A stretch of 64,000 nt of DNA from a virus (lineage: Duplodnaviria; Caudoviricetes), in the IMG/VR virus record IMGVR_UViG_3300021387_000796, positions 96,001 to 160,000 of that record; one strand, written 5' to 3'. The translations under genes were made by a program, and so were the position numbers. Below the pieces are notes generated by a model that made no database searches, had not been told where the DNA came from, and saw only the letters and a program-made list of their open reading frames with translations. Of the stretch, positions 1-64,000 are shown one piece after another. Positions within the stretch are counted from its first letter, which is position 1; each line of letters opens with the position of its first letter.

Positions 1-46
1 ATGACTGATAACAAAGCAAAATATCACATTGAAATCGGAGAATAAA

Positions 47-502
47 ATGACAACATCGAAACATATTACCCCTTATGAAGATTTGGCTATAGAAAATGCT
101 AATAGAAACACTTTGAAACAATTGGCTTGTGCAATTCTATTATCTGCGGTGGAAGATGCGGATGTGGAATTTTTGACAGATGATTACGAAGAGTGGAAAT
201 ACTACAGAGAAAAAAGAAAAAAGAAGAGTGATTTTTTTACTGAAATCGATTATCAAATTGGTTTTAAGAAAAAACAAGAATATAAAGAAGTTTTGTTTGA
301 TATTTGTGAAATCACGGTACGTTCCTCTGATATTCCTAGCAATGTTCTTGAAGAAAGAAGGATGTATGAAAGAAACAAAATGAAAAATCTTATGAAACTC
401 ACTGGTTTTAAGAAAGAAACATTAATGAATATAGCAAAATTACATGGTTGGAAAATCGGCATTGATTATACAGAACCAAGTATGTTTGATGATAATTTTT
501 AA
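47..502 (+). CDS. hypothetical phage protein
   Basis: ORF with GGAG RBS before ATG47. Confidence 0.6.
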   Translation: MTTSKHITPYEDLAIENANRNTLKQLACAILLSAVEDADVEFLTDDYEEWKYYREKRKKKSDFFTEIDYQIGFKKKQEYKEVLFDICEITVRSSDIPSNVLEERRMYERNKMKNLMKLTGFKKETLMNIAKLHGWKIGIDYTEPSMFDDNF

Positions 503-514
503 TGGAGAATAAGA

Positions 515-1237
515 ATGATTAAGATACTAGAAAAGCGTACAGAAAAAGACCCTCTTAATCACATTGGTGAAAATGCAGGTATCTGTTGGGGAGCAGATAT
601 TTCCAATGAAGAGAAAAACATCAAACGTGGAAAATCTTGTATGAAAAGTGGTCACATGCGATGTGCTGAATATCCTACTGTAGAAATGATTTTGGATGAA
701 TTTTCAGCGAGGGTAATTCGAGAAACATATACTCATATTATTGGTGTAACTAGACTTCAAGAATCGACAAGATATGTGAATTGTGCTGATTTTGGTTATT
801 ATACACCAAATGGAATCACAGAAGGGCAGAAAGAAGTGTATGATGATATTATGAAAGAAATCATGAAATCTTATGAAACTCTTTTGGATTTGGGAATGAG
901 TAAAGAAGATACTGCTAATATTCTTCCACTTGGAATGAATACAAAAATTGTATGGAAGATTAATCTACGTGCTTTGATTCATTTTATGAATATGCGAATG
1001 TGTAATCGAGCATATAAGGAAATCAGACAACTTTGTAAGGAAATTAAAGATTTACTTTCAAATTATTCTGATGAATGGAAATGGATTTCAGACAATTATT
1101 TTGTTCCGAATTGTAAAATGATTGGTTATTGTATGGAAGAAAAATGTTGTGGTCTTATGCCAAAAGGTTTGGATGGTTTGAAAGAAAAGATTATCAAAGA
1201 ATATCTTGATTCTCAAGATAATGATAATTTGAAATAA
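515..1237 (+). CDS. thyX: FAD-dependent thymidylate synthase ThyX
   Basis: SGH..EY, QESTRY, ILP, NLRALIHF..MR...RA..EIR motifs; the RHR signature is varied (ETYTH). Confidence 0.9.
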   Translation: MIKILEKRTEKDPLNHIGENAGICWGADISNEEKNIKRGKSCMKSGHMRCAEYPTVEMILDEFSARVIRETYTHIIGVTRLQESTRYVNCADFGYYTPNGITEGQKEVYDDIMKEIMKSYETLLDLGMSKEDTANILPLGMNTKIVWKINLRALIHFMNMRMCNRAYKEIRQLCKEIKDLLSNYSDEWKWISDNYFVPNCKMIGYCMEEKCCGLMPKGLDGLKEKIIKEYLDSQDNDNLK

Positions 1238-1291
1238 AATTTCTTGCAAATTAAATAAAAAATTGATATGATATATTCAAGGAGAAAAATA

Positions 1292-1957
1292 TTGAAAAAA
1301 TACGAAGATGTGTACAATGAAGGTTTTATTAAAAATAATATTCTTCAAGTTCGAGAGAATAATAACAGAAAAGAAGTTGATTTTTATTTAATCAATGTAA
1401 TCGAAGATATAGAAGATTATATTGATTTTTTACGAGAAGTCGATTCATGTCGAGACGGTGATTTAATTACAATTCATGTTAATTGTTATGGTGGTAATTG
1501 CGATGTGGCTATGAACATATATGATTGTTTGAAATTGTCACCTGCGGAAGTGATGATTTCAATTGAGGGTGCTTGTTGTTCATGTGCATCGATGATTATG
1601 CTTGCTGGTAATTATTGGAAAGTTTACCCTCATTCTTATGTTATGATTCATGCTTGGTCCGAAGGTATCTATGGAAAATGGCACGAAATCATTTCCAAAT
1701 TTAATTACGATAAAAGTATATTTGAAAAACAATTTAAAGAACTTTACAAAAACTTTTTGAATGATTATGAAATAGAAGATTGTATTAAAGGAAAAGATTT
1801 TTATTTTGATTCTTCTGAAACAATAAAAAGATTGAATGTTTATCAAGAAGAAGATGTTAAATGTGATGAGGCTATTAAAAAAATCACTGATAAATATTCT
1901 TCTCTTGCAGAAAAAGAAGTAAATCAATACTTAAAAAAAGTATCTAAGAAAAAATAA
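1292..1957 (+). CDS. clpP: ClpP-like serine protease
   Basis: HVNCYGG...IYD, GACCSCASMIMLAG (catalytic Ser), VMIH (catalytic His); TTG start after AAGGAG. Confidence 0.8.
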   Translation: MKKYEDVYNEGFIKNNILQVRENNNRKEVDFYLINVIEDIEDYIDFLREVDSCRDGDLITIHVNCYGGNCDVAMNIYDCLKLSPAEVMISIEGACCSCASMIMLAGNYWKVYPHSYVMIHAWSEGIYGKWHEIISKFNYDKSIFEKQFKELYKNFLNDYEIEDCIKGKDFYFDSSETIKRLNVYQEEDVKCDEAIKKITDKYSSLAEKEVNQYLKKVSKKK

Positions 1958-1992
1958 AACTTTTCAAACATCATTATAATAGGAGAAAACTA

Positions 1993-3458
1993 ATGAAAAT
2001 GACAATTACAAAACTTAATGATTGGGTTAGAAAACTTGCTGAAACTAAACCATACCGCATTATGGTAAAGAATGGTGCAGGATTTTATGAAGTTCTTTTC
2101 TTGTATGGTGATTATCATTACAACGATAGACTGTATATGCAAGATATGGACGATGAATTGAATTGTCAGAAGAAAGTTTTGGCAATGTGTTCTACATTTG
2201 AACATAATTTCAAATTGAGGACTTTTTAATCTATGGAAAGAAAGATAGAATATTATGAAGAAGAAGGAATTGCTGATTATGTAGAACATCTTTCAAATTC
2301 ATCTATGGAAGAATGTATTGAATCTTGGCGAGATAATTTGGATGAAAAAATCGATTATCCTTGTGAAATTGTAGTGTATGGCTATGCTGAAAAGAACAAA
2401 GATACTTTTATTCCTAATGGCAAAGAAATTTTAGATGATGTTTTTGACGACTTGTATGATGACGGATATATCGATGATTACGGAAATTACGATGAAGATT
2501 TAATAAAATGTTCAAATTTACTTTCCGAATCGATTAAAGAAAATGTTCCGCCTTATTATGAAGCAGTTAAAAAATACACTGTGAAAGTGAATGAAGATTC
2601 ATTTGAAATTATTAAAGAAGGAGATTTTGAATAATGAAAAACAACTTCACATTTAACGCATCTATTAAAATAAAAGATTTAGATAAAATGGAAAAGGTTT
2701 TAAATTTGCTGACACAAGAAGGAGTTAAAAACAAGGATTCTGAAATTTGTGTTGCGTTTAAAAATTTGTTAAATCATTTTGACGATATACCTAAAATAAA
2801 AATGTATGACTTGGTTGATGCGTTTGCCGATTTTTATGAAGAGTTTCTTTATCCTTATTGTAAAGAAACGATTGGTTGTAAAAGATTTGAAGAATTTGAT
2901 TTCGAACAAGTACAATATGTTATGGACAAAATGAAAGAAATAATTTATACTCTCAGTGGACAGTATGGATTATAAAAATAATAAGGAGTTTATATGAAAA
3001 AAGAAATGTTTAACCTTTGGTACAATGAATATGGTAGAGGACTTGCAATTGATGCCCTTCCTATCGATGATGTGGATGAAAAAGAAATTCGAAGAAAAGC
3101 AAAAGAAATTTTTTCATACACATATGATATTTTTTCAGAATTTATGTGTGATAGACTTGCTCCGTTATATGACCATATCGTTTGTCAAAACGATGTGATA
3201 AATGAAATGCATAAAGAAATCTGTATGAGAAAAAAGGATGCAGAAACAATTCGTGACGAAATAACACCTCATATGACAAAATTGTATGATTCGTATTATA
3301 AAGAAAAATCCATCGATAAAGAACAATTTCACTCACTTAAAAAGTATTTTGGTGAAATTCTTTCCGATGCTAAAGAAAAGATTAATGCTTGTGATGTAAC
3401 GCTTTCTATTTTGAAACGTGAAAAGAAGTATGTTGAAAGTCTTTTGGTAACAGAATAA
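1993..3458 (+). CDS. four small hypothetical proteins (1993-2229, 2233-2634, 2634-2975, 2994-3458)
   Basis: tightly packed ORFs, several with AGGAG RBS. Confidence 0.65.
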
Positions 3459-3530
3459 AAAAATAATTGTGTTGAAACTTGATAAGATTGTCGATAATAA
3501 ATTATAGACAATTTTATCAAGGAGTATTAT

Positions 3531-3737
3531 ATGAAGAAATTATTTGTAATCTTAGGTTTATTTGTTTGTAGTGTTTCTGCCTTTGCTATGGATTGGTCAG
3601 AGTATGAAATGATGTGTTTCATAAACAATAAAGAACCTAATTACGAAGAATGGGAATATCTTTGTACGGAAGGTGCAACGGATTATGGATATGATGGGTT
3701 TGATTTAGAAAATTTTCTAATCGAAAATGAAAAATAA
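3531..3737 (+). CDS. small secreted/membrane protein
   Basis: signal peptide MKKLFVILGLFVCSVSAFA followed by an acidic mature part. Confidence 0.6.
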   Translation: MKKLFVILGLFVCSVSAFAMDWSEYEMMCFINNKEPNYEEWEYLCTEGATDYGYDGFDLENFLIENEK

Positions 3738-3749
3738 AAGGATTGTTTT

Positions 3750-3995
3750 ATGAAAAATTTAATAATCGATGGTTGGAATTTATTTAGTTATGATGGTATT
3801 CCTAATGATACGGAAGATAAAAAAACCGTAGCGGTTAAACAACTTGGTAATAACTGTGCAGAAATCATGTTGGATGTAAAAACTATGAGTTTTGAATTTG
3901 TAAAAAACGGAAATAATTTTTCACCAATAAGATGTAATAGATTTTCAACTTGTCTTAAAATGGCTGACGAATGGTTTAGAATTTTGGAGGAATAA
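3750..3995 (+). CDS. hypothetical protein
   Basis: ORF with AAGGA RBS. Confidence 0.6.
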   Translation: MKNLIIDGWNLFSYDGIPNDTEDKKTVAVKQLGNNCAEIMLDVKTMSFEFVKNGNNFSPIRCNRFSTCLKMADEWFRILEE

Positions 3996-3996
3996 C

Positions 3997-4236
3997 GTGG
4001 GTGAAAATAAAAGTGGTAGTGGTGGAAGTTTTTTAGCAAGTTTGATTTTCGTAGTTTTTCTTGTAATGAAACTTACTGAAAAATGTGCTTTTTGGGGTGA
4101 TAATTTTCCTAGATTCTTGAAAAGTACAGAAGCGTGGTGGGATGGATGGTTTATGGTGTTTTTGCCATTATGGATTGGTTTACCAACGGTGTTGATTATT
4201 TTGTTGATTGGACTTATATTTATTAGGAATAAATAA
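3997..4236 (+). CDS. two-TM phage membrane protein
   Basis: FVVFLVMKL...W..WFMVFLPLW pattern; GGAGG RBS and GTG start. Confidence 0.65.
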   Translation: MGENKSGSGGSFLASLIFVVFLVMKLTEKCAFWGDNFPRFLKSTEAWWDGWFMVFLPLWIGLPTVLIILLIGLIFIRNK

Positions 4237-4284
4237 AAATAATTCCATTACTGTAGTCTTGTAACTACAAAGGAGGGTAACACT

Positions 4285-4938
4285 ATCTCAAAATGGACAA
4301 GTAAATGTGATTTCTGCGATGATTGTGAAATGATACACAATCCACAAGAAATCATTGAAAAATCAAAAATTTATTTGGGTGACGCAAGAGTAATGATAAA
4401 GGAAGAAAAAGATTTGATTCCTTATTATACTCATTTAGTTGCATCAGCATGTTACAACAAAGAAAGTGGTAACGTAATTCATCTATCAAGAGATTCTTTC
4501 ATTAATTCAGAAGAAAGAGAATTTCTTGCTTGGAAAATTCGTGATGTAATTGGTGCATTCAGAAAAGCAAAGAAAGAGAATGTTGAAGTTACGCTAGATT
4601 ATCTTAAATCAAAAAAGTATTATTTAGATAATACCGAGAAATTTATTTGGTTAGCATTGATTGATAAAATAAAACATAACACTGATTTGATTAAAGTTCA
4701 TCTTCCTAAAGATTATAGAGAATGTTCTTATTTTATCAGTGAATGGCTGATACCAAATTACTTTAATGATATTCATGATTCTATACACAATCGACAAAGA
4801 GAAGAGTTTATAAAGTTTGCTCAAGAAAACGGATACAGAAATTTTGAAGATGGGATTTATCATCCTATTATTTGGAAAATGTGTGCTGATATAAATGAAT
4901 ATTATAAAATGAAAGAAAAATATGGAGGTAATGTATGA
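4285..4938 (+). CDS. hypothetical protein, probable ATC start
   Basis: AAGGAGG lies 8 nt before an in-frame ATC, giving (M)SKWTSKCDFCD; the first ATG (4330) has no RBS. Confidence 0.6.
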   Translation: MSKWTSKCDFCDDCEMIHNPQEIIEKSKIYLGDARVMIKEEKDLIPYYTHLVASACYNKESGNVIHLSRDSFINSEEREFLAWKIRDVIGAFRKAKKENVEVTLDYLKSKKYYLDNTEKFIWLALIDKIKHNTDLIKVHLPKDYRECSYFISEWLIPNYFNDIHDSIHNRQREEFIKFAQENGYRNFEDGIYHPIIWKMCADINEYYKMKEKYGGNV

Positions 4939-5513
4939 TTTATCCAAACGGTACTATTGAATTGAATAAACTAAAAAGAATGGTCAATTCTAAAGATTTT
5001 ATTGTATATTATGAAGAAAACACAAAAGAACCTACTAATTGGGATTGGAGAAAAGATGGTATTTTTCATGGAAACAAATATCCTATTCATAATGAAGAAG
5101 AACTAATTTCTTGCATTAGCAAAGAATTAAAAAATGAAGGAACAATTTGCTATGATGTTACAGAAGAATACTACAGAAAACATCCTTGTGAGGGTGAAGA
5201 AGTAATCTATGTTAAACCTAAGTTCTTTTGGGAGTGGCAGTCGCACAATACAAAGAAATGTTATTCCATTGAAGAATCATCTTATCTTGGTGAAAAACCG
5301 AAGAATGTTCCTTTATCGCTGAACTTGTTTGATGATAATTTTGAAGGAACTTGTTTTGTAATTGGAACGTGGGAAAGAGATAATGAAGGTTACGAATTCC
5401 GTTCTGTTGGCTCAAGAATGTTCGATTATGTTGATGATGAAGATTTGAGTGAAATTTGGAAGGCGATTAAAAACGCTGACAAATATTTGAACGATAGATT
5501 TCTGACAGAATAA
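4935..5513 (+). CDS. hypothetical protein
   Basis: GGAGG RBS; overlaps the upstream stop. Confidence 0.65.
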   Translation: MIYPNGTIELNKLKRMVNSKDFIVYYEENTKEPTNWDWRKDGIFHGNKYPIHNEEELISCISKELKNEGTICYDVTEEYYRKHPCEGEEVIYVKPKFFWEWQSHNTKKCYSIEESSYLGEKPKNVPLSLNLFDDNFEGTCFVIGTWERDNEGYEFRSVGSRMFDYVDDEDLSEIWKAIKNADKYLNDRFLTE

Positions 5514-5723
5514 ATTATTTTTTAATATTAAGAGTAAATAATTTATCGTTTAGGTCTTTTATATCTAAGTCGTGTTTATCCAAGCGATGAGTATTTGAAT
5601 CAACTTTGGATGTAATACGACCTATTTTGTAGAGAATTACTGCTAATGATATGATTGTACCAATTAAAGTACAAGTTTCAACTATATTCATACTATAAAT
5701 AGTAGATAAAATATGGAGGAAAA

Positions 5724-6341
5724 ATGAGTAAAGAATTATGGTTAAAAAGAATTCGCAATTATGCTGGTTTTCTTGGTATGGTTTTACCTTGGATATCGCT
5801 CATAGGAGCATTGTTATTTAAAGGAACACAACCTTCGTGGAGTGATTTTTCAATTAGTGCGACATATTATGTAACACCTGCGCTAACGGCGATTTTAACA
5901 TCTGCTTCTATTGTTCTGATGTGTTATGATGGATACGATAAGTGGGATTCTTTTGTAACAACAATTAGTGGTGTGTTCGGTTTATGTATCGTTTTGTTTC
6001 CTTGTAAATGTAATGTGAGTTCTGATTATGTTGGTTTTTTCCAATTACCGATTAAGGTATCTAGTATCTTACATTGTACATCAGCGACAATATTTTTTAT
6101 TTTGTTAGCCTATAATGATATTTTTTTATTTACAAAGCATGAAGAATCTATGACAAGTAAAAAGAAAATTAGAAACATAGTTTATATTGTTTGTGGAATA
6201 GGAATGTTGTCAGCAATGATTCTTATGCCTTTGCCGATTCATTTTGATGCAAAGACTTGGTGGATAGAAATGATAGCATTGACATTCTTTGGGATTTCGT
6301 GGTTGACCAAAGGTGGAGCATTTAAATTTTTGAATGATTAA
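5724..6341 (+). CDS. multi-pass membrane protein (DUF998-like)
   Basis: about 6 hydrophobic segments; SISATYY and LH..SA motifs. Confidence 0.6.
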   Translation: MSKELWLKRIRNYAGFLGMVLPWISLIGALLFKGTQPSWSDFSISATYYVTPALTAILTSASIVLMCYDGYDKWDSFVTTISGVFGLCIVLFPCKCNVSSDYVGFFQLPIKVSSILHCTSATIFFILLAYNDIFLFTKHEESMTSKKKIRNIVYIVCGIGMLSAMILMPLPIHFDAKTWWIEMIALTFFGISWLTKGGAFKFLND

Positions 6342-6384
6342 AATTTAATAACAGAAACTATTTTTAGTATAATCGAGCGTAAAC

Positions 6385-6415
6385 ATTCCACCCCTTTAGG
6401 GTGGCGGTAGTTCAC
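6385..6415 (+). mobile_element. IS200/IS605-like end remnant
   Basis: CCACCCC-TTT-AGGGTGG hairpin followed by GGTAGTTCAC; no transposase nearby. Confidence 0.5.
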
Positions 6416-6541
6416 TTTCTGTTTTTTAATAAAAAAAATAATAAAGTAATTTAATTATTTTCCGATAATATAAATAACTTACATAAAAAGTCACCAAAAC
6501 TATACACTTTTGGTGACAAAATTTTTCTAGGAGGAAAAATT

Positions 6542-6739
6542 ATGAAAAAATTTATCAAATCTATTCTTTTATTTGTTGGCGCAACATTTGTATCACTTTT
6601 ATTTATGAACTTGTTTCTTAATGCATGGGATAACACAATGACTGATGAAGAAATTGTGTACTACTTGGAACAGTATCCTACAGAAGAAAAGTTGATGAAA
6701 TTGGCTGAAAAAAGAAACTTGATTGAAAAGGCTGAATAA
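6542..6739 (+). CDS. small membrane protein
   Basis: N-terminal TM segment; AGGAGG RBS. Confidence 0.6.
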   Translation: MKKFIKSILLFVGATFVSLLFMNLFLNAWDNTMTDEEIVYYLEQYPTEEKLMKLAEKRNLIEKAE

Positions 6740-6954
6740 AATCATTTCGGCAAAAAAAATGACTTTAATAAAAGGGAAGTATCAATCTTCCCTTTTATTA
6801 TATACTACACTTTGGCAAAATACTGAAAAATTGCCAAAATGTATGATAATTTTTATTGACAAAGATTTATCTTTTATATATTATTAAAAAATAATATTGA
6901 AAATAATTAACTATTTTTCATAGAAATATAACACCTTGATAGGAGAAAAATAAT

Positions 6955-7293
6955 ATGGCAAAAAATACAGTTGAAATTGATGAAGACCTTTTCATAGATT
7001 TAATTTATGAAAGAATCGATGAAGTAAAACATAATTGGGGCGATTATGGTGAAGAATTTTGGACAGATTGTATAGATTATCTTTCTGAAATCGGTTGGTT
7101 GAAACCTAATTACAATGACCCTAAATATATTGTTGATAATATTCTGATAAACGGTGAAATTTGTGCAGTAGAAGATTGTGCAGATAATTATGATGAAATC
7201 AATAAAGATTATGACGGTGATGTTGATGAATGGGCACAAGATAACGACTATTCTATATTCGGCGGTTACGTTGTAATTAACCTTGGACTTTAA
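6955..7293 (+). CDS. highly acidic protein (AACTAT class)
   Basis: D/E-rich; TAACTAT at 6908-6914; AGGAG RBS. Confidence 0.7.
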   Translation: MAKNTVEIDEDLFIDLIYERIDEVKHNWGDYGEEFWTDCIDYLSEIGWLKPNYNDPKYIVDNILINGEICAVEDCADNYDEINKDYDGDVDEWAQDNDYSIFGGYVVINLGL

Positions 7294-7314
7294 TTTTTTT
7301 GGAGTTAAATTGTC

Positions 7315-8301
7315 ATGGCAAAAATAGCAATAATTTTCAATACTTCACAGAATAAAAACACATATCGTTATGAAATAGACCAACTTAAAGTTGTAGATTG
7401 GAATGATGTGTTGGGTTGTTGTTTGTGGAATAGCAAATTGAAAGACCAAGATATGAGTTTTTATGTAGGAATGCCTGCTTATGAAGTTTACGAGGATATC
7501 AAAAAATATGCTGAAAAAGAATTATGGTCTGATGTTTGGAAAATCGGTAAACCTTTTTCCGCAAAAGTTGTAAAGGCTTCAACAATCGAAGAATATGCTG
7601 AATGTGCAATTAAATCTTATATGCATACTCTTAATTATAACAATCTTTGTTGTGTAATTGCCAATGGAAAAGCAAAAGATATAATGCAGAGAATTTCCAA
7701 TTTAATTAATGACAAGGATAACTTTGATAGCGGTTATAATATAAGAAGAATTTGTATGTTTGGAAATAATGATAAAACAATCAGATATACAGATTCAAGA
7801 GAAAAATTAACATTCATTCCTTGTAACGATTCTTATGCTTATTATAATATGGAAGATTATTATGATAAACTTGGTTTTGAAGTATGGGATGATTATAAAT
7901 TATATGAAGGTAAAAAGGAGAATAAAACTATGAAAAAGAACAGAATGACAGAAAGATTTGACGCACCAAAAGATTGGGATTTTGAAGATATGCTAGATGA
8001 TTATGGAATGGAATATCTTCAAGAAAATGATTCGGACAATGAACCTATCGATATGGATAGTTTCGATGAATTTTTAGATAGTCCTTGGGAAGCAGTAAGA
8101 AGTGCTTTTTATGGAGGAAGATTTGGGTTTGATAGAGATTCTTTTAATCCAACAGACCCATATTTTAGATTCAATGGTTATGGTAATGTTGAAAGTATTC
8201 CATATCTAGATGATTATCTTAAAGATATGATTGATGAAGAATCATTTTATGATTGGTGTGTGGAACAAGGTTATTTTGAATCTGATGAAGATAACGAATA
8301 A
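7315..8301 (+). CDS. two-part protein with acidic C-terminal domain and internal in-frame start at 7930
   Basis: internal AAGGAG plus ATG (MKKNRMTE); D/E-rich C-terminal domain. Confidence 0.7.
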   Translation: MAKIAIIFNTSQNKNTYRYEIDQLKVVDWNDVLGCCLWNSKLKDQDMSFYVGMPAYEVYEDIKKYAEKELWSDVWKIGKPFSAKVVKASTIEEYAECAIKSYMHTLNYNNLCCVIANGKAKDIMQRISNLINDKDNFDSGYNIRRICMFGNNDKTIRYTDSREKLTFIPCNDSYAYYNMEDYYDKLGFEVWDDYKLYEGKKENKTMKKNRMTERFDAPKDWDFEDMLDDYGMEYLQENDSDNEPIDMDSFDEFLDSPWEAVRSAFYGGRFGFDRDSFNPTDPYFRFNGYGNVESIPYLDDYLKDMIDEESFYDWCVEQGYFESDEDNE

Positions 8302-8339
8302 TAAAATTATCTGATGTACTAGAGTACAAACAGTTTCTG

Positions 8340-8380
8340 AGAGCGGAAAGTTGAAATATTACTTCCGCTCTTTGTTTTTT
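8340..8380 (+). terminator. intrinsic terminator
   Basis: AGAGCGGAA/TTCCGCTCT stem followed by a T-rich run. Confidence 0.75.
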
Positions 8381-8455
8381 ATAACGTTTATATTCCTAGA
8401 CATTTTGAATAATTTTGTCTAAAAATATAAACATTATAATTTTTAATAATTTTCG

Positions 8456-8484
8456 TTGACAAATGAAATAGGAATGTGTATAAT
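8456..8484 (+). promoter_or_regulatory. sigma70-like early promoter
   Basis: exact TTGACA-N17-TATAAT. Confidence 0.85.
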
Positions 8485-8514
8485 ATAGAAAATAAAATAG
8501 AAGGGGGTAATGTA

Positions 8515-9092
8515 TTGGAAAACATAATTCCTAATCCATCAGTAGATTGTTATAGTCTGCATCAAGAAATGGTTAATCATTCTTTGCAAGGAGAAATTCT
8601 GAATGTAAAGATTGAAAACGATAAACTGAAAAATGAAAATAATGAATTAAAACATTTTATAAGAGATTTAATCTATGAAAATCATAACACCTGTTTTCAT
8701 TTTTGTAATACAATTTTCTTGTTTAATTCTGATTATATAAAAAGAGCAGAAGAACTTATAGGAGAAAAATTATGACAAGAGAAGAAAGAGCAAACGACTA
8801 CGCTGAACATAATATTGGTAAATATACAAACGACTATGCAAATATCTATAATGCTTATTTGAAAGGGGCAGATGAAGAAACAAAAGAACTGAAAAATGAA
8901 AATGATGAATTAAAGGCTCAACTTGAAAGAGCAAAAGTTTATCTAAAGGCTACTTCTGATTTGTTACAGAAACAGAACGAAAGTCATTATGTACTCAATC
9001 TTCTTGAAACAACTGTATTTTATGATGAAGCAGATTGCGATGGATATTGTTTGAAAGACGAAATAGATACTCTTCTTGAAATGGGGGTTTAA
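8515..9092 (+). CDS. two small coiled-coil module proteins (8515-8775, 8772-9092)
   Basis: both share LKNEN.ELK and the underlying DNA repeat. Confidence 0.65.
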
Positions 9093-9095
9093 CAT

Positions 9096-9322
9096 ATGAA
9101 TTATTTTTTCGGCAGAAAAGAACTGCAATTTGGTTAGATAAAACAGAATTCTTTAATATCAGTCAGACCACAGAAAAAGACTTGGAGTATTATTTGAATG
9201 ACAGAAGAGAAAGGGAAAATTATCTTGATATGCTTCCAAAAATAAAACTTGCCTATAAATATTTTAAGACCAAGGCTTATGAAAGGGAAGATTATTTTAG
9301 GGAACATTTCATGGATAATTAA
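9096..9322 (+). pseudogene. ORF requiring a -1 shift at T TTT TTC
   Basis: the ATG9096 frame stops after 13 codons; the -1 frame stays open for about 70 codons with no start of its own. Confidence 0.5.
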
Positions 9323-9360
9323 TTAAAACGGTGATTTATTATTTTTTTAGGAGGAAGAAA

Positions 9361-12300
9361 ATGGGATATATACCAAATGAATTAAGTGCGGATGAAGCAC
9401 GAAATCTTTACAAGCAAGGTGAAATATCAGCAGATGAAGCAAGACACTTGTCTAACAATGCTTATGACCCATACGGCAGAGGACATCATTGTGAGTACAA
9501 CGGAAGAGGGCAGAAAGGTTATTGGGATAGTGATGACCGTTGGCACACAGTTAAAGACGATGACTAATGAGGAGTAATTATGTTTGAGAAAATAAAACAA
9601 TTTTTTAATCCTTGCAGAATATGTAAGAAAAGAAAACGTCTTGAACAAAATAAAAACTATGTCGGTTGTTTTTGTACTTTAGGATTTATGGGAGTTCTCA
9701 AGGAAAACTTGACAACTGAAAAGGGAATCTAAATGAGCGAAAAATCAAATAAGGTTTATCGTTATGTCTGGAGAAACCTAGAACGAAATGCCGTAGAACA
9801 TTACGGATATTTAACATTCTTTCAAAAATTAAAATGGGGATTTAATAAAAAGAAGTATGTTAAATGGTATTGCGAAAACAATAAGCAGAATTATCCTTAT
9901 TTGAGGAGTTTTAAATGAAACCTGAAGAATTAGACCGAATTAATCGAGCAGAAGAGATACAACTCTACACAGAAAACAGAGAGGTGAAGAATGACAGTAA
10001 ATGAATTATTTGGTGTTTGGTTGCATAATAAAAATCCTTATGCTATAATAAATGTGTGGGATAGAAGTGTTGGGGATTACATATTTAAGACAAATCCACC
10101 TATACCTAATCAGAATGTAGAAGAAATTGGTAAAATGGAAGTGAAATGCTTTTATACTTCTGAAGAAAATGGTAAAAATCCTATTCTGACAATAAATGTG
10201 GGAGAATATGATTAACAGAAAGGGAATAAATGGTTGAAAAGATATTGAATAATGAAATTATCGGCAGTTATTTAAGAAAATGCCGAAAATATCATAAAGA
10301 ATTCTTGGAGGTATTGAATGAAGAATATTGAAACCTTGTATGAAGAAAGGAAAAATTTAAATCAAAAACTTATGGAATTAGATGATGAAATTAACAATTG
10401 TAAGGTTGGAGATATTCTAAACAAATTTCAAATTGGTAAATTTTATGAAGTTCAGTATGGTTCGTGTGTGAGATTTTATTGGTATTGTGATTGTAAACTT
10501 GAACTTAATAAAGGTATTTTATATCTGAATGAAATATTAACGATATATTGCACAAGAATGTGCTATGATAGAACTTTATCTAAGCGATTGTGTTTTCATA
10601 TTGAAGATATTATCAATTGGTCGGTGAAAGAAATTTCAAAAGAAGATTATTTTGATGAGTTTAATGAACTTTATCGTGATATTAAACATCAACTTGATAA
10701 TATAGAAGATACAAGTAAAAATAAATAACAAAAGGAGGAATAAATTATGTTATGGATTTTGGTTGGAATATCATTAGTGGCTTTAATTATCAGTATACTT
10801 TATGAACAAGAGATACTTGAAGTAATTTCAGGTACAATGTTTTCTTGTGGTGTAATTGCAATTCTTTGTGTATTGGGTTATTATAATTCTACAAAAGCAA
10901 CGGCAGATAAACAGATTGCAGTTCTTGAACAGAGAAATGACGAAGTAATTGCTCAGATTGAGCCATTGATTAAACAATATTTTGAATACGAATCATCTAC
11001 ATTTAAGGACTTAAAACCTAGTGCAGATAAGGTTATTGCTATTTCACAGTACCCTAACCTTAAAGGTAATGAGTTTGTACAGACACAGATAAAAATTATC
11101 CTTGAAAATCAGAAAAAGATAACTGACTTGAAATTGGATAAAGTAAGTCTTGATGCTTATAAACTCTGGCTTTTTATGGGAGAATAAATCATTCATAATT
11201 TAATAGGAGGAATTAGATGATTATAGATTTTGAAAAGACGATAACGTTTCATGCTGAAATTGATGACAAACAGTTTCAGAATGAATTTGGAAATATTACT
11301 GAAGATTCAATTATCAGTTATTGTGAATCGATTGATTCTCCTACAGATGATGAAACTTGTTGGATTTACTCTGATGAATTGAAAAACATAAGTTGGAAAA
11401 AATCAGAAAAAGATAATGAACATAAAATCACAGAAGCAGAGTACATCAAATATTGTGATGAAAGGGAGAATGCTGAACGTTGTTATGAATGCAGTGGATA
11501 TGGTGATGATTATGGTGTTGGTGAAAATGGCGAAATGATTAGTAATTGTGATAATTGTCCTTTTAATTCTAGGGCAAATAATGCTGAGTAATTTATTTGA
11601 TTGAGGAATGCGAATTATGAGAATACTAGACAAAAATAAGGATTTCTACGATTATCTTCAAGATTATGAATCGGATATAGTTTTCGATAGACGAGGTTCG
11701 CATATCCTCACGAATGAAGAGTTGAATTTTTTTCCGTTGTATAACAGATATAAAGTTGATGATGTATATTTGCTTTTGCAAATCGGATATACAAATTGGC
11801 TGATTGTTGAGAAACCGATTAAAATAATTAAAGATATAAGTGGATACAACATAGTTAAAGATTTTTCTATCGAACTGATTGAAATGTGGAAAGATTATAA
11901 TAAATCTATAGACTTCAAGTTTGGTGAAATCAAAAATCGTTACACCATTGAATATCTTACATCCAAAAAATTTAATCAAGACCTTGCGTTAATGGATGAT
12001 ATAAAACTAGGAAACTTTGAATATAAAAATAATCTTGCAGAAAAATCACCAATTGTATTGAGTAAAACCAAACTTCCGTCTATATTGAATGCACAAGATG
12101 TTTATCTTGCTATTGAAGAATGGTTGTCACATAAAAAAGATGATGTTGCACATGATTCAATGACAGATAAAGAAAAGATTGTATCACATGGATTTGATAC
12201 AAAATCAAGTTTCAGAGGAAAATAGAATATGAATGAACACAAAGAAAGTATAAAATATGAAACATTCGAGCAGTTTTGGGATGACGTTTACGGTGAAGAA

Positions 12301-13050
12301 TACGGATATTCTAACAAATATACATTAGAACCTTATTATTCAATTGCTCAATATGCGTGGGAAATGGGAGAAAATCACGGATATTACCTTGGAAAAGATT
12401 ACGGCAACATAAATAAAGGGGAATAAATGAAATTATTCAAAATCGAATTAGATAATGTTGGTTATGATGATTATGATTCTTGTATAATTGTCGCTGAAAG
12501 TAAGGAACAAGTGGAAGAATTATGCAGATGTAATTTTGTGAAATATGAAGATTGGGATACCGAACATCGTTGTCCTAAAGTTCTATACGACCATAGAAAT
12601 GTTTTGAGTGAATCTTTTAATATTCATAATGGTCAAAAATGGACTATCACGGAAGTTGATGTTAATGAGATTAAACAACCGACAATTATATGTTCAAGTT
12701 TTAATGCGAGGTGAAAAATGAACAGTTTTGAAATTACAGGATACGGAACTTGTGGTGGAGACCAATGTTCGCCTTATTATATTGAAGTTTCTCCTAGTGC
12801 TACTGTTCGTAGTGTCATTAAAGACATACTTTCCAATAAAAATGAATGGGGTAGTATTCGTATCGAACGGAAAAGTCTGAGAGATAATGACCATGAGATT
12901 GAATACGAATATGGTAAATTATTAAAGGATAAAATGAGTGAAGAAGAAAAATATTTTTGGAATAATATTTTAGATTGGAAAGTTGTTAGTATGCGTGGAT
13001 ATGGTGGTTGGTCTGCTAGTGATTATTGGTTGACTATTCAAAGTAATTAA
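9361..13050 (+). CDS. cluster of small hypothetical early genes (9361-9567, 9733-9918, 9991-10215, 10318-10728, 10747-11187 membrane, 11217-11591, 11608-12225, 12229-12426, 12427-12714, 12718-13050)
   Basis: packed ORFs, mostly with RBSs; no recognisable catalytic motifs. Confidence 0.6.
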
Positions 13051-13230
13051 TTGGAGAATATATGAAACTTTATGTTCTTAAAAAATGGGAAGTCAGAGAT
13101 TTAGTTGGCTATTGGGTAAATAACGGAGTAGTTGCTACGATTGATGAGGCAGAAAGTTATGTAGAACATGATAGAGAAAATCGTGATTATGATGAATACA
13201 TGAACGGTGAAATTAAATAAGGATAAATAA

Positions 13231-14148
13231 ATGAAAACATACGGATTACCTTACAAAGGAAGTAAAGATAAGATTTGCGAAAAAATTTGTTCGCTTTTTC
13301 CCATAAAGGAAAACTTTTATGACTTATTTATGGGGGGGGGCAGTATAACTCATTATCAGTTGTTGCAGAATCAATACAAGAATTATTATGCGAATGATTT
13401 TAATCCGCTTGTTGTGAAAGCATTTGATATGGCAATTCATGGAAAGTTCAAGAATGAAACAAGATGGATAAGTCATGAGGAATTCGACAAGTTGAAAAAT
13501 ATTGACCCTTATGTTGCGTTCTGCTTCAGTTTTGGGAACGATTTGAAATCATACGCATACGGAAAAGATATAGAACCATATAAAAAAGCATTACATTACT
13601 TGGTGGTATTTCAAGATGAAAGTCTGATGAAAGAAATATTTCCAAACATTGATTTTTCTTTTGTACATAAGATTAAAGATGTGAATGAAAGAAGATTAAA
13701 AGTAAAGAAAGTAATTGATGATTTGTTGATAACATCTGATGATAACAGAATAAGAAGTAATGAATCTTTGCAAAGTTTTATTCAATTAGAAAGTTGTCAG
13801 CGGTTGGCAAACATTGAACGGTTGGCAATATATAACAAATCTTATGATGAAATAGAGATTAAACCTAATTCAGTTATATATCTTGACCCACCTTATAAAT
13901 TTACAAATAAATATGAAATATCCAAAAATTTTGACTATGAGAAATTTTATTCTTGGTGTGAAAGGCAGACTGAATTATGTTTTATATCAGAATATTCCAT
14001 GCCGAAGGATAGATTTACTTGCATCGCTGAAATAGAGCATAGAAGTATCATTTGTGCAAATGAAAATCAGTCTGTAATAGAAAGAGTATTTTTGCCGAAT
14101 CATCAAGTGAAGGACTATACAATTCCTAGTTTGTTTGATATGATATGA
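13231..14148 (+). CDS. Dam-like (D12 class) DNA adenine methyltransferase with an in-frame G9 tract
   Basis: LPYKGSK, DLFMGGGS (motif I), ANDFN, YLDPPY (motif IV), FISEY. Confidence 0.85.
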   Translation: MKTYGLPYKGSKDKICEKICSLFPIKENFYDLFMGGGSITHYQLLQNQYKNYYANDFNPLVVKAFDMAIHGKFKNETRWISHEEFDKLKNIDPYVAFCFSFGNDLKSYAYGKDIEPYKKALHYLVVFQDESLMKEIFPNIDFSFVHKIKDVNERRLKVKKVIDDLLITSDDNRIRSNESLQSFIQLESCQRLANIERLAIYNKSYDEIEIKPNSVIYLDPPYKFTNKYEISKNFDYEKFYSWCERQTELCFISEYSMPKDRFTCIAEIEHRSIICANENQSVIERVFLPNHQVKDYTIPSLFDMI

Positions 14149-14175
14149 AAGAATAAATTATGAAAAATAAATGAG

Positions 14176-14961
14176 GTGAATAATATGAGCGAAGTAAAAT
14201 TGTATCATGGTGATTGTTTAATTGAAATGAATAAAATTGCTGATAAATCAATTGATATGATTTTATGCGATTTGCCTTATGGAACAACCGTGTGTAAATG
14301 GGATGTAATTATTCCGTTTGACAAGTTATGGGCACAATATAATCGAGTGATTAAAGACAATGGGGCAATTGTTTTGTTTGGCAAAGAACCTTTTTCATCG
14401 AAATTAAGATGTTCTAATATAGATATGTTCAAATACGATTGGTATTGGAAAAAAGATACAAAGTCAAATTTTCCACAAGCAAGTAAGCAACCTCTCAATA
14501 ATATAGAAATTATAAGTGTTTTTTCTAAAGGCTATGCTCGTTGTGGTTTAGAAGAAAGTAAAACAATGATTTATAATCCACAATTTATTATTGGTGAAAC
14601 ATATTCAAAACCAAAAGATAGTAAAACAAAAGGGATTTTTTCTGAAAACTTTAGAAATGGAAAATTTATTCATAAGGATAGGGATACATCAAAAAGATAT
14701 CCGTATAATATTTTAGATTTTAATGCTCCAAAGAAAAGATTACATCCTACACAAAAACCAACGGATTTATTAGAATACTTGATTAAAACCTACACAATAG
14801 AAGGTGAGACAGTTTTGGATAATTGTATGGGAAGTGGTAGTTGTGGTGTTGCTTGTATAAACACAAAACGCAATTTCATTGGAATAGAACTTGATGATAA
14901 TTATTTCAAGATTGCGGAAGATAGGATAAACAAGGTCAGAGAAACGATATTTGATATTTAA
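14176..14961 (+). CDS. N6/N4 DNA methyltransferase (beta class)
   Basis: CDLPYG, HPTQKP, VLDNCMGSGS, FIGIE. Confidence 0.9.
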   Translation: MNNMSEVKLYHGDCLIEMNKIADKSIDMILCDLPYGTTVCKWDVIIPFDKLWAQYNRVIKDNGAIVLFGKEPFSSKLRCSNIDMFKYDWYWKKDTKSNFPQASKQPLNNIEIISVFSKGYARCGLEESKTMIYNPQFIIGETYSKPKDSKTKGIFSENFRNGKFIHKDRDTSKRYPYNILDFNAPKKRLHPTQKPTDLLEYLIKTYTIEGETVLDNCMGSGSCGVACINTKRNFIGIELDDNYFKIAEDRINKVRETIFDI

Positions 14962-14988
14962 CTATTTTATAATATATAGGAGAATAAT

Positions 14989-15306
14989 ATGATTTATAAT
15001 TTTGATTATTTTTACAATCTGTTCAAAAACGCTGATTTGAAGTTTGAAATTATTCATGCAAATGAAGATGACGAATGTAAAACATTATCTTTTGAAAATT
15101 TGAAGTTCAATCTTGTTACAAAATACGTTGAACTTAAAAACATTGATTCGGAAATGATTACATTCAGCAATCATCTTATTACTATAATTTGTAACAAAAC
15201 TCATACTAGCGTATTCAGATATGATTATATAAAGAATTGTGTATTTGAAGATAATGTGTTGAAAATTGCTTTGGATGATAATTCGGTTATAGAGATAAAT
15301 TTTTAA
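14989..15306 (+). CDS. hypothetical protein (AACTAT class)
   Basis: TAACTAT at 14959, AGGAG RBS. Confidence 0.6.
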   Translation: MIYNFDYFYNLFKNADLKFEIIHANEDDECKTLSFENLKFNLVTKYVELKNIDSEMITFSNHLITIICNKTHTSVFRYDYIKNCVFEDNVLKIALDDNSVIEINF

Positions 15307-15409
15307 CTATCTATAATAGATTTAACTCAGTATTCATATAAAGGGAATCGGTTTTTAATTGATTCCTTTTATTTTTTTAATCTCAATTATGAAGAAATAA
15401 TAATTTTCC

Positions 15410-15438
15410 TTGACAATATAACCGTTATCCGTTATATT
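15410..15438 (+). promoter_or_regulatory. sigma70-like promoter
   Basis: TTGACA-N17-TATATT. Confidence 0.7.
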
Positions 15439-15461
15439 ATACATCAAGGAGTATTAAAGCA

Positions 15462-15662
15462 ATGAAATACGATTTGGTTGGTGTTGGCGGAAACGCTTTA
15501 GTAATAATGGGATACGTTCTTAAAGCAATGAGAGAATGCAAGATGTCTAAAGAAGAACAGTCAGATTATCAGAGGAAAGCAATAATTGGCGATTACGACC
15601 ATCTTTTGGCAGTATCAATTGAAATGATTGATTTGTGTAATGAGATTGCAGAAGAATCTTAA
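15462..15662 (+). CDS. small phage protein (LVG..GNA...G family)
   Basis: ORF with its own promoter and RBS. Confidence 0.6.
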   Translation: MKYDLVGVGGNALVIMGYVLKAMRECKMSKEEQSDYQRKAIIGDYDHLLAVSIEMIDLCNEIAEES

Positions 15663-15783
15663 TGTGTAAAAACTTGCGTATTAACCTTGTTTTTATTAGT
15701 TAAAGTGCAAGTTCTTACTAGTTATGAAAAAAGTAACTATCTTTTTATAGAAATATTATTTTTTTTAATGGAGAAATAGAATT

Positions 15784-16146
15784 ATGTTTAGTGTAACATC
15801 AGAACATTGGGAAGAAATCTTACCAAAAATTGAAAAAATTTGTAATAATTATAATAAAAAATTTTCTAAATTTGACGGTGAACTTAAAGACATCAGTGCT
15901 TATAGTGGAAATAATGAAAATGAAATAGAATTTTTTGTACCTACTTTAAGATTTTATCCTTTTGATAGCAGAAATGTGTGTAGAATTGAATGCGATGATG
16001 ATAATAAAGCGACATATAGTGTTTCTTTACCAAATCATATTTATAATGATGAGGAATTTGATAATATTGTAAATGGCTTGGAAAAGGTAACATCTTGTAA
16101 ACTTTTCTATGAAAATTTAATTGATGAAATTACAGAATTGGTTTAA
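15784..16146 (+). CDS. acidic hypothetical protein (AACTAT operon)
   Basis: TAACTAT at 15734; GGAG RBS. Confidence 0.65.
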   Translation: MFSVTSEHWEEILPKIEKICNNYNKKFSKFDGELKDISAYSGNNENEIEFFVPTLRFYPFDSRNVCRIECDDDNKATYSVSLPNHIYNDEEFDNIVNGLEKVTSCKLFYENLIDEITELV

Positions 16147-16162
16147 TGGAGAAAAATAAATT

Positions 16163-17071
16163 ATGGCGATTGCAGAAATAAAATGGAAATTGGTGAAAGA
16201 CACCTACCTTTTTGACACCACAACTTGTTATCTCAGTGAAAACGGTGATTACATGTTTTATAGAGGTAAAGAAAAACGAATTGAAATTTTAATAGATGAC
16301 CTTAATGAATTAGTTAGAAAAGGTTGTGCGATGTGGCTTAAACTTGGAGAATATGATTTTTATGATTTTGGTTTGGATAAACTTCCAAAATGTCCAACAC
16401 AAACATGGTATGGTATTCATCAGATGTTATATTCTCTTGAACCTTGGGGAGTTATGAAAGAATCAAAGGAATCGACAAGAAAATCAATCAAGGAATCTAA
16501 ATCTGATTTATTAATCGATATTCAAAATCTTATTTCGAGTAGTGGACTTTTAGATTCCATAGCAGATGTTGAAGATACATTAGAAATTGCATATATGATT
16601 GCTGAAAGATTAGACCCTAGTGATTATGGATTTAAAGATGAAGATGCATTAGCAAATAAAATAAATTTTGAATTAAAATATGATAGGGAATACGCAAAGT
16701 TATTTGAATCAAAAAAATTTGTTCGTAAATCAATCAAGGAAGCGAACGAAAGCGTAATTATTGACGGCAAAAAGACGAACTTTAAAATTAACGATTACGG
16801 TACATTTTTTGGCGAAAAGATAAAGTATATGTTAATCGGTAAGCCTTCGGAAAATAAAGATGTTTTGGCTGATTTCTTGGAAGAAAATTCTAATTTTGAA
16901 TTCGAGGAATATAAAATACCTTATTCTACTGTATATTACATTTATAATGATGAGAAAAGTTTGTTTGGGGTGGCTTACAGACATTACATTAGGTTGACTA
17001 ATGATGAGAAAGATGCAAAAATTATGTTGGCTTACGCAACAGACAAAAGAGATTTGTATAACGGTCTTTGA
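16163..17071 (+). CDS. three-domain protein with two ESK..RKSIKE linkers; candidate internal-head polyprotein
   Basis: ESKESTRKSIKE and ESKKFVRKSIKE. Confidence 0.7.
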   Translation: MAIAEIKWKLVKDTYLFDTTTCYLSENGDYMFYRGKEKRIEILIDDLNELVRKGCAMWLKLGEYDFYDFGLDKLPKCPTQTWYGIHQMLYSLEPWGVMKESKESTRKSIKESKSDLLIDIQNLISSSGLLDSIADVEDTLEIAYMIAERLDPSDYGFKDEDALANKINFELKYDREYAKLFESKKFVRKSIKEANESVIIDGKKTNFKINDYGTFFGEKIKYMLIGKPSENKDVLADFLEENSNFEFEEYKIPYSTVYYIYNDEKSLFGVAYRHYIRLTNDEKDAKIMLAYATDKRDLYNGL

Positions 17072-17090
17072 TATAAATAAGAGGAACAAA

Positions 17091-17675
17091 TTAAATAAAA
17101 TTAAAGATGATATTAATGCCGAGACTGCAATGGATGTAATCAGAATGATTTTTAACAAATTGAATGATTCTGAAATTTTATCTACACCCACATTAAATAA
17201 AAAACTTCATTATTTTAATGATACTTATTTTGGAACAAAATTATTGAGTGCTGATAAACAAGATTTCAAAGATGCTATTGAAGAAGCATTAGATTATATG
17301 GAAGATTGTATATCTAAAGGTTCAAAGAAAGCAATAGATGTAAAATTAACAGACGAAGATACAAAACGAGAATTTGAAAACTTGTATAATTTTTTGAATG
17401 ACCATTCTAAAGATTATGAGTTTGGTATGGATGGAAGTGCAAAAGGGTCGGTGAATTTTTGGATTTATCCGAAGAATACAGATAAGTCATTAGAGGTTAG
17501 TATTTCTGAAAATTATCATAAACATTCTTTCCAAGTTACCGTATTTGAACTTGATGAAAATGGTGAAGAAGATAACATCCCTTGGAGCAAAGAATATGGC
17601 AATGTAGACGAAGAATTTTTTGATTATGGAGATTTAAGGGCATTATTGGAATCAATTTCTTGGGGTAATTTTTAA
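17091..17675 (+). CDS. acidic hypothetical protein, start uncertain
   Basis: open frame; GAGG at 17081 precedes TTA17091; next ATG at 17130. Confidence 0.55.
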   Translation, partial: LNKIKDDINAETAMDVIRMIFNKLNDSEILSTPTLNKKLHYFNDTYFGTKLLSADKQDFKDAIEEALDYMEDCISKGSKKAIDVKLTDEDTKREFENLYNFLNDHSKDYEFGMDGSAKGSVNFWIYPKNTDKSLEVSISENYHKHSFQVTVFELDENGEEDNIPWSKEYGNVDEEFFDYGDLRALLESISWGNF

Positions 17676-17676
17676 T

Positions 17677-18060
17677 ATGGCAAAGGGAAATTTCAGAAAC
17701 CTATCAAATCAATGTACAATGTGTGGAAAATCTAAAGTTGTAGCCAAAGAAGGAAAAGGTGCAAATAAATATTATATGTGTACCGATTGTTTATGGAAAA
17801 CAATTCTTTCTGAAATTAAAAATAACGAATCCATGCAGTATCTCACAATTTTTGAATTGGATGCTTCTGATATTTCCAAAAATGATATGATTGAAATTCT
17901 GTACGATATGGAAAGATTAGGTTATGATTTTTCTGATGATGATTTTCATATTGTTGACAGTGATAGAGATATAACAAAAGTATATATGAATGAAAGTTTG
18001 CAAGGTGGTTGGTACAGAAAATATATGAGTAAAGAAGAATTGAGCAAAAAGATGAATTAA
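17677..18060 (+). CDS. small Zn-finger protein (CxxC...CxxC) with acidic tail
   Basis: CTMC and CTDC pairs. Confidence 0.6.
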   Translation: MAKGNFRNLSNQCTMCGKSKVVAKEGKGANKYYMCTDCLWKTILSEIKNNESMQYLTIFELDASDISKNDMIEILYDMERLGYDFSDDDFHIVDSDRDITKVYMNESLQGGWYRKYMSKEELSKKMN

Positions 18061-18161
18061 CTATCTTATATAACTAATGGGGGTGTAACAAGTGTTACTT
18101 CCCTTACATTCCCCATTTAAATAAATATTAAATTATTAATGAGAATGGAGAAAATAAAATT

Positions 18162-18980
18162 ATGACAAAAGCAGAAAAAATATTGAACAAATGCGAACAT
18201 ATTCTTGATGATTATGATGCAGATTATCGTGGTGGATATGTAGATGTTATTGACGGAACAACTTATATTGTTTTCAAATATTATGGTGGAAAACACGATA
18301 CTATAGACAGAAATGATGATTCTTGGGATGAGATGTATGAACTCGAAGGTGTTGCTGATGTTGGTTATGGTAGTGGATATGGAATGGACAATACAAAATA
18401 TGAAGATATGCTTTTAATTGAATTAGAAGATGGATTGAATGAATCTAAAAATTCTGCAAGAAAATCAATCAAGGAATCTAAATATAAGGTAAGTGATTTT
18501 AAAAACACATCAAATAAAGAAGTATCTATTTCATATGTTGACGAAGATGACAATCCTTTATGGGTAGGAAGTCCTGATGAATTGGAAGATTGTGATTATT
18601 CTGATTATGATGTTGAAGAAGTTGGAGAAGAAGGAAACACACTCTATCTATCAATTGAAGAATCTAAAAAGTCAATGAGAAAATCAATTAAGGAAGCAAA
18701 AAATATAACTTTCTCAGATTTATGTGATGAATTAGGAATATCTTATATGGATATTTATGCTATAGGATATGATGATGGTGATGCTGATGGAATATCTTAT
18801 TATTGTGATGAAATGTTAAAAGTTGGAATTAAAATACTTAAAAATGAAGCAATTCAAATTACAGGTCTTGGTACTTTTATTGGAAAATTTAATTTTAATG
18901 ATTATATAAAATATCCAACAAGTAATACATCTATTTTATTACAAGATAAATCAAGACTTTTAGATATTTATCTTAAATAG
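18162..18980 (+). CDS. three-domain acidic protein with two ESK..RKSIKE linkers
   Basis: ESKNSARKSIKE and ESKKSMRKSIKE; TAACTAT at 18058. Confidence 0.7.
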   Translation: MTKAEKILNKCEHILDDYDADYRGGYVDVIDGTTYIVFKYYGGKHDTIDRNDDSWDEMYELEGVADVGYGSGYGMDNTKYEDMLLIELEDGLNESKNSARKSIKESKYKVSDFKNTSNKEVSISYVDEDDNPLWVGSPDELEDCDYSDYDVEEVGEEGNTLYLSIEESKKSMRKSIKEAKNITFSDLCDELGISYMDIYAIGYDDGDADGISYYCDEMLKVGIKILKNEAIQITGLGTFIGKFNFNDYIKYPTSNTSILLQDKSRLLDIYLK

Positions 18981-19009
18981 AAACTTTTAATAAATTAAAA
19001 AAAAAGAAA

Positions 19010-19034
19010 AGACCTAGACTAAAAATCTAGGTCT
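19010..19034. terminator. hairpin terminator, copy 1
   Basis: AGACCTAGA/TCTAGGTCT. Confidence 0.65.
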
Positions 19035-19064
19035 CTATTATAATAAGAGACATGGAGGAAATAT

Positions 19065-19502
19065 ATGAATTTATATGACAAACATTTTATACACAAAGTT
19101 TGGGATGAAAGTTTAAGATACAGATGTGTCTTACCGTCAAATGATTTGAAAGAAATAAAGGATTGCATTAAAGGAAATTATGGAGGATATATGAGTGTGT
19201 ATCCTTCTGATGATGAAGATTTTCCATTCAAAAACGAATATTTGGGAAACTTCAAATATGTTTATTATGACCCTTATTGCTATGAAAAATTGGAATATTA
19301 TAAAGGAACTCCACTAGAAGTAAAAATAAAAGGAAAATGGGTTGATGTAAAAAACGACAAATTTAAATGGAATCATGAATACCGAATTAAAGTTAGTAGT
19401 GCGGATAATTCTGTATTTGAAACAAACATTTACGAAATGAATGAAGATAAAACAAGGTTTGCTAAAATTATGGAATTTTTAAGAAAAATATTGAAGAAAT
19501 AA
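19065..19502 (+). CDS. hypothetical protein, paralog of 27028-27852
   Basis: shared L(Y/F)DK.....W..L, PF....YYDP and W..(Y/W)RIK motifs. Confidence 0.6.
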   Translation: MNLYDKHFIHKVWDESLRYRCVLPSNDLKEIKDCIKGNYGGYMSVYPSDDEDFPFKNEYLGNFKYVYYDPYCYEKLEYYKGTPLEVKIKGKWVDVKNDKFKWNHEYRIKVSSADNSVFETNIYEMNEDKTRFAKIMEFLRKILKK

Positions 19503-19512
19503 TTGAAAAATA

Positions 19513-19542
19513 AAAAGACCTAGATTTTATTCTAGGTCTTTT
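19513..19542. terminator. bidirectional terminator, copy 2
   Basis: AAAAGACCTAGA/TCTAGGTCTTTT between convergent genes. Confidence 0.75.
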
Positions 19543-19567
19543 CTTTTCTTTTTAATTTCCCAATATT

Positions 19568-19978
19568 TTATTTTTCCATAGCCACGAAAACTTGTTTGAA
19601 ATCTGCATGACCACCACATCTTGAAGAAACTCTTTTAATTGCAATATCCAACAGATTATCGTTATTCACAAATTTCTTTGAAATAAATATCGCTATAGGA
19701 TTTTGTCCTAGAAGATTGAACCTATTAACTGCATAAACAAACTGATTGTTTCCTTCATCATTATACAACTCACACATTCTGTTTACATCTTCTTCATCTT
19801 TACATAGAACTGCAATACAAGGATTTGACTTTGGACTCCATTTCAATTCTTCTGTAGAAGGTTTTGGAAGATTAAATAAATCTTTCATCGAAATTTCAGT
19901 CATGTTTACTGTTTTTTCATTTTTAGGGATATGAAATAATCCGCTTTCTTCGCCTAAACCAATCATATTTTCCTCCAT
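19568..19978 (-). CDS. hypothetical protein (AACTAT class)
   Basis: TAACTAT on the - strand at 20014-20020. Confidence 0.55.
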   Translation of the reverse strand: MEENMIGLGEESGLFHIPKNEKTVNMTEISMKDLFNLPKPSTEELKWSPKSNPCIAVLCKDEEDVNRMCELYNDEGNNQFVYAVNRFNLLGQNPIAIFISKKFVNNDNLLDIAIKRVSSRCGGHADFKQVFVAMEK

Positions 19979-20063
19979 TTTATTTTTATAATAAAACCTA
20001 AATTTATATTAATATAGTTATGATGAACAATCAAGAATTTTTGCCAAATTTTTGATAATTTCC

Positions 20064-20092
20064 TTGACAATTATTTCCTTATATGCTATTAT
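20064..20092 (+). promoter_or_regulatory. sigma70-like promoter
   Basis: TTGACA-N17-TATTAT with extended TG. Confidence 0.75.
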
Positions 20093-20116
20093 AATAATGT
20101 AAGGGAGATTACGACT

Positions 20117-21547
20117 ATGGAAAACATTATCATTAACGTACACGAAGACAACCTTTCAATTTTCAACGAAAAACTCAAGGAATTAAATGAGAAGTTCAGC
20201 AAGAAAGGACTTCCGCTCATCAACTGTTCTATGGAACAGAAAGAGATGGAATGTGTCGATGAATGGACTAAGGAAAAGTTTTCATACACAATGTATATTG
20301 CTACCCTTTCATCTGATTTTAATAATACAAATCTTAGTGGTGTTGATGTTGAATTCTGTGGAGTTGTATCTTTGGTAGAGGGCAATGAAAACGACAAGAT
20401 TTACACTTTCAAGAACATCAACTACTCTTCTCTCCTTGCAAACTGTTCTTGCGATAAATGCCACAAGAAAATTGGTCGTAACAAGTACCTCGTATTCAGT
20501 AAGGTTGGAAAAGAAGTAGAAACTCGTGATGACCTTGTAGTGCTTGGAACATCTTGTGCAAAAGATTATTTCCCATTCAGCGTAGAATCATATTTTGGTT
20601 TCTTGGAATCTGCTTTCGAAGAACTCGGTTCTTATGATGAATTCCGTGGTTCATTCGGTGGTTGTTCTTCTCATTATCACACACTTTCAGCAATCTATAC
20701 TGCTACACTTGCTTGTAGTGACAACTTGAAGTGCTATGAAAAAGAAGGTGTAACAAAGGGTAATGTTCTTGGATGGCTCAATAATCTTAAAATGGATAAA
20801 TACACATACTATCGTGATGCTTATCCTATGCCACAGAATCCTATTCCTTTTGAAGATGTAATTTCTTGGATAAAGGATATTTACGATACTGATGACTTTG
20901 TAAGTGATTTCCACACAAACGCTCGTTCAGTATTCTTCAAGACACTTAATGATGGTACTCGTGAAATGCGACATGAAATCCACGAAAAGTATATGGGAAT
21001 TGCCGTATATGCTATGTTCTCTGCAAAACAGAATCACGATAAAATGGTTGCTAAAAAGATTGCAGAAGAAAAGCGTATGGCTGAAAATGCAAAGGTTGAA
21101 TATTACGGCAATGTTGGTGACAAGTTTGAACTCACTCTTACTTTTGATAAATCATTCGGTTTTGAAGGTGCTTATGGTTTTACTTATATTCACCTTTTCC
21201 ACGATGATGAAAATCATGTTTTTGCTTGGAGTTCTAGTAATGGAAATTACAAAGTAGAATATGCTAAAAATGTAACTTGGGGTGGAATTGAATACGTTGA
21301 GTATGAAGTAGGACATAAATATCTCATTAAAGGTTCTATCAAAGACCATCGTGAGTATCGTAATGTAAAACAGACAGTTATTACACGTTGTAAGGTTTTA
21401 GATGATTTTATTGAAAGAAAAGTTGAAGTAAAGGAAAATCTCAAGGGTGAAAAATGTGCAAGAATTGTTGATGATGAAGAAGTTTTAGATAAGTTGCTTG
21501 ATACTACAAGTGAATCAGAATTTGAAAAAATTATAAAAATCGCATAA
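20117..21547 (+). CDS. phage protein with a CxxC motif and a probable C-terminal OB-fold-like domain
   Basis: CDKC..KIGR, GTSC, G..GDK...YG......D....F.W...GSIKDH.EY..VKQT..TRC. Confidence 0.6.
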   Translation: MENIIINVHEDNLSIFNEKLKELNEKFSKKGLPLINCSMEQKEMECVDEWTKEKFSYTMYIATLSSDFNNTNLSGVDVEFCGVVSLVEGNENDKIYTFKNINYSSLLANCSCDKCHKKIGRNKYLVFSKVGKEVETRDDLVVLGTSCAKDYFPFSVESYFGFLESAFEELGSYDEFRGSFGGCSSHYHTLSAIYTATLACSDNLKCYEKEGVTKGNVLGWLNNLKMDKYTYYRDAYPMPQNPIPFEDVISWIKDIYDTDDFVSDFHTNARSVFFKTLNDGTREMRHEIHEKYMGIAVYAMFSAKQNHDKMVAKKIAEEKRMAENAKVEYYGNVGDKFELTLTFDKSFGFEGAYGFTYIHLFHDDENHVFAWSSSNGNYKVEYAKNVTWGGIEYVEYEVGHKYLIKGSIKDHREYRNVKQTVITRCKVLDDFIERKVEVKENLKGEKCARIVDDEEVLDKLLDTTSESEFEKIIKIA

Positions 21548-21573
21548 TATATTTGTATAATTTTGGAGGATTT

Positions 21574-22041
21574 ATGAGTAAACGTTCGAGATTAAATGAT
21601 ATTTTCAGAAATATGAAACGAAGATGTTATGATGAAAAATGTAAATGTTATGAATATTATGGTGGAAAAGGGGTAAAAATTTGTGATGAATGGCTTAATC
21701 TAGAGCGAGTTCCTAAAGAAGATAATGCTACAAAAGGTTATCTTGCTTTTAAATCTTGGGCATTAGCCAATGGTTATAAAGATGATTTAACTATCGATAG
21801 AATAAATTATGACGGAAATTATGAACCTTCTAATTGCCGTTGGGTAACAATGAAAAATCAATGTAACAATCGAAGCAGTAATTATCTTATAACTTATAAA
21901 GGTGAAACAAAAAATCTTAGTTTATGGTGTGATGAACTTGAATTAGATTATTATAGAATTAGAGATAGATTGCAGAAATTACAATGGTCTGTTGAAAAAA
22001 GTTTTGAAACACCAATAAGAAAATGTAAAAGAAAACCTTAA
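21574..22041 (+). CDS. free-standing HNH homing endonuclease
   Basis: MKRRCY, YGGKGVKICDEW, LTIDRINYDGNYEPSNCRW. Confidence 0.85.
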   Translation: MSKRSRLNDIFRNMKRRCYDEKCKCYEYYGGKGVKICDEWLNLERVPKEDNATKGYLAFKSWALANGYKDDLTIDRINYDGNYEPSNCRWVTMKNQCNNRSSNYLITYKGETKNLSLWCDELELDYYRIRDRLQKLQWSVEKSFETPIRKCKRKP

Positions 22042-22129
22042 CGGTAATACTGTTGCTCGTGTAGTTGAATATGAAGACCCATTTGACACACTTATGGAAA
22101 CAATGGCTTCTGTAGAACAGAGTGCATAA
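22025..22129 (+). pseudogene. stranded original 3' end of the 20117 gene
   Basis: encodes VKENLNGNTVARVVEYEDPFDTLM..*, homologous to the present tail VKENLKGEKCARIVDDEEVLDKLL. Confidence 0.75.
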
Positions 22130-22329
22130 AATAAAAAATTACAAAGGAAATTTGGAATAAAAAAGGAGTAAAATAAAATGAATCCAACAATTTGTAATAT
22201 GACACTAGAAGAAAGATTGAAATGGCAACTTGAAGAAGAAAAAGAACTTCATGAAATTGAAAGAGAATTGCTCATTCATCAGATTGAGGTTCTTAAAGAA
22301 AAACTTGCTCGTAAATAAGGAGTAAAATT

Positions 22330-22933
22330 ATGAATCAGTTTGATATAAGAAAACAAGCAAAATCATCAGCAGAAAAGCATGGATATTACATACATAATGA
22401 AGAATATGAAGACGGATATTGTATAGGTTTTCGTGCAGGATATAATGAATGTAAAAATAATGCGAAAAATATAATTAAAGACTTGTTGAATTTGTTAAAT
22501 AATGAAGCATATAGAACTAGATGTTATGAAGAAATACAGAGGGCAGAAGAATTTATAAAGGAGTAATATATGACAAAAGAAAAACTTGAAGAATATCTGT
22601 CTAATCTAAACTTGAGTTATTATACCGAAGAAGAACTCGAAAAGATTTATAATTCGGTAAAATCAGCAGTAGATTGTATTGAAGAACATATTGGATGTGA
22701 GGAGTAAAAAGGAGTAATAAATTATGCTAAAGAAAATCATTTATTATGTAAGACAGTTTTTGAATTTAGTTTGTATCAGTAATGGACTTTCTTGTTTGAT
22801 AGGAGTATTTACTCATACATTAACTACAGAAATGCAATTTGTCATTGGTGGTATTGGTATGTTTTCCTTTATTTACGGTGCAAATAAAATAATTGAACTT
22901 GCTATTGAAGAACATATTGGGCATGAGGAGTAA
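22330..22933 (+). CDS. small hypothetical genes (22330-22566, 22570-22707, 22724-22933)
   Basis: each preceded by AAGGAGT RBS. Confidence 0.6.
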
Positions 22934-22938
22934 TTAAA

Positions 22939-23246
22939 ATGAGTAAAGAATGGTTTTTGGAAAGTTTGGTTGACCCTCGGTTTTTAATTCTGTCAGAGAA
23001 TTTCAGTCCGATGTACAAGAGGGTGGAATTATTGAATCTGACGGTTGTGGTAATCTTCTTTTCATCAATAAAGAAACACTTCAACTTGAGGAAGGTGAAA
23101 GTTGCTTCAAGGATGGAATTGAAGTTTGGAAAGTTGCAGAAGGTGAACCCTCTTATGGCATACCTGATGAAACAATTGAGAGAATTATCAACCACTTTAG
23201 TGATGATAAAAGACAGTTGATTGGAGTTCTTTGGTATAACAAGTAA
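22939..23246 (+). pseudogene. ORF requiring a -1 shift in the T-run at 22981-22985
   Basis: the -1 frame gives protein-like FNSVREFQSDVQEGGIIESDGCG...VLWYNK*. Confidence 0.55.
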
Positions 23247-23435
23247 AAAAGGAAAATAGATTATGATAATTTTTATCAAACATAAAGACGGACGTGCGGA
23301 AAGTTATAAAATAAAAGATTTCACCATGGTGGATTCTACAATCCGTATAGTAACAGAAGACAAAATTTTATATTTAGATTATTTTGATATTGAAGATATG
23401 CAAATAATTAATTCTTAAAAAGGAGAATAATAATT

Positions 23436-24593
23436 ATGTGGCTGAAGAGTGCCTTGCAAGAACATTATGGTATCACACGAAAAGGTCATAGCGGACATTT
23501 GAATAAAACTATAGACGAATTGTTGAACAAAATTATTTTAATGGATTGCGCTGAATATTATAATAGAAAAGTGAATTTTTGCTTTTATAAAAATACTTCA
23601 TCGAAAGCATCTATGAAAATCGATTTTGATAATAATACCGTTGATGTAAAAATCTTGATGAGGTATTACGCTCACAAAAGTTCAAACATTCATAAACTAT
23701 ACGAATTTCTTTCTGTTGAAAAAGAATATAGCAGTAAAATAAACGATATGTTTTATGAAGTTCGTGCATATTATATTGATGAAAGTGCGATTGGTATTTC
23801 TTTCAAATATAATAAAGATGAAGTTTTAAAATAAAAATCAAAAAGTTATTGACAAATAGTTATAAATAACTTATCATACATTAAAGGAGTTAAGAAAATG
23901 TATCATGATATAAGCGACCATGAACTTATTGAATGGTGTAACAAGTGGAATTTGCTTACTAAAATTCAGAAAAGACTAATTACTCTATTGGAAGAATCAC
24001 CTAGAGTTGGAAATTATTCCGATATTGTAAAGTTCTGCGGAATTAATGTAAACAATCAGACCGCAAACATGAAACAGATTAAAAAACTTGTTGAATGGGG
24101 AATTATCACAATTTCTGATTTTGAAGAAAAGGATAAAGAAGAACTTGAACATCAGATTGGAATCGCCATAAACAGTAGAACTAAAACTTTCCGATTGGCA
24201 GAAGGTTGGTTTAAGGCATTGAGTGATTTAGACAGTGATAAAATTATAGAAAAATAGAGGATAAAAATGGTTAAATTTGAAACATTTGAAAAAACCATAA
24301 AATTATTAGACGACATCAGTCTTGAACTAGATAATTTTAATGATGGACTGCAAAAAGTGTTCGGTGTGGATTCTTGCACGATGTATTATACACCTTCGTC
24401 TATTGTCGATGATTATGTAATTGATTTTGTACAGACAGAATTTGGTGAAAGTAAAGAAGGTGCTGAATGGTTTGTATATGAAGGACTTCCGCAAATTAAA
24501 AGAGGTGGAACTAGTATTGAAGAAAATGGTAAAATATGGAATATTAAAAGTATAAAAGATTATTACAATTATTTAATCTCCTTACAAAAATAA
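23436..24593 (+). CDS. three hypothetical proteins (23436-23834; 23898-24257, possible winged HTH; 24267-24593)
   Basis: RBSs; sigma70 promoter at 23849-23877. Confidence 0.6.
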
Positions 24594-24737
24594 TTGTTGT
24601 TATTTAAAAAAGTAATTCGTTACCTCTCCTTGAGAACGCTTGTTTTTGTACTCCTTCCAAGCGTTCTCTTTTTTAACTATTTTTTTTTAAGTATAGTTGT
24701 TATACATACTTATTTAAAAAGAGAGGTAAAAAATCAA

Positions 24738-25412
24738 ATGAATTTCCTAGATTTTTATAATCAGCATTACATTAGTTTAACATTCATCATCATTTGTTTG
24801 GTTGGATGTGTGGTTTTATCGATTGTTTATTTTTTTCGTAAATCTGACAAAAAAATAAAAACTCCGTGGTTTGAAATAGCGCCTGATTCAGTGAATGTGC
24901 CAGAATCAGAAGATATGGGAAAAACTAGACTTTTATTAAAAAGACAATTCGAATACGTGGATAATTATATAAATGGTTTATCGAATACCTTTTTAGCACT
25001 AGAAAAAGTTATCGTAGAAGATGCTATGAAAGTATTATTTCAAGACGGTAAAGTTCCAAAAACACACATGCAAACTTGCCTTATAAGTTCTAACACAAAT
25101 GAACTTATACAACAATTAAAAAATTACATAAACGGTCTACTAGTAATTAATCATATAGGAAGCAATAAAGATAAAATAAAGAGATATGCAAAATCACACG
25201 TTTGTCAAGTTGTGGCAATTACAAAGAAGCACGCTTGCGATTTATTTTGTAAATTAAGCGGTGCAATATGTACAGATTCTAAAAAATATTGGAATAGTAT
25301 TGGAATAAGCGACCCTAATTCATGGGCAGAAATACATCTGACAGAGTTGTTAATTGGTTTAAGTGAATTGAGATATTCGGATTTTGATATGACAAATGAT
25401 ACAGAGGAATAA
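24738..25412 (+). CDS. single-TM membrane protein (AACTAT class)
   Basis: N-terminal TM; GAGG RBS; TAACTAT at 24674. Confidence 0.6.
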   Translation: MNFLDFYNQHYISLTFIIICLVGCVVLSIVYFFRKSDKKIKTPWFEIAPDSVNVPESEDMGKTRLLLKRQFEYVDNYINGLSNTFLALEKVIVEDAMKVLFQDGKVPKTHMQTCLISSNTNELIQQLKNYINGLLVINHIGSNKDKIKRYAKSHVCQVVAITKKHACDLFCKLSGAICTDSKKYWNSIGISDPNSWAEIHLTELLIGLSELRYSDFDMTNDTEE

Positions 25413-25437
25413 AGTTTGAGATACAATCAAAAAAATT

Positions 25438-25466
25438 AATCCGCCCTTTTGAAGAGCGGATTTTTT
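25438..25466. terminator. bidirectional terminator
   Basis: AATCCGC/GCGGATT flanked by A and T runs between convergent genes. Confidence 0.75.
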
Positions 25467-25777
25467 TATTTTCCGTCATTATCAATTTCTGTATTTATTT
25501 CTTGTGTTTCTAATGGTTTTTTATCATTATAATCTTTTTTAGGTTCGAAACCTTGTAAAGCCTTTGGGGTAACAACTAATGTGGTTAATACACCTAGTAA
25601 AGTTGCTACTGCATAAAAGAATGAATTATCCAACGGTCTTTTTAAGAAGTGGAATAAACAAAATACAATTACAGATGCAACAATCACAACCATATCAAAC
25701 ATTATAACAGTAGCAAATGCCCATCTTGTTGAAGAAATACTTGAATTATCGTCTGAAATTTCTCTTATACTTATCAT
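25466..25777 (-). CDS. putative holin-like two-TM protein
   Basis: SSTR followed by two TM segments and a charged C-terminal tail; AACTAT just upstream. Confidence 0.45.
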   Translation of the reverse strand: MISIREISDDNSSISSTRWAFATVIMFDMVVIVASVIVFCLFHFLKRPLDNSFFYAVATLLGVLTTLVVTPKALQGFEPKKDYNDKKPLETQEINTEIDNDGK

Positions 25778-25788
25778 AAGAGAAATAG

Positions 25789-26349
25789 TTATTTTATCAG
25801 TTTATTCTTTTCTAATTCATTCAACAAATCGTCAAACTTTATAAACTTGGAATACTGTTCTATTAAATTAAAAGCGTTTTCCAAATCAGCACAATTTATA
25901 GGGTTAGATTCTTTATCATATCCATTTGAAAATACAATGTTCCAACTGAAATTATCTTTATTAAAATGTGGTTTTATTGTTGCAACATAATCCATAAAAT
26001 TCACATAAATTTCGTTGTGTATTATGTATTTACGCCCTTCAATATACATTTTTTATTTCTCCCAACAGATAGGAACATATTTTAATTCCATATAAGGTTC
26101 GACTTTATCATAAATGTATTCGAAACAAAGATGATATTTTGTTCTTGCCCAACAGTTAAATTTTTCATTAGAAAATTCTTCAGCATATTTATACAAATTT
26201 TCCAATGCGAATTCTTTTATAACATCAACCAATTCATCATCTTCATTTTCACAAAATTCATTAAAGAAAGTTTTTTCAATTTCAGCAACTTTTTCCCAAT
26301 CGAAAAAAGTCATTATTTCAGCAATCGATTTATGCAATGAATCTTTCAT
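25789..26349 (-). CDS. two hypothetical proteins (25789-26049, 26053-26349)
   Basis: packed ORFs. Confidence 0.55.
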
Positions 26350-26356
26350 AAACACC

Positions 26357-26581
26357 TCATTTTCTTTTCGGTTCAATCAAACGATAAACTTGAATTAAAA
26401 TCAAAATTACATTCAAAAATATATTTGACCAACTATGGATAAAAATACCATACACGATAAACAACGATGCACCTATGGAATCCAAGATACGAATAATCCT
26501 TACATCTTTGAACATGAAGGCAAGTATGATAAATAAACTTCCAATCATTCCTAAAACTTCAACCACTTCAATCCTCCACAT
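26357..26581 (-). CDS. YgjV-like small inner membrane protein
   Basis: G...S.....F......IR.L..IG...F..YG......N pattern. Confidence 0.6.
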   Translation of the reverse strand: MWRIEVVEVLGMIGSLFIILAFMFKDVRIIRILDSIGASLFIVYGIFIHSWSNIFLNVILILIQVYRLIEPKRK

Positions 26582-27027
26582 AATCGATTTTTCTTACTCT
26601 TATTTTCCCGCAATCCAAGTTTATAATTAAAATGTATCCATCTTTATCATTAAATGAAATGTCTTTGAAATTAAACTTGAAATCCAAATATTTTTTCACC
26701 GCTGATATAGAATCACAAATTGCAAAAACTTCAGTCACATCTTCTGTTAAAAATTCTATTATATATTTTGTCGATAATTTCATACAAATTCCTTTTTTAA
26801 TGAGATTTTTCCCAAATTTTTGCAACGTTGAACCAAGGATAAATTTTTACCTTTTCGGCATACATAAATCCATCGACAAAATGAATAACTTCAATTTTAT
26901 CATCTGTAAAACTTTTTTCAACATTGAAAACTTCCGAATAAACGATTTTAGATAAGCACCATTTATTTTTAATTTTTGTATATATTTTAAGTATCATATC
27001 TTCATTCACCTCACAATATAAATTTAT

Positions 27028-27852
27028 TCAGACTTCAATTAAAGGTTCTCTCCATTCATCAGAACCAAAATCACGAATACGAATAGAATTTTCAACTTCT
27101 TTATTTTCTGTTCCTTCTAAATAACTATGAGATGCGTATACTGTAGGTTTAATAGCATTAAATGAAAAATAATTTATTTTCATTTCTCCATTACCTTTAG
27201 CGAGCCACTGAGAAAGTTCACGATTCGTCATTCTACGAGTAAATTTTATATTATCTATAAATTTTTTTAATTCTTTACATTCATGACAATATAAACCGTT
27301 GCATTCTGCGCATTTTTCATTATTACGAATAAAATTTTTACTAACTGTATTCATAACAAATTCACATTTTTCTTTATCACCAAAATAAATAGGATTGCTT
27401 ACATCATATTTAGATATAGACAAATTAAAACAACCGTTTTTATATATATTGAGAACATATGTATTATAATGCTTTTCATTTTCTTTTATTGTAGGTTTAA
27501 TCCGCCATTCATAAGCATCCCATTTTATATCATAAAAGAATGCACTTGTTATAGAAAAATCATCTTTCCATTTATTTAGAACAAGTCTTTGAATAGTTTT
27601 ACCTTCAAGCCACGCTTTTTTTACTTTTAAGTTAGGGTCATAATAGCAGAAATCACATTCTACACAATGATTCGTAAAAGGTTTTTCTGTTCCCTTATTT
27701 ACTTTAAAGATTCTATCTTTATCACCACTATTCACAAAATTTTTTAAATTTTGATATGTTTTGGCAAGAATACAATCTTTTCCTTCAAGTTCATCAGACC
27801 ACTCAAGATAAACGTATCTTTTATCAAATAATTCAATATCCATAAATTTCAT
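27028..27852 (-). CDS. modular hypothetical protein
   Basis: paralogous N-terminus with 19065-19502; CxxC..CxxC; MTNRELSQWLAKGNGE module. Confidence 0.6.
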   Translation of the reverse strand: MKFMDIELFDKRYVYLEWSDELEGKDCILAKTYQNLKNFVNSGDKDRIFKVNKGTEKPFTNHCVECDFCYYDPNLKVKKAWLEGKTIQRLVLNKWKDDFSITSAFFYDIKWDAYEWRIKPTIKENEKHYNTYVLNIYKNGCFNLSISKYDVSNPIYFGDKEKCEFVMNTVSKNFIRNNEKCAECNGLYCHECKELKKFIDNIKFTRRMTNRELSQWLAKGNGEMKINYFSFNAIKPTVYASHSYLEGTENKEVENSIRIRDFGSDEWREPLIEV

Positions 27853-27900
27853 ACCTCAATTCTCAATATATTTCATTAATCGGTAAAAATCAATAAGATT

Positions 27901-29170
27901 TTATGTCTCCATCATTTTTATATTTTTATTACCAAACATTAAAAAATTCTTTAATGCTTCTTCAACATCTTCTTCTTTATAAGACGTGCAAATACAATCC
28001 CACACATTTTCTTTCTCTTCATAATATAATGCCAACTTACCGCCATGCATATTATCCCACATTTTTTCATTCAATTTTGAAAGGTTAGGAATTACAAATT
28101 CAAACTTTGTGGAATCAGCCTTAAATTCAATTGAGCAGTTATACCTCTCATATCCTTCAAATTTGATAGATGTGATTTCAAGGGATGGATTTTTGAAAAT
28201 CTCTTCTCTCAGTATATTCTGTAGATATTCAAAATCTTCCTTCTCTTTATACTTCTTTCTTTTATCTAAAGATTTATCTTCATTCATAAGAATCCAATTC
28301 TGAGCAGAAGTAAGTAGTTTTTCAGAATAATACATGTAACGAACCGTATCTTTAATAACTTCAATTCTATCTTTTTTAGCAAGTTCCAACAATTTAGAAT
28401 ATTTATAATATTCCTTACGCATATCTTCTACCAATTCATCAGCATAATTCAACTTTAATTCATTTGCGTTAAGGTTTAATCCGAATTTTTCATGTTCAAT
28501 AATCATATATTAATCCTCTCATAATTCTTTGAAAACTTTGAAAAATTCAACATCCAATCCACAAAGGGCATTTAATATCAAATCGATTATAATCCATGAT
28601 GCAACGTGAATAATTAAATAACCAAGCATCGGAAAAATCAGCCATAAAATAAGCATATTTGAATAAATACTAATCACTACACCTATCAAAAACATAGAAA
28701 ATGTAATTGCAAATAATGTATTCATGATTTTTTCAAAAATATCAGTAAACTTCATATAAATTTACCTCTTAATCGAACAAAAACTTGGTTTCTTCATTAT
28801 AAGGAATCCATTTGGTGTGCTTTTCCTTACAGAAAGATTTGAAAACATCAAGGAATTTAATGAAAGCCTTTCTATCCTTGAATTCTTCTTCGTTTCTGCA
28901 ATGTCCACCTTCATAATAACATGAAAGCCAATATGACGCTTCCTCACAAAAATCATCAACTGTCCTATAAGGTTCTACACTAGTATCAGATTCTACCCAC
29001 GCATCCTTACTTGGGTCAAAATGAACTTCTTCATGTTCCAAATAATAACCGTTAGCAAGTTCGTTCCAATACTTGGCACATAAAGCAAGCAATTCAGATG
29101 AAGACTGCATAGCATGATGTATTGCCTTAATCATTGTAGGTTTTCTTGTTGTTCGTTCGTATCGTTTCAT
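27901..29170 (-). CDS. three hypothetical proteins (27901-28506, 28519-28755 membrane, 28769-29170)
   Basis: RBSs; sigma70 promoter with -35 at 29215-29220. Confidence 0.6.
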
Positions 29171-29341
29171 AATTTTTACTCCTTATATAGAAGAATATCA
29201 CAAATAAAGAGTTTTGTCAAGGGAATTATAAAAAAAAATAACCTACTCTCATAAAAGAAAGTAGGTTATTATACCAATTATAGGTAATATTAAAATAATT
29301 ACCGAGAATTAGTCTAAATATTCATTAAAAATATTTTTTTA

Positions 29342-29623
29342 TTATTCTTCAGTCCAAATATCAAGTCTTCGTTTAAGAATATGCATAAGTTTCTTCTGCA
29401 CGATATACTGTTTTGCCAAAAGTTTCTTCTGTTCACCACTCAAAGAATTAAGCAATTTCTGATGTGCTTCCCAATTATCAGATTTAATTTTACCTAGCAG
29501 ATTGCCAAGTTTCTCATTTCTTTCTGTAAGTTCATCAAGTTCAATCTTTACTCTTTCTTTGGCGGTGGTTGTTTTTGAAGTTTCTTTAATTTCTTTATTG
29601 TTTTCTGTTTTCTTTTTAGCCAT
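29342..29623 (-). CDS. small coiled-coil protein
   Basis: ERVKIELDEL..R.EKL...LL.KQ..Q.....IL..RL pattern; AGGAG RBS. Confidence 0.6.
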   Translation of the reverse strand: MAKKKTENNKEIKETSKTTTAKERVKIELDELTERNEKLGNLLGKIKSDNWEAHQKLLNSLSGEQKKLLAKQYIVQKKLMHILKRRLDIWTEE

Positions 29624-29785
29624 AACATTTATCTCCTTTTTCAAAAAAAATTATGTATAAATTAAATATAATGTAGGAAAGAGGGGAATTCAATACCAAA
29701 ATGAAAAAAAAATAACCCACTCTCATAAGAAAGTAGGTTATTAAATGTTATGTAACTTGATTAACTTTTTTAAGTAAGTTACAGA

Positions 29786-30316
29786 TTATTCGTGGTCAGA
29801 TATCCAAGATGAAATGTCAGAAATCATACTAACTAATTTTTTATTTTCCAACATCCATGAACTATAACCATCAAGCGCACTTACAATGTTACTTAAATCT
29901 TCTGTAATTTCTTCATCTTTTACAGATTTATTGATTTCATCTTCGAGATTTTCCAAGGCATTACGTGTGATTTCTGCGTCTTCTTTATCATTTTCATAAC
30001 TTGAATCTTCTTTATCAAGATTTTCTATGAATGATTCAACTTCTTCAATTCCATCTTTAATGAGTTTAGAATCGCATAAATCAGAAAGTTCATCCCAAGA
30101 AACCATACCAATATCCTTCTTTAATTGTTCACCGTCAAAACGAAGAATATCATTTAAGTGTGTAAGGTCAATTCCGTCATAGTAAACATCATCGATATAC
30201 TGTACAAAATTGTCATACATGTCAGCATCAATAATCTCTTCAAGTGTTTTTTCAGCACCACTCCACAACATTCCTTTCAAATCCCATTCGCTAGGGTCTT
30301 CTATAAAAATCTTCAT
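29786..30316 (-). CDS. highly acidic protein
   Basis: WSGA..TL...T.LND.L.F motif; D/E-rich. Confidence 0.65.
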   Translation of the reverse strand: MKIFIEDPSEWDLKGMLWSGAEKTLEEIIDADMYDNFVQYIDDVYYDGIDLTHLNDILRFDGEQLKKDIGMVSWDELSDLCDSKLIKDGIEEVESFIENLDKEDSSYENDKEDAEITRNALENLEDEINKSVKDEEITEDLSNIVSALDGYSSWMLENKKLVSMISDISSWISDHE

Positions 30317-30350
30317 AATTATTATCTCCTATCGTTTTTAGTTTATATTA

Positions 30351-31019
30351 TTAGAACTGTTCAGTTACTTCTCTAATGGCGTCAGTGATGAACTCTTCCA
30401 AATCATCAACATCTTCTTGTAAAAGAACTGTATTAGGTTTGTAATTATTTACCAAAGCATGTCCATATTCGTCTTGTACTGTCATAGAAACTGTAAGTTC
30501 AATACCTTCATCGGTTTCTTCAAGTTCGCAAAAAACATCAGTGTACAAATCCATTCCATCCAAATCATTTTCATAATTGGAAAGTTCTTCAGCGATGTCT
30601 CTTGCACCCATATCATACAAATCATTATAATTCAACTTTTCATCATCTTTATCTGTGATTCCAAGTTCAATGAGTTCATCTTTATTTTCATCCCAAACTC
30701 TTTCTCTTGCATAATCAAGTTGTGAATCCATCATATCTTCACAAATTTTAGCAAGTTTCTTGTTACTTGGTGTATATCCGCTAGAATAAAAATATGTAGG
30801 AAGTGTAATGTAATCTATATCAACATCACCATTAGAAGTGATTCTTGCACGACCTTTATTGTCATAAGTAACGATACCATCAGAATAACCCAAATCAAAC
30901 AAATCAGAATGTGGGTCTTCCAAAATACTTACGATTGTATCTCTTACCAACTGTTCAAATCCTACTGTACGATATTCTTTTAATGATTTTTTATTTCCTT
31001 TCTTTGATTCCATAATCAT
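30351..31019 (-). CDS. highly acidic protein with an N-terminal ESKKGNKKSLKE leader
   Basis: linker motif at residues 4-15. Confidence 0.7.
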   Translation of the reverse strand: MIMESKKGNKKSLKEYRTVGFEQLVRDTIVSILEDPHSDLFDLGYSDGIVTYDNKGRARITSNGDVDIDYITLPTYFYSSGYTPSNKKLAKICEDMMDSQLDYARERVWDENKDELIELGITDKDDEKLNYNDLYDMGARDIAEELSNYENDLDGMDLYTDVFCELEETDEGIELTVSMTVQDEYGHALVNNYKPNTVLLQEDVDDLEEFITDAIREVTEQF

Positions 31020-31044
31020 TATTTCCTCTATTTCCTTTTATTCG

Positions 31045-31911
31045 TTAAAAAGCATCAATCATTCTCTGAATCTGCTTTCTGAAATCCTTTTCGTTATCGG
31101 CAAGTTTTTCTCTTGCAACTTCTGTTGAACCAAGTCCGTTACCTAAATCAACATCAGCATAAACCAAAAGTTCCTTCAAATCGATTGTAAGTATGAAAAC
31201 AATTGGCTCATACTCATTCAAAACATCAAAGTATTTTTCATCGTCTCCATCAACATCTTCCCATACTTTATTAACTTCTTTATAATATTCGTTATCTACT
31301 TTTTTGTTGGTAAAAGAGTATCCTGTGTCAATTGGTACGGTGAAATCGGCGATAGCAGAAATTTCAATATATCTGTCTTCATCACGTGATTCATCATCCC
31401 AATGTGATGATTCACCAAACAATCCACCTCTTGAATACTTCCATTTCTCATCAAGAATATTCATAAGTTCTTCAAGTGGAATAGCACCTTCGTATTCAAA
31501 AGATTCTTTAATTGATTTCTTTTCTTCTTTCATAGATTCCTCAAACTTGTTAAAATATTCTTCAATGTTAGAACTAATCATTTTATATGAATAATCAATA
31601 TCATATTTTGCAAAGTGCCAACTTCCAAGATGGTCGTCTGTATATGATGCACCATCTGTATAATGTCTTGTAATGTCTGCCCATCCACCTTCATCAAATG
31701 TAAAGAACAATCTTACAGGAAAATCATTGTTTTCAGCCACAATATAACAGTTATCTTGACCATAATCAGCCTTAAACCACCAATCCTTCTTGAACTCTTT
31801 TGTAAGATATTCAACCATTTTCTTGAGATTAATATGAATCAAGAAATAAGCATATAAGTCATCAGACCAATCTTCATCTCTCGGTTCAACTTTCCAATCA
31901 TATTTTGCCAT
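31045..31911 (-). CDS. two-domain acidic protein with an ESMKEEKKSIKE linker
   Basis: AGGAG RBS; TAACTAT at 31954-31960. Confidence 0.7.
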   Translation of the reverse strand: MAKYDWKVEPRDEDWSDDLYAYFLIHINLKKMVEYLTKEFKKDWWFKADYGQDNCYIVAENNDFPVRLFFTFDEGGWADITRHYTDGASYTDDHLGSWHFAKYDIDYSYKMISSNIEEYFNKFEESMKEEKKSIKESFEYEGAIPLEELMNILDEKWKYSRGGLFGESSHWDDESRDEDRYIEISAIADFTVPIDTGYSFTNKKVDNEYYKEVNKVWEDVDGDDEKYFDVLNEYEPIVFILTIDLKELLVYADVDLGNGLGSTEVAREKLADNEKDFRKQIQRMIDAF

Positions 31912-31953
31912 AAATTTATCTCCTAAATTGATTTTTTTAGTTTTATACATTAT

Positions 31954-31970
31954 ATAGTTAAATAACTATT
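31954..31970. promoter_or_regulatory. back-to-back TAACTAT motifs between divergent genes
   Basis: ATAGTTA-AA-TAACTATT. Confidence 0.6.
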
Positions 31971-31992
31971 TTGTGAAGGAGAATTATCATAA

Positions 31993-32220
31993 ATGTATTA
32001 TCAAGTTGTTGAAGAAAAATGCGGACAAGGAATTAAATCAAGATACTCAAAAAATCAAAGAATCAATGATGCTGAATTATCTAGTTTGATGAGTGATTTT
32101 GCACAGTATAAATTTGAAAAAATTAACACTTTAACAAAAATTAATTATAGATTTTATTATTATGATTTATTTGGTACAGAAATAAATTTATATTCTTTGA
32201 ATTTAAACAAAATCAAATAG
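31993..32220 (+). CDS. small hypothetical protein (AACTAT class)
   Basis: AAGGAG RBS. Confidence 0.55.
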   Translation: MYYQVVEEKCGQGIKSRYSKNQRINDAELSSLMSDFAQYKFEKINTLTKINYRFYYYDLFGTEINLYSLNLNKIK

Positions 32221-32301
32221 TCTTTGAAATATCCAAAAATCATCAAATTTTCAACAATAAAAAATTCGGTTGTTCTTTACATAAATTTATTCATAATGCT
32301 T

Positions 32302-35300
32302 TTAACTTTTGTTCACTTTTTCCCACCTTGCAACTTCTTCATCCGTGAGCCAATGCATAATACACACGTGTGCTTTACAATCTGAAGATTTATTTTCATC
32401 GATAACAGTAACCATTGCAGTAACACCGTTTTTCTTAATTATATCTCCAACTTTCAAATTGACCCAAGAGTTATTCACAGTAGATTCCATAAATTAATCC
32501 TCCTCTCTATCTGAAAACCGCATTTCAATATCACCGCTTTGATAATATACCTTATTCAAATATCCAAGCCAAAAATCGCCAACTTCTTCCCCTTTCTTCA
32601 AATCCCATGGTGATTTGAAATTAATGTTTGCGGTTACTCTTGTATCTGCGTGTCCATAATCAATGAGTTTACCAAGTTCATCATAAAGTTCTTTCACTGT
32701 CATTTATTCACTCTCCTTTGGAAGTACGATTTCTTTCCAAGCGATAACATCTTTTGATAAATGTTCATCTTCATACCCTTTGCTTTTTTCAACAAACAAT
32801 TTCACATCATCATTTATAAATGCTTTTTTGTAAAAACCTAAAACTATACGTTTTCTAATTTTTGTTTCACCACCAACTTCATAATAACAATTTACATAAA
32901 ATACCAGTTGTGTTTCTCCATCACATTTCGGAAGTTCACCCTTTGACGGATAATGCCATTCATTAGCCTTTTTATAGCCAAACTCTGCACCGTCTTTGAA
33001 AGCCTTGATATAATCTTCTTCTTTACTATGAAGATTATTTTTTATCCATCCTTCTGCTTCTTTTTCAAACATAATTTACTCCTAAAAATACGAAAACAAC
33101 TGTAGATTTATTCCCCATGTATTCCATAAAATAATCTTAAAACTTGAATATAAAGTAATAAAAATAAATTCTAATATAAAAATCAGCATAGAAACATATA
33201 TGACTTTCGTTACTTTATTTTCAATCGAAGAATGGCATATGAAACCAATTATAATACTTATGAATACCACACAAATATCAATAATGCTTGCGGTATAAAA
33301 TATTTTTTCCCACAACATCATTTATTCTTCCTCCACTGAACCACCAGAGCGAGCAAAGAAATCAGTATCTTCATAATCTAGTTCCTTTTTCATTTTGTTT
33401 AATTCATACTCAATCTCACTAATTAAATGTTCTTTAATTGCAACTTCTGTGTCTTCAGATTTCGATTTAATCTCTTTAAGTTTTGCATTAAAGAAATCTA
33501 TAAAGTCATAACCTGCTACATTTCCAACAAGATTGTGTGTTTCCCAACTTACTTCCATATTTTTCCTCCTTATAAAATACAGTCTCTTATTATCCGTTGT
33601 TTCAAAAGCGAGTCATATTCATCATATGTATCCCACTTTATCCAATGTTCTTCTTTTATTATTTTATGATGTCCTTTCCAATCGTATAACTCTCCTTCTA
33701 TCATGACTGCAAAATGTCCAAAGATGTCATCGTAATAAATATCACCTCCGAACCTTTCCTTTAGGATTATCGCAAAGTAGTAACAGTTGCCACTTAACCA
33801 TTCACAGTCAGTTTTGAATCTTTTATTTATAAAGTCTTCAATCATTATGTTCCTTTTCCAAAGTTTTATAAACCTTGTATCTCAACTTTTCATTCTCAAT
33901 CTGTTTCAAGACTAATTCATATTCCTTTTTCGCTTTATCACATTCCCATTGTGCTTTTTGTTTTTCGATTGTTTTGATTGAAAGATTCGTGCAAACAATA
34001 ACCAACATCAAAACACTACTTAATAGAATTGAACCGATTATTACACCATAAAGAATTTTCTTAGCCTTATCCATCCTTTACTCCAAAAAATAATATCAAT
34101 ACATAATTAAATGATAGCACGACAAGCATCAATCTGTCAAGTTAATTCTTATAATTAATTATCGATTTAATTTTATTATCGCCAACACAAAAATAATAAA
34201 CATGAAGATGGTTTCAAATGTGAAAAAATCTTTAATTTTGCCATTTTTATAATCATAAGATATGAAAAAATTTAAAATGAAAAATAAACTCACGCAAAAA
34301 GAAGCCATAATTAAATCTTCTAAATTAAAAACCCAACCTAGCAACAACATTAATGTTGGAATCAGATTCATCATTCTCTCTCCTTTTTGAAGTTTTATAA
34401 TACATTTCGACATCCAAATAGATAACATCTCTTATTTTATAGTTGTATAATCACATAACTCGTATTTTTAATCGCTCCACTTCCAAGATAATCTTATAGC
34501 ATCATTTATATTGATTCCGTGATAAACTAAAACATCTTCCAAATCAGAAGTTAGAGAGTTTGAGCAAGTAAGGTAATCTCGATTTGTATGTTTTCTTAAA
34601 CATTCATTTATAGAATCATTTAATGCTTGTGACAGATTTCCATATCCCATTTTTTCTAATCGCCATTTTATAGAATCTTTTATCCAACTAGAAAATTCTA
34701 CACACATTGGATTTTCAAGAAAATCACCTTCAAATGTTTTTAATGTACTACTCATGATTTTTACTCCTTTGGAAGCGCAACATCCTTTAAGAATTGCTCT
34801 GTTTCTTTAACTACTTTCGACTCTCTAACTTGCTCGCCATCTATGACTTCCAAAATATCAATCAGTTTTCTAAGAAGTTCTTTTGCTTTGTTTAACTGTT
34901 CTTTTTCATCTTGTGACATAACAACTAATTGTCGGTTAAGTTCTTGTCTGTCTGAAAGCATTTCTTCAACATTGTTATATAACTTATGAGTTGCAGTACC
35001 TTTCTTACGGAAATTTTCAAGTGTATTTTTTGAATCCTTATAATATTTAGGGTCTATAGGTTTCCATTCATACTTCTTTGTTGCAAGACTAAAGTACAAA
35101 TATAAAAGATACCCTTTTTCAAGACACTTTTTTGCTTCTAGTATAAGTTCTTCTTCAGTCATAGTTTCTCCTCCGCATAACCTTGATAACACTTAAGAAG
35201 TTCTTCCTCAATTTCCTTCTTACTTTTTTCTTTACCTGCTTTAAGTCCAGCAAGAAAGATATTCATAACTTTCTCTTTTCTTTCTTCTTCTCCAATATTC

Positions 35301-38300
35301 AAAGTAACAGGATAAATTTTGTAATAATATTCTTCTGCTAATTTTTCATCTGTCATTTTGACACCTCCATTCTTCTAGCAGTAATTTCATTGTTGCTTCC
35401 GCATTTTGTGCCATTGCTTTATTCAATACCTTTACTAAGGCATTTATTGACGCAGTTCTAGGAACATTTTTACGAGCCAGTAGACGTTGTAAATCTCTTT
35501 TGGCTTTCTTGTTTGCCTTTTCATATATAACTAAATATACATGGTGGTTTGCTCTGTTCATTTAACCAACCTCCTCTTTTCAAGACAAGAACAAGGAAAT
35601 GGTTTCCAATCAACAATGGTGACATCATTGGTTATATCACAGATAAAATCTCCACACTCTATATAAGTACAATGTTCACACAAGTCTAAGCACACTAGTT
35701 TTGGTTTTTCTTCTGTCATAATCTACTCCTTCAAAAACTGCTCTGCTTTTTCAACAAAGTCGTTAAGCATTTCTTTTGCTTCTTTGGCAAAGGGTCTAAC
35801 TTGACCTTCAAAGATGAACTCTCGTTTTGTACCCTCTATACCGATTCTCATGATTTCTTTTGCTTCGGTGAGTTTTCCCCATACCTCTGCACATTCCTTG
35901 TTACAAATTTGCTTGGAATACCATTTATTCTTTGCTTTCAATTCTGCGTTTTCATTTACAAGTTCAACAATCTTATTATGCTTCTCAATGTCACCATTAA
36001 GAAGTTTTTCATTATAGGCTTTTAATTCTGCATTTTCTTTTTCAAAGTCTGAAAGTTCTTTACAGATAATCTCAAACCCTTGTTGCAGTGTCGAGTCTTT
36101 AAGTGCCATAGAGATTGCACCCATAACAGATAAACGTGCTTCTTCTTTAGTCATTTTCTATTATCTCCCTTAAATCACATTTTTATCAAATTCTCAATGT
36201 TCAAATAATCAATCATTATCTATCACAAATCCATGTAATTCTTGCTTTACTCCAAAGTTTTTTATATTGTCTTGTTTTCATTTTTCCACCTTTTCCCAAT
36301 CTTCGAGTTCTTCATCTGAATACCACTTATGACCTGCACAAATATGTATGCGATATTCTTTATCAATTTCTGTAATCATGGCAGTGAGGTTACCGTTAGT
36401 GATTATATCACCGATTTTCAAATCAGTCCATTTAAGTTTCTTTTCTTCCTCTGGTTCTGAGATAAGATAGGCGAGATTCCATCTAATATTATCTATAACA
36501 AATCTTTTGACTGCATCATCAGATTCAATATCTTCCAAAACTTCAATATATCCATCTTTATCAACAAGTTGTCTTAAACTAAACATACTATCTGCAACAA
36601 TAACCTTACTTCCAATTTTCAACTCATCCGCATTCAATGCGGTGTAAACTTTACTTTTATCGAATTCCATAATTTTCACCCCTCAATCAATTCAATTGGT
36701 TCGTAAGAATAAGATTCTACTGTCCAATCAATATCATCCAAATCAGAATTGTAATTATCAAATTCTGATTCTTCGGTCTTACCTTTACAGTAAGATTTTA
36801 CAGTCTTTTCATCGCAAATCATAACACCATGATTGTATGTATGATTATCAATTGATACTTTAATTAGCCACGCTTTCTTCATAAATTACTCCCTTACATT
36901 CACGATACAGATTTCGAAGTTCCATATATTTTTTATACATTTCGTTTCGTTCATCTTCAGAAGGATGTTTTGCAATCCCATAACTTCCATGAACAATAAA
37001 CTTTAATCTAATCATTTCCCAATACTGTTCTTTGGTCATAAATTAATTCTCCTTTTTTAAAAATTGTTCAGCGTGTTGCAAAATAGTATGTGTATTTTTC
37101 AAAGCGAAGGTATAATCAGAATTCTCATTTTTAAGAGTATCCAACAATTCTTTTATAATTTCCTTCGCTTCATTATAAACAATGCCAGCACCTGCTCTAA
37201 ATCCAATCGCACATGCTTGTTCTTGTATATTTGTACACAAAGAACCTTCTAAACCATACACTTTTTCTGCATATTCTTCTGCTTTTTCTCAAACATAATC
37301 TTACTCCTTACAAGAATTCACAGTATCGCAGAATTCAAAATTTTTATTCATATCTGCATCATAAGAATACACGAAGGGAATAACCACAAGTTTATTTCCT
37401 TTATTTGCTTCTTTCATCGCAATCTGTTCGAGATTATCTAAATAAATTTCACCGTCAACTTGTGATACACAAATAATATCTTTATCAAAATCAATATCAT
37501 GCTTTTGAGCAAATACAATCAATTCATTTAATGTCATAAACATTCTCCTTCATTATCACATTCCGCAGAATCGTAACCTTCTTCATATCCAACTTGATGA
37601 ATATTGTAATAAACTTCATCTACAAAAGATTTTACAAAATCTCTGCACTTCTCAGTATCTTTTATATTAAGACTAATATTACAATAAAGATTTCTAACAT
37701 TATCATCGAGCCATTCTTTTATTTCTTTTTCACTTTCTGGATGCAATGTTCCCCATTTAATTTCATATTGTGGAAAATCAGAACAAACAAACTTGTCGTC
37801 TTTAATCATAATTATCACCTCCATTAATCACACAATAAAATTATAAATTGTTACTTCAAGTCCATACGCTCTTTTCTGTTTGTACGGTTCTCCAAGTACA
37901 CCCATTTTCATAAGACGATTGAATTCGGTCTTTGAAATTCTAGGTGTTAAATTACACCAATCTTTATGAAAAGACTGTGTAATCAATTGGTAACAACATC
38001 CGTTATCCATAATTTTATCTTTTGAAGAACATATAAATTTTTGTCTTGTGTTAGTTGCTCTTACTTCAACAATTTTACTATAATCCATAATTATCTCCTT
38101 AATCCGCAATAAAATATTCTTATCTATATGGTCTTTTTACAATTTCATCTTCATAATCCCATCTAAATTCAAATCTGCAACAATTTTCGCATTTCTCTTT
38201 ATTTACAGATTCATTATTTCTTCGATGAGGATTAAAACAATCATCGGCTTCTTTGCTATAATTCAAACAGTTTACAGTACAAAAATCTTCGCTTTTACAC

Positions 38301-38821
38301 TTTTTATATACTGCTTTCTGTTTATCTAATTCTTGTCCTAATGATTGTTCTAATTGACAGATAGAAACTTCTGAACGCAATTCAACTTCTCGTTTTCCGT
38401 TGTAACCACCTTTGAAAAATAATTTTAATAATTTAATTTTTGAAGGTTTTTTATAAACAGGAACCGAGATTGTGAACTTATCTTCTTCTTCCCCACTATA
38501 CATATGACTCAACTCGCTCCAATCGTGTTCCAAATCTTCAATTTTTTGTTCTTGTCTTTCTGCCCAATACTGTTGAGTTTTATTCATTATTTAATCTCCT
38601 TAATCTGCAATAAAATATTCCTTATGTTCATGGCATCCGTTTTCATCTTCCCAATGCTTTTCAGTACGATAACAAAGGATTTTATCTTTCAAGCCATGAA
38701 TATAATATTTTTCAATTACTTCATGTTTAGAAGGATATTCAACTGAACATGAAACACCTTCATGACGATAAACATTATTATCAAAATATTCATAATATTT
38801 CTTTGCAGATACCTTTTTCAT
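32302..38821 (-). CDS. long array of more than 20 small hypothetical early genes, many built from shared modules
   Basis: packed ORFs with AGGAG/GAGG RBSs downstream of the sigma70 promoter at 38870-38875. Confidence 0.6.
33570..33845 (-). CDS. small papain/transglutaminase-like Cys-His-Asp protein
   Basis: GNCYYFA, GHFAV, LYDWKG. Confidence 0.4.
   Translation of the reverse strand: MIEDFINKRFKTDCEWLSGNCYYFAIILKERFGGDIYYDDIFGHFAVMIEGELYDWKGHHKIIKEEHWIKWDTYDEYDSLLKQRIIRDCIL
37043..37296 (-). pseudogene. module-family gene requiring a -1 shift at G AAA AAG
   Basis: AGGAG plus ATG37296; one added A restores MFEKKAEEYAEK, paralogous to MFEKEAE (33072). Confidence 0.6.
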
Positions 38822-38902
38822 AAAGTTATTCTCCTCTATGTTTATAAATATATCATAGAAGAGATTGAATGTCAAGGAAAATTATTAAAAAATGTTAAAT
38901 AA

Positions 38903-38930
38903 AAATCCGCTCGAAATGGGAGCGGATTAA
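38903..38930 (-). terminator. terminator after recA
   Basis: AATCCGCTC/GAGCGGATT stem. Confidence 0.7.
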
Positions 38931-38949
38931 AATATTGTCTATAGTTTAA

Positions 38950-40104
38950 TTATTCGTTTTCTGAATCTTGTGAAATCACATCATTATCATTTGATGTTAC
39001 TTTCAAATCTTCAAGTTCTGCCTTTTGAGCATTAATTTCGTCTGTTTTATCTTCATCTTGCATTACTGTTTTTTCATCAGCACATCTATAAGCATTCAAA
39101 GTTTCTTCATACAATTTATCTTTGAAATCTTCATGTTCTTTAAGATATTTACAGAACGCATCCTCGCCTTGCCATCTATGGTCTTCAGTACAAGATTCTT
39201 TATTTGGATAATAGAACCAAGCACCACCTTTACTTACAGTTCCTAATTGAACTGAAGAACGAGCCAAATCAGTAATTTTATCGATGCCTTCACCATAACG
39301 ACATACTAGAGTACATTTACGATAAGGAACACCAACTTTATTTTTAGTAACTTTGAATGTGATTTCGTTACTTACTGCAAGACCATCTTCTTCCGTAACT
39401 TTAGTCTGTCTACGCATGGTAACTTGTTGTGAGAATGTAAACTCCCCGCTACGACCGACACTTTTTACCTCAGACGGGCCCATTCCCATAGTATTTATTG
39501 CTGACCTGACTTGTTCTATAACAAGAAGTGTACAATTGTTATCCGCACAAACACCTGCTAACTGTTTATAAGCATTACCTAAAATACGAGCCACCAATGC
39601 CATACTTACAGAAGAAATTTCTTCATCATTCGCCTTGGAAGGTGAAAGTGCCGAGGTAGAATCAAGTACGGCTATACCATAAATGCCACTTGCGATTGAA
39701 TCACGAAGTTTTGTTAATCCTTCTTCTGCACTTTTTGTTTGGTCAATAACAACACGGTCTAAATCTACATGAAGTGCCTTCAAATATGAAATATCCGTAC
39801 TCTGTTCAGCGTCATAAATGTACGCATAAAAACTTGGGTCTTTTCTCTGTTGTTCAGCAATAGTCATATAAGCAAGAGATGATTTTGCCGATGAGAATGT
39901 ACCATTTATTGCACACACACGACCAACTGCAAATCCAGAATTTAATGCAAGGTCGATTCCCATAATACCTGTACTATAGAACTTTACTTTATCAAGATTA
40001 TTGGCGGTTTTTACTGCTCCGCTTTCACCGTATTTTTTACTGAACGATTTGTTTAACTCGGCTATTCGTTTTTTCTTTTCTTCCAAACTAAGAACTTCAC
40101 TCAT
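38950..40104 (-). CDS. recA: RecA/UvsX-like recombinase
   Basis: STG...DLAL..G...GR, GTFSSAKS (Walker A variant), YDAEQS, VLDS, QVR, KNKVGVPYR, GAWF. Confidence 0.92.
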   Translation of the reverse strand: MSEVLSLEEKKKRIAELNKSFSKKYGESGAVKTANNLDKVKFYSTGIMGIDLALNSGFAVGRVCAINGTFSSAKSSLAYMTIAEQQRKDPSFYAYIYDAEQSTDISYLKALHVDLDRVVIDQTKSAEEGLTKLRDSIASGIYGIAVLDSTSALSPSKANDEEISSVSMALVARILGNAYKQLAGVCADNNCTLLVIEQVRSAINTMGMGPSEVKSVGRSGEFTFSQQVTMRRQTKVTEEDGLAVSNEITFKVTKNKVGVPYRKCTLVCRYGEGIDKITDLARSSVQLGTVSKGGAWFYYPNKESCTEDHRWQGEDAFCKYLKEHEDFKDKLYEETLNAYRCADEKTVMQDEDKTDEINAQKAELEDLKVTSNDNDVISQDSENE

Positions 40105-40199
40105 ATCTCTATATCTCCTTAAAAATAAGTTTTCACAATCATATCTAAATCACAACTAAAATTCAATACTAAAATGAAATTTCTTATTCATTTTCCTTT

Positions 40200-41697
40200 T
40201 TACTTCTCCATTATCTGAATTTTTACATTCGGTTCGCAAGGTAAATCACAACCCATACAAAAATGTTCTCCAAAGATTCTCATAAAATACCACAATTGAA
40301 ATTTACAATAACCTTCTTCATCAGTATCTAAAGTTGGCACATACTTATCATCGAGGTCGTGGTAATAGTTTCTATAAATTTCTTTACCTTTATCTGTAAG
40401 TTTTACCTTGATATATTCATTCAAATTGACATCTCTAAATCTGTCTTTCATTTTCTCAAACTCCATTTTTGCTTTAGATTTTGCAGATAAAAAATTATTC
40501 AATTGTTCTTCGTATTTACGAATTTCATTATTCAAAAAATTTTGATGTCGAATTGTATTTTCATAATCAATCCCTTCAATTTCAATTTTATCTTTACACT
40601 CGTTGTAATAAGGATGATATGTATTCTCAACATAAGGATTTGAATAAAAATGCACATGAATATTATCATCAAGTTTTACAAAATGTACAGATACAACATC
40701 AATATTCAGATAATCATCGTAAAAAGGTTTCTTTAGTTTATAAACTATATATTCATAAATATTTATACCGCTGATGTTCAAAATAGGTTCTACATTCATA
40801 CCATTTCTCCTTAATAAATATCATGTTTTACAATATGGTGTTGATTTTCCACAAACTGTTTCAATTCTTTCACTTTATCTAATACGGAATTTAATTTGTT
40901 ATTTTCAATGATATCTTCTAAATCAGATTTTATTTCTTGCAATATCTTACAACAATAATCTTTCAAAGAATCAATGTTACTTTCCAATTCCACGACTCTA
41001 TCTTCCAATTCGTTATTTTCAATTTCCAAATCAGTAACATAACCATCTACATCTTCATTATAATAACTTAGAGTAGTAATTATTTTATCTTCCACAAAAT
41101 TTACAACCTCATTGAAACATTCAGTCCTTTTCTTGCCAAAATTTTCTTCAATAAAATTGAATAGTTTATTTTCAATTTCTTTTTGTGTAATTTCTATATC
41201 AGCCATTTTTTAACTCCTAATATGTGCATTCATAGCAAGAATAACATTTATTCAATTCTTGTTCCGTTGGTTTCTTATTTAATATTTTACAACCACATTT
41301 GCATACATTTTCCCAAGGAAGTGCTATATGTTGTTTGCGGTCTACACCTATAACTAGAATATAATTTGAATAATCCTCTTTATTATCATCCATTTTTAAC
41401 CTCTTAAAAATATAAATATTGAAACTCGTAGTGAGTATGCCACAAATCAAATCTCATCAAATATTTCTTTTCATGATTGTCGAGCGTAGTATAAAAAATA
41501 AGACTTCGGCATTCATCCCATAAGAAATCTATGTCAAATTCGATTCGTTGTGTTAAATTTGATTCACTAGTCGATGTCATTTTTGCAACACGACCGATTA
41601 CCGCAGATAGATTATCATAAATATCTTGATACATTCGTTTTTCTTGAGGGTCATTTACTTTAATTATTTTGTATGTAAGTTTATCTAAAATATTCAT
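40200..41697 (-). CDS. four hypothetical proteins (40200-40799, 40811-41206, 41217-41392, 41404-41697)
   Basis: packed ORFs with RBSs. Confidence 0.55.
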
Positions 41698-41813
41698 ATA
41701 TACTCCTTAGAACAAACTTACAACTTTTTCTTATTGTTGACAATACTAAAACAAAAAAATCCGCCCATTTTTTGAACGGATTTGAAAAATATTATTGTTT
41801 AATCTGCATATTT

Positions 41814-42449
41814 TTAATCTATTGCTGAAAATAAGCATTCATTAATTGCATTTTTAGCAAAATCAAAACATTTAGATGTTACATCTTTTTTATAAATATT
41901 TGTGTGTGATTTTGGATAACGACCATCTTGTAACAGTATGTTTCTTACATGGTCGTAAAGAACTCCATTATCTTCACAAATTTGATTGAACATTGATGAT
42001 GTATTTACAATCGTTGAAAGCATATAGTTATCAAATAATTTTGCTAAACACGCTTCCATTGGTGATACTACATTATAGACTGTAGTACATTTATCTATTG
42101 ATTTTAAGTAATTGAGCAGTATTGGATTATCGGTTAAAACCCTTATATCAGCACCATCATTCTGCGATTCAGTCACATCAAATTCCAACCAATAATTACA
42201 CTTTGGGTGATTTTTGATGAAATTTGGTGTTATAGTTGAACGAATGGTTATATTATCTGTCCATTTACTCGCTGATTTTATAGCATTATCAGTATCTTTC
42301 ATTTCGGTACAAATTAAAGCAAGGTCTAATTTTTCATTTATGCTCATGTTATATTTTGGGTCTTCCACTAATATTTCAGCAGTACCTTTTTCAAGATATA
42401 ATTTAGTTGCTTTGCCGACCGTACCGAATCCATAAATTCCTATTTTCAA
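41814..42449 (-). CDS. short, divergent UDP-glucose/GDP-mannose dehydrogenase-like protein
   Basis: GIYGFGTVG Rossmann motif, IRSTI.P, EA.LAKLF.N, C-terminal SKCF; TTG start after GGGAG. Confidence 0.65.
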   Translation of the reverse strand: MKIGIYGFGTVGKATKLYLEKGTAEILVEDPKYNMSINEKLDLALICTEMKDTDNAIKSASKWTDNITIRSTITPNFIKNHPKCNYWLEFDVTESQNDGADIRVLTDNPILLNYLKSIDKCTTVYNVVSPMEACLAKLFDNYMLSTIVNTSSMFNQICEDNGVLYDHVRNILLQDGRYPKSHTNIYKKDVTSKCFDFAKNAINECLFSAID

Positions 42450-42462
42450 TTTTATACTCCCT

Positions 42463-43544
42463 TTATTCATCAAAATCACACAAACTTTCAGAGTAATCAT
42501 CGCCACCATAATAATCAGCACAAACATCTTCCGAATTCAGATATTCGTTCAATTCTTCTTCCGTATTAAAATATCGGTCATTTACACGATACTTTGGTTT
42601 GCTCAAAATTTCTTTTGCTGATTCATTGTTCGGATAATCCTTCAAAACTTCTTCTGCAATCTTGTGTGCAAATCCTTTATCTATTGTTCTTCCCATGATT
42701 TACTCCTTAAAACTTCTTGTTTTAGTTTCTTCATTATAAACATAATCTTTTCCAACAAGGCTTGAAAATATTTCACTTGCTGATTTACCTTCGTTCATCA
42801 TGTATTCGATGATATTCTGATTTTCTTTCTTGCAACGAAGATAACCCTCAATGTACAATATTATACCCAAATCATTCATATCCAAATCAGATTTTGCATT
42901 TGGATGAATCATTTGCATCATAGATTCATCTATTCCGTTTTCACCTAAAGATGTACTCATTGCGTTTTTAGCCAAAGCAATTAATTCAAGTTTATCACTA
43001 TCGGTCATAAATTACTCCCTTATTTATTCACCCATTCATTGAACTTGTTTTCAATTGTAGGATATTCAAAATCTTCATCAGCAATGATTTTTTCACATAC
43101 TGATTTTATTGTTTCATTATCATAAACACAAATGTTGTAATTCATTACATAAGATTCGCCACAATAATGGGGTCTTTTCAGATAAAAAGTTTCTTCAACC
43201 AAATTACAATTTTCATCATAGAAGTAAAATCTTCCGCTTTCTTTATCACCAAAAACAGAAGAAAGTTCCTTCTGAATATTCTTCACCATATGGTAAGGGA
43301 TTTTTCCACTAAATCCGCCATTCATAGAGAAAAAGATTGGAGCGTTACTGGCTTTTACAATCAACCACTTGTCAACATTTCCAAGTGGAAGTTCTTTAGC
43401 ATGGTCTACTACCCACTTGAGGGTTTTGTTTGAAGAAATAAGTTCATTTCTTTCTTCGAGTGTATATTTTGCAAGAGGTGGATTAACGCATTCTTCCAAC
43501 AAATCTCTTGCTACATTTACTAGTGTTTCTGAATATTTAGACAT
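42463..43544 (-). CDS. three hypothetical proteins (42463-42696, 42700-43008, 43020-43544)
   Basis: RBSs; promoter -35 at 43590-43595. Confidence 0.55.
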
Positions 43545-43644
43545 AAGATAATCTCCTTATGATTAAAGAATATCACAGATGATTTATTTTGTCAAGTAAA
43601 TTATTAAACTTTATAACTACTCCCAAAGGAGTAGTCTGTTTTAT

Positions 43645-44715
43645 TTATGCACGTTTGCGAACATAAAAACGGAAATGGAAGCACTGCCCATGTTTTACAT
43701 TTACAATAACATTTGTATTGAAACCGCCTGCTCCGCTAGTCCACAATTCACATTCGGCTTTATCACCGACAACATACCCTTCGAGGTCGCCTTTAACCCC
43801 AACTTCGATATGCGACATATCGATAATTTTTCCAACAATGCCTTCAACGTCTTTAATCAGTTGGTCATATTTGCGGTCTTTTTCTTTAGCGATATCTTTA
43901 CGCATATTTTCTTCGAACGCTTCCTTTTTAGGAGACCACTTTGACTTGCCCCACTTTTCAATCTGTCTGATAGAAAAGTGTGATTCGTATTCTTCTCCAA
44001 GTTCATGCAAAGCACTACGAATTGCTTTGCTACATTCATCACGATACTTTGCGTTCTGATAGTATTCTTCGTATGTAGAATAAAACTCAGTATAAGGTGA
44101 ATCTTTCCACATTTCTGTAATCTGTTCTTTGTGTTCCCAAGAATTGCAAGTAATCATGTATTCAATAGAACTTTCAATTACAGATTTGTAATAAGATTCG
44201 TGTTCTTTTTCAAAATATTCAAATCTTTTCATCCAATAATCAGTAACTTCTTTTTCCCAATTGTTCAGAAATTCAACGATTACATTTACATCTTTTCCGT
44301 TCACTGAAACACTATGTAATTCAATACTTGCTTTTCGGTCAGCAACTTTCTTTTCTTCTTCTGCAATAGAGTCACGGTATTTCTGACAACGTTGTTCAAG
44401 TTCCTTAATTCCATCTTGTGTATTTACGATTGGATTGCTAGTCCATTTACTATAATCATAGAAAGTTGAAATATCGAAATATAACTGAGCAACTTCACTT
44501 GAATAATACTTTTCAAGTTTTCCATAGAGTGAAAGTTCATCTGTTTTAGCATCCATAGACTTGATAGAAACTTCATAATCTTCATTAGTGAGTTTCTTCC
44601 ACTGTGCTGAAAGTTTTGCTTTCTTATTTTCATATTTGGCAAGAAGAGCAATCTTCTTTGCAAGTTTTTCTTCGTTCTTTACCAAATTGATTTTCATCTT
44701 TTCTACATCTGCCAT
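43645..44715 (-). CDS. coiled-coil phage protein ending GAGGFN..QCFHFR
   Basis: own sigma70 promoter (TTGACA 44777-44772, TATAAT). Confidence 0.65.
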   Translation of the reverse strand: MADVEKMKINLVKNEEKLAKKIALLAKYENKKAKLSAQWKKLTNEDYEVSIKSMDAKTDELSLYGKLEKYYSSEVAQLYFDISTFYDYSKWTSNPIVNTQDGIKELEQRCQKYRDSIAEEEKKVADRKASIELHSVSVNGKDVNVIVEFLNNWEKEVTDYWMKRFEYFEKEHESYYKSVIESSIEYMITCNSWEHKEQITEMWKDSPYTEFYSTYEEYYQNAKYRDECSKAIRSALHELGEEYESHFSIRQIEKWGKSKWSPKKEAFEENMRKDIAKEKDRKYDQLIKDVEGIVGKIIDMSHIEVGVKGDLEGYVVGDKAECELWTSGAGGFNTNVIVNVKHGQCFHFRFYVRKRA

Positions 44716-44797
44716 AATTATTCCCTTCCTTATCTTTAGGATAATTAAATTATAGCAGATGTGTTTTTATTTGTCAAGCAAAATTATCAAATATTTA

Positions 44798-47582
44798 TTA
44801 TTTTCCCCATCCCTTGCATTCCTCGTATTCTTCTTCTGTAACTACAGTACATACGACTTTTTCATGCACCCCATTTTCATCAATTTCAACATCATGATAA
44901 TTTTCAAATACCACATATTCTTTTCCGTAAATTGTAACTGTAGAATCTTCGTATAATGGTTTTTCCAAATCAGCAGTAGCAATAATATTATCATTGTATT
45001 CAAATTCTGTTTTCATTATTTTTTTATCTCCTTATAACATTAACATTATATTTTTTGTTTTGATTTATAATCTATAGGTTATTCTTCAATAATACTGCCA
45101 ACATATTCAAGTGATTTATATCCGCAACCGTATTTCTTGTACTTTTCAATCTCATCTTCTCTTATGATAAAAGGATTAGGAATATACAAATATTCATGAT
45201 TTTTCAGTGTCGCTTCTTTTCCATCTTCACCAACATAATTATTGTATTCATCAAATCTTGCAGAACTTACTGTGTGATAATCAGTATCATTATAATAATG
45301 ATTAAATACCACTTTGTACATTTTAATGTGTTTCATATATTTATCTCCTTTTAATTTTTATTTTTCATCTTCCGCTAAATGAATTGCGATTTCCACACAA
45401 TCATCATACTCTATCATTTTGACCAATCCTTTTTCAATAAGTTCATTCATCATCTTTGTTTTGGAATCTTCTACAAAATCATTAAAATATTTTTCATTTA
45501 ATTTAGTGCTTGAATGATAAGGGTCTAAATTATAAAAAGGAATATACTTTTGAATCCTATATCTTATGATATGTCCATTATTTCTGATTTTCGTTTTTAA
45601 TTCATTTATCAGTGCTTCCTTTTCTTCTATTTCTCTATGTAGTAGTTCTATTGTTTTATTAGAGGTTTCTATCATGGTTGTTGCACGTCCGATTACATCA
45701 TCACGATACTTAATGTCTCTTTTTAATTTACATTCTTTTCTATGTGCTTTCCATAAAAGTTGAACTGCTTTTGATAACTTTTTCATTTTATTTTCTCCTT
45801 TTACCTAGCGTGAATTTTGTACCACAATTTGTACAAATACCAACAAAAGAACCTTTTCTTGATTGTTTCAATTCTCCATTACATTTATTACACTTCACTT
45901 GGGTAATCCGCTTTTCCATAAATTCGTCAATTTGTGAGGAATGGTTTTTTCTAGGCTTGCATTTTATTAATCCCAATTGTCTTGCTATTCGTTTATATTC
46001 TTTCCCCACCCAAGCCTCACAATCTCCATCTCCTAACATTTCCCCAAGACGAATAAATTGAGACCATAAGAATTCATTATCATCAAACGTTTTGTCCATA
46101 ATTTGATTCTCCTTTTTCAAACAAAATTTGAACTACTCTGTTTAACTCACTACCGTCAACATCTTTAAGTATATGATATCTTATATTGAATGGACTTTTT
46201 CCAAAAACTCGGTTCGCATAAGTTTCTTCACATCCATCGACACTCATATCAACAGAACATTCAAATTCTAAATCACCATATCCATCTTCTATTATTTTAT
46301 TCAAAGCGTTTCTTATTTCAATGATGTTCATTATTTTTCCTCTGTAATTTTTTCAAATTCAATTATATCATCAAAATCATATTCGTTAGCATCTTCGAGT
46401 ATCACAAATCGATTATCAGTAAAACTCCATATCAATTGACCTTTCTTTTTAAGTATGGTTGTACAATCATCATAATAATCATCATAATAGGTGAATACAA
46501 CTTCATCACCATTACAACTAGGTGTTCCATTTTTATCTTGAATATAACCACCTTTACAAAGATGAGATTCAATTTGAGGAAGAGAATCAAGAAAGTTCAT
46601 AGCCTTATCGTAATCTTCATTATATTCCTTATATCCATCTTCATGACAAGGTTTGATACAACAATCTTTTGCAAGATTTATTTGTTTCTTTATCCAATCA
46701 ATCAGTTCTTTAGTTTCTTTCTTCATTTTCATCCTCCTTAAACAATTCTTTTGCTTTCTCAAGTCTTTTATAATCACCGCTGATATGTATATCCAAGTCA
46801 TCAATACATCTATAAAGTAACTCTTTTCGTTTCTTTTCTTTAAGTTCTTTACTGTTTCTAATTTCTATCATCAATTTGATTGTGTTGTGAAACACCGCAT
46901 TGTCATAAAAGACCTCTTCACAAGAATCTACACCTTCTTTACCGCCCACGATATAACCGATGATTATACCAAATAAAATACATGTTATAGCGATAATCCA
47001 CATAATTTCTTTACCCCTTTATCTTATGAACTACCCACCACCTTAAAAGGTGGTGGCTTCTTGTTTATCCAACACAATCTTCTGTTTACTGTTGGTCAAA
47101 ATAAACTGTGTATCTTCACCATATTCCATAAAAGTATCGGCATTTTCCACAAATGCTTCCATAAGGGCATTCAAACCTTTCTCATTGTATAATTTGTTGT
47201 ACTTGAGAGCCATAGAATGTTTATAAAGCCAATTCTTCACATCAAGTAATGCTTTTGTGTAACCTTCTTTGCGAATAGATTCTTCATAAAAACCCATATT
47301 TACCTCTTATTTTATTTTCGTTTCAATTTTTAATTCATACCAACTTTCTCTAGGGAATTTTATATTCCACTCGTTCATTTCTTTGTCAGAATATTCAGAC
47401 AAAGGTTTCCAATCACTCAAAGGTTCTCTCGTATCACAAAATCCTTGTCCACCACAACAAAACTTTATGTATCTATAATATGCGGTTTTAGGTGTATAAA
47501 ATTCTGATTTCTGTTCAACCTTTGATTCTACATCTTTACCATTATCTATTTCTTCATAAATTTCTTTTAATTTTTCCATCAT
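44798..47582 (-). CDS. cluster of small hypothetical genes (45788-46096 has a C-terminal Zn ribbon)
   Basis: packed ORFs; CNKC...CTNC. Confidence 0.55.
47027..47062 (-). mobile_element. IS200/IS605-like end remnant
   Basis: - strand AAGAAGCCACCACC-TTTTAA-GGTGGTGGGTAGTTCA; supplies the QEATTF* end of ORF 47043-47297. Confidence 0.55.
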
Positions 47583-47656
47583 TTTTATAACTCCTCATAT
47601 TTGGCGAATTAAATACTGAATTTTTACTTAATTCGTCATTTTTGACTAATTAGATT

Positions 47657-49192
47657 TTATGCTCCAATAATTTTATTTACCAAATCATCTTTTATCATAT
47701 CTTTAATACGATTATAAATTCCCTTATCTCTAAAATAATTTATCACATAAGTTCTTGTAGATAAATGCTTCTTAGTACAAAGTTTCTTTATAAACTCATC
47801 TTCAAATACCGAAGTTATAAATTCTTTGGTAAGTTTCTTCTGCTGATTAAACTTATTCTTTTGTCTGCGTAATTCACCTACAAGTTCAATGATTGTAAAC
47901 TTAATTTCATCAGATATATTTTCATCATAACCATGATTCTTTTCTGATTCTTCTGTTAAAAAGTTATACATCATGGAAATATCATCCACAAGATATTCGT
48001 GAGTATCTAATGTATTCATGATTCTATCTTTATGTATGTTTACAAGATTACCACCAAAATCATACAGTTTCAGAATACTCAATTCATCAGAATAAAGTTT
48101 CTTATATGCTGAACTTGGAATCTCAAATCCAAATCTCGTTTTTAATGCAAATAAAAATCCTCTATCATGAAACTTGTCTTCAGTTTTCCAAACATTTGAA
48201 GCATACAACAATGATAAAAATTGAATATCATTAAGGTCTGTGAAAATTTTAATAGGTGCTGAATATTTCAGCAAGTTTTCATCAGTGATATACAACAATC
48301 TTTTATAGCCATCAATGAGTTGATACTTGTTAGTTTTACTATCAAAATTTAATGTAATTGGTTGAGATTCCAAGTTCTGTAGATACTCAAGTTCACCCAC
48401 AGAGTTATTCTGATTGATTACTGAATTTACGGCATTATCAAAAAGTTCTCTTGCTTTAGATTCATTAATATGTACAGAAACTTTAATCATATCGTAATCA
48501 TAAAACTTTACCTTATCAGAAATAGAATCATCTTTTATATGAGTATCAAAATAAATAATGGATGTCTGCGAAAATCCACAACCATCATCAAATTTATTTT
48601 TATTTACTTCATATACATTCAAAAAGTCTATATTAATATTTTGATTGACATTCAAAGAAGATGGTAATCCTTCAAATCTGTCAAAATCATTTTTAGTGAT
48701 TTTATATTTATCACCAAACTTTTCTTTCATCCATGAAGTTATGTATTCTTTTGCTGATTTTTCAACATCAGATTTTAATTTACTGCATATATCTTTAAGT
48801 TCTCTTGAAAATTTAAAACTTGCGTTTTTCAAACTTACCGACATATTAGGATGTTTATCATTAAGATAATGGGTCATGATTTCTATCGTAGCAGTAGGTT
48901 CTTCTTTCTGATATTCTGCTAACAAAGCATTAAACTTTTCATCATATATTTTCTGAACGAGGTCTTTACTGTCATCAAGATAAAATTGATATTCATCTTG
49001 TATAAGTTTAATATCATTTCGATTTTCTTCTGTCAAACAAGATTTATATTCCAAATCGATTTTTGATTTTTCGTGAAATCCTTTTAATATATCAAGTGGA
49101 GTAAGATTATTCTGTTTTACAAGAATTTCTCTTAATTCCTTGAGATTCATATCTTTAATTTCATAATCGGCTTTTACTAAATTGCTATACAT
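47657..49192 (-). CDS. protein with a ParB/Srx-like domain
   Basis: QPITL...YQLIDGYKRL. Confidence 0.55.
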   Translation of the reverse strand: MYSNLVKADYEIKDMNLKELREILVKQNNLTPLDILKGFHEKSKIDLEYKSCLTEENRNDIKLIQDEYQFYLDDSKDLVQKIYDEKFNALLAEYQKEEPTATIEIMTHYLNDKHPNMSVSLKNASFKFSRELKDICSKLKSDVEKSAKEYITSWMKEKFGDKYKITKNDFDRFEGLPSSLNVNQNINIDFLNVYEVNKNKFDDGCGFSQTSIIYFDTHIKDDSISDKVKFYDYDMIKVSVHINESKARELFDNAVNSVINQNNSVGELEYLQNLESQPITLNFDSKTNKYQLIDGYKRLLYITDENLLKYSAPIKIFTDLNDIQFLSLLYASNVWKTEDKFHDRGFLFALKTRFGFEIPSSAYKKLYSDELSILKLYDFGGNLVNIHKDRIMNTLDTHEYLVDDISMMYNFLTEESEKNHGYDENISDEIKFTIIELVGELRRQKNKFNQQKKLTKEFITSVFEDEFIKKLCTKKHLSTRTYVINYFRDKGIYNRIKDMIKDDLVNKIIGA

Positions 49193-49275
49193 ACAACATC
49201 ACCACCATTTATAAAAAAATTATCCTTATGAAAATAATATCATAAGGATAATATATTGTCAAAGAAAATTATAAA

Positions 49276-50610
49276 TTAATTATTTGGTTCTTGTCCTTCT
49301 TCTTTCAATTCAAGGAATACGGGAAATCTCAAAGATTTAATATGCGTTGTAGTATTTTCAGTCTGCTCGAAATACTGTACAGAAATTACTCTACCTATCA
49401 ATTCATCTTTTATGTCGTAAAACCTAATCCTTTCATCTTCACTGTATCCAGAACCAACTTTGGCTTCAATATGCCCAAGAGTAGGATGTTCTATATCACA
49501 AATTAAAGCACCAAGTCTACCTTTATTAGCATTAGTTCCTTCTTCAACTCCACGAATAATTAAATCCATTTCATCAAATGCTTTTACTTTTAGCCAATCA
49601 TTAGTTCTTTTCCAAGAATATTTACTGTCCAAAAATTTTATAACAAGACCTTCCCAATCGTCAGTTCGAACAATTCCTTTCATAAATTCTTCGATTTTAG
49701 AAGGGTCGTTTCCAACATAAATATCTTCTACAAAATTAAGATGTTTATGTTCTGTAGAACTAAGAATATCTCTAAGTTTATTATGTCGTTCTTTGTATGT
49801 AAATGGACAATCTTTTTTATTCCAATCAGAAAGACTCATACAATCAAAAACATTAAATGTTATTCCACGTTTTTCTTTATCTTTAGTGGAAATAAGTTTA
49901 CTTGTCATTTTATATACGTCTTTAGAAGGATATTTCATAAAATCATCAATTGTAAGTTCACCATCAAATACAATGTTATCCGCTTTAAGATTTTTAATAT
50001 CTTCTTCTACTTCAATAAGACCTTCCCAAGTTTTACCTTGTCGAGAAATAATTTTAACATTTCCGTTCTCTTTAACAACAATACCCCTGTTGCCATCGAT
50101 TTTTACGGAGATTCCAAATTCTCGTGTTCCGTCTACAAGGCTAGGTTTATCGTAATATTTTGCACACAAACAACAATCCCATGTAGGTACAAGATTAGGA
50201 ATTGCTTTATTCAAAATTTTAACATCGAATCCTAAAGGAAGATTGCGAGTAACAACTCGATTAAAAAATTCTTTTTCTTCATCATTCTTACAAAGATGAT
50301 TTCTATACCATTGCATTGTACGAATATCATCGTCTGTACCTGTTTTATGAAGTTCGAGATATTTAAATACATTAAAGATTGTAGTGGTTTCATCTAAAGT
50401 ATTACTTTTATAATTCTCAAACATATCATCAGCAAGAGCCTTATTAATCTTCTTGTCCGAAAGTCCACTTACAATCGAGGAGTCAAAGACCCAGCGAAGA
50501 AAGTTCTTGAAATCTTCATCAGTAATTGAAGCAAGAAATTCTTTCTTTTCATTTGTACTCGAAATCGATTTAATTTTGTTACACGATTCCATGATTTGTG
50601 TAAAATTCAT
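49276..50610 (-). CDS. ATP-dependent DNA ligase
   Basis: KIDGNR, FDGEL, VFD, EGLVIK, LKVK, VGSG, SLRFPVF. Confidence 0.93.
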   Translation of the reverse strand: MNFTQIMESCNKIKSISSTNEKKEFLASITDEDFKNFLRWVFDSSIVSGLSDKKINKALADDMFENYKSNTLDETTTIFNVFKYLELHKTGTDDDIRTMQWYRNHLCKNDEEKEFFNRVVTRNLPLGFDVKILNKAIPNLVPTWDCCLCAKYYDKPSLVDGTREFGISVKIDGNRGIVVKENGNVKIISRQGKTWEGLIEVEEDIKNLKADNIVFDGELTIDDFMKYPSKDVYKMTSKLISTKDKEKRGITFNVFDCMSLSDWNKKDCPFTYKERHNKLRDILSSTEHKHLNFVEDIYVGNDPSKIEEFMKGIVRTDDWEGLVIKFLDSKYSWKRTNDWLKVKAFDEMDLIIRGVEEGTNANKGRLGALICDIEHPTLGHIEAKVGSGYSEDERIRFYDIKDELIGRVISVQYFEQTENTTTHIKSLRFPVFLELKEEGQEPNN

Positions 50611-50639
50611 ATTATTCCTCCATATAATTTATAAATAAC

Positions 50640-51240
50640 TTAATCCTCTTTGATTTCTTCATCACTGCAAAAATCATCATCTTCCATAGGGTAAAAATGA
50701 TAATCATGCCCATTATCTGTGAAATATTTTATATAATTAGAAATCTCATCATATTTACTAAATCTGTCTACCGTGCTGAAACCATCCCAATCACAACCGT
50801 CTGAATCGTCTTTTATTTTTACGACAATTTCTTTATTGTGGTCTAGTAAATCTAAAATTTTAATAGCCTTTGCGAATGTCATATCATTTCTCCTTTTTTA
50901 CAATAGCACTAACTTTACATTCATCATTATTAATATTAAACGTAATATCGCTCATTTTACATTTATATTTTTTAGCCAAGATTTTTCTTAAATCATTCTC
51001 GTTTACATCTATAAATTCCAATTCTTTCACATATTCATCAAAAATTTCATTTGTAGATTTTTCAAATTCTCCAACAAATGACAAATCTCTATCTAATAAA
51101 TTAATCGACCAAGTACCTAAAAAATTAGATTTAATTGAGATTATATCATCGGTATTGAAGTAATAATCATTTTTATAAGTACCATGTTCTTTATCTATTT
51201 TGAACATAAAGGGTTTGATTACTTTACATTGTATGTACAT
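50640..51240 (-). CDS. two hypothetical proteins (50640-50882, 50884-51240)
   Basis: packed ORFs. Confidence 0.55.
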
Positions 51241-51292
51241 ATTTTATCTCCATATTATTCGTTCATATTTTAAAGTATGTTTGATATTATTT

Positions 51293-51796
51293 TTATCTGA
51301 AAATTGAAAAATCTATCTTAAACTTCCAATTTTTCTTTGATGAAAAGAAATCTTCGGCATCGTTCATCATTGTAATACCACGCTCAGCGTCTAAGAGTTT
51401 ATAAGGTGAATCACCTTCATTCTTTTGCCAATAATAGAAATCTACACTATCAGCATTAGATTCGCCAACAATAAATGATTCTTGGTCATATCCATTATAT
51501 CCAAATATCTCTTCCGCAATATCTATATCAAGATTTGGAAGAATGTATGAGTTTTCTTTATTACCATACGAACCGACAATTTTGATAAATGGTATATGAA
51601 GTTCATTCATTTCCGATTCAAATTCATCACAACGAATTTTATTTTCTTTTGAACTCAATCTTTGACCCATTGGATTTTCAGGTGTTCCTATAACAAATTG
51701 CTTTATTCTAGGGTCTTTACCTAAAAGAATTGTTTTCAAACGAGTCATTGTATTTTCTGTTAAACTTTCATTCAAATATAATATTTCTGATTTCAT
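51293..51796 (-). CDS. phage protein with T.ENP..EN..R / G.YG..E.S motifs (DUF3293-like) and an N-terminal LNES-LTE
   Basis: motif recognition; CAACTAT at 51817-51823. Confidence 0.55.
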   Translation of the reverse strand: MKSEILYLNESLTENTMTRLKTILLGKDPRIKQFVIGTPENPMGQRLSSKENKIRCDEFESEMNELHIPFIKIVGSYGNKENSYILPNLDIDIAEEIFGYNGYDQESFIVGESNADSVDFYYWQKNEGDSPYKLLDAERGITMMNDAEDFFSSKKNWKFKIDFSIFR

Positions 51797-51857
51797 AATT
51801 TTTACCTCAAATAAAAATAGTTGTGGTGGAATTAAAAAAAACTCCACCACAAATTAC

Positions 51858-52974
51858 CTATTTATTTTGAGAATTATACTTTTTTATAATTTCCGCAAAA
51901 TCAAGGTCAGTTCCATACATTTCATTATACACTTTTGCTAATATTGAAAATGGAGAGTTCACTTCAAACTCTTTACCATTTACAGAAACAACCGCACTAG
52001 CGATTTTGCTTTTAACAAGTTTAATATTAACATCTTTCATGGCAGACCTCCTCTACGAAAAATAATATCACAGTCATGTATATTTGTCAAGTAAAATTAT
52101 AATTTAATCTTTAAATTTATTATATTTTTGTTCTGTTCCAATCCAACCGATAAATACACCTAGAAAGAACATAACCATTATAATCAAAACAATACCCATA
52201 ATTTTAATCCTTCAAACTTTTCAAAGTAATTGCCTTCGATTCTGTTACGCTCTTATACTTGTTGATTAAGTCACCACGACCACAAAGTTTGATAGCCTTT
52301 TCAGTAACAGTAAATCCTTTACGACATTCTTCATCTGTAAGTTCATCTACAATTTTACTATCCAAACTTGATGATTTCTTGATAGAAAGTTCAAGTGATT
52401 TTCCGAACTCTTTATTTTCCCACAATGTAGGATTTTCGACTTTATTTTTCAATTCTTCATCACAAACTTTAATGAATGCTTCCGCTTTTTCTTTGATAAT
52501 AGAAACAAGAATTCTTTTTCTTGCACATTCTTCATTTGATTCAAATTCCGTAAAATTAACCCATTTGTCATTATCGATTAGTTCTTCAAACAACTTCAAC
52601 ATTTCTTCTTTCATACACATATCTCCTTATTTATTGTTCATCTCTTTAATCAAATCAATTAAAGCATTAGTTCCATCTTCATCGCATTCTTGATTTGCCT
52701 TTTTATCGCTGAATTTAATTAATTCAGTAATGTATTTATCTACTTCTTCTCTACTTCCACAACCTAAATCCATAAATTCTTTCACTTGTCGCTCATAGAT
52801 TTCTTGATATGGATTAGGTTTATATTTGTTCTTGTAGAAGGTCTTCACTGCATACATCATTGATTCAATCATTCCATCAAATTCAGTTTTATTGTCATCG
52901 TTTTGATGTACCCAATCGGAAATTCCATTTGGGATAGAAACACTAACTCCACTTATATCTATTGTCATTTTCAC
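51858..52974 (-). CDS. small hypothetical proteins (51858-52040, 52204-52620, 52627-52974)
   Basis: RBSs; promoter -35 at 52085-52090. Confidence 0.55.
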
Positions 52975-53633
52975 TCCTTATAATCCTTGATTCCATCTAC
53001 AAAATCTTTTACCTTGATTTTGCAGATTACACGACTACCATTATTGTCATACAATTCTATTGGTGAACGCAAAACAAAGCCTTCAAGTTTATAATCTGAA
53101 TTAAGCCAACTCTGTGGACGTGTTTTTACATATTCGATTGCTTTTTTAATTGTCATCATCTCTTCATGAGGATAAATCAAATCAAGTTTCTTTGCAATCT
53201 CAATTACTGATTCACGATTATAAAAAGTTCCATTTTCATTCTGAATGTCGTACATAATGAAGTTTCCATCGGCATACCCATAATGAACATTATAATCTTT
53301 TGAAATTCCTTCACCATAAATTGTAACTGCTTTATCACCAAAGATTTCTTCAATTACAGACTCAAATTCAGAAGTTCCGAACGTCTTATTCAAATATTCC
53401 AAATAACGTGGAGCGAACTGTGATTTATCAGTATGTCCTACAAATGAAATACGTTCTCCATTCCACACAATACCCACTGATGTACCATCAACCTTTTCAG
53501 AAGCATACATCTTGATATTGTTATCATAAAACATCTGAATCCAAGGTTTTGCAAAAATGCTAGTGTCTACCAATCTGTCTTTTGGTGTAGCACGTCCAAA
53601 CGGTGCTGAAATTTTTGGAAAGTTATGAGCCAT
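52971..53633 (-). CDS. RNA ligase (Rnl2-like nucleotidyltransferase)
   Basis: EKVDGT (motif I), IYGE, MYDI, EGFVLR, KIK. Confidence 0.8.
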   Translation of the reverse strand: MAHNFPKISAPFGRATPKDRLVDTSIFAKPWIQMFYDNNIKMYASEKVDGTSVGIVWNGERISFVGHTDKSQFAPRYLEYLNKTFGTSEFESVIEEIFGDKAVTIYGEGISKDYNVHYGYADGNFIMYDIQNENGTFYNRESVIEIAKKLDLIYPHEEMMTIKKAIEYVKTRPQSWLNSDYKLEGFVLRSPIELYDNNGSRVICKIKVKDFVDGIKDYKE

Positions 53634-53634
53634 A

Positions 53635-54729
53635 TTATTTATCCTCCTTGTTATTCTTTTCATATTCTATACATTCGTCTCGCCACATGTCAATCATTCT
53701 TATGATTTCATCAACTGTATAATATCGTTCCGATAAGTCTATTATTTTATTCAAACAATCACCTAGTAAAGTGTAGTTGTGCCATATAACCCACTTTTCG
53801 AAGAAGAACTTTCTCTGTAGATTTCGGAATACTTTCTTTAATCCCCACATAAAGTTTACTTTCTTCCATTCCTTTCCACGAAGTCTTTGATTACACTTGA
53901 AAACCCATTTCAAATTCTTGATTGGAATTGTCGGAACAAGTTCTATCCCTTTGTAAGAAAGTTTGAAAGTGAACTGTGGGTCTTTATATTCCTTCTTGTA
54001 TTTACCAAAGTTTATCTCTTCATCAAAGAATGATACATAAAACTCCAATTCATTTTCTTCATCACAGATTTCTTTACAAATCCATTCCAATTCTTCACGA
54101 CAATCTTCAATAGATGTGTGTGACCATCGGCAATTTGTGAGTAATCCTACTTTGCCATTCTTTGGATTTACAAACGAAGTGCAACCACCTATATAAGATG
54201 TTGAAAACAATGAAACATCAAAAATGTTTATATCGAGAATGTATGGTTTTGCTCCCCACCAAGATTCCCATTTACTATATCGTTTATGCCAATCTTCTGA
54301 ACTTTCTTCCGCTTTATATTTTGGTCTTCCACACACATCATCAATAATTTTATTCAGCAGACGATTGTTTCCTTGTTCACCAACGATAGAAGTTTCACAT
54401 CGCATGATAATTTCGTTTCGTAAATTTTTATCTTTGATGTAAAATGGTTTTCCGTCTTTTCCACTTATTGCTACGGATGCCCATTTATCAGAAGGAATAA
54501 ATTGAAAGAGTTCGTCAATCATAGAATAATTTCCGTCTGACCTAGGATGAAGATGAATGTAATTTTCATCATGTAAATCCATATCTTTGATATCCGAATA
54601 AAATATTTTATCAATTTTCACCTTGCATAACGCTTCCTTAAAACAATTCATGGTCTGTTGAGAATTTATGAAATGAATTTGTTTATCGTTGATTGATTCA
54701 ACTGCATCATTATAACATACAAAGTTCAT
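53635..54729 (-). CDS. hypothetical protein
   Basis: 364-aa ORF with AGGAG RBS. Confidence 0.65.
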   Translation of the reverse strand: MNFVCYNDAVESINDKQIHFINSQQTMNCFKEALCKVKIDKIFYSDIKDMDLHDENYIHLHPRSDGNYSMIDELFQFIPSDKWASVAISGKDGKPFYIKDKNLRNEIIMRCETSIVGEQGNNRLLNKIIDDVCGRPKYKAEESSEDWHKRYSKWESWWGAKPYILDINIFDVSLFSTSYIGGCTSFVNPKNGKVGLLTNCRWSHTSIEDCREELEWICKEICDEENELEFYVSFFDEEINFGKYKKEYKDPQFTFKLSYKGIELVPTIPIKNLKWVFKCNQRLRGKEWKKVNFMWGLKKVFRNLQRKFFFEKWVIWHNYTLLGDCLNKIIDLSERYYTVDEIIRMIDMWRDECIEYEKNNKEDK

Positions 54730-54737
54730 ATTTACTC

Positions 54738-55616
54738 CTATTTATCTCCACCTTCAATTCCAAAGTGATAAGCGATTTTATTAGAATCATCGCCAAACAA
54801 CTGATTAAACATATCTCGCATAGATTTCTTTTCTGATTCATAATTCCCAAACTTTTCGTGCAACCAATCATCAAACTTGAATACATTAAAAATTGGTCTA
54901 TTCATAATCATACTCATCTGTATATCTGCAAGATTTCGAACAACTTTATGAGGAACACCTTTATCTGTGAGTGCATTAGCCATATCAGACCATGAATAAA
55001 GTTTTTCAATATTTTTCTGATAAGTTCCACTCTTATGAAAAAGTTCATTGTTTTCTATTGTGATTTGATAATCGTTATTTGAAGCAATCGGCATAAACAA
55101 CATCATGTTCAAAACATCATCATTCAGAATATCGTTACTGTAAACTTCAATCATAATATTCTTTGTTATGTCTTCTTTATTTACATAAAGTTTGGTTTCA
55201 AGATTTTTATTATCATTGAAAAATTCATTCACTACATGAATAATCGGAACAGAAAGTACAAAATCAAAATCCTTAAAATAAACTTTGTTGCTCAAAGCAT
55301 CTTTATATGAAAGTTCTTTATCAAACAAAGTTTCATTTGCAAGGTAAACTTCTGACCTAAATAATTTACAATCTACTTCAATTAAATTGTCTTTAGAATA
55401 AAGGACTTTTCTGTAATTAAAAGTATGATAATCAAAATCTTTATAAGCATTCTTTTTGAGATATTCTACATCTTTTGATTCATCAAATAGTTCTTTTGAG
55501 ATGACCATAAAACGACCATCTGTAAAAACACATTCTTTTAATTCTTTATTGTGATAAACTTTTGCATAAGTTTCGTGTTTAGAATTACAATACATGTAAT
55601 TTTTGAAATTCTTCAT
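54738..55616 (-). CDS. hypothetical protein
   Basis: 292-aa ORF with its own sigma70 promoter (55657-55662). Confidence 0.65.
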   Translation of the reverse strand: MKNFKNYMYCNSKHETYAKVYHNKELKECVFTDGRFMVISKELFDESKDVEYLKKNAYKDFDYHTFNYRKVLYSKDNLIEVDCKLFRSEVYLANETLFDKELSYKDALSNKVYFKDFDFVLSVPIIHVVNEFFNDNKNLETKLYVNKEDITKNIMIEVYSNDILNDDVLNMMLFMPIASNNDYQITIENNELFHKSGTYQKNIEKLYSWSDMANALTDKGVPHKVVRNLADIQMSMIMNRPIFNVFKFDDWLHEKFGNYESEKKSMRDMFNQLFGDDSNKIAYHFGIEGGDK

Positions 55617-55671
55617 ATATACTCCTTATGAAAAATATATCACAGAGAAATTAAATTGTCAAGAATTTTTG

Positions 55672-55830
55672 TTATTTTTCTTGCACTTCTACGAAAGAAA
55701 TTTTCGGCATGGAATAGATGAAAGTTTCTGATTGAGTCGTGACTTTATATGTTTTGGAATTTATATCTCGACTGATTATATCTTGGATTTTGATTTCTTG
55801 TTTATCTGTGAAATGAATAATTATGCTCAA
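55672..55830 (-). CDS. small protein, TTG start
   Basis: AGGAG RBS; CAACTAT at 55866-55872. Confidence 0.5.
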   Translation of the reverse strand: MSIIIHFTDKQEIKIQDIISRDINSKTYKVTTQSETFIYSMPKISFVEVQEK

Positions 55831-55872
55831 CTTTCTATCTCCTATTAAAATGGGATATGGGAAAGATAGTTG

Positions 55873-56148
55873 AAAAAAAAAATGCCACCACAAAAGGTAG
55901 CACTCGCTCGATACGGTGAAGTCGTTTAAGGACGCTCGATAGCACACATCCGCTCCGATGAGGAATTTCCTACATCTTGGTCTTAGTCGTTAGACTGCCA
56001 AATAATCTTTCTTCATTTGTTCTTATCGCACATATCTCCCTTCACGCTGAAATATGCTTGGTCAAGAAGCACCATGTCGTTTTTCCGAGATACGATAACT
56101 CACAAACTCATTTGGGTTAGGACGGTAGAGTTTGTTATTTCCAACCAT
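55873..56148 (-). ncRNA. candidate structured ncRNA (about 270 nt)
   Basis: TAACTAT at 56156-56162, GC-richer multi-hairpin body, terminator TGCTACC/GGTGGCA followed by T10. Confidence 0.5.
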
Positions 56149-56169
56149 CAAATAAATAGTTAAAAAAAA

Positions 56170-56236
56170 AGAAAACCCTCGAAAATTAATGACTTTCGTG
56201 GGAGGTCGAGTGTGTCATTAACATCAAGGGTTTTCT
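56170..56236 (-). ncRNA. long hairpin with CCUCCCAC loop, also terminator-like
   Basis: AGAAAACCCT/AGGGTTTTCT and TTAATGAC/GTCATTAA stems followed by a U run. Confidence 0.5.
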
Positions 56237-56240
56237 AAGA

Positions 56241-56311
56241 TTCTCGAAAGGCGATTCGAACGTCTACGGAGGGAGTCAAATTCCCTAATGCTACCATTAC
56301 ATCATTCGAGA
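56241..56311 (-). tRNA. tRNA-Gln(UUG)
   Basis: TCTCGAA/TTCGAGA acceptor, AGGGA-ATTTGAC-TCCCT, TTCGAAT T loop. Confidence 0.85.
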
Positions 56312-56317
56312 ATGTAA

Positions 56318-56382
56318 GGAACTCAACATTTGAAATCATCGAGGGTGGGAGGGGAAATCGATAAATTCAAATGTTTCGTTCC
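56318..56382 (-). ncRNA. second long hairpin with CCUCCCAC loop
   Basis: GGAAC/GTTCC, AACATTTGAA/TTCAAATGTT and ATCGA/TCGAT stems. Confidence 0.5.
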
Positions 56383-56399
56383 AATAATAGTTCTATATT

Positions 56400-56745
56400 T
56401 AATACGAATCAGCCACCACGCTTTTTCGCAAAGAACCCAAAAATAATTATAGTGGAAATGCTTTGGTTTTACAATCCTCATAAGGAAACACCAAAGGCTT
56501 ACATTTCACTACTAGAAGGTTTCCATCTTGTTCACCGTAAATATATTTTCGGTAGGATAGATTGGGTTGCCTACAAACTCTAAAAATTCCCACGCAACGT
56601 TCTCGTTTTAGGTGGCTGAACACTTGCGATTTCTTAACGATAACCACCGAGAAAGGTGACGGCATCACAACACTTTACCCCTTTATACGCCACTTATGGA
56701 CTAGCGTTTCCTTTCTCTTAGTCTCTCCCAACGAATTATTATTTC
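56400..56745 (-). ncRNA. candidate structured ncRNA (about 340 nt)
   Basis: nested stems TCAGCCACC/GGTGGCTGA, AACCCAA/TTGGGTT, CTTTGGT/ACCAAAG. Confidence 0.55.
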
Positions 56746-56756
56746 GCTGATAGTAG

Positions 56757-56839
56757 TAGGAGCGAAGGGAGTTGAACCCTTATCCACCAATTACTCGAAT
56801 TATAACGGACGGTTTATAAGACCGCTGAGATACGCTCCT
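56757..56839 (-). tRNA. atypical D-armless tRNA with a UAU (Ile) anticodon and long variable region
   Basis: AGGAGCG/CGCTCCT acceptor, GCGGT-CTTATAA-ACCGT, AAGGG-TTCAACT-CCCTT; only 7 nt between acceptor and anticodon stems. Confidence 0.7.
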
Positions 56840-56848
56840 ATATAAAAA

Positions 56849-56922
56849 TGATGCTAGGAAGAATCGAACTTCCGACTTTCTGCTTAGAAGGCAGATATTC
56901 TATCCAACTGAATTATAGCACC
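56849..56922 (-). tRNA. tRNA-Arg(UCU)
   Basis: full cloverleaf, TCTGC-CTTCTAA-GCAGA. Confidence 0.92.
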
Positions 56923-56929
56923 TAAATAG

Positions 56930-57017
56930 TACCGAAGATGGGATTTGAACCCATACGTCTTTTTTCAAAAACTACGAATTTTAAGTCCGTTGCGTATTCC
57001 GATTTCGCCACTTCGGC
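56930..57017 (-). tRNA. tRNA-Leu(UAA)
   Basis: GCCGAAG/CTTCGGT, ACGGA-CTTAAAA-TTCGT, long variable arm. Confidence 0.9.
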
Positions 57018-57039
57018 TTGTTTTTTTTTATCTTGATAA

Positions 57040-57068
57040 ACTATATCATAAAAAATAAAATTTGTCAA
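57040..57068 (-). promoter_or_regulatory. sigma70-like promoter of the tRNA cluster
   Basis: TTGACA-N17-TATAGT. Confidence 0.7.
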
Positions 57069-57077
57069 GAAAACTTT

Positions 57078-57605
57078 CGCTTTTCAATCAAGGAACTTTG
57101 TCTTTAACCCAAACAGACTTGATTTACTCGACTTGCGGATTTGTTTTAATAATGTTCAAACAATACCACCCAAAAACACTCTTGTATGGAGCATAGATTG
57201 ATTGAAAATCTACCTACTGATTAATCGTCAGTTGTTCTACCGTTGAACTAATGCTCCAAAAAATTGTGGGTTATACTCATTTTTCACTACAAGGTCTAGT
57301 TCTAATGATAGATTCGGATAAATGCGAAGAAGGTCTAGTTCTAATGATTGAACTAGAAAAAGGCAAAATTTCTTCGCAAACCAAATCATATCAATCCCAC
57401 TTCCAACCTTTTCTTGATGATTTCCGTGTGGGGAAACCACTCATCAAGCGTGTTTCGTATTCGGCAAAGAGAGACTTGAACTCTCAATCCTTTCGGAACT
57501 AGATTTTGAGTCTAGCGTGTTTGCCATTCCACCATTTGCCGAAGACTTGTTTTTGTTCAACGAACTCCGCAAGTCAATAATCACATCAATCGAATAACAT
57601 TTAAT
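57078..57605 (-). ncRNA. large pseudoknotted ncRNA enclosing tRNA-Leu(CAA); ROOL/GOLLD-like or new
   Basis: many 6-11 bp long-range complementary pairs; own promoter at 57612-57640. Confidence 0.65.
57461..57541 (-). tRNA. tRNA-Leu(CAA)
   Basis: CGGCAAA/TTTGCCG, CTAGA-CTCAAAA-TCTAG, GAGAG-TTCAAGT-CTCTC. Confidence 0.9.
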
Positions 57606-57636
57606 AATCAAATATTATCATAAAACAAATAAAATG

Positions 57637-58941
57637 TCAATCATTTTCTTCTTTTTCTTCAAATTTTTGACAATAAATTTGTAAACTTAACACATTAATT
57701 GCATCTATAAAAAAACTAGGAACTAATAAAAATATCAATTGTATTATATTAGCACTAATTCCCATTATTGCTCCAATTAAATCACATAATGATTTTGCCC
57801 TATCAGTCTTATTCTCAACTTTTTCTACAGAAACTCCGCTTTCCGCATAGTCCATCAATTTGGAATTAATTTCTTTATTGCGATTATTTAATTCTTCAAT
57901 TCTAATATTATTATCAGAAATTTTCTGTTGAGCAGTTGCAGTGATGCGACCTTCAATAATAACATTTTGTTTTTTCTCATTATCCCAAGCAAGAACATAT
58001 TGTGTCTGTTGAAATTTAATATCTTCATTCAATAATTCAATCTGCTTTTTGTTTTCGTTCAATTCATCTTTAAGCAAATCAAATGAAAGTTTCTTTCCCT
58101 CATTCACATTATAAGTTTTTTCTATAACATAATGACTGTCTTTATATTTTGTATAGTTTACATCGATTGAACTCAACATACTAAATCCAATAGTGCAAAT
58201 TGTTGTAAATCCAAATATAAATGCACTCAACTTGTGATTATTTCTCCACGCCTTGCGAGTCATTTGCGACCCTACTAAACCAAATGTGAGCATAGCGGTA
58301 GAAATAGCATAAGCAACAAATTTAGTCTGTAATCGCTGAAGATAGGTTCCTGTAAAATAAATGGAAAGAATGGAACAAACAATCATCAAAGCAATCATCA
58401 GTTTTGGATATACGAATTCAAACAAATTGAATTCATTCTTTTCTTTTTCAACCTTTGGTTTTTCTTCGACCTTTTTAGTTTCAACCACACTTTCTACTTT
58501 CTTTGGTTCGATGACTGTTTCAATTTTTGGTACAACAGTCTTTTCAACTTCCTTAGATTCTGCAACTTTTTCTACAGTCTTAGGTTTAAGAATTTCTTTG
58601 GTCTTTTCCGCCGACTGAATAGGATTTTTCACACGCTTAATTGGCGTAGGTTTAGAAACGACCGTTGGTTTTGTAGTCTGTGTTGAACTTGATGTGGAGG
58701 TAAATTCCTTCTCTTTCTTTACATTTAATGCTTTCTTCACAAGTCTTTCGCTCTGTTTAGAAAGTGTATAATCATAACCACCATTAGTGTTCTTCTTAGC
58801 ATTGTAAGTTTCAGAAGTCATAGACTTAAACTCATCGTAAGGAATCAATACTCCATCAGAAGTAAGGATTTCACCGTTCTTTGAATTTGGGAGATAGAAA
58901 TAAGTTACTCCTAAATTTTCATTCTTCCACTGTTTAATCAT
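57637..58941 (-). CDS. membrane protein with a low-complexity K/E/V/T linker, TM segments and a coiled coil
   Basis: three central TMs, coiled coil, C-terminal hydrophobic segment. Confidence 0.65.
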   Translation of the reverse strand: MIKQWKNENLGVTYFYLPNSKNGEILTSDGVLIPYDEFKSMTSETYNAKKNTNGGYDYTLSKQSERLVKKALNVKKEKEFTSTSSSTQTTKPTVVSKPTPIKRVKNPIQSAEKTKEILKPKTVEKVAESKEVEKTVVPKIETVIEPKKVESVVETKKVEEKPKVEKEKNEFNLFEFVYPKLMIALMIVCSILSIYFTGTYLQRLQTKFVAYAISTAMLTFGLVGSQMTRKAWRNNHKLSAFIFGFTTICTIGFSMLSSIDVNYTKYKDSHYVIEKTYNVNEGKKLSFDLLKDELNENKKQIELLNEDIKFQQTQYVLAWDNEKKQNVIIEGRITATAQQKISDNNIRIEELNNRNKEINSKLMDYAESGVSVEKVENKTDRAKSLCDLIGAIMGISANIIQLIFLLVPSFFIDAINVLSLQIYCQKFEEKEEND

Positions 58942-59038
58942 TTTTTATTTAACCTCATTATTAGTATAGCATATATAGTTTGATGTGTCAAGAAAAATTA
59001 TTAAAAAAATTAACTATTTGTTTCATATGGAGAAAAAT

Positions 59039-59446
59039 ATGACTAGACAAGAACAGAAGTATCTTAAAGAATGTAAAGAAAAACAATTTATTGAATCAAT
59101 TAAAGGTCAGAAAATTGACGGAAAAACTAAAGCCGAATTTCGTAAGACTGATACTTGGAAAAACTTTAGAAAATATATTCACGATAAATACAAGGTGGAT
59201 TATCTGACAAAAAGAAAACTTACTAAAACATGGAATTTACACCATGAACGATTTGACTCAAAGTTGTATTCTGATTTAGATGAAGAATTCTTTTTGCCAC
59301 TGAATAATCAGCAACATGATGTACTCCATGTGATTATCTCCGAAACAATTAAAGACCCTACTTATTTAGATAGACTTTGTGAATTAGTACATAAACACAT
59401 AGAACTCAATGATGGAAAAGATGTAAAAGATTTCCTTAAAGATTAA
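59039..59446 (+). CDS. HNH-type nuclease (AACTAT class)
   Basis: WKNFR...NLHH...LPLNNQQHDVLH. Confidence 0.55.
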   Translation: MTRQEQKYLKECKEKQFIESIKGQKIDGKTKAEFRKTDTWKNFRKYIHDKYKVDYLTKRKLTKTWNLHHERFDSKLYSDLDEEFFLPLNNQQHDVLHVIISETIKDPTYLDRLCELVHKHIELNDGKDVKDFLKD

Positions 59447-59973
59447 ATATATCTTCACTATAATTTTTAAGACTATCCATGATTATCTGTTTCGGCAAAA
59501 AGTTCCAACAGTAATATGAACTTGAAAAAGTAATTTTGTTGTCTACTTTTCCATTGTTTATAAACTTCATTCGTTCTTCAAACATTAGTAATTGTAAATC
59601 TTTATCTTTAAATATTTGCTTAGGTGCTGAATCATTCAACCACGTGTTGCTCATAATTAATGCAAATGGCTTATTAAAACTTAAAGCACGTTTAAATATA
59701 CCTCGCTTGTTTGTAAAAGGCGGATTGCTGATGATACAATCCCAATGTTCAGTAGGTTCATAAGTATAAAAATCCTTTCCTTCTAAAATATGACTATGAA
59801 TAACTTTATTTTTTCTCGAAATAAGTTTTACAAAATTACTTTCTTCCGTATCGAATGGACACCAAACCACCCAATCTTTTGGAATGTATTTTAATATAGG
59901 ATAGACCCCCCCCCATCGGAGTATAGCATTCATCATTAGAACCTTTAGAATATAAAATTGATTTCGAATTCAT
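59436..59973 (-). CDS. DNA adenine methyltransferase, frameshifted at a G9 tract (OFF as sequenced)
   Basis: NDECYTP|VYPILKY, WCPFD, ISNPPF; ATG59973 overlaps the tdk stop; G8 would restore the frame. Confidence 0.8.
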
Positions 59974-60539
59974 TATCTCTTTTCTCCAAAGAAGCACTTT
60001 CCACATACACATTCATATTTTACATCACCAACTTCAATCTGACTTTTCTTTGTACCCATGTAATATGAATAGTTTCCAAGCATAGAACCACACTTTGTAC
60101 ACACACCGTTCAGTTTTTCAATTTCATCACATAAAGGAAGAATCTGAATTGCTTCATCAAACATATGAGCATCAGAATCAGCAATAAGTCCTGCATAATA
60201 TACATCAGTATTTGTTTTACAAATCAACAAAGTTTCCAAGAAATTACGATTGTTTTTAATCATAAAAAATTCATCAATAAAAATAACATCGTATTTTTCT
60301 TTTATGATATCATTAATTGTGGTGTCGTTGAATTCTTTAATATAAATACATTCAATCTTCTTTTCATTAATAGCCTTGATTACTTTGGAATCATTTCTTG
60401 AATGTGTAATATATCCTCTATCATCTATATAAGGTCTGATGAATAAAATCTTCTTCTTTGCATAAGTACACTTAATTAAATCTCGAATTAAACTTTCGGA
60501 TTTTCCTGAATACATTGAGCCACAAAATAATTTAATCAT
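59973..60539 (-). CDS. tdk: thymidine kinase
   Basis: GSMYSGKS, FIDEFF, CTKC...EVG..YE.VC..C. Confidence 0.9.
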   Translation of the reverse strand: MIKLFCGSMYSGKSESLIRDLIKCTYAKKKILFIRPYIDDRGYITHSRNDSKVIKAINEKKIECIYIKEFNDTTINDIIKEKYDVIFIDEFFMIKNNRNFLETLLICKTNTDVYYAGLIADSDAHMFDEAIQILPLCDEIEKLNGVCTKCGSMLGNYSYYMGTKKSQIEVGDVKYECVCGKCFFGEKR

Positions 60540-61023
60540 TCTTTTTATTCTCCTTTAATTTTCTAAAATATTCACGATTTTCCAAGATTCTTTTGTGAAA
60601 AACAATATTCTCTTTTTCACAGATTATTTGATTCAATAAAAGTTCGGTGTTATGTCTGTACATATCTTTTTGTTCTAACTCATCTGTGAAAAAGTTATCA
60701 GACTCTTTAATCTTATAAAATTTACCATTCTTAAAATGATACAAACCCCAACCTAGCGGAACTTCATTTTCTTTTATGAAATCACCATTACAAACAAAAT
60801 AACGCTTTTCTCCAAACCACGCTTCCGTAGTACGAGAATATTTCTTTCTGTCAGCCAAGAAATCTGACCTACTCATTTTGATTTCATACAAAGTGCTTTT
60901 ACCGCTCGAATTAAAATCCAACACATCTGGTTTTTCAGGTATCCCTACCATTGATACCTCAAACAACGCTACAGATGAAACAAATCTTTCGGCAGTCTTT
61001 TTACAAAGTTCAAAATGCGTCAT
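60532..61023 (-). CDS. PD-(D/E)xK nuclease-like protein (MmcB-like)
   Basis: KPDVL...YEIKMSRSDFLAD..K, RYFV, P.GWGL. Confidence 0.65.
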   Translation of the reverse strand: MTHFELCKKTAERFVSSVALFEVSMVGIPEKPDVLDFNSSGKSTLYEIKMSRSDFLADRKKYSRTTEAWFGEKRYFVCNGDFIKENEVPLGWGLYHFKNGKFYKIKESDNFFTDELEQKDMYRHNTELLLNQIICEKENIVFHKRILENREYFRKLKENKKND

Positions 61024-61026
61024 ATA

Positions 61027-61407
61027 TTAATCCTTTATAAATAACTTTTTCTTTCCCTCAATAATCATGGAAGAGAGAATGTTTGTAAACAACTTGCACA
61101 AATAATTAAAATCATTCTTCAAAGTTTCAACATTGTTTCTATTAATTGATGTAAACTTACCTTTCTGATTAGCGTTAATTGTCATATAATATGAACCAAC
61201 TTCTTGTGGTAATTTTCCTATAAAATTTTCATATTCGCTTTCATTCCAAACAACAATCGACTGATTTAAAATATAAAGGATATTTGCACACTGTTTCAAA
61301 TTTATGTAGTTCTTTTTTGTTTCCATGTCAATCATAAACTTCAACAGAGCGATTGTATTTGGTGCGACTACTTCTAAAGTAGAATCTTTATTATAAAACA
61401 ATTTCAT
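61027..61407 (-). CDS. hypothetical protein
   Basis: AGGAG RBS. Confidence 0.55.
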   Translation of the reverse strand: MKLFYNKDSTLEVVAPNTIALLKFMIDMETKKNYINLKQCANILYILNQSIVVWNESEYENFIGKLPQEVGSYYMTINANQKGKFTSINRNNVETLKNDFNYLCKLFTNILSSMIIEGKKKLFIKD

Positions 61408-61412
61408 ATATA

Positions 61413-62024
61413 TTATCTCCTACATTTTACAAAATCGAAATAAATTTCATTAAATTTGTCAAAATATTTATTTGCTGAAATTGTCCAAAAATCATTTGAA
61501 GAATAATCTCCGTTTTTTATTTTTTTCAAATTTCCAACACCAACATTATACGATTTGATTAAATCGTCACTATTTTGAATTACAGAATATCTATCCCAAC
61601 ACATGCGGATGTATCCTAAAGATGTCATAATATTTATATCATATTTGTTTTTATCATTCAAGTCTTCAAAAGAAATTTTTTTATCATACCAATCATTAAA
61701 ATCTTTTAATGCCACTTTCGTTAGTTGCCCCATACCAACTGCATTTTTACTCGAAGTGCATTCATAACTAAATCCGCTTTCTATCGCAAAAAAAGATAAC
61801 GCAAATGCCAAATCAATATCATAATGCTTTGCCCAATAAGAAACCGTGGCATGAATTTCAATATAATTAACTTTTCCTTTACCATATTTTTTATGGTATT
61901 TGTTCATAGTATGAATTAATTCGTGACGATTATATTCTATTTTCTTAGAATTTCGATTCAGCAAGTTGGCAAATAAATTAAATGTCACAGTAAAAAATAC
62001 AATTAATAAAAATAACTTTTTCAT
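61413..62024 (-). CDS. lytic transglycosylase (SLT domain) with a signal peptide
   Basis: IESGF, AVGMGQL, SYNVG; N-terminal hydrophobic signal. Confidence 0.85.
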   Translation of the reverse strand: MKKLFLLIVFFTVTFNLFANLLNRNSKKIEYNRHELIHTMNKYHKKYGKGKVNYIEIHATVSYWAKHYDIDLAFALSFFAIESGFSYECTSSKNAVGMGQLTKVALKDFNDWYDKKISFEDLNDKNKYDINIMTSLGYIRMCWDRYSVIQNSDDLIKSYNVGVGNLKKIKNGDYSSNDFWTISANKYFDKFNEIYFDFVKCRR

Positions 62025-62106
62025 AAATAAATAGTACAACATTCTATATAATTTGTCAAGTAAAATTATTAAAATTTATAACTATTTAATAAAATGGAGG
62101 ATTTAT

Positions 62107-63049
62107 ATGAAAAAAATAATTATTTATGTTTGTATTTTAATAATATCTGTAACCATTAGTTTCTTTGTTGGAAAATTTGATTCTAAAAAAGATATTTCTC
62201 AATTACAAAACGAATTAATGATTGCCACTGATAAATTAACTAATGTTGAAAAAAGAAACGAAGAATTAATTCAATTAAATGAAGAACAAAAAGTTACAAT
62301 AGATGAACTAAATTTAGAAAATCAAAATTCCGCAAAACATATTAAATCGATTAAAGAAATAAACTCCTCCACTAAAGAAAAATTAAACAATCTTGAATCT
62401 TCCACGGATTCAACAATGAATTCTATAAATAAACTAAAAGAAAATAATAAAATATTGAGAGAATACTTTAATTTTGTGTCATCTATAACAAAGGAGGAAT
62501 AATATGAAAAAGTTTTTAATATTTGCAACAATCATTCTTTTATCAACAAAAGTTTACTGTGATGATTTTGTCAATCAAAAGTTGAACGAACAAGATGAAT
62601 TAATTGATGATATTGAATTACAAATTACAAACATGACCAATCTAATATCTTTGCTTAAATTAGATAATCTTGATATTAGTGAACATGCTGATGAATTAGA
62701 AAAAAGTAATAAAAATATGGCAAATGAAATTTCTTCTTTAAAAAACATAAACAATGAACTTCATGTCGCATTAACATCTAATAAAGAAGACACTCATGAA
62801 GTAATAAATATATTAGGTGATATGAACGAAGAGATTTCAAAAATAAGCAAACAAAAAGAATTAGCCGATAAATTTATTCGACTTGTTATACCCACAACGA
62901 CAATTCCTTTAATTGCGAGTGGAGCATATTTGTATTTTGCTACTGATGAAAAAAACTTGGGTAAACTAATGATGATGTGTGGTGGTGGATTATTAATTGG
63001 TGGGGAATTAGTTTGGAATGGTGGAAAGTTTATATTTAAGATTTGGTAG
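62107..63049 (+). CDS. two membrane-anchored coiled-coil proteins (62107-62502, 62504-63049), possible spanin-like pair
   Basis: TM/signal plus long coiled coil; TAACTAT at 62079; adjacent to lysis-type enzymes. Confidence 0.45.
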
Positions 63050-63056
63050 GTAATTT

Positions 63057-63719
63057 ATGGATTTAGATGAAAAAGGAATATACAAATACAATCAGAGAAA
63101 AAGAGAAATATCCCCTAATTATGTATGTTTTCCAAATAACATGGCTCAAGCGTGGGAAATTTTAAATCAATCGGAAAACTGTTGGAATAATGTATTAAAT
63201 TATCATACTGAATTTAAAAGTGTTGCTGATAAACTGACTTATTTTTTAAGATTTGAACCAATGATGCAAGAAATATACAAGTTTTACTTTCCTACGGAAT
63301 ATAAAAAATGGATGGAAGATAAAACTAAAGACCAATACCTATATTCTAATAATTCGTATCCTCCAAATGAGATTTTTAAAATCGTTTGTATAGGATTTAA
63401 TTTGTTTTTATCTATGAATAAAGGTGATGATTTTAAGGCGGTTTGTTATACAAAATCTATGAATTTGAATGAGATTAAAAAAGAAATTGATAATGGAAAA
63501 CCTGTGGTGACTTCGTTCAAATTAGGAAATATAGGTGGACACCTAATGACTGTAAAGGGATATGATAGGAGCAATTTATATGTTTATGACACTTATGGAT
63601 GCTCCTACTTGGAAAAATTTAAGAGTAAAAACAATGCAAAGATTTTGAGTTATAAAGAGTTCAATGAGTTGGCAAAACCTACTGATTCAGAGAGCAAGTT
63701 TTGCATATGTTTCTATTGA
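63057..63719 (+). CDS. C39-like cysteine peptidase (possible endolysin)
   Basis: YNQ..VCF, G.PVV, GHLMTVKGYD, VYDTYG. Confidence 0.65.
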   Translation: MDLDEKGIYKYNQRKREISPNYVCFPNNMAQAWEILNQSENCWNNVLNYHTEFKSVADKLTYFLRFEPMMQEIYKFYFPTEYKKWMEDKTKDQYLYSNNSYPPNEIFKIVCIGFNLFLSMNKGDDFKAVCYTKSMNLNEIKKEIDNGKPVVTSFKLGNIGGHLMTVKGYDRSNLYVYDTYGCSYLEKFKSKNNAKILSYKEFNELAKPTDSESKFCICFY

Positions 63720-63749
63720 TAACTATTTTCTTATATAGGAGAATAATTT

Positions 63750-64000
63750 ATGGCAACCTACCTTGAAAATTTTTCCGTATCGGATTCATTTTTAGAACGT
63801 GTAAAAGAAAGTATAGGCTATCCTTTAGTTGACGCTGATACATTAAGTGAAATTTTTGACGACAATTGGATTAGAGAAAATATTTGCGCAAGAGAAGCAG
63901 AACAATTCTTCAACTTTTTTCCTTTGGTAGTAAACGTACCTATAAATGTAAGCGGAACTGCGGAAGTTTCAGTTGATGCCCCGTCTAACTGTCTCGGTAT
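63750..64000 (+). CDS. 5' part of a probable structural (neck-like) protein, truncated by the window end
   Basis: TAACTAT at 63720, AGGAG RBS; VKESIGYP.V loosely resembles the N-terminus of T4 gp13. Confidence 0.35.
   Translation, partial: MATYLENFSVSDSFLERVKESIGYPLVDADTLSEIFDDNWIRENICAREAEQFFNFFPLVVNVPINVSGTAEVSVDAPSNCLG

Follow-up and report, generated by a model that had tools for sequence, protein, structure and literature searches.

Phage T4 processes its core and internal proteins (IPI-III, Alt, gp67, and gp68) with the prohead protease gp21, and there each protein carries one N-terminal leader of 10 to 19 aa and each gene encodes one protein. T4 gp21 cleaves core proteins to several pieces, and the phiKZ and SPN3US proteases cleave after S/A-x-E, with Ser preferred at P1' (PMC9026906, PMC10052503). 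Polyvalent proteins harbor many unrelated domains (2 to 15) on a single polypeptide, with variable architectures and often in late-gene contexts; such proteins are large and assembled from recognizable enzymatic conflict domains, usually accompanied by their own embedded metallopeptidase (MPTase), and release of the domains by proteolysis has been proposed (Iyer et al. 2017, PMC5512222). In eukaryotic RNA viruses, a single polyprotein ORF gives rise to several products, cut at conserved junction sites by a protease that is itself part of the chain; the product order is fixed and essential. Polymorphic toxins exhibit a short conserved motif at the recombination point of their variable modules, such as VENN in CdiA and PxxxxDPxGL in Rhs, and the Rhs motif is also a cleavage site; such toxins combine a trafficking domain at the N terminus with a C-terminal toxin and a neighboring immunity gene.

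Here, two ORFs from a 218-kb phage genome of the ruminant gut were analyzed. Both lie in a 64,000-nt stretch of that genome (the window, to which coordinates refer unless the genome is named), where a fixed 12-residue linker had been proposed to string together unrelated acidic domains. The locus is organized as follows.

15734-15740, plus strand: promoter-like TAACTAT motif at the head of the operon that holds the 120-aa and 302-aa ORFs.
15784-16146, plus strand: 120-aa ORF without linker, the operon's first gene and inside the span of the initial annotation; paralogue at genome positions 188139-188501 (38 % identity, E 3e-21).
16163-17071, plus strand: 302-aa three-module linker protein, modules at 16163-16459, 16496-16705, and 16742-17068.
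16460-16495, plus strand: linker 1, (VMK)ESKESTRKSIKE(S); contig breakpoints at 16460, 16464, 16480, 16498, and 16501.
16706-16741, plus strand: linker 2, (KLF)ESKKFVRKSIKE(A); contig breakpoints at 16727 and 16742.
18058-18064, plus strand: TAACTAT copy that overlaps the upstream ORF's stop codon and sits 104 nt ahead of the 272-aa ORF.
18162-18980, plus strand: 272-aa three-module linker protein, modules at 18162-18440, 18477-18659, and 18696-18977.
18441-18476, plus strand: linker 3, (GLN)ESKNSARKSIKE(S); disorder predicted for residues 94-105 (pLDDT <50); contig joints at 18441 and 18479→18441.
18660-18695, plus strand: linker 4, (SIE)ESKKSMRKSIKE(A); disorder predicted for residues 170-179 (pLDDT <50); joint at 18660, loose end at 18695.

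As seen, the four 36-nt linker copies are all in frame on the plus strand and match exactly the positions given in the initial annotation; a degenerate back-translated pattern of the linker gave 4 matches in the window versus 0.00 expected (100 shuffles). The scan of the whole genome that had been suggested identified approximately 12 strong and 6 degenerate copies (~18) in 9 ORFs. In its full form, the linker reads hydrophobic-x-E↓S-K-K-S-A-R-K-S-[IL]-K-E↓S/A, where the arrows mark the candidate cut sites, and shortened junctions retain S-[IL]-K-E↓S. The proposed hydrophobic-x-Glu signature at both ends held: P3, two residues before the first linker Glu, was hydrophobic in 40 of the 43 distinct upstream contexts, compared with a background of 41 %, and the P1' residue following the second Glu was S, A, E, or G in most contexts. 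The motif reaches past the linker into upstream modules that are themselves unrelated.

The linkers divide the 302-aa ORF into modules of 99, 70, and 109 aa and the 272-aa ORF into modules of 93, 61, and 94 aa, all of them net acidic (-2 to -15). In agreement with the dissimilarity claimed for these domains, 0 of 24 modules had a paralogue within the genome by BLAST, which rules out hidden repeats at that level. No Pfam or PHROG family was found above threshold for the modules of the 9 linker proteins, nor was any toxin or secretion family detected with these two resources. Foldseek searches of the modules against PDB and BFVD returned no match at E ≤ 0.001, and with VIA-align module B1 resembled only a generic alpha/beta fold (Z ≤ 7, within noise). 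The AF2 model of the 272-aa ORF had a mean pLDDT of 77.7 and a pTM of 0.38, with modules at ~90 and linkers as coil at pLDDT <50, placing the linker outside any folded domain; for the 302-aa ORF, model quality was too low for use (pLDDT 46). The linker is therefore predicted to be a disordered, accessible spacer between well-folded modules. Moreover, the last of the three modules in the 272-aa ORF occurs as a free 89- to 94-aa protein in many contigs, suggesting that modules may also work alone.

Conservation of the linker was evaluated at the DNA level using 18 distinct copies, which gave a pS of 0.51-0.57, a pN of 0.11-0.16, and a pN/pS of 0.22-0.28 (~0.25). Purifying selection acts on the linker peptide, and the codons drift. 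The conserved DNA reported initially, AAATCAAT(C/T)AAGGAA, is common to the copies at this locus, but other loci write the same peptide with other codons, for example AAATCTTTGAAAGAA and AGT for Ser. The copies use TCN or AGT for Ser and TTG, TTA, or CTT for Leu, and the codon version is specific to the locus (KSIKE in this window, KSLKE at 24-27 kb). Since the synonymous sites are near saturation and the peptide is kept, DNA identity is not what is maintained. A DNA- or RNA-level signal was likewise rejected, because the internal Shine-Dalgarno-like AAGGAA is confined to the KSIKE version, the KSLKE copies reading TTGAAAGAA, and synonymous sites are free to vary.

The suspicion that the linker is also a shuffling joint was confirmed. 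Across 77 proteins of 2 to 6 modules each, 68 module families were identified, and module order is variable among relatives, with 28 of the 30 recurrent families occurring in at least two neighbor contexts; a near-constant N-terminal "head" (family 0) had at least 25 different partners. Internal HSP ends fell within 5 aa of a linker in 50 % of cases, versus 17 % at random. In other ruminant-gut samples, contigs had loose ends at linker edges (16460, 16742, and 18695), and in three samples they were joined at linkers (16480→16727, 16498→18441, and 16501→18660). The linker is the in-frame exchange point of modules between genes and between phage strains. In these properties the linker proteins resemble the polymorphic toxins, with a short motif at the recombination point and near-constant heads with many tails, and differ from them in being phage encoded, with several joints per protein and no secretion or toxin domains detected. 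They share with polyvalent proteins the presence of unrelated domains in variable architectures, here as 60- to 210-aa modules without Pfam or PHROG family, with no embedded peptidase and one fixed linker reused throughout. Only three relatives were found in IMG/VR, and searches there with the 272-aa ORF, P0053, and P0056 gave none. The distant relatives P0053, P0056, and P0057 carry the variant S-S-R-K-A-I-K-S-S without flanking Glu, known only from contigs of 1.7-8 kb, suggesting that the older functional element may be the basic core.

The linker genes belong to the AACTAT class, as first noted. TAACTAT is present in 95 copies in the genome, the majority intergenic and directed toward a gene, and it precedes all six linker loci, either directly or after one or two short ORFs. 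It also heads capsid, sheath, hub, and fiber genes or operons, as well as nrdD and endonuclease genes.

The premise of a T4-like protease was also substantiated. A 575-aa ORF (genome positions 201738-203465) combines a protease domain with a long coiled coil and an acidic tail. An HMM of 8 phage gp21 homologues matched it as the sole protein of the proteome with coverage of the protease domain (E 4.4e-6; the next match, at E 0.004, was spurious), and profile-profile alignment of its family with gp21 using hhalign gave a probability of 85.7 % and an E of 5.4e-6 over 124 columns, in which the gp21 motifs NHP and VSS line up with the family-invariant H96 and S148-150. Comparison of the single sequence with T4 gp21 was marginal (score of 31.7 versus a maximum of 30.4 in 70 shuffles); it is the family profile comparison that settles the assignment. 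Pfam PF03420 did not detect the protease of this ORF, genome searches for proteases with PF03420, PF07068, PF04586, and PF01343 found nothing, nor did the QdP_Psa3 head protease and phiKZ gp175 as queries, and a profile search of PDB sequences gave only coiled-coil matches. The alignments indicate that the product of the 575-aa ORF is a prohead protease of the T4 gp21 family (Peptidase S77) with a scaffold fused to it. In addition, the major capsid protein (MCP) has a conserved site, with P3 at residue 105, that among 82 homologues exhibits L, I, M, F, or V at P3 in 81, E at P1 in 81, and A (66) or S (6) at P1'. This [LIM]-x-E↓A site directly follows a variable, gap-rich segment and lies where a maturation cut is expected. 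A test for depletion of hydrophobic-x-E-[SA] inside modules was uninformative, as the apparent excess came from degenerate linkers left unsplit.

These observations are consistent with the linker genes encoding polyproteins that the prohead protease would cleave at each end of the linker, a reading to which we give an even chance. The genes would encode "beads-on-a-string" chains of independently folding, mostly acidic modules of 60 to 210 aa, joined by a standard disordered, basic spacer of 12 residues. Each spacer end (hydrophobic-x-Glu↓Ser/Ala) would be a cut site for a T4 gp21-type prohead protease; a specificity shared between linker and capsid is suggested by the capsid's own predicted [LIM]-x-E↓A site. 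Cutting inside the prohead would yield single modules and a small basic peptide. More speculatively, the freed modules may be internal head proteins that accompany the DNA into the host and act there. Cleavage is the best reading of a recurrent selected motif, accessible linkers, a matching protease and capsid site, the TAACTAT context, and free modules. Weighing against it, hydrophobic-x-Glu is a common tripeptide, distant variants do not have the Glu, TAACTAT is not confined to structural genes, no T4-like leader is common to the linker proteins, the modules are acidic where T4 internal proteins are basic, and PF03420 missed the protease.

Compared with the T4 system, this phage has in common the gp21-family protease with a scaffold, hydrophobic-x-Glu cleavage-type sites in segments predicted to be exposed, an N-terminal propeptide site on the capsid protein, and variable, nonessential-looking cargo-like genes. 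It is unlike T4 in having internal paired sites 12 residues apart, several modules per ORF, and no common leader; moreover, the modules are acidic, whereas the T4 internal proteins are basic (PMC9026906). Like RNA virus polyproteins, one ORF would give several products through conserved candidate sites at the junctions, but here modules are freely reordered, and the cutting would fall to a head-assembly protease outside the chain. The linker had also been envisaged as a reusable packaging tag. A reusable unit under selection that joins unrelated acidic modules is indeed found; the notion of a packaging tag fits poorly, because the linker decays before a protein's first module (MNYNLRE-SINANS and MRE-SININS versus ESKKSARKSIKE-SINANS) and because no common N-terminal leader like the T4 capsid-targeting sequence was found, the N termini of the linker proteins being unrelated. 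The linker does not act as a targeting tag at the N terminus.

Extending the polyprotein reading, plug-and-play cassettes may operate in a clade of ruminant-gut jumbo phages, in which any small effector module could join a late polyprotein by in-frame recombination, enter the prohead as part of it, be freed there by the gp21-type protease, and reach the host together with the DNA. The phage population would thereby hold a "magazine" of injected anti-host proteins, combinatorial in makeup and quick to evolve. This full scenario is tentative, possible rather than probable.

The coincidence of breakpoints with linkers would also be expected of an uncleaved universal connector, a soluble flexible joint for in-frame recombination in proteins that act as intact chains. 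Its conservation would then follow from its being the only tested spacer that keeps modules independent and from homogenization of the copies by recombination, and the locus-specific codon versions (KSIKE versus KSLKE) suggest such local homogenization. The existence of Glu-less variants fits as well, and polyvalent phage proteins can reach the host uncut (PMC5512222). Nevertheless, flexible linkers rarely need 12 fixed residues, the peptide is kept though synonymous sites are near saturation, the hydrophobic P3 persists (40/43 contexts) despite unrelated upstream DNA, and the same modules occur as free-standing proteins. We consider this explanation rather unlikely, although it is the strongest competitor of cleavage in the prohead.

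Cutting might instead occur in the cytoplasm by another protease (phage ClpP-like, C39-like, or host), perhaps at dibasic K-K↓S or R-K↓S, the modules being cytoplasmic effectors and not head cargo. Two candidate enzymes are encoded in the window.

1268-1957, plus strand: ClpP-family serine protease (PF00574, E 1.2e-14; phrog_1827, E 1.2e-46), an alternative candidate located away from the head genes.
63057-63719: Peptidase_C39_2 domain protein.

The part common to the Glu-less distant variants, [RK]-K-[SA]-[IL]-K, and the lack of a capsid-targeting leader agree with this proposal. However, the ClpP is nearest to free-standing ATP-dependent proteases, which degrade and do not trim, C39 enzymes cleave after Gly-Gly, and the conserved hydrophobic-x-E↓S at both ends together with the matching capsid site favors a gp21-type enzyme, making cytoplasmic cutting improbable. 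Least probable is a binding or modification motif, either a basic patch that tethers the acidic modules to nucleic acid or to the acidic scaffold, or an [RK]-K-S-hydrophobic-K site for phosphorylation of Ser, which would suit the basic, Ser-rich invariant core and the strongly acidic scaffold tail and modules but has no identified kinase or partner and leaves the two-sided hydrophobic-x-E and the linker decay before N-terminal modules unexplained.

Should the joints prove to be cut, this would be the first phage system known to us in which a single universal spacer serves both to release many small proteins and to shuffle them, merging features of the T4 capsid-targeting/gp21 logic, of polyvalent proteins, and of the junctions in polymorphic toxins. 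Dozens of orphan modules, already 68 families, would become candidate injected effectors against bacterial defenses, and a natural design for multicargo loading of phage heads would be at hand. Even if uncut, the linker is a recombination joint under purifying selection in wild populations and a case of phages building new proteins from parts.

Contigs of one sheep-gut RNA library span parts of both ORFs, which is no proof of transcription. A different leader resembling the capsid-targeting sequence, MKSIxLxKxYLIE↓G, sits on other proteins. The window also contains a second linker locus.

31045-31950, minus strand: 301-aa protein of two modules; its linker, ESMKEEKKSIKE, is at 31504-31539, and TAACTAT is at 31954-31960.
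30351-31019, minus strand: 222-aa acidic protein starting with a linker copy, MIM-ESKKGNKKSLKE-Y, at 30975-31010.

A linker-like stretch at the protein start is exhibited only by the latter ORF and by the ORF at genome positions 7987-8781.

The linker is a conserved, disordered peptide joint that serves as an exchange point for independent modules. The four copies lie exactly where the initial annotation had placed them, in frame in the ORFs at window 16163-17071 (302 aa) and 18162-18980 (272 aa); the third ORF of that span, 15784-16146, has no linker. A degenerate DNA pattern gave 4 matches in the window against 0.00 expected, all of them these copies. Using six-frame and HMM scans over the whole genome, about 12 strong and 6 degenerate copies were identified in 9 ORFs at six places. 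Gene calls were ORFs picked within this analysis. The phage, a single IMG/VR record of 218,066 bp with 29 % G+C, of which the window spans bases 96001-160000, encodes mostly orphan proteins, and the sequencing runs containing the window are metagenomes from sheep, bovine and other guts.

Linker loci
Genome 7987
Genome 24391 and 25943
Window 16163 and 18162
Window 31045 and 30351, minus strand
Genome 209896, six-module protein
Genome 191005, degenerate copy

As had been proposed, the modules are mostly acidic and mutually dissimilar: the 24 modules of this genome are all acidic or neutral in net charge, BLAST detected a paralogue in the genome for 0/24, and no Pfam or PHROG family was assigned to any of them. 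The linker consensus, hydrophobic-x-E-S-K-[KEN]-S-[ATV]-R-K-S-[IL]-K-E-[SAE], was derived from 83 distinct instances in the phage and its relatives. The claimed hydrophobic-x-Glu also held, with an upstream hydrophobic residue in 40 of 43 distinct contexts (background, 41 %); it is part of the upstream module, whose sequence is otherwise unrelated. Given the consensus, the unit comprises a basic core flanked by two hydrophobic-x-E|S sites set 12 residues apart. The last site is retained in shortened linkers, ES[KR]KS[IM]KE, and in minimal ones, S-[IL]-K-E|S. Linker codons vary by copy (Ser as TCA, TCT, TCG, TCC or AGT; Leu as TTG, TTA or CTT), and among 18 distinct DNA copies pS was 0.51-0.57 and pN 0.11-0.16; therefore, selection acts on the peptide. 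The codon differences and a pN far below pS rule out a DNA or RNA signal as the selected element. AlphaFold2 modeled the 272-aa protein with a mean pLDDT of 77.7, the three modules reaching about 90, and the linkers (residues 94-105 and 170-179) were predicted as coil outside the folded modules, with pLDDT <50. Since pTM was 0.38, the modules are predicted to have no fixed mutual orientation.

Homologues are few and all metagenomic: the 302-aa ORF has 37, and a set of 1.84 billion representative proteins contains 34 clusters related to the 272-aa ORF. Splitting 77 non-redundant proteins at their linkers yielded 192 segments in 68 module families. Thirty of these families have at least two members, and 28 of the 30 occur in more than one neighbor context. 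Across homologues, at least 25 different modules follow the one that opens the 302-aa ORF. One module can occur first, internal, last or free-standing; the metagenomic homologues P0068 and P0069, the second representing 16 clustered sequences, are free forms of 90-94 aa. In the IMG/VR relative L012, a module that belongs to the 209896 protein in this phage is enclosed by the first and last modules of the genome-24391 protein. Domain order is thus not fixed in relatives, as neighbors vary and modules are exchanged between loci. The suggested role as a shuffling joint was borne out by contigs from other samples, whose breaks and rejoinings within window 15600-19100 fall at linker edges.

Contig joints and loose ends (window)
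16480 to 16727, middle module replaced, 15 letters shared
16498 to 18441
16501 to 18660
18479 to 18441
Loose ends at 16460, 16742 and 18695

Of the internal BLAST alignment ends, half are no more than 5 aa away from a linker, where random placement would give 17 %. No description of a reused joint of this kind was found in the literature searched; its nearest parallels lie in the T4 capsid-targeting/gp21 system, in polyvalent proteins (PMC5512222) and in polymorphic-toxin junction motifs.

Judging from the sequence, we give about even chances to the linker being a double site for a gp21-type prohead protease. Such an enzyme would recognize both hydrophobic-x-E|S sites, and the module chains would enter the prohead and be cut there into modules. 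Reference points are T4, where core proteins undergo cleavage into several fragments, and the proteases of phiKZ and SPN3US, for which cleavage follows S/A-x-E with Ser preferred at P1' (PMC9026906, PMC10052503). Several observations count against this reading. Distant linker variants, S-S-R-K-A-I-K-S-S, have no Glu, the linker proteins share no common N-terminal leader, and T4 internal proteins are basic whereas the cargo here is acidic. The idea of a targeting tag was weakened because the linker decays ahead of modules that have become N-terminal. Also counting against the protease reading, a leader resembling a capsid-targeting sequence, and different from the linker, is found on other proteins. 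This leader, MKSI(R/T)L(R/T)K..(L/I/V)(I/V/L)E|G, is similar to the T4-style sequence and common to three unrelated proteins, one of which is a repetitive, highly charged, scaffold-like protein of 265 aa.

Leader-bearing proteins (genome)
19000-19797, plus strand
12148-12636, plus strand, internal start in ORF 11836
51853-52017, plus strand

Alternatively, the linker may be a connector that stays uncleaved, a possible but clearly less probable explanation. It is unlikely that another protease, such as the ClpP-family enzyme encoded at window 1268-1957 (plus strand; phrog_1827, E 1e-46), cuts it in the cytoplasm. The ClpP-like ORF adjoins a ThyX-like gene, far from the head genes. Very improbable, finally, is a binding or modification motif.

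Regarding cleavage by a gp21-type enzyme, the phage encodes, as judged by homology, a protease matching the linker sites.

Protease-scaffold and capsid genes
Genome 201738-203465 (L008:3672-5399 in a handle for this genome stretch), outside the window, minus strand, 575-aa fusion of gp21-family prohead protease and coiled-coil scaffold
Genome 36413-37987 (L002:17413-18987, likewise), minus strand, major capsid protein, 26 % identity match

TAACTAT precedes the 575-aa ORF, which combines an N-terminal globular domain (about 200 aa) with a long coiled coil and an acidic tail, and which neither Pfam nor PHROGs recognizes. A profile built here from T4 gp21 and the gp21 of seven other phages matched it as the only protein of the proteome spanning the protease domain (E 4.4e-6); the next match, an RNA-ligase-like ORF (E 0.004), was short and spurious. 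Profile-profile comparison of gp21 with the ORF's family gave a probability of 85.7 % (E 5.4e-6, 124 columns). H96 and S148-150, invariant in 25 homologues, align with the gp21 NHP and VSS motifs, which we take to be its catalytic His and Ser. F-K-E-S and I-x-E-S occur in the family consensus directly behind the protease domain. The fusion protein has 123 metagenomic homologues, reaching down to 43 % identity.

Only its 26 % identity to a 'major head protein' from Pseudomonas phage QdP_Psa3 allowed the capsid protein to be recognized. Its N-terminal region of about 107 aa ends at a conserved [LIM]-x-E|A, likely the maturation site by sequence, at the place where a gp23-like cut is expected from T4. 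In 82 homologues (34-95 % identity), P3 is L/I/M/F/V in 81, P1 is E in 81, and P1' is A in 66 and S in 6. The site closes a variable, gap-rich stretch, followed by the conserved protein body. In this phage it reads M-K-E|A, resembling the linkers' I-K-E|S/A and M-K-E|S.

TAACTAT occurs 95 times in the genome, mostly intergenic and directed at a nearby start codon, and heads the capsid gene, the gp5-like hub operon and a fibre operon. The linker genes belong to this class, as initially annotated: the motif precedes 6/6 linker loci, directly or after 1-2 short ORFs. Because it additionally heads nrdD and endonuclease genes, calling this class late is our inference. Two 120-aa paralogues (38 % identity; window 15784-16146, plus strand, and genome 188139-188501, minus strand) each follow a TAACTAT motif and immediately precede the gene of a protein with a linker or linker-like sequence; beside the second, ORF 186902-188029 contains TSKKSLEEQMKESLK at its start. 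Between TAACTAT and the 272-aa ORF, the inverted repeat GTAAC-AAGT-GTTAC inside GGGGTGTAACAAGTGTTACTTCCC (window 18080-18105, plus strand) could form a leader hairpin. A 127-aa zinc-ribbon protein (window 17677-18060, plus strand) sits between the 302-aa and 272-aa linker genes and matches the Lar restriction-alleviation family weakly, below threshold (PF14354, E 0.004). The 476-aa protein at window 20117-21547 (plus strand; phrog_2319, E 2e-31) is syntenic with the linker locus, since it is also found beside a four-module linker protein in the relative L013 (6281-7765). The gp5-like baseplate hub operon (genome 159750-161327) is immediately preceded by the gene of a 220-aa protein with a Peptidase_C39_2 domain (E 2.8e-8; window 63057-63719, plus strand).

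Follow-up and report, generated by a model that had tools for sequence, protein, structure and literature searches.

The ∼560 nt flagged by a first-pass annotation of a 64,000-nt stretch of phage DNA (the window) are very probably the first stretch, or cassette, of a phage tRNA operon whose parts are exchanged independently among related phages. The tRNA island that contains this interval sits in a 218-kb phage record. The conserved unit within the interval is only a 201-nt spacer between two tRNAs, with a core of ∼100-140 nt; it is the only conserved structured element apart from the tRNAs, and the spacer family matches nothing in Rfam and is thus uncatalogued. Two parts of the earlier reading are supported: that this non-coding stretch is driven by a promoter and transcribed together with tRNAs, and that it includes a genuine structured RNA, pseudoknotted and not catalogued before. 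The annotation had also read the interval as a single ornate RNA of ∼530 nt; this larger structure is not supported, because the helices needed to close it over long range are neither conserved nor covarying and its parts occur separately in relatives.

Table 1. Features of the tRNA cassette, in transcriptional order (positions in the window).
Feature	Position	Strand	Evidence and remarks
Promoter P1	57612..57640	-	-35 TTGACA, 17-nt spacer, extended -10; consensus scan 10/12 + TG
Leader of precursor	57543..57604	-	Start site predicted
tRNA-Leu(CAA)	57460..57542	-	ARAGORN; Rfam tRNA (RF00005) 60.6 bits at 57461-57541 (gathering score 29); no CCA encoded
Spacer RNA ('C module')	57259..57459	-	Fold alone, z = -3.4; model R1; covariation
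Lineage-specific extension of helix P2	57311..57388	-	Missing from L018, L011-13 and L041
Atypical tRNA	57186..57258	-	ARAGORN 'Asn(att)'; Rfam tRNA (RF00005) 55.6 bits at 57187-57257 (gathering score 29); fold z = -3.65
Trailer	57078..57185	-	Between atypical tRNA and promoter P2; fold z = -0.30
Promoter P2	57040..57068	-	11/12 consensus matches + TG; resembles promoter P1

On the minus strand the order is promoter P1, a leader of ∼62 nt, tRNA-Leu(CAA), the 201-nt spacer, an atypical tRNA, a 108-nt trailer and promoter P2 (Table 1). Promoter P1, the sigma-70-like promoter that the annotation had already recognized at 57640-57612 of this strand, overlaps the stop codon of an upstream 434-aa ORF; its -35 box and extended -10 are retained in the related loci L003, L007 and L014, and L015-17 match this promoter stretch at ∼80% by BLAST. 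Promoter P2 lies just beyond the flagged interval, at its 3′ boundary, is conserved in L003, L004 and L007, and would drive the next tRNAs, Leu-TAA, Arg and onward. The leader carries the 5′ arms of long-range pairs (for example at 57566-57575), and in L007 and L014 it has a 14-nt deletion and an altered arm at this position. The trailer holds the 3′ arms and lacks a structure signal of its own; its identity in L007/L008 is 88%, equal to that of the neighbouring modules.

The annotation had described one tRNA nested inside a larger RNA. The tRNA-Leu(CAA) is present, but a second cloverleaf at 57186-57258, recognized by both ARAGORN and Rfam, had been overlooked. All four stems of this atypical tRNA are paired; it has G33 and an AUU anticodon, its T stem closes with a U-A pair, and no CCA is encoded. 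The substitutions that it carries in L003 and L022 yield wobble pairs only, and its counterpart in L007/L008 is a chimera that does not fold. The complementary words that had been assembled into one fold (pairs of 11, 10, 9, 8 and 7 nt) were all found where they had been reported; nevertheless, three of these pairs either form part of the tRNAs' own stems or compete with such stems. Of the three, 57187/57251 corresponds to the acceptor stem of the atypical tRNA, and those at 57081/57198 and 57241/57555 exclude its cloverleaf, because each consumes its T arm or D arm.

Homologues of the upstream 434-aa protein, which served as an anchor, are numerous in ENA and Logan assemblies, with over 200 in those from pig gut and rumen, and these homologues gave loci L003-L018; in IMG/VR the same anchor gave no locus, and the tRNA island is missing from the protein-anchored loci L029-L037. 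Exact-pattern scans of IMG/VR, JGI metagenomes and GTDB genomes returned one close relative, L022, and otherwise chance matches (L002, L019-L028 except L022, and L038-L040). A gapped-pattern scan returned only the contig of L041, a locus obtained through alignment of a 364-aa neighbour protein. Among the INPHARED phage isolate genomes, a 621-nt query matched tRNA-Leu only, and the spacer copies of L018 and L041 matched nothing. L022 is 98.8% identical to this phage and L003 ∼96%. The spacer model R1 found one copy per genome in the window, L003, L022, L018, L011-13 and L041, and gave a 91.8-bit match in a phage too diverged for BLASTN detection.

Comparison of these loci reveals the modular make-up of the cassette. 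In L018 and L011-13, which have none of this leader, atypical tRNA or trailer, the spacer lies between tRNA-Glu and tRNA-Leu(TAA), and in L041 it lies between tRNA-Glu(TTC) and tRNA-Glu(CTC). Conversely, L007/L008 keep the leader, tRNA-Leu, a remnant of the atypical tRNA and the trailer in the absence of the spacer. Of the cassette, L014 has just the leader and tRNA-Leu, and L015-17 have promoter P1 joined directly to another module. L004 is also devoid of the spacer, and its alternative spacer shows no structure signal (z = -0.32). In all four lineages that carry it, the spacer is 100-200 nt long (102 nt in the short form of L011) and abuts its tRNAs with 0-1 nt to spare. Large gut and rumen phages assemble their tRNA operons from interchangeable promoter-plus-RNA cassettes.

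The spacer folds into a bulged hairpin, helix P1 (57441-57448 with 57413-57420), followed by helices P3 (57405-57409 with 57292-57296) and P4 (57396-57400 with 57266-57270), which cross to form an H-type pseudoknot. A variable hairpin, helix P2, stands in the pseudoknot loop, with its base at 57389-57393 and 57306-57310. In this lineage helix P2 bears a 78-nt extension, which corresponds to two nested stems of 9 bp and 8 bp in the annotation, and in L018, L011-13 and L041 the extension is absent and helix P2 is itself a short hairpin or missing. Both copies of the 19-nt direct repeat noticed earlier were confirmed (57291-57309 and 57330-57348); the upstream copy, 57330-57348, lies in the P2 extension, and 57291-57309 is the ancestral one.

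Compensatory changes were found in 13 of the 28 spacer pairs, with 99.3% of cells paired, in a count partly made on an alignment fitted to the model; none of 500 shuffles equalled this, and slid controls collapsed. Pairs changed on both sides number five in helix P1, four in the base of P2 and one each in P3 and P4, the spacer being carried by only four independent lineages and the single changes in P3 and P4 both coming from L041. The compensatory change in P3 is independent of model fit, because this helix is absent from the search model. P3 also includes an invariant U-G pair, which is compatible with the tRNA strand only, and the apical part of helix P1 has two mutually exclusive pairings, both of which are still paired in L041. 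Conservation is tighter in the single-stranded stretches than in the stems (96% for the window against L018, for which the flanking protein is 61% identical), which suggests sequence-specific contacts.

We looked for more familiar identities for the spacer. A 67-aa ORF over it does not behave as a coding sequence, since a 1-nt indel shifts its frame in both L003 and L022, the two near-identical relatives. No hidden or intron-bearing tRNA was detected in it, either by ARAGORN run with introns or by the tRNA model of Rfam. Rfam searches at gathering score for the window, and at E <= 10 for 55500-58200, 57040-57660 and 57259-57459, returned tRNAs only, the remaining results being sub-threshold chance matches to miRNA and snoRNA models. 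Two core-like short words at the 5′ end of the spacer brought a hammerhead to mind; this candidate was rejected, as only 4 nt separate the words, no Rfam ribozyme matches, and one of the words lies in the covarying helix P1 and is replaced in L011. A neighbouring structured RNA at 56296-56752 gave no model match and shares no motifs with the spacer, and the tandem repeat finder reported nothing.

We propose that the host-type sigma-70 promoter P1 would start a polycistronic minus-strand precursor, ordered leader, tRNA-Leu(CAA), 201-nt spacer, atypical tRNA (G33/AUU) and trailer, and that ordinary tRNA-processing enzymes would then cut it, RNase P at the tRNA 5′ ends and an RNase Z-type activity after each discriminator. 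Such cutting is expected because neither tRNA encodes CCA and because the spacer occupies all but at most 1 nt of the gap between them; a separate RNA of ∼200 nt would result. Most likely, tRNA processing thus sets the spacer free in stable form, and the product most likely acts as T4 RNAC and RNAD do, as a small stable RNA of the phage. Gene order, the promoter motif with its conservation, the modularity, the covariation of the spacer and its absence from the long-range pairs are observed; the transcript ends, the processing and stability of the spacer RNA, and any function that it may have in trans, we infer.

RNAC (species 1; 139 nt) and RNAD (species 2; 119 nt) of T4 are the closest analogue, as they are likewise small non-coding RNAs inside a phage tRNA cluster and abut a tRNA, rnaD beginning 1 nt after tRNA-Arg. 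However, the T4 RNAs lie at the end of their cluster, whereas the spacer RNA is wedged between two tRNAs, and accumulation, demonstrated for the T4 RNAs, is a prediction for the spacer RNA. Homology in sequence or structure was not found either: model R1, run on T4 69000-75000 with filters off, gave no match, its best score of 9.2 bits not falling on rnaC or rnaD. RNAs of this kind in tRNA clusters have been known since T4 and, to our knowledge, none has an assigned function; a spacer family with a clear fold and natural variants in which P2 is short, long or missing provides a handle on their roles. That a by-product of a tRNA precursor can persist as an active RNA is illustrated by the 3′ external transcribed spacer of E. 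coli leuZ. Bacterial tRNA-operon spacer RNAs are short, largely unstructured base-pairing sponges, and the phage spacer differs from those of the leuZ type in having a covarying pseudoknotted fold.

It is possible, although we consider it rather doubtful, that the spacer instead works in cis as punctuation, insulating the folding of its neighbours, blocking nucleases or guiding processing, and so protects or orders the maturation of the flanking tRNAs. Its invariable position exactly between two tRNAs, and its compact pseudoknot immediately ahead of the following tRNA, would fit such a role. Nevertheless, other tRNA pairs of the same island, separated by only 6 nt, need no such element, L007/L008 and L004 manage without the spacer, and the stricter conservation of single-stranded stretches than of stems points to sequence-specific contacts. 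The features of a known nuclease roadblock were also not found. The exonuclease-resistant motif coremin/xrRNA-C has a first-hairpin loop of the form YGAD or YGNNAD, then an 8-10-nt conserved spacer with an essential AACUA and a second local hairpin, and is inactivated by U19A (Dilweg et al., PMC6546385, PMC10520033). The phage RNA resembles it in having a small hairpin, an A-rich conserved AACUA-like spacer and then another helix, in front of a tRNA. However, a YGAD/YGNNAD loop occurs in no lineage: the helix P2 loop has 4 nt with C at position 3 in L018, U at position 3 in L041 and 8 nt in the window, and helix P2 is not present in L011-13. AACUA is present in the window and L018, altered in L041 and missing in L011-13; L041 has the equivalent of the inactivating U19A, and L011-13 lack both the hairpin and the spacer of the motif. 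Finally, the downstream strand pairs upstream, in helix P3, and not as a local second hairpin. We therefore rejected coremin as a match.

Returning to release of the spacer by tRNA processing, a more ambitious extension of it, which we hold to be unlikely in this full form, is that the spacer would represent a new class of trans-acting phage RNA, excised by host tRNA enzymes, in an island that, with its atypical tRNAs and an RNA ligase gene, would manipulate host translation or counter tRNA-targeting defences, the apical part of helix P1 serving as a conformational switch. The RNA ligase gene lies 3.5 kb downstream.

The complementarity between leader and trailer raises a different kind of processing, in which a recently acquired, lineage-specific stem of the RNase III type, as around rRNA operons, would excise tRNA-Leu, the spacer and the atypical tRNA as one block. 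The duplex has an energy of -36.8 kcal/mol (z = -3.8) in this phage, a value that none of 300 shuffles matched, and its three segments are collinear and antiparallel (57548-57555/57171-57178, 57566-57575/57130-57139, plus outer segments); L022 is alike, with z = -4.1. The signal is not kept, however: it falls in L003 (z = -1.7) and is absent in L007/L008 (z about -1), every change is one-sided, with no compensatory change in the leader-trailer helix H1, and the leader arm is partly deleted in L007 and L014. RNase III sites usually comprise ∼20 bp, whereas the longest uninterrupted run here is 12 bp, a G-U pair included. We consider an RNase III-type stem quite improbable, although the duplex may have a lineage-specific role in this phage and L022.

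Could the non-tRNA parts of the cassette be neutral debris of recombining tRNA cassettes, made up of decayed tRNAs, duplications and chance hairpins? The trailer (z = -0.30) and the alternative spacer of L004 (z = -0.32) lack structure signals, the L007/L008 tRNA is a non-folding chimera, and the 78-nt P2 extension with its 19-nt repeat is lineage-specific. This explanation holds for the trailer, and perhaps for the leader, but it fails for the spacer core, with its 13 compensatory pairs across lineages and its 91.8-bit match in the phage that BLASTN does not see; as an account of all the non-tRNA parts we judge it very improbable.

To one multiply pseudoknotted RNA of ∼530 nt, closed by leader and trailer with the tRNA or tRNAs inside, and either a divergent ROOL or GOLLD or a new large class, we give scarcely any credence. 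ROOL and GOLLD are non-coding, lie near tRNA genes, often in phages or prophages, and are possibly co-transcribed with tRNAs; ROOL is one conserved unit of ∼580 nt with multistem junctions and pseudoknots (PMC5737381). The interval shares this setting in a phage tRNA cluster, which is a likeness of context and not proof of membership, but its conserved unit is only 100-200 nt with one pseudoknot, and its long-range helices are not conserved. With the tRNAs left in place, the ROOL (RF03087) and GOLLD models found no match at E <= 10, nor did the tRNA-free spacer 57259-57459 give one on its own.

The minimum free energy fold of 57078-57605 does close via the leader-trailer helix (z = -4.8), and the leader-trailer duplex has z = -3.8, but much of this signal can come from the atypical tRNA (z = -3.65) and the spacer (z = -3.4). 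Helix H1 has mismatches at 3/10 positions in L007/L008 and a mismatch and a wobble in L003, helices H2 and H3 require arms of a tRNA that folds perfectly, and helix H4, a competitor of the covarying P4, is disrupted even in L022. Across relatives the four long-range helices have 11 unpaired cells and a single pair changed on both sides, no more than the 0.7 that shuffles average, and their covariation score equals that of shuffles (239/500). Covariation resides in the spacer (13/28 pairs); the four long-range helices decay with no compensation beyond chance, and the pieces occur apart in relatives. To add a third class to the giant ornate RNAs of phages would have been an important discovery, but the evidence does not support it.

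The case also shows how an ornate fold can be imitated by tRNA stems together with complementarity that arises by chance in AT-rich DNA. A perfect inverted repeat of at least 10 nt is nothing unusual: 44% of 563-nt windows across this genome have one, as do 27% of shuffles. Inverted repeats of at least 8 nt are in excess, with 15 here compared with 4.1 +/- 2.1 in shuffles, a count reached by 2.3% of genome windows; this surplus is accounted for by tRNA stems, by local hairpins and by a single word that is counted four times.

The flagged interval (window 57078-57640) lies inside the sole tRNA island, on the minus strand, of a 218-kb IMG/VR phage genome of about 29% G+C, of which the window is bases 96001-160000; the window's genes include those for a UvsX-like recombinase, a DNA ligase, a thymidine kinase and an RNA ligase. 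The first-pass annotation read the interval as one ornate, multiply pseudoknotted RNA of roughly 530 nt with a single tRNA nested in it. This observation is borne out in part: tRNA-Leu(CAA) is present, but ARAGORN and Rfam find two tRNAs rather than one, and the large RNA is unsupported. We conclude that the interval represents a phage tRNA operon of the ordinary, modular kind, and that the spacer between its two tRNAs is a new, well-supported candidate for a small pseudoknotted RNA.

Layout of the interval and its downstream promoter (window coordinates)
Feature	Position	Strand	Remarks
Promoter P1	57640-57612	-	TTGACA -35 box, 17-nt spacer, extended -10
Leader	~62 nt, between promoter P1 and tRNA-Leu(CAA)	-	
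tRNA-Leu(CAA)	57542-57460	-	
Spacer	57459-57259 (201 nt)	-	
Second cloverleaf	57258-57186	-	ARAGORN: Asn(ATT); Rfam tRNA 55.6 bits
Trailer	57185-57078 (108 nt)	-	
Promoter P2	57068-57040	-	ahead of tRNA-Leu(TAA), tRNA-Arg and the rest

The complementary words and the 19-nt direct repeat from which the large RNA had been assembled are all present in the sequence. The pair 57187/57251 forms the second tRNA's acceptor stem, and the pairs 57081/57198 and 57241/57555 are incompatible with that tRNA's cloverleaf, which folds perfectly (z = -3.65), because each takes its T arm or D arm. Three further pairs, 57413/57441 (8 bp), 57323/57370 (9 bp) and 57334/57350 (8 bp), are local hairpins within the spacer; the truly long-range ones are 57130/57566 (10 bp), 57105/57267 (7 bp) and a 6-bp pair. 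A perfect inverted repeat of at least 10 nt occurs in 44% of 563-nt windows of this genome. Inverted repeats of at least 8 nt number 15 in the interval against 4.1 ± 2.1 in shuffles, a count reached by 2.3% of genome windows, and much of this excess traces to tRNA stems, to local hairpins and to a single word that was counted four times. Leader and trailer as a whole form a duplex of -36.8 kcal/mol (z = -3.8), and in this phage their complementarity exceeds that of shuffled sequences. The whole interval folds with z = -4.8, much of which the tRNAs and the spacer can explain.

We then compared related loci from metagenomes, namely contigs carrying homologues of the upstream 434-aa protein (> 200 in metagenome assemblies), one pattern match (L022) and one IMG/VR contig (L041) found via the 364-aa neighbour protein. 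Isolate phage genomes showed no similarity to the interval except at tRNA-Leu. The 10-bp leader–trailer helix has one mismatch and one wobble in L003, and three mismatches and two wobbles in L007 and L008, where the T-arm/trailer and D-arm/leader pairs acquire one mismatch each; the T-arm/trailer pair also acquires one in L003, the 7-bp pair is already disrupted in L022, and both L007 and L014 lack 14 nt of the leader arm through deletion. The z-score of the leader–trailer duplex is about -4 in the window and L022, -1.7 in L003 and about -1 in L007/L008. Changes in the long-range helices are essentially one-sided, with both sides changed at one pair against a shuffled mean of 0.7, and covariation is no better than in shuffled columns (239/500). 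Because these helices show neither conservation nor covariation, the closing helices are at most a recent feature, limited to the closest lineage of this phage. A suggested kinship with the phage RNAs ROOL and GOLLD found no backing, since neither these nor other Rfam families matched any of four nested ranges at E <= 10. The trailer gives no sign of a fold (z = -0.30), and its conservation does not exceed that of the adjoining modules.

The spacer behaves as expected of a real structured RNA. It fills a tRNA-to-tRNA gap in all four lineages in which it is known, with 0–1 nt left over: Leu(CAA)|atypical tRNA, Glu|Leu(TAA) twice and Glu(TTC)|Glu(CTC). A covariance model of the spacer, R1, picks out a single copy in this genome and a single copy in that of L041, the latter at 91.8 bits although BLASTN is blind to it. 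The predicted fold comprises a bulged hairpin, helix P1 (helices P1–P4 are distinct from the promoters), followed by helices P3 and P4 with interleaved strands in the order P3-5', P4-5', P2 hairpin, P3-3', P4-3', an H-type pseudoknot. In a five-sequence alignment 99.3% of cells are paired and both sides change in 13 of 28 pairs; none of 500 shuffles was as good, and slid controls collapse. Helix P1 has five covarying pairs and was replaced twice independently (in the L011 type and in L041); four pairs covary at the base of P2, and one each in P3 and P4, both owed to L041. The compensatory change in P3 is not a model-fitting artefact, because P3 is absent from the model, and an invariant U-G pair in this helix is compatible with the tRNA strand only.

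Helix P2 is missing from L011-13. L018 has it as a 10-bp hairpin capped by a 4-nt loop and L041 as a short hairpin; in the window lineage it carries a 78-nt extension. Within this extension lie two nested stems previously assigned to the large RNA, together with one copy of the 19-nt repeat, the upstream one; its downstream counterpart represents the ancestral segment (P2 3' strand, joiner, P3 3' strand). The top of hairpin P1 (57413-57448, minus strand) has two mutually exclusive pairings: one combines a 5-bp apical stem with a 4-nt bulge, the other has a 7-nt bulge and a 4-bp extension. The L041 changes leave either pairing intact, and minimum-energy folds choose differently in the window and L018; this may be a switch, or the coincidence of a single lineage.

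A coding role was rejected, the 67-aa ORF over the spacer being frameshifted in L003 and L022. So was the coremin exonuclease-blocking motif: the spacer departs from the published loop consensus, in two lineages the key spacer word is either altered or missing, and the rest of the tRNA island contains no such motif. The nearest precedents are T4 RNAC and RNAD, analogues rather than homologues.

Promoter P1, a conserved host-type promoter, would start the precursor. Neither tRNA has an encoded CCA. RNase P would cut at the 5' end of each tRNA and an RNase Z-type enzyme after the discriminators, dismantling the precursor and presumably freeing the spacer as a discrete RNA. The RNase Z step for CCA-less tRNAs is established in Firmicutes.

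The second tRNA is a perfect cloverleaf in which G33 replaces U33, the anticodon is AUU (A34) and the closing pair of the T stem is U-A; in L003, U32 replaces C32. It is dispensable as an Asn tRNA in L022 because a normal tRNA-Asn(GTT) is present elsewhere there. Altered anticodon loops in phage tRNAs have been proposed, in at least one report, to evade anticodon nucleases (PMC10264068). In L007 and L008 (5512-5586 in both) the second tRNA is a chimeric pseudo-tRNA with an unpaired acceptor stem that does not fold (z = -0.86); its 5' 42 nt match L018 tRNA-Glu(TTC) at 41/42 positions and its 3' 31 nt the window's atypical tRNA at 28/31. The chimera points to an ancestral order tRNA-Glu, spacer, atypical tRNA, and the spacer would have been lost from this lineage when the two anticodon stems, which resemble each other, recombined.

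Layouts compared by BLAST and tRNA scans show that the island is modular across relatives. L003 (~96% identical) and L022 (98.8%) share the window's layout. L007/L008 retain one block of promoter P1, leader and tRNA-Leu(CAA) (76% identity) and another of the second-tRNA remnant and trailer (88%), but have no spacer. L014 keeps only promoter P1, leader and tRNA-Leu(CAA), directly followed, within the island and in place of the window's modules, by an IS605-family TnpB gene (5805-7202; OrfB_IS605, Cas12f1-like domains). L015-17 join promoter P1 directly to a module that in the window lies 860 nt further on; in L004, tRNA-Lys, tRNA-Glu and tRNA-Leu(CAA) precede a 327-nt spacer that is unrelated and lacks a fold signal (z = -0.32); and L018 and L011-13 place the spacer between tRNA-Glu and tRNA-Leu(TAA), without the window's leader, second tRNA or trailer.

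Promoter P2, which is predicted to drive tRNA-Leu(TAA), tRNA-Arg and the remaining tRNAs, is a near-duplicate of promoter P1. Since the same promoter precedes different RNA modules in different relatives (e.g. L015 5189-5237), its copies may be recombination points for cassette shuffling. The RNA ligase gene (PF09414; window 52971-53663, minus strand), 3.5 kb downstream of the island, is linked to it in most relatives, in keeping with tRNA repair or tRNA metabolism as a theme. A tRNA-like element (window 56757-56839, minus strand; Rfam 36.3 bits) combines a UAU anticodon loop with a nearly absent D arm and a variable region enlarged by a 24-nt insertion, and its slot holds a canonical tRNA-Ile(TAT) in L004 and L018. 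ARAGORN calls tRNA-Gln(TTG) at 92 nt in L022 (1441-1532, minus strand) against 74 nt in the window, which may reflect an insertion or another call boundary.
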